Positions 1 through 7,972 of a stretch of 7,972 bases of DNA are shown piece after piece (position 1 is the stretch's first letter; each line of letters begins with the position of its first letter). Source of the stretch: a virus. Lineage: Duplodnaviria > Heunggongvirae > Uroviricota > Caudoviricetes. Location of the stretch: the IMG/VR virus record IMGVR_UViG_2681813263_000012; one strand, 5' to 3'. The notes below the pieces were generated by a model. It worked only from the letters and a program-made list of their open reading frames with translations. It made no database searches and was not told the origin of the DNA. The translations under genes were made by a program, and so were the position numbers.

Positions 1-12
1 AGTGTAGCGGTA

Positions 13-984
13 TTAAGCGCAGCTATTTAGTGAATTAAGTAAATTAGTCAGTGACCTTGTAAAGTCTGTTAAACCTTCCTGTGAACCATCGAACATTAAG
101 GCCAGATTATTATTCCATGAATTACTTAAGCGGCCTAACTGCGTCTGAGTAGAGTTAATAATCTTTTCCCATCCACCAGCTTTATCAATCATCCTTCCCA
201 TTTCAGCGGATACTTTAGGAAGAACATCTTTAGAAAGAACCTTACCGTCTTTCATGGCCTTGTCTAATTCTTCCGTAGTCATCCCAAGACTTCTGGCAAA
301 TAACTGAAAAGCACCTGCCATTCTGTCACCTAATTGACCGCGTAGCTCTTCAGCCTGAATCTTTCCTTTAGATGCCATCTGCTCGAAAGCTTTTAAAATC
401 CCGTTAATTTCATCGGTGCTTAGCCCCATTAATCTGGATGTACCAATCACATTAGAAAATAAGGATTCTTTCTGGTCTGCATTCATATCACCAGCACCAG
501 CGGAAAACTTAGCAAAACTGCTTAATGTTTCAATCTGGTCTACACCACTACTATCAGCAAGATTCTTAACAAATTCTGTAGCTCGTTTAGCACCTTCATC
601 ACCTAAAACGAATTGTGCCGCTCGTTGTGATGCTTCTTTTTTCAGACCAACCTCCATAATCCGCCTGTAAGCTTCTAAGGCTGTCTGAAAACTATAAATG
701 GCTGTACCTGCTTTGATTGCACTCGTAGCTAATACATCCAGACTATTTGAAGCATTTTCACTGTGATTATTTTTGCTGGTGGTCTTGTTAAACTTAGAAA
801 GTGTTTCACGAAGAGACTGATTTAACTTTGCTAACTCACGATTAAAAGTTTCGTTTCCAAGTGTCTTGGATTTACTGCTTAAGCTGTAATACTGGCTTTT
901 AAAATACTTCTCAAGCATAGGATTAAAGTCACGAAGCTTGCTCATATTCGCTGAGTAAGCTGCTGTGATTGCTCTGCTTCCGCT
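13..984 (-). CDS. Tail tape-measure-domain protein, C-terminal 324 aa visible; 5' end lost in N-run
   Basis: Minus-strand ORF ending in TAA at 13-15. Visible segment contains ...KGKIQAEELRGQLGDRMAGAFQLFARSLGMTTEELDKAMKDGKV..., which I recognise from memory as the conserved tape-measure domain motif of phage tail length tape measure proteins. The true start is inside the N-run, so the 689-aa ORF-track length is not real. Confidence 0.55.
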   Translation of the reverse strand, partial: SGSRAITAAYSANMSKLRDFNPMLEKYFKSQYYSLSSKSKTLGNETFNRELAKLNQSLRETLSKFNKTTSKNNHSENASNSLDVLATSAIKAGTAIYSFQTALEAYRRIMEVGLKKEASQRAAQFVLGDEGAKRATEFVKNLADSSGVDQIETLSSFAKFSAGAGDMNADQKESLFSNVIGTSRLMGLSTDEINGILKAFEQMASKGKIQAEELRGQLGDRMAGAFQLFARSLGMTTEELDKAMKDGKVLSKDVLPKVSAEMGRMIDKAGGWEKIINSTQTQLGRLSNSWNNNLALMFDGSQEGLTDFTRSLTNLLNSLNSCA

Positions 985-2065
985 NNNNNNNNNNNNNNNN
1001 NNNNNNNNNNNNNNNNNNNNNNNNNNNNNNNNNNNNNNNNNNNNNNNNNNNNNNNNNNNNNNNNNNNNNNNNNNNNNNNNNNNNNNNNNNNNNNNNNNNN
1101 NNNNNNNNNNNNNNNNNNNNNNNNNNNNNNNNNNNNNNNNNNNNNNNNNNNNNNNNNNNNNNNNNNNNNNNNNNNNNNNNNNNNNNNNNNNNNNNNNNNN
1201 NNNNNNNNNNNNNNNNNNNNNNNNNNNNNNNNNNNNNNNNNNNNNNNNNNNNNNNNNNNNNNNNNNNNNNNNNNNNNNNNNNNNNNNNNNNNNNNNNNNN
1301 NNNNNNNNNNNNNNNNNNNNNNNNNNNNNNNNNNNNNNNNNNNNNNNNNNNNNNNNNNNNNNNNNNNNNNNNNNNNNNNNNNNNNNNNNNNNNNNNNNNN
1401 NNNNNNNNNNNNNNNNNNNNNNNNNNNNNNNNNNNNNNNNNNNNNNNNNNNNNNNNNNNNNNNNNNNNNNNNNNNNNNNNNNNNNNNNNNNNNNNNNNNN
1501 NNNNNNNNNNNNNNNNNNNNNNNNNNNNNNNNNNNNNNNNNNNNNNNNNNNNNNNNNNNNNNNNNNNNNNNNNNNNNNNNNNNNNNNNNNNNNNNNNNNN
1601 NNNNNNNNNNNNNNNNNNNNNNNNNNNNNNNNNNNNNNNNNNNNNNNNNNNNNNNNNNNNNNNNNNNNNNNNNNNNNNNNNNNNNNNNNNNNNNNNNNNN
1701 NNNNNNNNNNNNNNNNNNNNNNNNNNNNNNNNNNNNNNNNNNNNNNNNNNNNNNNNNNNNNNNNNNNNNNNNNNNNNNNNNNNNNNNNNNNNNNNNNNNN
1801 NNNNNNNNNNNNNNNNNNNNNNNNNNNNNNNNNNNNNNNNNNNNNNNNNNNNNNNNNNNNNNNNNNNNNNNNNNNNNNNNNNNNNNNNNNNNNNNNNNNN
1901 NNNNNNNNNNNNNNNNNNNNNNNNNNNNNNNNNNNNNNNNNNNNNNNNNNNNNNNNNNNNNNNNNNNNNNNNNNNNNNNNNNNNNNNNNNNNNNNNNNNN
2001 NNNNNNNNNNNNNNNNNNNNNNNNNNNNNNNNNNNNNNNNNNNNNNNNNNNNNNNNNNNNNNNNN
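985..2065. other. N-masked gap (1081 nt)
   Basis: Uninterrupted run of n. It hides the 3' end of the 2066-2590 gene and the 5' end of the tape-measure-like gene. Confidence 1.
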
Positions 2066-2590
2066 CTGAAGAATCTCTTCATCTGTTTTATCAGTCATCA
2101 GAATAAATTGACCAGAACCCCTTAATGCTTGTCTGACATCAATTAACCGGAACCCTTCAGGGATACTTTGAAGAACTTTAGGAACGTCTTCAATCGCTGT
2201 ACCAAAACCATCATTAAAGTTTCCTTCATAATAGATAAACGGGTTTGACTTAATCTCGTAAGCAATATCATATTCTGAAGGTTTCGAGGTTTCTTCGAAG
2301 TTCTTAACAGCATCGTAAGCGACATCAAGTCTAAGACGCTGTGATTTTAAAGCTGGGTAATATTCACGCTCAAGCTCAAATAGTGCTTCAGTTTTGCAGA
2401 TATCAGGCATTTCTTGAGGCTCAGGAGACACAAAGGAAATTACCTTTGGTGACATCTTTAGCTCTTGCTCAAGCTCAATGCGCTTGTCATGCTCTTGACG
2501 CTGAATAGTATGTAGCGGATGTTCACCCTGTGGTGACCAGTCTCCGAAGCTATCAACCTTTTTACCGTTAATATATAAATCGTTTGTCAT
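2066..2590 (-). CDS. Hypothetical phage protein, N-terminal 175 aa visible; 3' end in N-run
   Basis: ATG at 2590-2588 preceded by AGAGGA about 8 nt upstream on the minus strand. Open frame continues uninterrupted to the N-run (MTNDLYINGKKVDSFGDWSPQ...). No family recognised. Confidence 0.6.
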
Positions 2591-2614
2591 TATAATTTCC
2601 TCTAAGTGTGGTTA

Positions 2615-2692
2615 TTTCTTAATAGAGCACCTTCAACGCCAATACACTTAGAAGATGACTTAACGATTTATTAAAGATGCTCTATTAAGAAA
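2615..2692. repeat. Perfect 15-bp inverted repeat (arms 2615-2629 and 2678-2692) with 48-bp spacer, in the leader of the 2590 gene
   Basis: tttcttaatagagca at 2615-2629 is the exact reverse complement of tgctctattaagaaa at 2678-2692, checked base by base. Confidence 0.8.
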
Positions 2693-2721
2693 AGCCCTAA
2701 ACATAATCTGTGAAGGGCTTT
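2691..2721 (-). terminator. Candidate hairpin, weak intrinsic terminator or leader structure
   Basis: 8-bp stem aaagccct (2691-2698) / agggcttt (2714-2721) with a 15-nt loop. On the minus strand it is followed by tcttaat, only moderately U-rich. It abuts the right arm of the 15-bp inverted repeat. Confidence 0.25.
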
Positions 2722-2769
2722 GGAGGTTTGCTTATAACGTTAACGAAGTTTCAGGAAAACTTTCTTTAA

Positions 2770-2816
2770 NNNNNNNNNNNNNNNNNNNNNNNNNNNNNNN
2801 NNNNNNNNNNNNNNNN
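2770..2816. other. N-masked gap (47 nt)
   Basis: Run of n. Confidence 1.
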
Positions 2817-2912
2817 TCATTCGTTCACCCCTTAGTTTATTTGTTATTTCAATTTATAGAAGCACACTCAGCAATCAGAGGTGAAGAGTCTGACTGAACA
2901 AGAACCTGCCAA

Positions 2913-3578
2913 NNNNNNNNNNNNNNNNNNNNNNNNNNNNNNNNNNNNNNNNNNNNNNNNNNNNNNNNNNNNNNNNNNNNNNNNNNNNNNNNNNNNNNNN
3001 NNNNNNNNNNNNNNNNNNNNNNNNNNNNNNNNNNNNNNNNNNNNNNNNNNNNNNNNNNNNNNNNNNNNNNNNNNNNNNNNNNNNNNNNNNNNNNNNNNNN
3101 NNNNNNNNNNNNNNNNNNNNNNNNNNNNNNNNNNNNNNNNNNNNNNNNNNNNNNNNNNNNNNNNNNNNNNNNNNNNNNNNNNNNNNNNNNNNNNNNNNNN
3201 NNNNNNNNNNNNNNNNNNNNNNNNNNNNNNNNNNNNNNNNNNNNNNNNNNNNNNNNNNNNNNNNNNNNNNNNNNNNNNNNNNNNNNNNNNNNNNNNNNNN
3301 NNNNNNNNNNNNNNNNNNNNNNNNNNNNNNNNNNNNNNNNNNNNNNNNNNNNNNNNNNNNNNNNNNNNNNNNNNNNNNNNNNNNNNNNNNNNNNNNNNNN
3401 NNNNNNNNNNNNNNNNNNNNNNNNNNNNNNNNNNNNNNNNNNNNNNNNNNNNNNNNNNNNNNNNNNNNNNNNNNNNNNNNNNNNNNNNNNNNNNNNNNNN
3501 NNNNNNNNNNNNNNNNNNNNNNNNNNNNNNNNNNNNNNNNNNNNNNNNNNNNNNNNNNNNNNNNNNNNNNNNNNNNNN
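2913..3578. other. N-masked gap (666 nt)
   Basis: Run of n immediately downstream (minus sense) of paralog B. It hides the paralog B 3' end and whatever follows. Confidence 1.
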
Positions 3579-3873
3579 GAATATTATCGCTATACAAAAT
3601 TGCTATAGCCGCCTTGAGATATTTTTCAGGGCTAACGCTGTATTTGTTCGTTTCTTCGATAATAAGACGCTTCATGTTTGAGTCGGTAACAGGAAACATA
3701 AAACGCGGTTCACCAGTTTCAATTTCCTGAATAAAGTCTTCAATTTCTTCTGAGTTTTCAGCCATTAGCTTTAGTAATTTATCAAGGTCAATTGATACAC
3801 CGGAATCAGCGAAAGCCTGCACCATCATAGCAGTGTCGCTATCAATGAAAATCTGTAATTCATATTCGTTCAT
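3579..3873 (-). CDS. Small hypothetical protein, paralog B of the 4515-4838 gene; first 98 aa visible, 3' end in N-run
   Basis: ATG at 3873-3871 with AGGAG 8-9 nt upstream (aaaaggagattttaaaaATG). The protein MNEYELQIFIDSDTAMMVQAFADSG...AILYSDNI aligns along its whole length with the 4515-4838 product. The ORF-track TTG start at 3906 is unlikely. Confidence 0.7.
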
Positions 3874-4211
3874 TTTTAAAATCTCCTTTTTACCAGACCT
3901 CCTCAATCGCTCTGTAACGAGCTAAACAGTCTTTTTCAGGGGTAGCCTGTACAGTGGTATTACCCACCCTAAAATAAGATAGTTTTTTGCGTTAGAATGC
4001 GATTGAGAGCGTCTGATAAGCTGTTTTTCTAATTTCTCTTAAAGTCTCGGACTACCAATAACCTAATTCCGCTTTATTTCGTTCAAACCATTCCGCTGTA
4101 ACTGCTGTCTTTAGTGTTGCGTTTGGGCTGGTGGCATGAATGAAGATATCTTTTGGATTGCAAGCATCACCGAAACCACCTTCTTTGATGAGCAGGTCTG
4201 ATACATGCTTA

Positions 4212-4222
4212 NNNNNNNNNNN
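4212..4222. other. N-masked gap (11 nt, not a multiple of 3)
   Basis: Run of n. The reading frame across it cannot be trusted. Confidence 1.
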
Positions 4223-4384
4223 GCAAAGGATTCAATAATGAATGAACAAGAGTACTTTTTGAGATAGCCTCTCAGACTAACCTGAAAGGCCATGACGAAA
4301 AGCATTGCACCTTTCCAACTCAGAATATCCATCCATCGGATTATTGAAAGAAAAATAAGAGAGAATTGCTCTCCCATAATTAAA

Positions 4385-4413
4385 ATTATGCCATGCTTAA
4401 GGTTATTTGTCAA
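4385..4413 (-). promoter_or_regulatory. Candidate sigma70-type promoter (TTGACA-17 nt-CATAAT) reading leftward
   Basis: Minus-strand TTGACA at 4413-4408, a 17-nt spacer, then CATAAT at 4390-4385. A weak hairpin and U-tract follow at about 4377-4346 (gggagag-caatt-ctctctt then ttattttt). Confidence 0.35.
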
Positions 4414-4437
4414 CAGCTTTTTAACAGGTTGATAACA

Positions 4438-4515
4438 TCAATTCTTATTTACCGCATTGTTAATAATACAACCAACAAATAAGCCAAGCAACGTCCAAGC
4501 AATTATTAAACCCAT
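4438..4515 (-). CDS. Candidate 25-aa hydrophobic peptide (MGLIIAWTLLGLFVGCIINNAVNKN), translationally coupled to paralog A
   Basis: Its ATG at 4515-4513 overlaps the paralog A stop as TAATG. GAGGG lies about 9 nt upstream. A single predicted transmembrane-like helix, then TGA at 4440-4438. Too short for the ORF track; found by manual translation. Confidence 0.3.
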   Translation of the reverse strand: MGLIIAWTLLGLFVGCIINNAVNKN

Positions 4516-4838
4516 TAGTGAACCCTCACAGAATCCGTCACCAGAATATTATCACTGTACAGGATTGTCACAGCACCTTTCAAAAATTGCTCTGGGGAAA
4601 TACTGTATATGTTCGTTTGCTCGATAACCAATCTTTTCATGTTGCTGTCTGTAATTGGTAGCATCATTCGAGGCTCGTTAAACTCCACCGACTGAATAAA
4701 GTCAGAGATGTTTTCTGCATTATCAGCCATCAGCTTTAGTAATTTATCAAAATTAATTGCGATACCTGCATCAATGAAGCTTTGCACCATCATAGCAGTG
4801 TCGTTATCAACCATAATTTGCATTGGGTAATTATTCAT
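4515..4838 (-). CDS. Small hypothetical protein (107 aa), paralog A
   Basis: ATG at 4838-4836 with AGGAG about 8 nt upstream (cataggagatttaaaaATG); stop TAA at 4515-4517. Product MNNYPMQIMVDNDTAMMVQSFIDAGIAINFDKLLKLMADN... The longer ORF-track start at 4961 lacks an RBS and lies in the leader. Confidence 0.75.
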   Translation of the reverse strand: MNNYPMQIMVDNDTAMMVQSFIDAGIAINFDKLLKLMADNAENISDFIQSVEFNEPRMMLPITDSNMKRLVIEQTNIYSISPEQFLKGAVTILYSDNILVTDSVRVH

Positions 4839-5005
4839 TTTTAAATCTCCTATGAAACACACCTCAGACCTCTTAAAATAGCCATTCTGAGGCCAGTAAC
4901 CATGCGGGTTACAGAGGGAGTTGCACTGGCTGGTAAGGTAATTTATCAAATTAAGGTGCAACTCTGCCTGTAAAGTGCATTCTACCGTTTCTTAGATGGT
5001 TATTT

Positions 5006-5425
5006 TTAATTGTCTTTATTAATCAATGATTTAACGTAGAAATACTGTCTCCGTGAAATACCATATTTTTCTGTAATGTATCGCTGAGATTGACCAGCAT
5101 TTATGGCCTGAGTGATATCATCACGGTTATAGCGGTTACCACGGGATTTATATTTGTCACCATCCACATCTTCTGAGGTATTGAAGTCTTCAATCAGCTT
5201 AATTGCATCGTGAAGGTCATCTTCTGAGGCATAATCGAAGGTATGGATAATCTCAAAATCACCAGTATCTGCTGGTGCATTCTTCCATCTGGAGAAGCGG
5301 GATTTTAATTGCTGGTGTGTGAAGGGTTCAGCATTACGAGTTAAATCTTTCCATGTTCCGTTATTCTCACGGACAAGGTGACCTCTATGGCGATAAAACG
5401 CATGATAATCAAATGTGCATAGCAT
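5006..5425 (-). CDS. DNA-binding protein with C-terminal Hin/resolvase-type HTH (139 aa)
   Basis: Start overlaps the upstream RHH gene stop (TAATG). The C-terminus ...ITQAINAGQSQRYITEKYGISRRQYFYV fits the helix-turn-helix pattern of resolvase/invertase C-terminal domains. The N-terminal domain is unrecognised. Confidence 0.7.
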   Translation of the reverse strand: MLCTFDYHAFYRHRGHLVRENNGTWKDLTRNAEPFTHQQLKSRFSRWKNAPADTGDFEIIHTFDYASEDDLHDAIKLIEDFNTSEDVDGDKYKSRGNRYNRDDITQAINAGQSQRYITEKYGISRRQYFYVKSLINKDN

Positions 5426-5715
5426 TAAACCCCCAGCTTATCCGCCAGTTGATGAACCTTGGCACTCAACACCTGAATCATTGAGCAACCTGCCACTGCG
5501 GACTGTGCTTTGAGTAGTTCCAGTTGGCCCGTTGTGATTCTGATGGCCTTAGAACCCTCTGCAACGCCCTTGATAGCGTCAAACGGTGTAAGGGCTGTGT
5601 GTTCCTTCAGAATCTCACCAACAAGTGCTGTGTGGCTCATGGCTGGGTATTTGTCTTTGATTGCTGCCAGTCTGGAATATGCCTCTGGCAAAAGGCGTGT
5701 AACTGTGTGTCTCAT
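5425..5715 (-). CDS. Ribbon-helix-helix (CopG/Arc-like) DNA-binding regulator, probably tandem RHH (96 aa)
   Basis: ATG at 5715-5713 with AAGGAA about 8 nt upstream. N-terminus MRHTVTRLLPEAYSRLAAIKDKYPAMSHTALVGEILKEH fits a beta-strand/helix/helix RHH fold pattern. A second similar unit (KAIRITTGQLELLKAQSAVAGCSMIQVLSAKVHQL) follows. Confidence 0.65.
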   Translation of the reverse strand: MRHTVTRLLPEAYSRLAAIKDKYPAMSHTALVGEILKEHTALTPFDAIKGVAEGSKAIRITTGQLELLKAQSAVAGCSMIQVLSAKVHQLADKLGV

Positions 5716-5853
5716 TAAATTTTCCTTCTTAAAATCTTTGACTTATAACTAACTTTAACATATTTATAACATATTGTCAACAACTCATTTACATGTTAAT
5801 ATGGTTGTAGGGGGCTGATACAGGTCATTCCCTTTGATAAATAAGGGGAATTA
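5716..5853. promoter_or_regulatory. Divergent AT-rich intergenic region with promoter-like hexamers and a 9-bp direct repeat (candidate operator)
   Basis: TAACATATT at 5756-5764 and again at 5767-5775, spaced 11 bp. TTGTCAA at 5774-5780 reads as TTGACA on the minus strand and TTGTCA on the plus strand. TTGACT at 5738-5743. Plus-strand TTGTCA-17-TAATAT at 5774-5802. Confidence 0.4.
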
Positions 5854-6039
5854 ATGGGCTTTCTTGAAACAATTGCTGAATCTCACAGATTCGCAAGCTT
5901 AGGTTGCTTTGTGTTTCTGGTGCTTCTTGTGTATCAGCTTTTAAAAATGATTATCGCCAAAAGTACACGATTCAATTTCAGCATTAAGCTTTTCAAATAT
6001 GAAATCACAATTACGATTGATGATGGTAAAACAAACTAA
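5854..6039 (+). CDS. Candidate small membrane protein (61 aa, one hydrophobic helix)
   Basis: The only plus-strand ORF with a good RBS (AAGGGG 5 nt before ATG at 5854). Hydrophobic stretch LGCFVFLVLLVYQLL. Its stop overlaps the stop of the convergent minus-strand gene, so it could be antisense noise. Confidence 0.4.
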   Translation: MGFLETIAESHRFASLGCFVFLVLLVYQLLKMIIAKSTRFNFSIKLFKYEITITIDDGKTN

Positions 6040-6326
6040 CGTTTTGTGATAATATTGGTGGCCTTTAAGTTGCTGGGGTCACCGTCTTTTAATCGTAGCT
6101 GGTGGATTGAATTCCAGATATCAAAATGATACAGCACTGCAAACCTCAAAGCGTCAATCTTTAAATCTGTCACACCATCGTAAAAGAAATAACCCCTCCC
6201 TTCTTTCTTTGGTCTAATCCGGTAAACTTCCCCGTGAGTATCCTTCATAAGATGACCTTCACGAGAAATGCTGTAACGCTTTAACAGGTAATCTTTGTAT
6301 CTCTTTTCACCGTGATATTCTTTCAT
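6036..6326 (-). CDS. Hypothetical protein (96 aa), possibly nuclease-like
   Basis: ATG at 6326-6324 overlaps the upstream stop (TAATG), with GGAGG about 9 nt upstream. C-terminal ...HFDIWNSIHQLRLKDGDPSNLKATNI only loosely resembles HNH-type motifs; this is not a confident assignment. Confidence 0.6.
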   Translation of the reverse strand: MKEYHGEKRYKDYLLKRYSISREGHLMKDTHGEVYRIRPKKEGRGYFFYDGVTDLKIDALRFAVLYHFDIWNSIHQLRLKDGDPSNLKATNIITKR

Positions 6327-6808
6327 TACTTAATTCCTCCACCGGCAAAATACATCTTCGGTTTAATTTTTTGCTTCTTGTCATCCTGAGTTTGTTTCTT
6401 TTTCGGTGAAAGATAATAATCATCTTCACTGTCATCGAATGGGTCTAAACCCGATACTTTGTTCTTTTGTCTTGCAAGCTCGAATCTCTTTTTCTTCTCT
6501 GCCCTCTTAATGGCTTTTTCACGTTCATCCTCTTCATCATCGAAGGGGTCCAACTCATCATCAGTGGCGGGGCACTGTGTGTTTTTATGGTCACTATCAA
6601 CACTCACATCAGTGATTTCTCTGTCTTGTTTAGAAGTCTTTTTAGAGCTTACTTCAAGGTCAGATTCATTCATAGAGAGAAAATCATTTAATTCATCCAA
6701 AGAAAGAAAGTCATCTTCTTTAATATCATCATTAAGTCCAGTCTCTTTATTCTTATCTGTAATATTATTATCTAATGTTTTATCTAATAACTTATCTAAC
6801 TCTAACAC
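6326..6808 (-). CDS. Highly acidic, low-complexity protein (160 aa) with repeated LDPFDD(E/S)EDD motif and a basic C-terminal tail
   Basis: Probable GTG start at 6808-6806 with AGAGG about 8 nt upstream and an in-frame stop just before it. The first internal ATG lacks an RBS. D/E-rich with two LDPFDD copies. The 5' coding region coincides with the AT-rich origin-like repeats. Confidence 0.55.
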   Translation of the reverse strand: MLELDKLLDKTLDNNITDKNKETGLNDDIKEDDFLSLDELNDFLSMNESDLEVSSKKTSKQDREITDVSVDSDHKNTQCPATDDELDPFDDEEDEREKAIKRAEKKKRFELARQKNKVSGLDPFDDSEDDYYLSPKKKQTQDDKKQKIKPKMYFAGGGIK

Positions 6809-6886
6809 GGGTGACCTCTAACACGGGTGACATTTTGTCACTACCCCCATGACATTTTGTCACTGGTAGTGGTGTCATTTTGTCTT
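6753..6886. repeat. Origin-like repeat block: AT-rich TTATCTAA 12-mers, a 16-bp tandem repeat x2, and three iteron-like repeats at 22-bp phasing
   Basis: TTATCTAA at 6768, 6780 and 6792 (12-bp spacing), plus ttatctgt at 6753. ctctaacacgggtgac at 6800-6815 and 6816-6831, perfect tandem. gtgacattttgtcact at 6827-6842, atgacattttgtcact at 6849-6864, and degenerate ggtgtcattttgtctt at 6871-6886. All checked base by base. Confidence 0.6.
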
Positions 6887-7230
6887 ACTGAGGCTGCAAC
6901 TTCCTGTGATGTAGGTCTTACAAGTAATTCCGGCTTATCATCCAGTGTGAATACACGATAAGTGCTTTGACGCCCCTGATTCTTTTGCACCTGAATTAAA
7001 CCGTGTTTCTCAAGTGTCTCAATGGCTCTGATTGCTGTTCTCTTTGATACACCAGCCATATAAGCGAGATGGTCAATACTTGGTGAATATGATTTGTATT
7101 TCTCTTCATAGAAGTCACAGCTATGGACCATGACCATATAAATCAATCTTGCTGCTGCGTTAATTTCTTCTGAAAGTTGAGAGATTCGCACATCAAATTT
7201 ATAAAACTGATTTGGGTTATATTTAGACAT
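6841..7230 (-). CDS. Replication initiator-like protein, lambda-O N-terminal-type winged HTH (129 aa)
   Basis: ATG at 7230-7228 with GAGGT about 9 nt upstream; stop TAG at 6841-6843. Segment ...SIDHLAYMAGVSKRTAIRAIETLEKHGLIQVQ... matches the HTH pattern I recall for phage O-type and plasmid replication-initiator N-terminal domains. The gene's 3' end overlaps the iterons. Confidence 0.65.
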   Translation of the reverse strand: MSKYNPNQFYKFDVRISQLSEEINAAARLIYMVMVHSCDFYEEKYKSYSPSIDHLAYMAGVSKRTAIRAIETLEKHGLIQVQKNQGRQSTYRVFTLDDKPELLVRPTSQEVAASVRQNDTTTSDKMSWG

Positions 7231-7460
7231 TCATAAATTACCTCATACGTGAAAAGGCCAACCGGATAAAACCGATTAGCCTGTGTGATTAAAATATCTG
7301 GGGGATTGATGGACTGATAAAGAAGTCCATGCCTGAAACAGTACGATGATTAAAACGCTGAGGTATACCCTGAATGAGAGGTTAATATACGCCAACCATC
7401 TGACACCTCCCCAAGTGTTACCACTTCAAGACATGAACTTTTTTATCAGCCCATATAGAA

Positions 7461-7489
7461 ACTATAACAGATGTGATTATAAATTGCAA
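7461..7489 (-). promoter_or_regulatory. Candidate sigma70-type promoter (TTGCAA-17 nt-TATAGT) for the replication operon
   Basis: Minus-strand TTGCAA at 7489-7484, a 17-nt spacer, then TATAGT at 7466-7461. It lies in the 363-bp non-coding gap upstream of the initiator gene. Confidence 0.3.
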
Positions 7490-7593
7490 CAATTATTTCA
7501 CAGAATGATTACTGATTGGTCATTTATTGTTCACGGGGATACTTCTTAACATCTGAATCACCTGTCTTGTAAATGACCATATTTATGAGAATT

Positions 7594-7972
7594 TTAGCTC
7601 AACCTTTGAGCAATCCTGTATGACGTGCTCAGAGGCATTCTGAGAGCATCTGCAATGTACTTAATGGGTTTTCCTTGCCTGTATAGTTTTATGAAGCTGT
7701 CGAGCGTCTCAGGTGGGTAAATGGTGGGTCTTCCTCTTAGTCCACCACGGTTAATGATGGTTAACGGTAGCAATGTATCAGCACAGCAAACCATCTGTGT
7801 AATTTCATGCTTACGTGGTTCTTTTTTAAAAACAACGACTGCACTTGGAAACGGTGACCTAATAGTAAGCCTGTTATGCCCTGCTGGTGGAAGGTATTTA
7901 ACTGCACGATGAAGAATACGGATTTCATGACAGTGGTTATTGCTGTAAATGTGCCTAAGCCAGTAGCTGGTG
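7594..7972 (-). CDS. DNA-binding protein with C-terminal Hin/resolvase-type HTH; 5' end beyond window
   Basis: Manual translation shows the frame of ORF 7594-7794 stays open up to the window edge (...TSYWLRHIYSNNHCHEIRILHRAVKYLPPAGHNRLTIRSPFPSAVVVFKKEPRKHEITQMVCC...). C-terminus GRPTIYPPETLDSFIKLYRQGKPIKYIADALRMPLSTSYRIAQ fits the resolvase-type HTH pattern. No serine-recombinase catalytic motifs in the visible part. Confidence 0.45.
   Translation of the reverse strand, partial: TSYWLRHIYSNNHCHEIRILHRAVKYLPPAGHNRLTIRSPFPSAVVVFKKEPRKHEITQMVCCADTLLPLTIINRGGLRGRPTIYPPETLDSFIKLYRQGKPIKYIADALRMPLSTSYRIAQRLS

What the first reader, a model, noticed from the sequence alone, without database searches (positions are those of the whole stretch)
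13..2590. Tape-measure-domain protein placed next to replication/accessory genes, with the domain near the C-terminus
The visible C-terminal 324 aa carries the KGKIQAEELRGQL...LGMTTEELDKAMKDGKV motif that I associate with phage tail tape-measure proteins, but it sits in the last third of the protein. Upstream, after a single hypothetical gene, come regulatory and replication genes rather than terminase, portal or capsid genes. The N-runs are too short to hide a head module. This suggests a non-canonical gene order (P2-like proximity of tail and early genes), a satellite or defective element, or a tape-measure-domain protein with another role.
Basis: partly seen in the sequence, partly recalled or inferred. 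Interest (0 to 1): 0.45.

Follow-up and report, generated by a model that had tools for sequence, protein, structure and literature searches.

The report
IS-cut tape-measure gene of satellite-like island
The tape-measure gene is real but broken by an insertion sequence, and it belongs to a decayed copy of a small mobile island of E. coli and Shigella that carries its own versions of two tail-core proteins of virulent Felix O1-type phages, probably so that it can exploit or sabotage those phages.

Summary
The tape-measure (TMP) domain is real (Pfam TMP_3, E=1.3e-21). Its position near the C-terminus is an artefact. Window 1-30 is the end of IS630, which interrupts the gene at about codon 421 of 688. 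The 689-aa ORF is produced by the N-run. In intact relatives the domain lies at residues 229-396.

The window is a decayed, mosaic copy of an ~11-kb, 39% GC island. About 9% of complete E. coli genomes match some part of the window. Intact copies sit at three or more chromosomal sites. They carry a serine recombinase, a Dam-type methylase, a lambda-O-like initiator with internal iterons, and a conserved block p107-p236-p71-TMP-tube initiator. They have no head, terminase, sheath or tube genes.

TMP and tube initiator are homologues of Felixounavirus gp17 and gp18 (PDB 9NDY). In some islands 510-545 nt of the initiator gene is 93-94% identical in DNA to phage mio. The TMP genes are under purifying selection. 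The predicted attP junction occurs in an 11.5-kb metagenome contig that is a circular permutation of the island.

The best reading is a satellite or parasite of virulent Felix O1-like phages, analogous to Vibrio PLEs. This is inferred and was not demonstrated.

The parts
1..30 (+). Right-hand terminal inverted repeat of IS630. The window begins about 30 nt inside the IS, and the rest of the IS lies to the left of the window.
   Evidence: Window 1-30 is identical to the IS630 3' end of pCP301. It matched IS630 in 125 Shigella/E. coli plasmid records.
29..984 (-). Internal fragment of the island tape-measure gene (codons ~103-421 of 688), including the TMP_3 core. The ORF then runs into IS630 and stops at 13-15.
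   Evidence: Pfam TMP_3 E=1.3e-21. 96.6-98% nt identity to annotated 688-aa TMP genes in E. coli GB089 and 47-1826. Alignment shows the fragment ends ...LTNLLNSL|NSCA.
985..2065 (-). Masked run. By colinearity it hides TMP codons 1-102, a ~70-aa gene (p71) and the last 61 codons of the 236-aa gene. It is 205 nt longer than the equivalent stretch in the closest relative.
   Evidence: Window 984 aligns to L013 8124 and window 2066 to L013 9001, i.e. 877 nt against 1082 nt. Annotation of L013, L008 and L007.
2066..2590 (-). N-terminal 175 codons of p236, a conserved island protein of unknown function that NCBI labels 'transposase' without support.
   Evidence: No Pfam, PHROG, NCBIfam or PADLOC hit. 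2964 90%-identity clusters, mostly close relatives and mostly E. coli, Shigella, Salmonella and E. albertii. Only 18 clusters at 50% identity. AF2 model has pLDDT 78.8 and shows a helical hairpin plus a small alpha/beta domain, with no fold match at E<1e-3.
2580..2730 (-). Highly structured leader upstream of p236: a terminator-like hairpin followed by a 21-bp hairpin. The Shine-Dalgarno region can also pair with an upstream arm.
   Evidence: Inverted repeats 2615-2636/2671-2692, 2598-2609/2644-2655 and 2691-2703/2709-2721. RNA fold -49.7 kcal/mol, z=-7.3.
3580..3873 (-). p107 paralogue A (C-terminus masked). It is the first gene of the conserved block p107-p236-p71-TMP-TI.
   Evidence: 66% identical to paralogue B. 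91% nt identity to L005 and 82% to L013. Synteny.
4515..4838 (-). p107 paralogue B (107 aa), identical to the Shigella sonnei copy.
   Evidence: Exact protein found in S. sonnei 53G, Ss046 and others. Family of 3253 clusters with no domain hit. AF2 confidence is low.
5006..5715 (-). Two island accessory genes (139 aa and 96 aa) of unknown function.
   Evidence: No family hits. Conserved in L001, L002, L005 and L008.
6036..6326 (-). 96-aa island gene of unknown function.
6326..7230 (-). Replication initiator, here split into 129 aa (HTH_36) plus 160 aa, with the origin-like iterons between or inside the two parts.
   Evidence: HTH_36 E=1.9e-7. The intact 329-aa homologue hits the PHROG replication-initiation/O-like families. 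Iterons GTGACATTTTGTC x3 at 6826-6884 and a 16-nt tandem duplication at 6800-6831.
7594..7972 (-). 3' part of the island Dam-type N6-adenine methyltransferase gene. The gene runs off the right end of the window.
   Evidence: Open frame. Homologous 220-aa gene with PF05869 in L001-L008. TIGR01712 and the PADLOC orphan MTase model.

Best explanation
The feature is the middle part of a genuine phage-type tape-measure gene that IS630 has interrupted. It lies in a decayed, mosaic copy of an ~11-kb integrative island.

Anatomy of intact islands (shown):
- They insert through a serine recombinase, for example into yecE with a 7-bp core TGATTTT.
- They carry a lambda-O-like initiator with iterons inside its own gene and a Dam-type methylase.
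- At the end of the same transcription direction they carry the block p107-p236-p71-TMP-tube initiator (TI).
- TMP and TI are the counterparts of Felixounavirus gp17 and gp18, the two proteins that form the tail core on the baseplate hub. The TI hexamer nucleates the tube around the TMP.
- The island has no capsid, terminase, sheath, tube or fibre genes.

Proposed mechanism (inferred):
1. When a virulent Felix O1-like myovirus infects the cell, the island is switched on, excises and replicates.
2. Its TMP and TI enter helper-made baseplates through the conserved interfaces.
3. The result is chimeric tails, 19-54 residues of TMP shorter, which carry the island and/or reduce the yield of the helper.
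This is the logic shown experimentally for Vibrio cholerae PLEs and phage ICP1.

Status of the steps: homology, synteny, selection, recent gene exchange with the phage and the existence of an excised circular or concatemeric form are shown. Induction by the phage, packaging and chimeric tails are inferred. The copy in this window can no longer make a full-length TMP from the DNA visible here.
For: 1. Identity of the fragment and the IS630 junction.
2. Intact islands of the same plan lie at yecE (L008, L001, L017), tonB/yciI (L013, L005) and dinB/lafU (L007). 499 of 5426 complete E. coli genomes match part of the window.
3. TMP is 29% identical over 100% of its length to Ounavirinae TMPs and matches 9NDY_F at E=9e-75. 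TI is ~70% identical to the gene immediately downstream of the TMP in 254 Felix O1-like phage records and matches 9NDY_A 'tube initiator gp018' at E=2.8e-108.
4. Conservation follows the interfaces. The TMP N-terminal ~50 aa are 58-71% identical, the core is 77% identical, and the C-terminal hub-binding tail ...QEDxLxSSxYPEE is kept. The rest is 8-30% identical. In L001 and L007, TI residues ~10-185 are 96-100% identical to phage mio (93-94% at DNA level over 510-545 nt), while the C-terminal ~70 aa diverge.
5. Nine TMP genes are intact at 688-693 codons with dN/dS 0.12-0.37. The block p107-p236-p71-TMP-TI(-recombinase) is syntenic in about 15 loci.
6. GC content is 38.9% in the window and island, 39.1% in phage mio, and 51-53% in the E. 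coli flanks.
7. A ~60-nt non-coding element upstream of the island operon is 86-87% identical (29/30 in its core) to the divergent-promoter intergenic region of phage mio. It is present in all islands examined.
8. The predicted attP junction occurs exactly once in the metagenome collection. The contig is 11,473 bp and is a circular permutation of the whole island with no chromosomal flank.
9. Precedent: PLEs encode their own TMP, chaperone and hub protein and build chimeric tails on ICP1 parts (PMC12987554).
Against: - No experiment or virion-derived sequence links the island to Felix O1-like phages.
- The attP scan of viral contigs found nothing. IMG/VR hits are integrated copies.
- No homologue of the phage tail-assembly chaperones, of any capsid-size or packaging factor, or of any PLE-specific protein was detected.
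- An 11-kb genome is about one eighth of the helper's 83-86 kb, and no packaging solution is evident.
- The circular contig proves excision, or tandem or concatemer formation, but does not prove phage-mediated transfer. The type of sample is unknown.
- The orientation of the phage-like non-coding element relative to the island operon is ambiguous.
- The window copy itself is degenerate.
Confidence: 0.6

Rival explanations
1. Defence-only island. The island TMP and tube initiator act as dominant-negative decoys that poison tail assembly of Felix O1-like phages. This protects the clonal population, and the island is not packaged or transduced.
For: The homology and interface-conservation data are the same as for the main explanation. 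Tail-assembly interference is an established defence strategy (PMC11364771; Rta in PMC12987554). No packaging or capsid-remodelling gene is recognisable.
Against: Full-length TMPs are maintained under purifying selection together with a recombinase, an initiator with iterons, and an excised circular form. These features fit a self-mobilising element better than a fixed defence locus. There is no PADLOC hit. This reading is not exclusive of the main explanation, because PLEs do both.
Confidence: 0.2
2. An integrative plasmid-like or mobilisable element that moves by other means, such as conjugative hitch-hiking. It captured TMP and TI genes from a Felix O1-like phage as passive or otherwise-used cargo.
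For: It has its own initiator, iterons, recombinase and circular form. Most island genes have no phage homologue.
Against: - No relaxase or other conjugation domain was recognised.
- TMP and TI are the most conserved syntenic block of the family.
- Recombination with contemporary phages is repeated and recent, at 93-94% nt identity.
- GC content matches the phage.
- A phage-like regulatory element is present.
All of these indicate ongoing interaction with these phages.
Confidence: 0.1
3. An ordinary defective prophage, or a phage with non-canonical (P2-like) gene order, whose head module was lost or lies nearby.
For: This particular copy is clearly decayed: it has the IS630 insertion, a split rep gene and duplicated segments.
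Against: Intact copies at three or more sites have the same compact 11-kb content bounded by chromosomal genes, with no head, terminase, sheath or tube genes. The homologous phages are virulent 83-90-kb myoviruses that do not integrate. TMP is under purifying selection.
Confidence: 0.04
4. A tape-measure-domain protein with a non-tail role, for example a membrane or secretion function.
For: There is no tail operon around it. The TMP body between the conserved segments is highly diverged.
Against: It is colinear over its full length with a structurally placed TMP. Its conserved hub-binding C-terminus and its obligatory pairing with the tube-initiator gene argue for a tail role.
Confidence: 0.05

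Closest known systems
[quoted passage not shown]
   Same: - A small chromosomal island with a large serine recombinase and its own replication initiator.
- No capsid genes.
- It encodes a TMP plus the hub-proximal protein encoded next to the helper's TMP gene, both diverged from the helper versions (PLE 20% and 41%; here 29% and ~70-100%).
- The TMP is shorter than the helper's.
- The presumed helper is a virulent myovirus.
- Decayed, IS-ridden copies are known in both systems (PMC9410903).
   Different: - No sequence relationship was shown. The initiator is HTH_36/lambda-O-like, not RepA_N.
- ~11 kb rather than ~17-18 kb.
- No recognisable chaperone, NixI, CapR, TcaP or LidI equivalents.
- Different hosts (E. 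coli, Shigella, Salmonella, E. albertii) and different helper lineage (Ounavirinae).
- All functional steps are untested here.
Felixounavirus tail core: gp17 (TMP) and gp18 (tube initiator) of phage Bas63, PDB 9NDY (PMC12609058).
   Same: Direct homologues (E=9e-75 and 2.8e-108), with the same gene order TMP then TI. The TMP C-terminal segment that contacts the hub is conserved. The TI tube-like domain is nearly identical in some islands.
   Different: - The island genes are not in a tail operon.
- The TMP is 19-54 residues shorter and diverged outside three segments.
- The TI C-terminal extension is diverged.
- No chaperone genes are present upstream.
cf-PICIs, PICIs and P4-like satellites of Enterobacteria.
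   Same: Small integrative elements of E. coli that depend on phages. Some cf-PICIs carry putative tmp genes (PMC12987554, Extended Data Fig. 10 legend).
   Different: None of the defining genes was found: tyrosine integrase, AlpA, primase-helicase, capsid/portal/protease, small terminase, Sid/Psu/Delta.

Membership tests
Phage tail tape-measure protein (Pfam TMP_3 / TIGR02675; Felixounavirus gp17 type) | Significant match to the TMP core domain above the curated threshold | tested here: met
   PF20155 E=1.3e-21, 77.7 bits against a cut-off of 41, on the window fragment. TIGR02675 scores 60 bits against a cut-off of 21 on the intact homologue.
Phage tail tape-measure protein (Pfam TMP_3 / TIGR02675; Felixounavirus gp17 type) | Full-length colinearity with a TMP whose place in a tail is structurally established, including the hub-binding C-terminus | tested here: inconclusive
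   This is met by intact island copies. The window copy covers only residues 103-421 and lacks the C-terminal 267 residues because of IS630. Whether the distal part survives beyond the IS cannot be seen.
Phage tail tape-measure protein (Pfam TMP_3 / TIGR02675; Felixounavirus gp17 type) | Encoded in a tail operon: chaperone (G/GT) upstream, hub or tube-initiator gene downstream, tube and sheath genes nearby | tested here: not met
   The tube-initiator gene is downstream in all intact islands. No chaperone, tube or sheath gene is present anywhere in the island.
PLE family (V. cholerae) in the strict, homology-based sense | Large serine (or tyrosine) recombinase at one end, ~17-18 kb, ORF-poor region with origin | tested here: inconclusive
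   A 507-aa large serine recombinase and a ~1-kb ORF-poor region are present in intact islands. The size is ~11 kb, and the origin-like iterons lie inside the rep gene.
PLE family (V. cholerae) in the strict, homology-based sense | RepA_N (or Pol I-type) initiator and NixI, CapR, TcaP and LidI homologues | tested here: not met
   The initiator hits HTH_36 and the PHROG O-like families, not RepA_N. The other island proteins have no family hits. PLE proteins themselves were not available for direct comparison.
PLE family (V. cholerae) in the strict, homology-based sense | Helper-triggered excision, replication, transduction and restriction of the helper | not testable with these tools
   Only an excised circular or concatemeric form was detected, in one metagenome contig.
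Phage satellite that remodels helper tails (functional class) | Encodes homologues of the helper's TMP and hub-proximal protein but lacks the remaining virion genes | tested here: met
cf-PICI / PICI / P4-like satellites | Tyrosine integrase with AlpA and primase, plus capsid-forming genes (cf-PICI), packaging-redirection genes (PICI), or sid/psu/delta (P4) | tested here: not met
   No such domains were found in any island protein.
IS630 | Terminal inverted repeat identical to reference copies, insertion at a TA dinucleotide | tested here: met
   30/30 identity to the pCP301 IS630 end. The junction reads ...CTATT-TA-GTGAATT, which is compatible with a TA target. Relatives have CTG where the window has CTA, a synonymous Leu codon. 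Only 30 nt of the IS are in the window.

The most novel reading that the evidence does not exclude
This island family is the first satellite of a virulent phage described in E. coli, Shigella and Salmonella. It is an evolutionarily independent analogue of Vibrio PLEs. It hijacks Felix O1-like myoviruses by substituting its own tape measure and tube initiator to make chimeric tails, and it thereby limits these phages, which are widely used for typing, biocontrol and therapy.
Probability: 0.45. Interest if true: 0.8.

Novelty: new variant of a known kind. Interest (0 to 1): 0.68.

Why it matters
Satellites that rebuild the helper's tail were shown only recently, and only for Vibrio PLE and ICP1. 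If this island family works the same way, it would show that the strategy evolved independently in Enterobacteria. About 9% of complete E. coli genomes match some part of the window, which gives a sense of the family's spread.

An E. coli system would also be genetically tractable. Helpers are available, including BASEL phage Bas63, which has a solved baseplate structure.

There is a practical side as well. Felix O1-like phages are used for Salmonella typing, food biocontrol and therapy. A widespread island that parasitises or blocks them would affect host range, efficacy and gene transfer.

For annotation, three points follow. The label 'tape measure protein' here is a pseudogene fragment. 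The label 'transposase' on p236 is unsupported. The 'phage baseplate protein' is a tube initiator.

Tried and rejected
- Megablast of the TMP fragment against phage genomes gave no hit. Against plasmids, only the IS630 end matched.
- PADLOC found no known defence system.
- The Tai tail-assembly-inhibition systems are unrelated.
- p236 has no family hit. A reasonable AF2 model (pLDDT 78.8) gave no significant fold match in PDB or BFVD, so it could be called neither a chaperone nor a transposase.
- The p107 model was too poor (pLDDT 55) for a fold search, so the idea that it is the missing tail chaperone could not be tested.
- Local tblastn of the other island proteins against phage mio gave no hits.
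- Two scans of species-representative genomes failed to find the source of the window. They returned only related E. albertii contigs. The sequence to the left of the window and the masked stretches therefore remain unknown.
- IMG/VR relatives are integrated copies inside larger predicted prophage regions. They are not free islands or concatemers. The attP scan of viral contigs was negative.
- Four literature searches found no paper that links satellites with Felix O1-like phages or describes this island. A fifth search found yecE listed only as a gene disrupted by prophage integration.
Full report
**1. What is in the window**

Almost all genes are on the minus strand. It hits Pfam TMP_3 at E=1.3e-21, well above the curated threshold, so the tape-measure assignment is sound.

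The 689-aa ORF 13..2082 is produced by translating through 1081 N. The gene that starts at 2590 is in another frame. The window has four N-runs: 985-2065, 2770-2816, 2913-3578 and 4212-4222.

**2. Why the domain looks C-terminal**

Window 1-45 matched IS630 in 125 Shigella and E. coli plasmids. An alignment shows that window 1-30 is identical to the IS630 terminal repeat. From nt 28-29 onward the window is identical to the TMP gene of E. coli GB089.

In 115 complete E. coli genomes, the segment 29-984 is covered at 80% or more inside genes annotated as tape measure protein. The listed hits are 95-98% identical. These genes are 688 codons long and continue 805 nt beyond the point where the window switches to IS630.

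The fragment therefore equals residues 103-421. The last four residues and the stop codon come from the IS. In the intact protein the TMP_3 domain is at 229-396 of 688. The junction is compatible with a simple insertion at a TA. Whether the distal third of the gene survives on the other side of the IS cannot be seen.

By colinearity with the closest relative (E. coli 47-1826, L013), the masked run hides three things: TMP codons 1-102, a ~70-aa gene, and the last 61 codons of the 236-aa gene. The masked run is 205 nt longer than expected.

**3. The element it belongs to**

A 139-aa window protein was looked up by exact sequence, and the window was searched against E. coli genomes. Both led to the same compact island.

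In E. coli ZJ3920 the island splits yecE and is 11.1 kb long. A 7-bp core, TGATTTT, is repeated at both ends. Its genes, in order, are:
- a 507-aa large serine recombinase
- a 257-aa 'phage baseplate protein' (Pfam Dit_like)
- the 688-aa TMP
- genes of 71, 236, 107, 141, 96 and 96 aa
- a 329-aa initiator (HTH_36; PHROG replication-initiation/O-like families)
- a Dam-type methylase
- about 1 kb without ORFs

The same plan occurs between tonB and yciI (L013, L005) and between dinB and lafU (L007). No copy has head, terminase, portal, sheath, tube or fibre genes.

499 of 5426 complete E. coli genomes match part of the window. Protein relatives also occur in Shigella, Salmonella and E. albertii.

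The block p107-p236-p71-TMP-TI is syntenic in about 15 loci. TMP alleles are 43-97% identical to one another. p236 has two very different allele types. Nine TMP genes are intact at 688-693 codons, with dN/dS of 0.12-0.37. This is a maintained gene in a coherent mobile element, not random prophage debris.

**4. The window copy is decayed and mosaic**

- Positions 4223-7972 are 99.4% identical to the Shigella sonnei copy. In that copy the p236 gene is the other allele and is itself cut by an IS.
- Positions 29-2769 are closest to E. coli 47-1826.
- Between these parts lies a second, divergent p107 paralogue.
- The initiator gene is split into 129 and 160 aa. The window also has a 16-nt tandem duplication next to the iterons that S. 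sonnei lacks.

**5. Relationship to Felix O1-like phages**

tblastn against 50,697 phage records gave the following.
- The island TMP matches Ounavirinae TMPs over 100% of its length at 29% identity.
- The Dit-like protein is about 70% identical to the gene immediately downstream of the TMP in 254 Felix O1-like records.

Sequence search of the PDB gave 9NDY_A 'tube initiator protein gp018' at E=2.8e-108 and 9NDY_F 'tape measure protein gp017' at E=9e-75. In the Bas63 structure, the TI hexamer sits on the hub and adapts its threefold symmetry to the sixfold tube. The last 25 TMP residues contact the hub (PMC12609058).

The conservation pattern is informative.
- The island and phage TMPs share the N-terminal ~50 residues (58-71% identical), the core (77%) and the C-terminal tail (...QEDxLxSSxYPEE). 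The rest is 8-30% identical. The island TMP is 19-54 residues shorter.
- In two islands, TI residues ~10-185 are 96-100% identical to phage mio (93-94% at DNA level over 510-545 nt). The C-terminal ~70 residues diverge. This shows recent recombination with contemporary phages.

Three further links to the phage:
- GC content is 38.9% for the window and island, 39.1% for the phage, and 51-53% for the chromosomal flanks.
- A ~60-nt non-coding element upstream of the island operon is 86-87% identical to the intergenic region between the divergent units mio_113 and mio_114. Its core matches at 29/30. It recurs in every island examined.
- Related short motifs occur in other divergent-promoter regions of the phage. 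Felix O1 transcription starts from such regions (PMC3185647).

No other island protein has a homologue in the phage.

**6. Evidence of mobility**

From attL, attR and the K-12 attB I predicted the attP junction. One scan of the metagenome collection found a single exact match. It lies in ERZ1090866 NODE_760, a contig of 11,473 bp at 6.1-fold coverage.

The contig is a circular permutation of the whole island. It runs from rep and Dam through the right end and attP into the recombinase, TI, a 711-aa TMP, p71, p236 and back to rep. It has no chromosomal sequence. It breaks in the rep iterons and ends in a sequencing adapter.

So an excised circular, tandem or concatemeric form exists in nature. 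The scan of viral contigs was negative. IMG/VR relatives are integrated copies.

**7. Mechanism and rivals**

The closest known system is the V. cholerae PLE. PLEs encode their own TMP, chaperone and hub protein (20%, 20% and 41% identical to ICP1's). They assemble chimeric, shorter tails on ICP1 parts. [quoted passage not shown]

The E. coli island matches this logic in five respects:
- a large serine recombinase
- its own initiator
- no capsid genes
- a TMP plus the hub-proximal neighbour of the helper's TMP
- a virulent myovirus as the likely partner

It is not a PLE by homology. The initiator is of a different type, the size differs, and no PLE-specific proteins were found.

I therefore favour a PLE-like satellite or parasite of Felix O1-like phages (confidence about 0.6). 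The rivals are:
- a defence-only decoy model (0.2), which is not mutually exclusive with the main explanation
- an otherwise-mobilised element with phage-derived cargo (0.1)
- a non-tail role for the TMP (0.05)
- a plain defective prophage or P2-like gene order (0.04)

Induction, packaging of an 11-kb genome by an 83-86-kb phage, and chimeric tails are all inferred.

**8. The 175-aa upstream product**

This is the N-terminus of p236. NCBI often labels it 'transposase', but it has no Pfam, NCBIfam, PHROG or PADLOC hit. An exhaustive search found only 18 clusters at 50% identity.

An AF2 model (pLDDT 78.8) shows a long helical hairpin with a small alpha/beta domain. It has no significant match in PDB or BFVD. 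Its function is unknown. Its fixed position before p71 and TMP suggests a role in the tail module.

**9. Verdict**

The domain and the odd neighbourhood are real. The C-terminal position is an artefact of masking and IS630. The window copy is a relic, but it points to an island family that I could not find described in the literature available here.

Noticed in passing
window 6800-6884: There are three 13-14-nt iterons (GGTGACATTTTGTC-like) spaced 22-23 nt apart, in the middle of the replication-initiator gene. Other islands (L008, L001) carry different iterons (CCAACCAGAATTTGGTTACCTACCCAA x3) at the same place, as with lambda O and ori. In the window the gene is split into 129 and 160 aa. A 16-nt tandem duplication (6800-6831) is absent from S. 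sonnei.
   Followed up: partly
window 2580-2730 (minus strand): The leader upstream of p236 folds into a terminator-like hairpin plus a 21-bp hairpin (-49.7 kcal/mol, z=-7.3). A further inverted repeat can pair with the Shine-Dalgarno region. This may act as an attenuator or antitermination point separating the early genes from the tail module.
   Followed up: partly
window 3580-3873 and 4515-4838: There are two paralogues (66% identical) of the 107-aa first gene of the conserved block, where relatives have one. The low-confidence model shows two beta-alpha-alpha units, possibly tandem ribbon-helix-helix.
   Followed up: partly
window 5854-6039 (+): This is the only clear plus-strand gene. It encodes a 61-aa protein with one hydrophobic helix, and it is also called in S. 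sonnei genomes. PLE-type satellites carry a small membrane protein (LidI), but no homology was tested.
   Followed up: no
window 2817-2912 and N-run 2770-2816: These 96 nt are 100% identical to S. sonnei and include the ATG of the other p236 allele. After the 47-nt masked run, the sequence switches to the upstream region of the E. coli-type allele. A recombination junction between two island types is therefore hidden in the mask.
   Followed up: partly
L008 12750-12812 and 12984-13006 (outside the window); L001 6973-7035; L002 7070-7127: A non-coding element upstream of the island Dam gene is nearly identical to intergenic DNA of phage mio. One match is 29/30 to mio 78795-78824 and another is 22/23 to mio 966-988. 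The element contains palindromes such as GGATATCC and CTTTTAAG-type repeats. It may be a regulatory or replication mimic.
   Followed up: partly
L038 (ERZ1090866 NODE_760, 11,473 bp): This metagenome contig is a circular permutation of an intact island through the predicted attP. It has a Nextera adapter at its 3' end. The sample type is unknown.
   Followed up: partly
L001 14789-15298 and L007 10464-11008: The tube-initiator genes of these islands are 93-94% identical in DNA to phage mio. In L008 and L013 the figure is about 70%. This indicates recent and repeated exchange between islands and virulent phages.
   Followed up: yes
p236 homologues (P0001-P0120): The NCBI product name 'transposase' has been propagated to thousands of entries, with no domain or fold support.
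   Followed up: yes
L013 10541-10828; L002 6268-6819; L007 18546-19091: The accessory content varies between islands. It includes an HNH endonuclease and an extra small serine recombinase at the far end. The region between p107 and rep looks like a cargo hot spot.
   Followed up: no

Follow-up and report, generated by a model that had tools for sequence, protein, structure and literature searches.

What is the role of the highly structured segment (2591-2769) that precedes the minus-strand gene starting at position 2590 in the IMG/VR record IMGVR_UViG_2681813263_000012? A sequence-only reading of this 7,972-nt stretch of DNA (the window) had described a perfect 15-bp inverted repeat abutting a small GC-containing hairpin, and had proposed either that the two form alternative terminator and antiterminator structures or that the repeat is a protein operator with widely spaced half-sites. 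We found both elements to be genuine. The arms of the repeat, 2615-2629 (TTTCTTAATAGAGCA) and 2678-2692 (TGCTCTATTAAGAAA), are by direct reading perfect reverse complements separated by a 48-nt spacer, the small hairpin (2691-2698, AAAGCCCT; 2714-2721, AGGGCTTT) has 8-bp arms, and both lie between the N-run at 2770-2816 and the Shine-Dalgarno (SD) sequence and ATG of the 2590 gene, hereafter gene X. The window is AT-rich and carries several N-runs. A repeat search extended the dyad to 22-nt arms (2615-2636 and 2671-2692, 91%), in which both non-Watson-Crick positions are G.U on the minus strand, and lengthened the arms of the small hairpin to 13 nt (11 pairs); positions 2691-2692 are common to the two elements. 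Between 2560 and 2769, the longest perfect inverted repeat was 15, against a maximum of 11 in 300 shuffles (mode 7). The minus-strand RNA from 2769 to 2570 folded at −60.3 kcal/mol (z = −7.3; none of 200 shuffles did as well), and the plus strand of the same region at −48.2 kcal/mol (z −3.9). Two further pairings, absent from the sequence-only reading, connect the SD region with the hairpin tip and codons 3-6 of gene X with the upper hairpin (Table 1). The complementarity between tip and SD region, which had been overlooked, is the most informative feature of the locus.

Segment 2591-2769 is a canonical type-A module, one of three allelic forms described below, and the whole module is compact (about 135 nt). 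In the predicted structure, the 5' leader of gene X contains a 78-nt RNA hairpin whose lower stem consists of the dyad plus 7 more pairs; the fold is completed by a bulge on the 5' side, a short upper stem and the apical loop CUUCUAA (2654-2648). The hairpin, read from 2692 to 2615, exhibited a folding energy of −35.8 kcal/mol (z −8.85), with −22.2 kcal/mol for the complementary strand. Core nucleotides of the anti-SD sequence at the tip are predicted to be unpaired (P 0.7-1.0), and the tip forms 12 pairs, one of them G.U, with an SD region that begins ~5 nt after the hairpin end and is followed by an 8-nt spacer to the ATG. The complementarity between codons 3-6 and the upper hairpin was confined to the window and some type-A loci; since the tip matches the SD and 2671-2662 matches codons 3-6, the tip region resembles an inverted copy of the whole translation-initiation region (TIR). 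Given this resemblance, an inverted duplication could have left the type-A complementarity behind as a relic. A long-range helix that closes the MFE structure, in which CCUC and CGUUAUAA upstream of the small hairpin pair with the SD, spacer and AUG, was rejected, as relatives show variation in, or deletion of, both its upstream partner and the spacer between SD and ATG. Searches against Rfam 15 returned no family at the gathering score, either in the window or in the unmasked leader of a related locus (L004); the matches obtained were sub-threshold and resembled miRNA precursors, which we attribute to the generic long hairpin.

Table 1 Features of the type-A leader module and its surroundings in the window.
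Feature	Positions	Strand	Basis or remarks
Near-consensus sigma-70 promoter	4385..4413 (4413-4385)	−	TTGACA-17-TG-CATAAT, 11/12; extended −10
Second leader module, type C	2817..2912	−	Both sides cut by N-runs; identical to L109
Small AU-rich hairpin upstream of T2	2747..2761	−	Within conserved 19-mer region by which relatives were gathered
T2, intrinsic-terminator-like	2686..2721	−	AAAGCCCUUCACA-GAUUA-UGUUUAGGGCUUU then UCUU; U-tract UUUUCUU; fold −14 kcal/mol, z −4.15
Type-A leader hairpin, 78 nt	2615..2692	−	Folding; conserved or covarying in relatives
Anti-SD UCUUCUAAGUGU at hairpin tip	2644..2655 (2655->2644)	−	Pairing search; folding ensemble
SD region ACACUUAGAGGA of gene X (core GAGG 2602-2599)	2598..2609 (2609->2598)	−	
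Start codon (ATG) of gene X	2588..2590	−	
Codons 3-6 of gene X (AACGAUUUAU)	2575..2584	−	Complementary to upper hairpin 2671-2662
Gene X, visible N-terminal part	2086..2590	−	First gene of tail-module operon; remainder masked by Ns

We then asked what other loci say about this hairpin. Relatives were gathered by searching viral, genome and metagenome contigs for short strings conserved in the leader, yielding ~80 distinct leader variants. Among these ~80 related loci, the hairpin downstream of the small terminator-like element (T2) occurred as three sequence-unrelated alleles. Type A, exemplified by the window, carries the tip UCUUCUAAGUGU and the SD region ACACUUAGAGGA; type B, exemplified by L001, has the stem CAGCUUUUAAAAAGCAUAC.. 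/ ..GUGUGCUUUUUAAAAACUG, the tip C(U/C)CUCUUCUAAGU and the SD region ACUUAGAAGAGG; and type C, exemplified by L015 and L032, has the stem ..AAAAGCACACU.. / ..AGUGUGCUU.., the tip CUCUUCACCUCUG and the SD region (A)GAGGUGAA. In all three, which fold as long hairpins, the lower stem spans 21-27 bp, the 5' side carries a bulge, and a pyrimidine-rich apical loop tops a short upper stem; the hairpin z-values were −8.85 (A), −7.9 (B), and −5.6 and −5.5 (C). The sequence-only reading had named absence of the dyad from homologous loci as a result that would speak against it. Here the outcome was mixed: the same dyad was present in all type-A loci, whereas types B and C carried different dyads within the same architecture.

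Comparative analysis of 15 representatives by RNAalifold revealed a 23-pair consensus stem in which 13 pairs were changed on both sides. Paired cells amounted to 96.2%, compared with 37-50% when the partners were slid, and the covariation score, which reflects 3-4 independent alleles rather than many independent events (the stem being almost invariant within each allele), was 0.574 versus 0.276 in shuffles, with 0 of 500 as high. Furthermore, the non-Watson-Crick cells of the stem comprised ~39 G.U on the sense strand versus 8 that could form G.U on the other strand, and mean fold energies on the sense and antisense strands were −32.6 and −17.8 kcal/mol for type A, and −36.4 and −28.1 kcal/mol for type B. 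These sequence comparisons indicate that the hairpin forms at the RNA level, on the gene-sense strand, and that it has been kept through three alleles of unrelated sequence.

Each allele also carried its own matched tip/SD pair, with the SD belonging to the gene 10-40 nt downstream and the anti-SD core placed in the apical loop, where it was unpaired in the hairpin ensemble. Cognate tip-TIR duplexes evaluated by RNAduplex had mean energies of −17.6 (A), −17.4 (B) and −14.3 kcal/mol (C), compared with −9.6 to −14.5 kcal/mol for non-cognate combinations; the tip core is the same in types A and B, so that these pairs represent only two independent instances of tip/SD matching. Shuffled tips attained the observed energy in 0 of 1000 trials for the window and 3 of 1000 for the type-B example, and in 40 of 1000 (L015) and 17 of 1000 (L032) for type C, whose tip (UCACCUC) is in essence the anti-SD of the 16S rRNA, a sequence expected to match every strong SD. 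With the opening costs subtracted, the net tip-TIR energies were −10.9, −10.8/−14.4 and −6.5 kcal/mol. The hairpin type and the SD type were completely linked across 77 distinct loci. Over the same loci, the T2 variants and the downstream gene (gene X or its 23%-identical allele, gene Y) reassorted, and recombination junctions fell between the SD and the ATG. Given this linkage in spite of reassortment, the hairpin and the SD behave as one module.

The small GC hairpin proved to be intrinsic-terminator-like. A GC-rich stem-loop stands directly before a U-rich tract on the transcribed strand, and relatives either conserve it or have it swapped for another terminator. The U-tract of T2 doubles as the 5' base of the big hairpin, whose 5' end lies within it. 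A generic terminator scan skipped T2 because of its internal mismatches, and picked up its sister terminator T1 in L004. Other versions of T2 (UAGCCCUUUAUAG..CUAGGGCUUUUU; UUUGCCCUUCAC..) occupied the same site, directly against the hairpin. In two metagenome loci (L058 and L070), the T2 interior is inverted relative to all others (AAAGCCC-TAAACATAATCTGTGAA-GGGCTTT; compare 2699-2713 in the window), and other loci carry loop insertions of 0, 11 or 31 nt. Small inversions and indels cluster in the T2 terminator loop, making it a hotspot.

Canonical relatives have a near-consensus promoter ~390 nt upstream, at the start of a ~390-nt leader; the window carries an inserted or duplicated segment between its promoter (Table 1) and the type-A module. 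The order after the promoter is a 5' hairpin, a short conserved ORF, T1 in many loci, and T2, and the structural genes in these loci are preceded by one to three intrinsic terminators. By analogy, the leader resembles an antitermination-gated leader before structural genes. The upstream leader was located at 4223-4413 (minus strand) in the window and at 5229-5450 in L004. Its 5' stem-loop (4377-4355) covaries among relatives and is terminator-like in the window, and the short ORF has a conserved start, MLFVMA (ATG 4305-4303, SD 4316-4310). In relatives, the 3' arm of T1 could pair with the 5' arm of T2; T1 is missing in several relatives that retain both T2 and the hairpin. The analysis supports the earlier view that the minus-strand transcript bears a structured control region ahead of the gene block with the tape-measure protein.

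We propose, with a probability of about 0.5, that the locus is a two-step module in which termination is followed by repression of gene X translation by an anti-SD RNA, functional steps that we infer from the sequence features above. The strong upstream promoter would supply transcripts, most of which would end at the terminator or terminators, presumably unless an antitermination signal is present. Read-through transcripts would carry the hairpin, and its tip would pair with the SD and keep gene X translation down. How the two would meet is constrained by the fold. The SD is free in the MFE structure, and the penalty for forcing a nested cis pairing of tip and SD is +5.5 kcal/mol for the window and ranges from +13 to +18 kcal/mol for types B and C, so that simple cis fold-back is predicted not to be favoured. 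In types A and B, the tip sits ~30 bp from the stem base and the SD follows only 5-14 nt on, which makes a simple fold-back sterically difficult as well. The pairing might instead be intermolecular, or might follow cleavage of the 21-27-bp stem by RNase III that frees the tip hairpin; release by RNase III is plausible given that a duplex of >20 bp is kept in every allele. Intermolecular or post-processing action, as with the c4 RNA of phage P1, appears more likely than simple fold-back. Alternatively, a cis contact could be hinged at the 5'-side bulge. Geometry led us to reject, for types A and B, an H-type pseudoknot between tip and SD with the stem left intact, since a 5-14-nt linker would face a ~30-bp stem.

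Other explanations of the same observations were weighed against this two-step module. It is possible, if rather unlikely, that the hairpin does no more than provide a site for RNase III processing or for stability, at which a cut would separate the mRNA from the long terminator-rich leader, the tip/SD match then being a functionless relic of inverted TIR duplication. RNase III needs a duplex of about 21 bp or more, and all three alleles offer at least 21 near-perfect base pairs; the 21-27 paired positions of their lower stems exceed the ~20 bp of near-continuous dsRNA that marks a candidate substrate. The free SD of the MFE structure fits such a site, as does the type-A loop, a near reverse complement of the TIR with an 8-nt gap. 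Against this reading, complementarity is kept in alleles with differing tips and SDs and exceeds the non-cognate and shuffled controls, the tip/SD linkage survives frequent recombination at the start codon, and the anti-SD core occupies the apical loop of every allele. The operator proposed in the sequence-only reading fared less well. That the dyad is a DNA operator or cruciform site, bound by an island regulator and with allelic repeats mirroring allelic regulators, is very unlikely, even though the repeat is perfect over 15 bp, HTH proteins are encoded on the island and "immunity types" could account for differing dyads. The arms have been replaced by unrelated sequences with pairing kept, and they show neither a conserved half-site nor covariation free of strand bias; the imperfections are mostly G.U on the gene-sense strand, folding is strand-asymmetric, arms of 21-27 bp placed 34-40 bp apart are unlike known operators, and the second complementarity always has one arm over the SD.

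A classical attenuator, in which the big hairpin and the terminator are alternative structures choosing between read-through and termination, would agree with the abutment of the two elements, their common U-tract, and a leader with a conserved short ORF and a T1 whose 3' arm has a potential partner in T2. We consider it highly improbable, and the terminator/antiterminator proposal of the sequence-only reading was not borne out. The big hairpin and T2 overlap by only 2 nt and coexist in both the MFE and the centroid structures, and the 3' arm of the hairpin is transcribed past the U-tract, after the termination decision has been made; the two elements thus do not constitute a terminator/antiterminator pair. 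Similarly, no conserved competitor that would pair so as to exclude the T2 stem was found in relatives, several of which lack T1 and retain T2 and the hairpin. We also considered a plus-strand cis-antisense RNA to gene X, starting at a promoter-like sequence over the start codon (2568-2596, TTAATA-17-TATAAT, 10/12) and ending at the 2691-2721 hairpin. The plus strand does fold (z −3.9 and −5.1), but its version of the big hairpin is much weaker than that of the gene-sense strand, its −10 element is gone in many type-A and all type-B relatives, and no plus-strand U-tract follows the 2691-2721 hairpin, making this reading extremely improbable.

The element that carries the module was characterized by its distribution and gene content. 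BLAST comparison of the region and its protein with phage and plasmid collections gave no match; the region matched the chromosomes of 412-440 of 5426 complete E. coli genomes (~8%), and the island family also occurs in Salmonella and Shigella. In strain 47-1826, a ~12-kb island lies between tonB and yciI, and encodes, in order, a large serine recombinase, a "baseplate" protein, a tape measure, a 69-aa ORF, gene X, the leader, small genes including an HNH endonuclease, and a small serine recombinase. The island extends over 13-7972 in the window and 8847-20528 in L028. Relatives of gene X are 236 aa long and bear the RefSeq label "transposase"; about 3000 homologues were found in E. coli, Salmonella and Shigella, and searches of gene X against Pfam, PHROG and NCBIfam gave no match. 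Kinship of gene X with phage tape-measure chaperones was rejected for want of real similarity. The island tape measure showed its best similarity (29%, full length) to Felix-O1-type myoviruses, and the "baseplate" protein is 65% identical to the product of the gene after the tape measure in Felixounavirus JLBYU28. A search of the available papers returned no description of the island or of satellites of Felix-O1-type phages. The island looks like an undescribed phage satellite or tail-interference island.

The window adds to this gene set a Rep/O-like HTH gene (6841-7230, minus strand) next to iteron-like direct repeats at 6800-6884, which lie over the 5' end of the gene and extend upstream; CTCTAACACGGGTGAC occurs twice there, and (G/C)(G/A)TG(A/T)CATTTTGTC three times at a spacing of 22-23 bp. 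To judge from these repeats, region 6800-6884 is likely a replication origin. A weak, sub-threshold Rfam match to Qrr at 7248-7329 (minus strand; 21.8 bits, E = 2) rests on a terminator-like stem, GGCUAAUCGG..CCGGUUGGCC, with UUUU after it; the site lies immediately upstream of the Rep-like gene and is probably an ordinary terminator.

The window also contains a second leader module, of type C (Table 1). It retains the 3' two-thirds of its hairpin, with the 5' arm masked, and has the tip CUCUUCACCUCUG (2887-2875), the SD GGGGUGAA (2831-2824) and an ATG at 2820-2818, such that two differing hairpin alleles, C and A, stand in tandem. Tandem type-C/type-A leaders were found in no other fetched locus and in no complete E. 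coli genome. The first leader copy ends at 4223; next comes the 3' end of a different island gene (4100-4211). The small gene usually found ahead of the leader is present twice, at 3581-3873 and 4515-4838, and its copies are 66% identical. Both junctions (4212-4222 and 2770-2816) are in masked stretches. The two small-gene copies and the broken first leader suggest that part of the region was duplicated in tandem or that two islands recombined; together with the second, type-C leader, they point to a tandem or mosaic arrangement of the window.

Resemblance to Felix-O1-type phages is also seen in the leader. The island type-B TIR (ACUUAGAAGAGGAAAAUGAAAUG) looks homologous, by sequence, to the phage tape-measure TIR, which reads ACGAACUUAGAAG(A/G)G.. 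or ..AAAAG.. in Felixounavirus, Mooglevirus and Suspvirus. The tape-measure TIR of JLBYU28 (ACGAACTTAGAAGAGCAGGAAAAATGTAATG; L111 2973-3003, also in L112-L114), in which the start overlaps the chaperone stop, resembles the TIR of genes X and Y. Type-B tips are complementary over 12-15 contiguous nt to ACGAACUUAGAAGAG of Felixounavirus and related phages, which is located at the end of the chaperone gene, 16-30 nt upstream of the start codon of the phage tape measure; the computed net pairing energy of −17.4 kcal/mol is stronger than with the island's own TIR. One could suppose that the hairpin, freed as a small antisense RNA, also acts on a helper phage and silences the phage tape measure while the island supplies its own, 29% identical version, which we regard as quite unlikely. 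Shuffled hairpins gave a 15-nt complement in an 87-kb phage genome in ~1% of trials and a 14-nt complement in ~5-7%, and a second 15-mer match occurs elsewhere in the same phage genome. Phage-mRNA targeting was rejected as an explanation of the match, which is not significant alone on a genome-wide scale and is explained more simply by TIR homology between island and phage. Were the phage-target reading true, it would mean that a satellite-like island not described before uses RNA to hijack, or interfere with, tail assembly.

These results indicate that the feature is real and conserved: a terminator is joined to a covarying hairpin with an allele-matched anti-SD tip, which is absent from Rfam and is a variant of known RNA-control themes, on an apparently undescribed host island related to Felix-O1-type phages. 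If the two-step module holds, this island family would have an RNA lock of exchangeable specificities ahead of tail genes taken over from Felix-O1-type lytic phages, and the few RNA-based controls known in phage-related elements would be joined by an anti-SD RNA that is embedded in a leader and has allelic, matched tip/SD pairs, a situation recalling P1/P7 heteroimmunity. It would also offer a handle on how a probable phage parasite times the expression of stolen structural genes.

Several known systems share parts of this arrangement. In the fold-back inhibition and RNA-OUT control of the IS10 transposase, and in upstream anti-SD sequestration, a sequence upstream of the next TIR is likewise complementary to it and read-through transcripts are poorly translated; here, in contrast, the anti-SD sits atop a ~30-bp stem, where direct fold-back is sterically and energetically disfavoured, and this locus has no internal promoter giving anti-SD-free transcripts. 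RNase III leader hairpins, such as those of the lambda N leader and the T7 early mRNAs, share a near-perfect AU-rich duplex of >20 bp just upstream of the TIR; the present hairpin is a candidate substrate, and differs in its type-matched complementarity between loop and SD, which is not known there. The lambdoid late leader (PR' - tR', 6S RNA, Q antitermination) similarly combines a strong, constitutive-looking promoter with one to three intrinsic terminators ahead of structural (tail) genes, although it has no counterpart to the anti-SD hairpin, and no Q-like gene or qut site was identified here.

The c4 RNA, whose relatives include the P4 CI RNA and the N15 CB RNA, is a structured RNA of ~77-80 nt in a same-strand leader, with exposed sequences complementary to the ribosome-binding site of the next gene; P1 and P7 have allelic versions with matched changes in RNA and target. 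Our comparison is with the c4 antisense RNA of the immI operon in phages P1 and P7 (Citron & Schuster 1990, as cited in PMC8201110). The present element differs from c4 in being a simple long hairpin rather than a tRNA-like RNase P substrate, and in standing behind a terminator and before tail-module genes rather than an antirepressor. The leader has a single c4-like target, at the SD, rather than the two elements a1/b1 and a2/b2, and other near-matches in the window are inside coding regions. The Rfam C4 family (RF01695) gave no match at E <= 10 in the window, nor at E <= 5 in the unmasked L004 leader. As with c4, the leader hairpin described here is encoded on the same strand and exposes a sequence complementary to the downstream ribosome-binding site, and the matched tip/target pairs of types A/B versus type C parallel those of P1 versus P7.

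Follow-up and report, generated by a model that had tools for sequence, protein, structure and literature searches.

Positions 4413-4223 on the minus strand of the window, i.e., the whole 7,972-nt stretch of DNA analyzed here (IMG/VR virus record IMGVR_UViG_2681813263_000012), very probably hold a conserved promoter followed by a functional non-coding RNA, judging from the comparison with homologous loci. All genes of the window are encoded on the minus strand, and four runs of bases are masked (985-2065, 2770-2816, 2913-3578 and 4212-4222), the last of which lies directly behind the RNA. The earlier note on this DNA had seen no convincing gene in the region, and rightly so: what follows the promoter is a non-coding RNA, and no ORF within it is conserved.

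Promoter, operator-like repeats and island context

A promoter of the form TTGACA-17-CATAAT had been proposed on the minus strand at 4413-4385, and it is indeed present there (4385-4413), with TTGACA at 4413-4408, a 17-nt spacer, CATAAT at 4390-4385 and an extended -10 TG at 4393-4392. The site scores 11/12 in addition to the TG, which makes it the top promoter-like site of the whole window; because the total number of promoter-like sites in the window is no higher than in shuffled sequences, only the score and the conservation of this site count as evidence. Pattern scans combined with an nhmmer profile gave 92 homologous instances (85 unique, 72 distinct and full-length) from E. coli, S. sonnei, E. 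albertii, Escherichia sp., Citrobacter sp., IMG/VR and metagenomes; promoter-pattern matches lacking the conserved core of the RNA (L006, L011-L013, L016, L020 and L022) were set aside as chance. Across the 92 instances, the promoter, its spacer and the ~30 nt on its 5' side are almost invariant, whereas the flanking genes are only 60-90% identical. Among the 85 unique homologs, the -35 hexamer and the spacer are invariant or nearly so, and a minority carry GATGAT or GAAGAT as the -10 hexamer with the TG retained. The corresponding promoter is also the best-scoring one in the homologous loci L001-L003 and L005. By these sequence comparisons, the promoter is real, of sigma-70 type and conserved.

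The promoter is accompanied by an operator-like triple direct repeat, TGTTATCAACC / TGTTAAAAAGC / TGTTGACAAAT (4405-4437, minus strand), whose units follow TGTT(A/G)A in an 11-bp phase, are near-invariant in homologs and overlap the -35 hexamer with the third unit. The triple repeat recurs at the early promoter of L001 and, within the window, at the promoter ranking second (5782-5750; TTGACA-17-TAAAGT); a scan of both strands gave no further copy in the window. Its presence at both promoters makes a shared DNA-binding regulator likely, and the repeats probably represent an operator that is common to this promoter and the island's early promoter.

The module belongs to a phage-like, SpLE2-like island of ~11-13 kb that integrates into yecE by means of a serine recombinase, its ends being marked by a large serine recombinase and by the split yecE (DUF72). 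In O157:H7 the island is ~13.4 kb long and lies between yecN and yecD; SpLE2 of O157 Sakai measures 13,459 bp with 16 genes, the papers naming SpLE2 giving only its size and coordinates, and from the sizes we infer that the O157:H7 island is SpLE2. The region downstream of gene A is matched in 477 of 5,426 complete E. coli genomes (~9%), always on the chromosome, and many of these matches, ~270 nt long, have the promoter as their precise starting point. In every annotated locus, the module sits in a gap of ~460-550 nt without an annotated feature, with gene A and a tiny hydrophobic ORF upstream and a 236-aa gene, one or two small ORFs, and the tape-measure and baseplate genes downstream. In the island variant L233, gene A and the tiny ORF are deleted and the module is kept directly before the 236-aa gene, indicating that the module belongs with the downstream operon. 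This speaks against an idea of the earlier note, namely that the site is merely the terminator of an upstream operon together with a chance promoter match, since nothing else in the locus is as conserved as the promoter, which stays even where gene A and the tiny ORF are deleted.

The upstream neighbor of the promoter in the window is gene A2 (4515-4838, minus strand; 107 aa), whose stop is overlapped (TAATG) by the tiny hydrophobic ORF of 25 codons, MGLIIAWTLLGLFVGCIINNAVNKN (4438-4515, minus strand). The tiny ORF is kept in homologs as a hydrophobic ORF of 21-25 aa with three divergent sequence types and is unannotated in the RefSeq loci inspected. Gene A2 has 3,253 homologs at E ≤0.001; the best 120 of the 3,253 are all unnamed hypothetical proteins, and those among these 120 with a source name come from Escherichia or Shigella. 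A paralog of A2, gene A1 (3579-3873, minus strand), is ~70% identical to it in DNA and has a masked 3' end. Pfam and PHROG searches with nine island proteins returned only HTH_36/replication-initiator-like and resolvase-HTH matches, with none for gene A2, and the AlphaFold model of gene A (pLDDT 51) was too poor for a fold search. Megablast and blastn searches of phage and plasmid collections gave no similarity, and a search of IMG/VR with the 236-aa protein gave five contigs already known among the loci plus one new contig, with no distant relative. Matches to a 15-mer of the core in IMG/VR outside the island do not extend past the 15 nt and were rejected as chance.

Fold, 3' end and coding potential of the RNA

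The transcribed RNA body kept in the window spans 4223-4378 (minus strand), its 3' part being lost at a junction. Transcription is predicted to start at ~4377-4378, i.e., 7-8 nt past the -10 hexamer, where the first hairpin begins. The window RNA matches a profile built from homologs with E = 6e-69 (nhmmer), and the window from 4223 upward is 99.4-99.6% identical to the intact single-copy loci L018 and L227. The 5'-terminal hairpin P1 (4355-4377, minus strand) folds as AUGGGAGAG-CAAUU-CUCUCUUAU and is followed by UUUUUCUUUC (U-rich, 4354-4346), so that the hairpin and U-rich tract described in the earlier note are found where it had placed them. In three of the five P1 pairs both partners change, from GC to AU in 4-16 sequences, and 96% of cells are paired. 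The T-rich tail past P1, however, is present in only ~37 of the 72 distinct versions, the others carrying GAAUUAAA or AAAAUCAU instead. P1 thus lacks the conserved U-tract of a promoter-proximal terminator or attenuator and is better read, from its sequence conservation, as a 5'-terminal stem; a short promoter-proximal RNA or attenuator of ~30 nt, as formerly suggested, does not hold up, given that the U-tract is absent from about half of the homologs and that the conserved unit extends over 185-260 nt, up to another terminator.

Behind P1 lies the core, GAAAGGUGCAAUGCUUUUC (4297-4315, minus strand), which is predicted to form a 7-bp hairpin with a GCAAU loop and includes an SD-like AAGG and an AUG. 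The 20-nt core GAAAGGTGCAATGCTTTTCG, corresponding to window 4315-4297 plus one base, is invariant or nearly so across homologs and exact in all 8 BLAST-found loci as well as in the 10 genuine promoter-pattern loci; as the loci found by BLAST only also carry it, its conservation is no artefact of the pattern search. A literature search for the core sequence returned nothing. The core helix shows no variation in the alignment, apart from one G·U to A-U change that is compatible with the predicted pairing. The next hairpin, P3 (4263-4294, minus strand), folds as CAUGGCCUUUCAG-GUUAGU-CUGAGAGGCUAUC with 10 pairs, four of which have changes on both sides; 99.7% of its cells are paired, many as G·U, and the stem is kept by at least six sequence versions. 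The P4 region, GUUCAUUCAUUAUUGAAUC (4229-4247, minus strand), may form a short hairpin or simply consist of CAUU repeats; it is present in all versions, with a varying number of CAUU units. Elsewhere, the transcribed region is pieced together mosaic-like from hairpin modules, and indels of 2, 27 and 28 nt occur.

In the structure alignment of the 72 distinct full-length versions, RNAalifold predicts P1, the core hairpin and P3. Conserved structure in homologous loci, a point raised in the earlier note, is present in the form of covarying helices across these 72 versions. Standard pairs fill 99.1% of the cells, compared with 46-66% after a shift of the 3' partners by 1-3 columns, and seven pairs change on both sides, compared with 0-2 in these shifted controls; compensatory cells number 56 against a mean of 15 in shuffles, with none of the 500 shuffles reaching 56. 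The homologs are all related (Escherichia, Shigella and Citrobacter), so part of this covariation could stem from a few recombining modules. The helices abound in G·U pairs, which become A·C mismatches on the opposite strand, and the minus-strand RNA of the window has a minimum free energy (MFE) of -46.1 kcal/mol (z = -3.2), its plus-strand complement -31.8 kcal/mol (z = -2.3) and the intact S. sonnei RNA -56.5 kcal/mol (z = -3.6). G·U pairs and folding energies together favor the promoter strand as the RNA strand. By sequence analysis, the element displays covarying helices, strand specificity and the absence of a conserved ORF, and is a structured non-coding RNA. The covariance-model search that the earlier note had called for matched no family: Rfam 15 gave no match to the window at E ≤1, and permissive thresholds applied to the window, five homologs and the intact RNA gave chance-level matches only, those to the intact RNA lying far below the gathering threshold. 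Two further pairings were tried and rejected, namely a long-range (GAUG)n/(CAUU)n helix seen in single-sequence MFE folds, whose 5' and 3' variants recombine freely, and a pairing of P1 with the second terminator, whose 5' arm is invariant across P1 variants and shows no covariation.

The conserved 3' element of the RNA is a GCCCU..AGGGC hairpin, which is followed by a T-rich run in 54 of 60 scored versions (~90%) and was called as a terminator in L001, L002 and L003; from its position, an RNA of 185-260 nt is predicted. The U-tails at this first terminator are short (UUUUU, UUUCUUU). No U-tract follows the hairpin in ~10% of versions, O157:H7 among them, and the scan found no second terminator in O157, indicating that termination is not universal. 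At least 35 loci have a second, strong terminator, made of a 15-16-bp stem and T6, ahead of the tape-measure gene and behind the small gene that follows the 236-aa gene; the tail genes are thereby placed behind two terminators. Between the leader promoter and the tape-measure gene, a consensus scan, which is blind to activator-dependent promoters, found no promoter scoring ≥10/12.

The window copy departs from this arrangement at the 11 masked bases (4212-4222), which lie over a rearrangement junction with, on the minus strand, the RNA upstream and the middle of a 66-aa gene downstream. In BLAST comparison with L001, a related E. coli island, window 4225-4865 corresponds to gene A plus its downstream region and window 3580-4211 to gene A plus its upstream region. 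From 4223 upward, the window runs colinear with L018 and L227, both of which are single-copy loci, and the S. sonnei loci L227-L232 and the IMG/VR contig L018 are also 100% identical to window 2817-2912; in place of the window's 1,310 nt between these parts (2913-4222), L018 and L227 have 45 nt carrying the terminator GCCCUUCACAGAAAUGUUUAGGGCUUUUU. The extra segment of the window includes a fragment of the 66-aa gene and the second, diverged gene A (3873-3579). The match to the RNA ends at 4223, just within the 5' arm of the GCCCU..AGGGC hairpin, and 11 masked bases are too few for the remaining ~27 nt, so the window RNA copy is 3'-truncated and its terminator is lost. By these alignments, the window copy (4413-4223) is a duplicate in which the recombination junction has replaced the terminator, and a second, intact copy of the module is presumably hidden under the mask at 2913-3578. 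Among complete E. coli genomes, none was found to be colinear across the window junction.

The junction also accounts for the longer of the two ORFs listed for the region. Both had been correctly located, a 100-aa ORF with a TTG start and internal Ns (4111-4413) and a 21-codon ORF on the plus strand (4136-4201), and both are spurious. The 100-aa ORF is chimeric, with 63 codons at its start that cross the promoter and the non-coding RNA and 32 codons at its end that read the 3' fragment of the conserved 66-aa gene in a wrong frame, and it exists only because of the junction. The fragment itself (4052-4210, minus strand; WP_000882272-like) is a truncated remnant of 52 codons plus stop, and its translation, KHVSDLLIKEGGFGDACNPKDIFIHATSPNATLKTAVTAEWFERNKAELGYW followed by the stop (KHVSDLL...AELGYW), matches the annotated L001 protein in a frame that differs from that of the 100-aa ORF. 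The out-of-frame reading of a real gene fragment and the 3' truncation of the RNA copy by rearrangement are two points absent from the earlier note. Among the 72 versions, any given ORF of ≥30 aa, whichever its strand, recurs in two at most.

A proposed late-operon leader and the competing readings

We see about an even chance that the module is the control region of the island's late/structural operon, producing a terminated leader with read-through or antitermination for the tail genes. A near-consensus sigma-70 promoter, overlapped by the TGTT(A/G)A triple repeat as a probable operator shared with the early promoter, would start an RNA that folds into P1, the invariant 20-nt core and the long P3, and in ~90% of the 60 scored versions polymerase would meet an intrinsic terminator 185-260 nt on. 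Past this first terminator would come the 236-aa gene, one or two small genes, often the second terminator, and then the tape-measure and baseplate genes. The default product would thus be a short terminated RNA, and the tail genes would be expressed only through read-through or antitermination; from the window copy, transcripts would instead enter the 66-aa gene fragment and then gene A1. Start, termination, operator function and antitermination are all predicted from sequence. In homologous loci, the promoter does stand before the late/structural operon and, in ~90% of the scored versions, has a terminator ahead of the first late gene; the window copy has no first terminator. Among the island proteins, including those of gene A and the 66-aa gene, Pfam and PHROG searches recognized no Q-like or N-like antiterminator, and no Q-family gene was recognized beside the promoter, as lambda-type control would have it; the Q of a helper phage could conceivably serve as the antiterminator. 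Since a lambda-type leader can do without a conserved fold, the strong conservation of the structure suggests a function at the RNA level outside the leader model, which may be either cis-acting antitermination of the put/EAR kind or the action of a trans-acting small RNA (sRNA).

As a stand-alone trans-acting sRNA, the molecule would be expressed from a promoter of its own, be protected by its 5' stem, end at a Rho-independent terminator and regulate host or helper-phage mRNAs by pairing with them through an invariant seed; we consider this unlikely, though with an appreciable chance. It would agree with the strong promoter and with the terminator present in most versions, with a 20-nt core that stays invariant while the RNA around it is mosaic, and with a module more conserved than its adjoining genes, at whose promoter many BLAST matches begin. 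It could also coexist with the leader role, as the Stx-phage version of PR' late control yields the sRNA StxS (PMC7547250). However, no conserved complementary target was found in the island, in the mRNA of the tiny ORF or at the downstream translation start: matches of 10-12 nt vary by locus, a 12-mer of L001 that fits the 66-aa gene at its start lacks conservation in L002, and duplexes with neighboring mRNAs are no better than with shuffled sequences. Moreover, the core is predicted to be mostly paired and the U-tails are short in homologs. The Hfq-CRAC table of Tree 2014 for O157 Sakai carries no SpLE2 label and no entry at 2.742-2.746 Mb, a weak argument as the mapping to this interval is inferred. 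A cis-acting RNA of a new class, which could be a protein-independent processive antiterminator or a sensor of a helper-phage factor, has in our estimate a small chance; its carrier would be a hitherto uncharacterized family of satellite-like islands with tail genes (the SpLE2 family of E. coli, Shigella and E. albertii). In that case, once the shared TGTTA operator is relieved, the RNA would let polymerase pass both terminators and transcribe the genes for the tape measure and baseplate.

The remaining readings fare worse. A site acting at the DNA level, for cos/pac packaging, as an origin or in recombination, with the promoter being incidental, is very unlikely, although many islands carry an HNH endonuclease gene, often linked to cos packaging, ~0.7 kb upstream, inverted repeats abound in the long unannotated gap, and the 20-mer could bind a protein. 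Read from the opposite strand or extruded as cruciform DNA, the helices would turn their many G·U pairs into A·C mismatches; folding is much better for the minus-strand RNA than for the plus strand, and no phage or plasmid counterpart was found, even though a satellite cos is expected to copy that of its helper. Two proposals involving small proteins or peptides are both highly improbable. One is a product of the 100-aa or leaderless ORF, which the earlier note had offered as a small membrane protein, or a short peptide from the conserved core AUG; the AAAGG-N4-AUG of the core does resemble a ribosome-binding site and MLF(V/A) is conserved at the start, but from this sole conserved AUG the ORF ranges from 5 to >49 codons and continues in three unrelated frames past residue 4, owing to the 2-nt and other indels, and the 27- and 28-nt indels fall inside the putative coding region. 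The 100-aa ORF, for its part, is a product of the junction, and its C-terminal portion does not follow the frame of the real 66-aa gene. The other is a type I toxin-antitoxin pair, with the RNA as antitoxin and the tiny hydrophobic peptide (4515-4438) as toxin. Here, a hydrophobic ORF of 21-25 aa does adjoin a small RNA with a strong promoter, and in the window both have been duplicated as a unit; yet the RNA lies on the same strand as the peptide gene, shuffled controls are as complementary in 8 of 100 and 52 of 100 cases, free recombination occurs between RNA modules and peptide types, and the RNA stays where the peptide gene is deleted.

Known systems and significance

The proposed late-operon leader most readily recalls lambda PR'/6S/tR', together with its Stx-phage version, which has a strong promoter right before the late genes and a ~190-nt RNA ending at an intrinsic terminator, with more terminators within the operon such that read-through needs antitermination. 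The island differs in having no recognized Q and no similarity to any phage record, in operator-like repeats that make its promoter probably not constitutive, in the ~10% of versions without a clear first terminator, and in an RNA with conserved covarying helices and an invariant core. To our knowledge, lambda 6S requires neither conserved covarying helices nor a core. HK022 put and the Bacillus EAR element are cis-acting processive antitermination RNAs, and the island RNA resembles them as a structured RNA just past a promoter and ahead of terminators to be bypassed, with no dedicated antiterminator protein evident; unlike them, it has no Rfam match and no recognizable similarity to either in sequence or structure, and its action on RNA polymerase is hypothetical. 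The P4 CI RNA and the P1/P7 c4 immunity RNAs act via repeats complementary to downstream sites on the same transcript. They likewise are regulatory RNAs from the 5' part of the transcript that they control, in a satellite or prophage, but no such complementary repeats were found in the island, nor any match to the Rfam C4 or IsrK families. The Hfq-dependent sRNAs AgvB, AsxR and HnrS of EHEC prophages are 51-66 nt long and reside in lambdoid prophages (PMC4104026, PMC13502914). Like these, the island RNA is small, non-coding and, in most versions, equipped with a promoter and terminator of its own, and it is carried by horizontally acquired DNA of pathogenic E. coli; it differs in being 185-260 nt long with several helices, in lying in a non-lambdoid island and in being missing from the published Hfq-CRAC list in the region to which it was tentatively mapped.

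Collectively, the RNA is familiar in kind and new as a family, and it is a candidate family beyond Rfam 15. For the window itself, a spurious 100-aa ORF is removed and the N-interrupted region is explained as a rearrangement junction. The island, found in ~9% of complete E. coli genomes, O157:H7 included, and in S. sonnei, has almost no gene of known function, and its ~500-nt control region, blank in annotation, holds the best promoter of the island, a covarying RNA whose core is invariant, and a probable operator in common with the early promoter. The control region thereby offers an experimental handle on the switch of the tail genes and on whether the island is a satellite responsive to a helper phage.

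Repeat runs and inserts within the RNA

Two tetranucleotide runs were identified in an alignment of the distinct full-length RNA versions (alignment A1), a (GAUG)n run in the 5' half of the RNA (window about 4326-4336, minus strand) and a (CAUU)n run in the 3' half (4229-4247, minus strand), which are complementary to each other via G·U pairs. Copy number differs among homologs, with two to five units of (GAUG)n and one to four of (CAUU)n, and no correlation between the two copy numbers is observed across homologs. In addition, some versions in this alignment carry self-contained hairpin inserts of 27-28 nt at two positions of the RNA.

Gene A paralogs and the flanks of the RNA module

Compared with S. 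sonnei loci that are 99.4% identical, the window contains an extra segment of 1.3 kb (2913-4222), in place of which 45 nt stand in those loci. Within this segment lie a fragment of the 66-aa gene and another, diverged copy of gene A; a further RNA module (promoter plus structured RNA) presumably sits beneath a 666-nt mask. The junction of the segment matches no complete E. coli genome. The two gene A paralogs (3579-3873 and 4515-4838, both minus strand) share ~70% DNA identity and encode a 107-aa acidic protein with no match in Pfam or PHROG. The best 120 homologs listed are all unnamed hypothetical proteins, from Escherichia or Shigella wherever the source is named, and the AlphaFold model of the protein has a pLDDT of 51.

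Upstream of the RNA promoter, a hydrophobic ORF of 25 codons, MGLIIAWTLLGLFVGCIINNAVNKN (4438-4515, minus strand), overlaps the stop codon of the 4515-4838 copy of gene A (TAATG). Homologs keep a hydrophobic ORF of 21-25 aa at this position in three divergent versions, the other two being MELVIICFVLIGMIAGASIKV and MTLVILWTALGLLCGCLIANEANRN, and the ORF is probably a genuine unannotated membrane micro-protein. In one E. coli island variant (L233 3300-3860, minus strand), gene A and most of this ORF are deleted between short GGGTAA repeats, such that the 66-aa gene is followed directly by the promoter and RNA module.

Other features of the island

At least 35 related loci have an intrinsic terminator within the operon, immediately upstream of the tape-measure gene (e.g., L001 4744-4779, minus strand; L002 5764-5799; L003 5502-5539). 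This element (GGGAGAGATTATCGAGTGAYATCGGTAG..CTCCC followed by T6) is strongly conserved, and its window counterpart falls in masked sequence. IS1203/IS629 splits the tape-measure gene of the E. coli O157:H7 islands (L005/L226), and IS elements cut the S. sonnei islands (L227-L232) within the homolog of the 236-aa gene; the promoter and RNA module are undamaged in both.

Just two of the nine island proteins tested against Pfam and PHROG have family matches, namely a 129-aa HTH_36 protein similar to the N-terminus of phage replication initiators (6841-7230, minus strand) and a 66-aa protein with a resolvase-type HTH (7594-7794, minus strand); the remaining seven match nothing in either database.

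Repeats common to two promoters

The second-best promoter in the window, TTGACA-17-TAAAGT (5780-5752, minus strand), carries a TGTT(A/G)A triple repeat with 11-bp spacing (5750-5782), and the same arrangement is found at the RNA promoter (4405-4437), both on the minus strand. The repeats lie over the -35 to -10 region of the former and upstream of and across the -35 element of the latter, and the motif pair is absent from the rest of the window. The triple repeat is likely an operator common to both promoters. The 5780 promoter is followed first by a gene for a 96-aa protein (5715-5425, minus strand), which is a candidate regulator.

Follow-up and report, generated by a model that had tools for sequence, protein, structure and literature searches.

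The locus at positions 5006–6039 of the window (the whole stretch of DNA analysed, 7,972 nt) raises the question of what a small ribbon-helix-helix (RHH) regulator controls when its gene is followed by a coupled partner gene and faces a divergent membrane-protein gene. An earlier note had described a tandem-RHH protein at 5425–5715, coupled through a TAATG overlap to a 139-aa protein with an unrecognised N-domain and a helix-turn-helix (HTH), along with 9-bp direct repeats in 11-bp phasing, bidirectional promoter-like hexamers and a 61-aa single-helix membrane ORF with a strong RBS. Each of these elements was recovered in our analysis.

The 96-aa RHH ORF (5425–5715) lies on the minus strand, and its product is predicted to be a DNA-binding regulator, a tandem RHH in a single chain. 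In the AF2 model, which is of medium confidence (pLDDT 68.6), DSSP assigned a first unit with a strand at residues 3–7 and helices at 10–22 and 28–36, and a second unit with a strand at 57–61 and helices at 62–75 and 79–94. These two strands, one per unit, are the only ones in the model and would form an antiparallel ribbon within one chain. The top structural matches were F-plasmid TraY and single-chain Arc, and whole-chain superposition covered 71 residues with single-chain Arc and 72 with TraY. In the alignment, the ribbon residues were invariant. The turn before the second helix of repeat 2 is an invariant G76-C77-(S/T)78 (compared with G-x-S/T/N in RHH proteins), and the corresponding turn of repeat 1 is (S/K)27-H28-(T/S)29, without Gly. 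The linker of 16 residues is predicted to be disordered and has conserved F45, D46, V51, E53 and G54. No RHH sequence profile was found for the protein in Pfam, NCBIfam, PHROG or PDB sequences, even at E ≤ 1–10, and hhalign detected no similarity between the N- and C-terminal halves of the alignment. The tandem arrangement is read solely from the predicted structure, and this model directly predicts a single-chain pseudo-dimer of two RHH units.

Upstream of the RHH gene is a non-coding core (5752–5825) that holds both promoters and a repeat array. Conservation within the locus peaks here, with 57 of 74 columns invariant and a mean pairwise identity of 0.915 (91.5%) in 16 loci, compared with 0.64 and 0.68 for the flanking leaders, 0.85 for the RHH coding sequence and 0.71 for the small ORF. 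The leftward promoter, P_L (5752–5780, minus strand), has a −35 element TTGACA (5780–5775), a 17-nt spacer and a TG-extended −10 element TAAAGT (5757–5752), i.e. 10/12 matches to a sigma-70-like consensus plus the TG. Its −35 was invariant and its −10 alternated only between TAAAGT and TAAGAT, with T1, A2 and T6 retained. The rightward promoter, P_R (5774–5802, plus strand), combines a −35 element TTGTCA (5774–5779) with a 17-nt spacer and a TG-extended −10 element TAATAT (5797–5802), also sigma-70-like with nine of 12 consensus positions plus the TG; the −10 variants TAATAT, TATTAT and TACTAT all retained the TAnnAT consensus and the upstream TG. The two −35 hexamers overlap (TTGTCAA). The number of promoter-like sites in the intergenic region was not above chance; the case for P_L and P_R is made from their position and conservation. 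The core had no meaningful similarity to phage DNA, and an Rfam scan of the region gave no match.

The 9-bp direct repeats are exact copies of TAACATATT at 5756–5764 and 5767–5775 (plus strand), spaced 11 bp start to start and located in the P_L spacer and −10. They were confirmed by a pattern search and were not listed by a general repeat finder; when the intergenic region was dinucleotide-shuffled, 2.7% of the shuffles contained a 9-bp exact repeat at a distance of 8–30. The sequence TAACAT-N5-TAACAT was invariant across the 16 loci. Both repeats fall within a four-site array with an 11-bp period (5757–5794, plus strand), consisting of AACAT at 5757, AACAT at 5768, AACAA at 5779 and TACAT at 5790, which spans both promoters. 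Using a WACAW motif, defined post hoc once the data had been seen, we found four sites at period 11 in 0/2000 shuffled windows. Neither strand of the window, L003, L004 or L015 has another array of at least three WACAW sites at that period, and this one occurs once per locus, at P_L/P_R only. The core, as seen or directly predicted, contains two back-to-back sigma-70-type promoters with overlapping −35s and four 11-bp-phased WACAW sites, and the array is a candidate operator for the RHH protein. The E. albertii-type relatives (L017–L019) lack 54 bp including the repeats and the shared −35, and their ribbon residues are unchanged; either these relatives have a different operator, or RHH binding takes place elsewhere than at the repeats.

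The gene that follows the RHH gene, a 139-aa ORF on the minus strand (5006–5425), shares base 5425 with it, so that the minus strand reads TAATG at this stop/start overlap (5423–5427). An SD-like GGGGG run lies upstream, and the arrangement agrees with translational coupling of the two genes. The 139-aa protein consists of an N-domain (residues ∼7–83), a basic disordered linker and a C-terminal three-helix HTH, possibly of the serine-recombinase type (Pfam HTH_7/HTH_23/HTH_28 group). It matched no family, the N-domain is novel, and the protein is an orphan whose family has 13 representatives among 1.84 billion proteins, all unannotated. A BFVD structure search gave one significant match, to an unnamed viral protein that shares this two-domain architecture (E = 2.5e-5); other matches, including GIY-YIG, NUMOD4 and HNH proteins, had E values of 0.5–0.9 and were too weak for use. 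Elsewhere, this position is occupied by genes for 141-aa, 128-aa, 73/76-aa (N-domain only) or 71-aa proteins. At least four slot types lie behind near-identical RHH alleles, the same RHH and linker alleles pairing with 141-aa, 128-aa, 76-aa and 71-aa downstream genes, and the 139-aa type is absent from about a third of the sampled E. coli loci. The N-domain-only variant is homologous (hhalign 83%, E = 9e-6), and the 1-nt overlap with the RHH gene is kept in every N-domain-containing slot type. The gene after the RHH gene is thus an exchangeable slot that varies independently of RHH alleles.

On the other side of the core, a 61-aa ORF (5854–6039, plus strand) encodes a single-pass membrane protein with one hydrophobic TM helix (residues 16–34; KD19 = 2.4), and an SD sequence (AAGGGGA, 5843–5849) ends 4 nt before its ATG. 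The earlier note had allowed that this small ORF might not be conserved, but it was open in 19/19 loci. Its alleles are 46% identical, with pS of 0.82 versus pN of 0.38 and 28/16/37 differences at the three codon positions, and no other reading frame is open in both alleles. The small membrane protein family comprises about 30 clusters, with in-frame indels in the TM helix, and PGAP annotates the gene in L002 and L008 (WP_000506009.1). The ORF is a real gene for a membrane protein conserved under purifying selection and, therefore, an exclusion or membrane-toxin role is possible. In its leader, a predicted hairpin (5827–5851, plus strand) in which AUUCCCUUU pairs with AAGGGGAAU covers the SD. 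This SD-pairing hairpin was a feature of the MFE structure in 6/6 distinct leader variants with differing arm sequences, although its z-scores were weak one by one and individually not significant (−0.04 to −2.2). The 3′ end of the gene is met with a 4-nt overlap by a convergent gene for another 96-aa protein, a hypothetical one (6036–6326, minus strand), which is the last gene of the upstream Rep/Dam operon; no terminator-like sites were found between the two.

The module resides in a ∼13-kb serine-recombinase integrative island of E. coli/Shigella. The island encodes a large serine recombinase and a Rep-like HTH_36 protein whose gene contains internal iteron-like repeats, and its only virion genes are those for a tape-measure protein (TMP) and a Dit-like protein. 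The Dit-like protein shares 75% identity with Felix O1 ORF68, and for the TMP N-terminus the identity is 53%. In the leftward operon, the order is RHH gene, slot gene, unknown genes and then the tape-measure and distal-tail genes. Given that these genes are related to those of virulent Felix O1-like phages, the island is a candidate satellite; it combines an integrase, its own replication module, an incomplete virion gene set and Felix O1-lineage genes. Homologue searches, both word-indexed and exhaustive, found only close Escherichia, Shigella and Citrobacter relatives and a handful of distant unannotated proteins, and a scan of the genome contigs found one locus only. The 3.6-kb stretch containing the module had no matches in DNA searches of phage and plasmid collections, nor did the RHH, 139-aa and 236-aa island proteins in tblastn searches of the phage collection. 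PDB sequence searches with the module proteins, single-sequence and profile, returned noise only. The RHH, slot and 61-aa proteins are orphans, and the functions given for them here are ones we infer. Literature searches turned up neither a Felix O1-related satellite nor any account of the module's proteins.

We propose, as somewhat probable, that the region is a transcriptional control hub, an autoregulatory RHH switch heading the structural operon of the island. The predicted RHH protein would bind the phased direct repeats, since direct repeats suit an asymmetric single-chain RHH. As the two perfect repeats sit in the P_L spacer and −10, this binding would repress the protein's own operon, i.e. 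the RHH, slot and unknown genes and the tape-measure and distal-tail genes. If sites 3 and 4, which are weaker, were filled as well, the shared −35 and the P_R spacer would be covered, and this would determine how expression is balanced between the leftward operon and the membrane-protein gene on the right. The 139-aa slot protein, translated together with the RHH protein, would bind DNA in an accessory role and most likely serve as an effector or regulator at other targets, belonging either to the island or to a helper phage. Levels of the 61-aa protein may be held down by the hairpin over its SD and by transcription converging on its gene from the Rep operon. The locus had earlier been likened to a genetic switch or an exclusion or toxin-type module. 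Its switch half is well supported by the conserved divergent-promoter core, the phased repeats and the adjoining RHH gene, and we infer a genetic switch on these grounds; the toxin half is not supported.

Other readings of the coupled pair were weighed against this RHH switch. In a type II toxin–antitoxin pair, the RHH protein would be the antitoxin and autorepressor and the 139-aa protein the toxin, and the RHH-first order, 1-nt overlap and likely autoregulated promoter are typical of such operons; in addition, the conserved residues in the disordered linker could form a protein-contact motif. However, scans with toxin, antitoxin and defence profiles (Pfam, PHROGs, NCBIfam and PADLOC) were empty for both proteins. 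The modelled RHH protein also has no C-terminal neutralising tail, since its two units and linker use all 96 residues, and the second protein bears an HTH. Furthermore, RHH and slot do not co-vary, as seen where the same RHH and linker alleles precede slot genes of four lengths, and some loci are without the 139-aa type. With no toxin family, no neutralising tail and an exchangeable slot without co-variation, we rejected this reading as very unlikely. Even less probable is a role for either or both of the RHH and 139-aa proteins as the recombination directionality factor (RDF, excisionase) of the large serine recombinase. Small DNA-binding proteins (RHH, HTH) commonly act in excision, and no RDF is annotated for the island's serine integrase, but one and the same 128-aa slot protein is found with integrases sharing just 36% identity at different attachment sites, integrases that are 93–94% identical accompany three different slot types, and the repeat array sits at a promoter and not at an island end. 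This reading was rejected because slot type does not track integrase type.

A routine late-gene activator would be another role for the 139-aa protein, which in its size, its N-domain with C-terminal HTH and its position upstream of structural genes fits a Mor/C-like activator of these genes, with the RHH protein as partner repressor. The protein has no sequence similarity to Mor/C or any family, however, and some islands carry the N-domain-only version or no homologue ahead of the same structural genes. The operon layout can therefore do without the 139-aa protein, and we regard the Mor/C-like role as quite unlikely. It is also doubtful that the 61-aa membrane protein is a payload, either a type-I-like toxin or a superinfection-exclusion or abortive-infection protein, which the RHH module mainly controls. 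Such a payload would suit a small single-TM protein under purifying selection, with an SD-pairing leader hairpin in all variants, encoded by the sole plus-strand gene of the island besides the integrase. The convergent 3′ overlap without a terminator would, in addition, give antisense transcription. Against this, the protein matched no known small-toxin family and no Rfam antisense RNA was found; the only hit in the profile scans (Pfam, PHROGs, NCBIfam and PADLOC) was a weak PHROG of unknown function (E = 0.011), and the 61-aa alleles assort independently of RHH leader and slot alleles.

A broader form of the RHH switch can be envisaged, in which the module is the master switch of an undescribed family of satellites in E. 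coli, Shigella and Citrobacter, living as parasites of virulent Felix O1-like myoviruses, with a silencing RHH protein, an arms-race effector in the slot and a membrane exclusion or abortive factor; we hold this extension to be speculative and unlikely as a whole. Under it, the RHH protein would silence the island at the shared-promoter core, the slot effector (the N-domain with or without an HTH) would sense or redirect the helper phage, and the 61-aa protein would act in the resident state.

Viewed by itself, the module amounts to a divergent-promoter region under RHH control, a design familiar in phages and plasmids. Its interest lies in an operator and promoter layout, open to testing, for a single-chain tandem RHH, which is a rare type of protein; the layout has direct repeats on one helix face and a shared −35. 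It also defines three orphan families, those of the RHH protein, of the N-domain protein (HTH present or absent) and of a 58–62-aa membrane protein, which are confined to one island family and are annotated as hypothetical or not at all. Finally, it is an entry point to an island with virulent Felix O1-like tape-measure and distal-tail genes behind the switch, which may represent, in E. coli, an equivalent of lytic-phage satellites.

Several known systems resemble parts of this design. F-plasmid TraY has a tandem RHH in one polypeptide, as predicted for the 96-aa regulator, but the latter has no TraY profile match and only 14% identity in the structural alignment. The island also has no relaxase, oriT or conjugation genes, and the regulator is not a relaxosome protein. 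In the immI region of P22, the Arc and Mnt RHH repressors act at overlapping divergent promoters, Pant and Pmnt, and arc and ant form an operon. The module similarly has an RHH regulator first in the operon and then a putative effector gene. By analogy, its close divergent promoters, with an operator inside a promoter and occupancy of one affecting the other, may follow the logic by which Arc and Mnt control Pant/Pmnt, the likeness to Arc being structural. However, one single-chain tandem RHH here replaces the two separate dimeric or tetrameric repressors of P22, direct repeats replace palindromic half-sites, and the divergent gene encodes a membrane protein where P22 has another repressor; homology to Ant is absent. 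In systems of the CopG/pMV158 and omega types, a small RHH protein is encoded first in its operon and binds repeated sites, about one helical turn apart, over its own promoter. The module shares both this gene order and this phasing over its own promoter, but CopG and omega proteins are homodimers of about 45–71 aa that serve plasmid copy number or partition, in contrast to the fused pseudo-dimer of 96 aa encoded here, in an integrative island that carries tail genes. AvtR, a tandem-RHH regulator of an archaeal lipothrixvirus, has no sequence relationship to the 96-aa protein and differs in its operators. For the island as a whole, the closest parallel is PLE of Vibrio cholerae, a satellite of the virulent myovirus ICP1 (PMC7145576, PMC10945586). 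According to these reports, PLE is likewise a small island located in the chromosome, and it too has a large serine recombinase, its own replication initiator, an incomplete virion gene set and a link to a virulent myovirus (PMC7145576, PMC10945586). The two share no genes, and the E. coli/Shigella island differs from PLE in carrying copies of helper-type tape-measure and distal-tail genes.

On the minus strand, the ORFs of the predicted ribbon-helix-helix (RHH) protein (96 aa, 5425-5715) and of a 139-aa protein (5006-5425) share base 5425 in a TAATG stop/start overlap just downstream of a GGGGG run, and a 61-aa membrane-protein ORF (5854-6039) is read from the plus strand. The N-masked runs of the window (985-2065, 2770-2816, 2913-3578 and 4212-4222) all lie outside this module. 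A promoter scan recovered two TG-extended sigma-70-like sites between the diverging ORFs: a leftward site, P_L (TTGACA 5780-5775, 17-nt spacer, TAAAGT 5757-5752; 10/12 matches), and a rightward site, P_R (TTGTCA 5774-5779, 17-nt spacer, TAATAT 5797-5802; 9/12 matches), whose -35 hexamers overlap as TTGTCAA. Since such sites were no more frequent in 4400-7972 than expected from shuffles (7 against 11.6), the hexamers alone do not prove promoters. We compared this region in 16 loci from E. coli, Shigella and Citrobacter. Mean pairwise identity was 0.915 in the intergenic core (5752-5825; 57 of 74 columns invariant), 0.85 in the RHH coding sequence, 0.71 in the small ORF and 0.64 and 0.68 in the flanking 5′ leaders. 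Substitutions in the -10 elements of P_L (TAAAGT, TAAGAT) and P_R (TAATAT, TATTAT, TACTAT) retained consensus positions and the upstream TG.

The core also contains exact copies of the 9-mer TAACATATT at 5756-5764 and 5767-5775. Such a repeat was found in 2.7% of shuffles and is thus only modestly unlikely by itself; TAACAT-N5-TAACAT was invariant in the 16 loci. The repeats continue as an array of four sites spaced at exactly 11 bp (AACAT 5757, AACAT 5768, AACAA 5779, TACAT 5790) that spans the P_L -10 to the P_R -10 and occurs once per locus. Both strands of the window and of three further complete loci contained no second array with at least three such sites. Four sites were reached in none of 2,000 shuffled windows, a figure that overstates significance because the motif was chosen after inspection. 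Three E. albertii-type islands call for caution: 54 bp, among them the direct repeats and the shared -35, are missing from these islands, and only the P_R -10 region is retained; their RHH proteins are 75-78% identical, with a single change (L8I) in strand 1 and an unchanged KAIRIT in strand 2. In these islands (L017:7919-8001, L018 and L019), the RHH gene is only 81 bp away from the small ORF, and a 247-260-aa upstream gene replaces the 96-aa and Rep genes.

No sequence method assigned the RHH protein to a family. Its homologues form 40 clusters (72-100% identity), all from Escherichia, Shigella or Citrobacter, and it is identical to a Shigella sonnei protein. In an AlphaFold2 (AF2) model built from 22 homologues (pLDDT 68.6, pTM 0.63), one predicted unit (strand 3-7, helices 10-22 and 28-36) is joined by a disordered linker (39-54) to another (strand 57-61, helices 62-75 and 79-94). 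The ribbon strands (HTVTR, KAIRIT) and the G76-C77 turn show no variation. The two halves share no detectable sequence similarity, and the predicted structure gives good support to a single-chain tandem RHH protein.

The 61-aa ORF is a gene. It was open in all 19 loci, and its two main alleles (46% protein identity) differ at 28, 16 and 37 first, second and third codon positions (pS 0.82, saturated; pN 0.38), with no other reading frame across it open in both. Citrobacter-type islands have a third allele. The family (∼30 clusters, found only in these islands) combines an invariant ESH(R)F-x-SLG, a transmembrane helix, a basic stretch and alternating hydrophobic residues at the C terminus. Its members carry in-frame hydrophobic indels in the helix; insertions of 3-6 residues (LVL, LVLLV, AVFI) in P0078 and P0080-P0082 alter its length and apparently arose by slippage on short repeats. 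PGAP annotated the gene in some genomes (WP_000506009.1) and missed it in others. In the minimum-energy fold of the leader, the Shine-Dalgarno sequence paired with an upstream pyrimidine run in six of six distinct variants, which differ in the sequence of that run; the individual energies were not significant. The window allele and the convergent 96-aa gene share 4 nt at their 3′ ends, and no terminator-like site was found between the two. Together, these results uphold what the earlier note had observed: the coupled overlap, the direct repeats, the bidirectional promoter-like hexamers, the predicted tandem RHH fold and the single-helix membrane protein.

The RHH gene is near-invariant across islands and the gene directly after it varies. 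This slot holds a 139/141-aa protein, a 128-aa protein 42% identical to it, a 73-76-aa protein homologous to only the N-domain (hhalign probability 83%, E = 9e-6) or an unrelated 71-aa protein. Among the E. coli matches sampled, about one in three begins exactly at the RHH stop, indicating a different downstream gene there. All N-domain-containing versions keep the 1-nt stop/start overlap, and slot type was not linked to the allele of the RHH linker. The 139-aa protein is a very small orphan family, with ten homologue clusters and only 13 proteins among 1.84 billion representatives in an exhaustive profile search. Its AF2 model (pLDDT 68, pTM 0.43) has an N-domain (strands 7-13, 16-21 and 24-27, helix 37-48, strand 58-64, helix 68-83), a disordered basic linker and a three-helix HTH (101-138). 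The N-domain pattern Y-x-x-x-G-H-L-V-R bears what we take to be a loose resemblance to Y-x-[IV]-S-x-x-G-x-L in the 96-aa upstream protein (6036-6326, minus strand; MKEYHGEKRYKDYLLKRYSISREGHLMKD...). The latter pattern presumably recalls NUMOD4/AP2-like beta-hairpin DNA-binding modules; that protein had no profile hit.

The window had no close match in phage and plasmid collections. Chromosomal matches were found in 484 of 5,426 complete E. coli genomes, 128 of which matched the 5006-6330 segment. In annotated genomes the window is part of a ∼13-kb element (L003:1230-13182) that splits yecE (DUF72) and in other strains adjoins yciI, putA or msyB. The gene order is a large serine recombinase (plus strand); a Dit-like (distal tail) protein, a tape-measure protein, 67-aa, 236-aa and 107-aa proteins with no assigned function, the variable slot and the RHH gene (minus); the small ORF (plus); and a 96-aa protein with no assigned function, a Rep-like HTH_36 protein, a Dam methylase and a Pin-like small recombinase (minus). 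Thus only the integrase and the small ORF are on the plus strand.

Several further features were observed in the island. The rep gene, intact elsewhere (310-325 aa), is split into 129-aa and 160-aa ORFs in the window (6326-7230), which has one 23-bp tandem repeat copy fewer than L001, L003 and L006 and a 22-bp duplication nearby. Its repeats (GTGACAAAATG... near 6841-6875) look like iterons, which also lie inside a replication gene in lambda O; the L002 allele has different internal repeats (ACTGAGTCAAAATTCTTTAC). Two paralogous ∼100-aa minus-strand proteins (4515-4961, MNNYPMQIMVDNDTAMMVQSF...; 3576-3906, MNEYELQIFIDSDTAMMVQAF...) had no family match; L003 has one copy (107 aa), and the second copy of the window extends into N-masked sequence. 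The ∼600 bp (3907-4514) that separate the 148-aa gene from the next minus-strand ORF (2875-3906) lack a convincing ORF, contain several short direct and inverted repeats, and could be a promoter, packaging site or other regulatory site. The Dam-type N6-adenine methyltransferase (7594-7972; L003:11626-12288) ends in a resolvase-type HTH (Pfam HTH_7, E = 2.5e-5, last 66 residues), an unusual fusion. IS21, IS3 and IS66 family elements have inserted independently in the tape-measure, tail or 236-aa region of different strains (L001:14372-16674, L002:6436-7649, L003:6173-7342, L004:1708-4020). PGAP labels the 236-aa protein 'transposase' in some genomes; it had no Pfam or PHROG hit.

Over 98% of its length, the Dit-like protein shares 75% identity with ORF68 of the virulent myovirus Felix O1, in which the ORF68 gene comes immediately after the tape-measure gene, the identical order to that in the island (Felix O1 41881-44906). 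It matched 299 phage records, mostly Felix O1-like (Felixounavirus) by name, and the tape-measure N-terminus is 53% identical to its Felix O1 counterpart. The island has no capsid, terminase or further tail genes, and these features mark it as a candidate satellite of, or parasite on, Felix O1-like phages. A mobile satellite-like element would also fit better than a decaying prophage, since the islands have their own Rep-like protein, with 23-bp iteron-like repeats inside its gene, and carry at least four distinct serine integrases, at four sites in the chromosome. We found no description of such a Felix O1-related island in the searchable literature. We consider the module to be of moderate interest, and the island that it would control to be of higher interest.

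We propose that the RHH protein governs the divergent promoters. As a single-chain RHH protein is asymmetric, its operator would be expected to consist of direct repeats on one helix face. The leftward promoter is the stronger one, and the two perfect repeats fall in its spacer and -10; RHH protein bound to them would thus place the RHH-headed operon under negative autoregulation. If sites 3 and 4 were filled in addition, the shared -35 and the spacer of P_R would be covered. Since the two -35 hexamers overlap, RNA polymerase bound at one promoter should block use of the other. The extent of RHH binding would in this way determine how transcription is shared between the structural operon, read leftward, and the membrane-protein gene, read rightward. 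The slot protein would be translated together with the RHH protein. A membrane toxin or exclusion function for the 61-aa protein, which is possible although rather unlikely, would be compatible with this model.

Other roles were considered for the coupled proteins. That the 139-aa protein is a late-gene activator is improbable, as no homology supports it and many islands do without the protein. The variability of the slot points to an accessory effector, not a core regulator. The earlier note had likened the module to a genetic switch or an exclusion or toxin-type module. Its switch reading stands as a switch-like regulator hub, and the toxin-antitoxin reading was dropped: three of four defining features were absent, making such a pairing of the RHH and 139-aa proteins very unlikely. 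Slot type was also not linked to the integrase, as the 128-aa type occurs with integrases only 36% identical, and three slot types occur with integrases 93-94% identical. This contradicts a recombination directionality factor role for either or both proteins, which we regard as very unlikely.

The RHH-controlled switch that we favour has its closest functional analogue in P22, where the Pant/Pmnt promoter pair is under Arc/Mnt control. In conclusion, the module follows a known design, RHH-autoregulated divergent promoters in a mobile element, built here from three orphan protein families.

Follow-up and report, generated by a model that had tools for sequence, protein, structure and literature searches.

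A putative replication origin within a frameshifted initiator gene of an Escherichia/Shigella chromosomal island

Introduction

The iterons of bacteriophage lambda lie within nt 349-433 of gene O, at spacings of 20, 24 and 23 bp, and are followed by an AT-rich tract (PMC3349717, PMC7466680). [quoted passage not shown] The Rep protein of plasmid pSK41 binds four Rep boxes located centrally in its own gene, where the part of the protein encoded by ori is a dispensable linker, and its conserved C-terminal domain is the host-specific part of the molecule and is essential for replication (PMC5703833). In pPR9, an N-terminal domain of the PF13730 type has been exchanged together with ori, and autonomous replication has been demonstrated experimentally (PMC5703833). 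The PLE is a Gram-negative chromosomal island with a large serine recombinase but no helicase or primase of its own, and it relies on helper-phage functions (PMC7145576).

We analyzed a stretch of 7,972 nucleotides from IMG/VR record IMGVR_UViG_2681813263_000012, here called the window, which is identical to contig CXDG01000167.1. An earlier note, made by reading the sequence, had described an origin-like block of three repeat classes at the junction of a short lambda-O-type initiator gene and an acidic gene. Our analysis indicates that this block is probably the replication origin of an island of ~10-11 kb, located inside the island's own initiator gene and inactivated in the window.

Results

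Repeat block of the window

Coordinates, TRF output and motif counts confirmed that all three repeat classes are present where they had been reported. The first consists of three iterons on the gene (minus) strand: iteron 1 at 6872-6886 (AAGACAAAATGACAC, the most degenerate copy), the surviving middle iteron at 6849-6863 (GTGACAAAATGTCAT), and iteron 4 at 6827-6841 (GTGACAAAATGTCAC, a perfect dyad, adjoined by the AT-rich tract in intact alleles). The count of three stands, but the uniform 22-bp phasing does not, as the start-to-start spacings are 22 and 23 bp. Every iteron is a dyad of the form GTGAC-AAAAT-GTCAC, a symmetry that the earlier note had left unmentioned. With up to 3 mismatches allowed, the GTGACAAAATGTCAC-type 15-mer matches the window five times versus 0.28 expected, and none of 200 shuffles reached five matches.

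The second class is a perfect tandem duplication of 16 bp at 6800-6831 (TRF score 64), in which CTCTAACACGGGTGAC occurs twice (GTCACCCGTGTTAGAG twice on the minus strand) and which copies one iteron half-site. The third class lies in an AT-rich tract at 6730-6799, a putative DNA-unwinding element, which contains the 12-mer TTAGATAA three times (6768-6799) and a variant copy at 6753-6760. This minus-strand 12-mer is found at 6768, 6780 and 6792 and has no other site in the window. A count of three is unremarkable by itself (0.51 expected; 2 of 200 shuffles reached it), and the notable feature is the exact 12-bp tandem spacing. The GC content of 6720-6809 is 0.217, the minimum across 6000-7972. 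The repeats overlap the 3' end of the open reading frame at 6841-7230 (minus strand, ORF1) and the GTG start codon (6808) of the one at 6326-6808 (minus strand, ORF2), as had been noted.

The only sigma-70-like promoter match within 6000-7972 lies at 7461-7489 on the minus strand, ~230 bp upstream of the initiator start codon, and is a match to the consensus alone. Single-strand folding of the repeat block was unremarkable (z = -1.78), and neither Rfam, at gathering thresholds, nor a tRNA scan gave a match in the window. The sequence TTATCTAA was considered as a DnaA box and rejected, having 3 mismatches to TTATNCACA by eye. There are no GATC sites in 6300-7600, so the neighboring Dam-like methylase has no GATC target in the putative origin.

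Two open reading frames derived from one initiator gene

The earlier note had placed the repeats at the junction of two genes. Comparison with homologues shows instead that the 129-amino-acid ORF and the 160-amino-acid 'acidic gene' correspond to a single gene for 306-323 amino acids in many E. coli genomes. ORF1 encodes a winged-helix (HTH_36) DNA-binding domain and the start of an iteron-encoded linker, and ends at a premature TAG at 6843-6841, which is codon 130; its residues 1-126 of 129 are identical to an intact 306-amino-acid protein (locus L009). ORF2, which has no Pfam or PHROG matches, is the 3' part of the ancestral gene in another frame and supplies the remaining linker and the acidic C-terminal domain in 160 amino acids. 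Intact homologues read through from ORF1 into ORF2 (...SDKMTPLPVTKCHGGSDKMSPVLDKLLDKTLDNN...GGG), partial proteins also continue from one into the other, and three-frame translation of the window follows the frame path 0 to 2 to 1. We found 2220 homologues of the initiator, and the best 120 of these 2220 are 301-323 amino acids long. Intact genes of 921 bp and 969 bp, annotated as 'helix-turn-helix domain-containing protein', are present in E. coli 2011C-4315 and MARGA_3. From N- to C-terminus, the intact protein comprises the winged-helix domain, a linker predicted to be disordered and an acidic region with DPFDD motifs and a GGG terminus. The intact allele carries, at codons ~115-160, four iterons and then the AT-rich tract, which is ~70 bp long and contains short tandem repeats. 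What had looked like a short initiator beside an acidic gene is a pseudogene and not a new design.

Two frameshifting lesions and their distribution

When aligned at the DNA level with the intact loci L009 and L010, the window has a 23-bp gap. The corresponding region of UMNK88 (locus L024, initiator WP_000049840), which is the exact four-iteron precursor of the window array, reads AGACAAAATGACACCAC, TACCAGTGACAAAATGACACCAC and TACCAGTGACAAAATGTCATGGGGG in succession, and the middle 23 bp are absent from the window. Intact alleles have two middle iterons, so one 23-bp unit has been lost beside a surviving copy; because the units repeat, the exact breakpoint is ambiguous. The resulting frameshift accounts for the length of 129 amino acids, which the earlier note had taken as that of an unusual initiator consisting of the N-terminal domain only. 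Since the repeat unit is 23 bp long, every change in copy number costs a binding site and at the same time alters the reading frame.

The 16-bp duplication is an insertion between iteron 4 and the AT-rich tract and causes a second frameshift. It is absent from loci L001-L011, the window alone carrying the insert in the alignment, and no relative retrieved from beyond the window's own lineage has it. The exact ORF2, which depends on the duplication, occurs on only 12 contigs, whereas 2126 blocks of the collection list the 129-amino-acid ORF1; this lineage-limited repeat can no longer be regarded as a functional class. Neither removing nor adding one 16-mer copy would fuse ORF1 with ORF2: the stop of ORF1 precedes the duplication, and the two shifts of frame are additive.

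Sister Shigella genomes carry different indels at the same spot, with ORF2 lengths of 93-124 amino acids. Three or more sequence backgrounds and two integration sites show the three-iteron, 129-amino-acid state. Among complete E. coli genomes, ~5 have the exact three-iteron junction and 44 have one of two four-iteron types; the former were counted with a junction-specific 50-mer, which is ambiguous because the TPLP-type four-iteron array shares a 49-mer, and only the five full-length single-place 50-mer matches were accepted as three-iteron genomes. A scan of genome contigs gave one locus, L011, that also has three iterons. Judged by these alignments, the 23-bp loss and the 16-bp duplication are decay lesions and not elements of design.

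These results bear on the possibility that the composite origin of the window works as it stands, with a function for each of the three repeat classes, a natural initiator made of the N-terminal domain alone and a separate acidic protein translated from a start codon of its own. Both ORFs are open and are called by gene callers, and the duplication junction creates an AGAGG 6 nt upstream of the GTG at 6808 that could permit separate translation of the C-terminal half. We nevertheless regard such an origin as very unlikely. Two frameshifts lead from an intact single gene to the split state, only a few contigs carry the 16-bp repeat, the indels and variable ORF2 of sister Shigella genomes form a pattern of decay, and pSK41 Rep, a comparable protein, cannot do without its C-terminal domain in replication (PMC5703833).

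The truncated module might also have been kept because the free 129-amino-acid domain binds iterons and blocks incoming related islands, as an incompatibility or exclusion factor. ORF1 does retain a complete winged-helix domain below a promoter-like site, its truncated state is seen on the several backgrounds and at the two integration sites mentioned above, and plasmid-borne ori-lambda iterons have been proposed to act as competitors that titrate O, although the same study saw no inhibition of phage plating by an intact O/ori-lambda lacking oop (PMC3349717). We consider retention for exclusion quite unlikely: slippage between 23-bp direct repeats already predicts recurrence, S. sonnei is clonal, so that conservation there says little, and complete E. 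coli genomes with three iterons are few (~5) against the 44 with four-iteron types. Inactivation of an origin inside its initiator gene is the reading that we carry forward.

Iterons conserved as DNA and paired with the N-terminal domain

In the intact array, the codon phases at the starts of the four iterons are 2, 1, 0 and 1, and the translations are RQND, SDKMS, VTKCH and SDKMS. Across 121 protein variants, no residue encoded by an iteron core varies, whereas the spacer-encoded residues 127-129 and 136 are polymorphic. In relatives, iteron 4 is found with the A-tract in either orientation, which changes DKMS to DILS and preserves the arms. The iteron repeats are shown by these comparisons to be repeats of DNA and not of peptide.

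Three further alleles differ in the N-terminal domain, which is ~36-44% identical overall to that of allele A: B (loci L013 and L014), B' (L017) and C (L015). At codons ~118-145, every one of them carries a set of palindromic repeats particular to it, with 3-4 copies at 22-23 bp and an AT-rich tract following, and all alleles share a conserved C-terminus despite their differing N-terminal domains. The 70 nt past the last iteron have a GC content of 0.23-0.26, compared with gene means of 0.37-0.38, in 4 of 4 alleles tested. This allelic comparison shows that the iterons co-vary with the N-terminal domain, and those of the intact gene look functional.

The earlier note had itself named coding constraint as an alternative, under which the repeats would reflect only a repetitive linker peptide. 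The AT-rich 12-mers do lie in a single codon phase and encode LDKL, LDKT and LDNN, so their repetition could partly be a peptide repeat. For the iterons this explanation is contradicted: three codon phases yield three different peptides, inversion of the core of iteron 4 leaves its arms intact within a linker that is predicted to be disordered, spacers vary and iteron cores do not, and different iterons occupy this site in the other alleles. We judge coding constraint alone to be an extremely improbable account, and an iteron array kept as DNA the better one.

Placement of iterons and an AT-rich tract inside the initiator coding sequence had been likened to ori-lambda, and this likeness is borne out. 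The intact allele has the lambda-type layout of about four iterons and an AT-rich tract in mid-gene, with a GC content of 0.26 over the 70 nt beyond its iterons; the window keeps three iterons. In both systems four A-centered dyad iterons are present, at nt 345-427 here and at nt 349-433 of O in lambda, with spacings of 22-23 bp and 20-24 bp, respectively, and the AT-rich tract lies 3' in the direction of transcription. Both proteins consist of an N-terminal DNA-binding domain, a linker and a C-terminal domain. Unlike in lambda, no P-like helicase loader is encoded downstream, the protein has no detectable sequence similarity to O, and its C-terminal region is acidic and mostly disordered in the model.

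Family and fold of the initiator

A search of the 6841-7230 product against initiator models, proposed in the earlier note, matched Pfam HTH_36 (PF13730) above threshold (E = 1.9e-7, 31.2 bits, cutoff 25). The PHROG 'replication initiation protein' and 'O-like' families also matched this 129-amino-acid ORF at 1e-11 to 1e-7, with matches covering only the N-terminal ~100 of ~300 family positions. The intact protein P0029 scored 29.3 bits against HTH_36 (cutoff 25), and alleles B and C scored below the cutoff, at 16.9-18.4 bits. Further matches of the 129-amino-acid ORF were a weak one to DnaD_N (PF21984, E = 0.034) and sub-threshold ones to the MarR, GntR and Crp HTH families, and PADLOC gave two weak CasR HTH matches for the initiator (E ~1e-4).

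The description of the protein as lambda-O-type has to be abandoned at the level of sequence. BLASTP of lambda O with P0029 gave E = 1.3, and PF04492 (Phage_rep_O) was absent among Pfam matches at E <= 0.1 (window ORF search) or E <= 0.01; by these comparisons the initiator is not a member of the lambda O family. There was likewise no Pfam match to PF06970 (RepA_N), NCBIfam gave none above cutoff, a sequence search of the PDB returned chance-level matches only, and the C-terminal region has no recognizable domain.

AF2 modeled the intact protein with pLDDT values of 80-95 at residues ~10-105; the linker is predicted to be disordered, and the C-terminal part, mostly below 50, is modeled as mostly disordered. 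The top Foldseek matches in the PDB were 4RO3, 4PQL, 5KBJ, 4PT7 and 4PTA (E = 2e-5 to 1e-3; target TM-scores 0.55-0.70). The best of them, 4RO3, is the N-terminal domain of PLE RepA (E = 1.9e-5, 18% identity over the aligned region); 4PTA and 4PT7 are staphylococcal RepA initiators (PMC7145576), and the 5KBJ entry is titled 'Rep-DNA complex'. The model of the N-terminal domain thus most resembles RepA_N initiators (PLE RepA, pSK41 Rep).

The protein could instead be a transcription regulator and its palindromic repeats operators, forming an autoregulatory or roadblock array. The sub-threshold regulator families, the MarR- and ArsR-type structures found lower in the fold search and the lack of replication genes alongside would suit such a role. 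We hold it to be unlikely. The best sequence-profile and fold matches are initiators, whose structures rank above the MarR- and ArsR-type regulators in the Foldseek search; operators do not normally occur as four phased copies within their own coding sequence plus an AT-rich tract; and this layout, kept in four alleles, is documented for lambda O and pSK41 Rep (PMC7466680, PMC5703833). An initiator acting on an internal origin is the preferred interpretation.

The RepA_N layout (PMC7145576, PMC5703833) is shared by the intact gene, in which GTGAC-AAAAT-GTCAC-type iterons occur four times at codons 115-143 of 306. The RepA_N plasmid initiators pSK41 Rep and pTZ2162 RepA are among the top fold matches, behind PLE RepA; the present gene differs from them in its lack of a PF06970 match, its Gram-negative host and its location on a chromosomal island instead of a plasmid. 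The C-terminal partner of pSK41 Rep is the DnaG primase. The chimeric Rep of pPR9 likewise has an HTH_36 N-terminal domain, and its cassette of N-terminal domain and ori set against a conserved C-terminal domain recalls alleles A, B and C; pPR9 is a staphylococcal plasmid, and the likeness is drawn from its published description.

Island context

The initiator gene resides in an integrated chromosomal island of ~10-11 kb, found at three chromosomal sites in Escherichia/Shigella. The island encodes a large serine recombinase, the RepA_N-fold initiator with its putative internal ori, a Dam-like methylase, a tape-measure protein, a Dit-like protein and several ORFans, and no helicase, primase or loader gene was found anywhere in it. 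Downstream of the initiator lie ORFans of 96-139 amino acids without Pfam, PHROG or PADLOC matches. PADLOC detected no defense system among the island proteins, and its orphan methyltransferase model matches the Dam-like gene. The module logic of the island resembles that of the V. cholerae PLE. With the PLE, in addition to the best fold match of the initiator, the island has in common a large serine recombinase and the lack of helicase and primase; the PLE ori, unlike the putative origin described here, lies in a non-coding region outside repA.

Megablast of 5700-7972 against phages and plasmids gave no matches, tblastn of the intact initiator gave one weak match to a Parageobacillus phage and none to plasmids, and a scan of IMG/VR for initiator relatives returned none. 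An autonomously replicating form thus appears never to have been sampled among deposited phages (bar the one weak match), plasmids and IMG/VR. In the literature, we found no relevant description of a yecE island or of a tape-measure-bearing satellite with a large serine recombinase.

Discussion

From the layout and the fold we infer how the intact locus would work and how the window would have lost function. Dimers of the N-terminal domain would bind the iterons and bend the DNA, the AT-rich tract beside them would melt, and the C-terminal region would recruit the replication machinery of the host or of a helper phage, as expected of an island without helicase, primase or loader. In the Shigella-sonnei-type lineage, 23 bp were deleted, probably by slippage between iteron units, so that one iteron was lost, the frame shifted and translation stopped after 129 amino acids. 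The later 16-bp duplication, restricted to a small sub-lineage, added the second frameshift and moved iteron 4 by 16 bp from the AT-rich tract. [quoted passage not shown] Against an origin speak the lack of helicase, primase and loader genes, the scarcity of initiator relatives among phages, plasmids and IMG/VR, and a C-terminal region with no recognizable domain.

More speculatively, the island may represent an undescribed family of enterobacterial phage satellites, whose origin would fire only with the replication functions of a helper phage and whose elements would be silenced recurrently by iteron slippage in lineages such as S. sonnei. We put this forward as a tentative and rather doubtful extension of the proposal.

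For annotation, the S. sonnei-type 129-amino-acid 'HTH protein' and the adjoining 'hypothetical protein' should be merged as one frameshifted initiator pseudogene, and the repeats in these genomes labeled a degraded origin. The fragility of the initiator gene comes from the very direct repeats that serve as iterons. As a natural example, the locus shows cleanly that iterons within coding sequence are maintained as DNA, being read in three codon phases. Its intact alleles supply, ready for studies of initiator recognition, four specificity pairs of N-terminal domain and iteron on a common C-terminus. It also points to an uncharacterized island family that is possibly worth testing for satellite behavior.

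Repeat block of the window

The region was read directly and subjected to repeat scans, and every repeat class reported in the earlier note proved to be real. On the minus strand, where the window genes all lie, 15-bp iterons occupy 6886-6872 (AAGACAAAATGACAC), 6863-6849 (GTGACAAAATGTCAT) and 6841-6827 (GTGACAAAATGTCAC), the last of which, at the AT-rich side, corresponds to iteron 4 of the intact array. Each is a dyad of GTGAC, a 5-bp A-tract and GTCAC, and this pattern gives five matches against 0.28 expected, a number that none of 200 shuffles reached. Their spacing is 23 and 22 bp instead of a uniform 22 bp, the only correction needed to the original observation. A perfect tandem duplication of a 16-bp unit, read on the minus strand as GTCACCCGTGTTAGAG twice, spans 6831-6800. 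Three minus-strand copies of the 12-mer TTAGATAA, at exact 12-bp spacing, fill 6799-6768, with a variant copy on the same strand at 6760-6753; TTAGATAA is confined to the 6799-6768 array and absent from the rest of the window. GC content reaches its minimum for the 2 kb examined, 0.217, at 6720-6809. A separate 11-bp tandem repeat (AACATATTGAC, 2.4 copies) is intergenic at 5757-5782, upstream of a 96-aa gene (5425-5715).

Origin and decay of the split initiator gene

The product of 6841-7230 (ORF1, minus strand, 129 aa) does hit initiator-family models, matching Pfam HTH_36 with 31.2 bits (threshold 25) and PHROG replication-initiator families of ~300 residues at 1e-11 to 1e-7, the latter over their N-terminal ~100 positions only. 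The downstream product (ORF2, 6326-6808, minus strand, 160 aa) has no match to Pfam or PHROG families. A homology search returned proteins continuous from ORF1 sequence into ORF2 sequence. Complete E. coli genomes carry a single 921-bp or 969-bp gene here, annotated as a helix-turn-helix domain-containing protein, and the intact protein as query finds 2220 relatives, the best 120 of which measure 301-323 aa. In the DNA alignment, intact alleles contain four iterons, whereas the window lacks one 23-bp unit and alone carries the 16-bp duplication. In E. coli UMNK88 the gene is intact (314 aa), and its array, AGACAAAATGACACCAC / TACCAGTGACAAAATGACACCAC / TACCAGTGACAAAATGTCATGGGGG / TAGTGACAAAATGTCAC, is exactly the precursor of that in the window. 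In three-frame translation the correct peptide passes from frame 0 to 2 at the deletion and from 2 to 1 at the duplication; the two frameshifts add up and therefore do not cancel each other. Read-through homologues, the single annotated gene and the DNA alignment together indicate that ORF1 and ORF2 are one broken gene, and not two genes meeting at a junction.

At the duplication junction (window 6806-6819) an AGAGG arises 6 nt before the GTG at 6808, giving the C-terminal half a Shine-Dalgarno-like putative start context that is missing from the unduplicated sequence. It is because of this AGAGG that gene callers begin ORF2 at 6808.

The window and contig CXDG01000167.1 (GCA_001252135.1) are identical, and the 4223-7972 portion shares 99.3-99.4% identity with loci including Shigella sonnei 53G and related chromosomes. 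The assembly collection lists the exact 129-aa product in 2126 blocks; the duplication-dependent 160-aa product, in its exact form, is on 12 contigs. At the same spot sister genomes carry other small indels (+T in loci L002 and L004, -2 in L005), and their ORF2 is 93-124 aa long; such variation is the pattern of a pseudogene that gathers lesions once a first event has inactivated it. Three iterons are also found in E. coli islands at a different chromosomal site (L001, L007 and L008), as well as in Escherichia sp. MOD1-EC7003 (L011). The backgrounds of these loci differ by 3-4 SNPs in the first 345 nt, with iteron 4 in either orientation, and only 1 SNP separates the window from the four-iteron locus L010. 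Independent, repeated slippage between 23-bp direct repeats is the most economical explanation. Of the complete E. coli genomes, 44 have one four-iteron junction type and a further set has the UMNK88 type; the exact three-iteron junction is present in only about five. The 129-aa length of the initiator results from loss of the 23-bp unit and does not represent a natural N-terminal-domain-only design; nor is the 16-bp repeat, confined to the window's own lineage, a third functional class. These two features and the gene-junction position, which gave the block its unusual appearance, are decay lesions of a Shigella-type lineage.

Iterons as DNA sites

Four lines of evidence point to the iterons being DNA sites, and retention by coding constraint alone fails for them on their differing codon phases and allele-specific repeats. 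In the intact gene, the four iterons start in codon phases 2, 1, 0 and 1, so that one DNA word yields three peptides (in order RQND, SDKMS, VTKCH and SDKMS). Residues encoded by iteron cores are all invariant across 121 close protein variants, a set drawn from the top-scoring 120 hits and so biased towards similarity; the spacer-encoded residues 127-129 and 136 show splits of roughly 2:1 and 1:1. Iteron 4 occurs with its A-tract in both orientations and its arms unchanged, converting DKMS to DILS. The 12-mers all share one codon phase, and a peptide-repeat contribution may apply to them.

The iteron adjoining the AT-rich tract (window 6827-6841 and its L001 and L010 equivalents) reads GTGACAAAATGTCAC or GTGACATTTTGTCAC with identical arms, and both A-tract orientations are found in three-iteron and four-iteron arrays.

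The other alleles are the strongest of the four lines. The island has at least three further initiator alleles, whose N-terminal domain is about 36-44% identical overall to that of the window type (allele A) and whose C-terminal region is conserved. At the equivalent place in the gene, each carries repeats of its own: in allele B a 22-bp unit with a GAGTCAAAATTnTTTAC-like core, present four times and spaced by 22 bp; in B' four copies of GAGTCAAGAAAGTTTAC at 22 bp; and in C three of TAACCAGAAATTGGTTA at 23 bp. In every allele the 70-nt tract after the repeats has a GC content of 0.23-0.26, compared to a gene mean of 0.37-0.38. DNA-binding domain and repeats thus change together, like a cassette, on a shared C-terminus, which matches the published description of pPR9 versus pSK41 (PMC5703833). 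Further afield, L018, a metagenomic phage that has terminase and portal genes, carries about six GACAAAATGTCAC repeats after its HTH_36 domain (L018:6311-6445). The peptides DKMS, TKCH and GQNV are three-frame translations of the iteron word GACAAAATGTCAC; at least two of them, 7-8 codons apart, occur at residues ~90-176 in 18 of 74 cluster representatives (<=50% identity), a fraction inflated because the query itself contained these peptides. In many distant homologues (P0162-P0213) the word lies behind the HTH_36 domain and is visible as these peptides.

Comparison with known origins

Gene O of the lambda record (38686-39585) holds four iterons at 39034-39118, nt 349-433 of the gene, spaced by 20, 24 and 23 bp and followed by an AT-rich tract (PMC3349717; PMC7466680). 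In the intact island gene the iterons span nt 345-427, and the AT-rich tract flanks them on the side where lambda has its own; the layout is therefore that of lambda, as the earlier note proposed. Its description of the initiator as lambda-O-type does not extend to sequence kinship, since BLASTP against lambda O gives E = 1.3 and PF04492 is not hit. The intact protein was modelled with AlphaFold2 from a 35-sequence alignment; confidence is high only at residues ~10-105 (pLDDT 80-95), which form a winged helix, and falls to pLDDT <50 over most of the linker and acidic region. Foldseek against the PDB ranks 4RO3 first, then 4PQL, 5KBJ, 4PT7 and 4PTA (E = 2e-5 to 1e-3), with MarR- and ArsR-type regulators below these initiator entries. 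PMC7145576 identifies 4RO3 as V. cholerae PLE RepA (N-terminal domain) and names 4PT7 and 4PTA as RepA_N initiators from staphylococci. Published descriptions of RepA/RepA_N-type systems closely fit this locus: pSK41 Rep (319 aa) binds four Rep boxes central in its own gene, its central ori-encoded domain is a dispensable linker, and its C-terminal domain is essential and binds DnaG (PMC5703833).

By analogy, winged-helix domain dimers would bind the dyad iterons, the A-tracts and 22-23-bp phasing would favour a bent nucleoprotein complex, and the adjoining AT-rich tract would then melt. The C-terminal region would recruit host or helper functions, because the island has no helicase, primase or loader genes. 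In the window, the initiator lacks everything past residue 129, the array is one iteron short, and iteron 4 has been moved away from the AT-rich tract by 16 bp, or about 1.5 helical turns. Most likely, therefore, the module is inactive in trans and works poorly, if at all, in cis. In lambda, the AT-rich tract and two iterons are enough for in vitro unwinding (PMC7466680), so the window origin may retain activity in cis, and the free N-terminal domain may still be able to bind iterons.

Island context

The ~10-11 kb island is inserted in yecE, with yecN/cmoA on one side and a large serine recombinase on the other, and is intact in the four-iteron locus L009 (L009:672-12105); window 1-7972 is the inner part of such an island. 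The same gene set adjoins wrbA (L015:7432-17931) and is found between msyB and lpxL (L001:8083-15591). It comprises the initiator with its ori, a small serine invertase, the large serine recombinase, a Dam-like methylase, a Dit-like protein, a tape-measure protein of 722 aa and about eight ORFans; genes for capsid, terminase, portal, tail tube, lysis and helicase are all absent. The tape-measure protein shares ~30% identity with its counterparts in FelixO1-like and Mooglevirus myophages. The initiator is absent from phage, plasmid and IMG/VR collections. PLE likewise combines a large serine recombinase with a RepA_N-fold initiator and no helicase of its own (PMC7145576). A literature search found no paper on this island, which may be an undescribed satellite-like element and possibly a new satellite family.

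At 7594-7972(-), continuing past the window end, is the 3' end of the Dam-like N6-adenine methyltransferase gene (220 aa in relatives), the last ~45 residues of which match resolvase-type HTH_7; a C-terminal HTH is unusual on a methylase. No GATC site occurs in 6300-7600 of the window. Paralogous ORFs at 2875-3906(-) and 4515-4961(-), ~70% identical over ~320 bp of nucleotide sequence, have the common motif MMVQ.F.D.G..I..DKLLKLMA.N...I.DFIQ and no family match. A 61-aa hydrophobic ORF (5854-6039, plus strand) is opposite to all other island genes and is called at the same place in most related loci. Runs of N at 985-2065, 2770-2816, 2913-3578 and 4212-4222 mask the tape-measure gene interior and other stretches, identically in the source contig copy L022.

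Taken together, the repeats are best explained as an initiator-internal, iteron-type origin. Origins of this kind are already known from lambda O and pSK41 Rep, and the HTH_36/RepA_N-fold member is previously uncharacterised. The main interest lies in the clean co-variation of initiator allele and iterons and in the possible new satellite family that the island represents.
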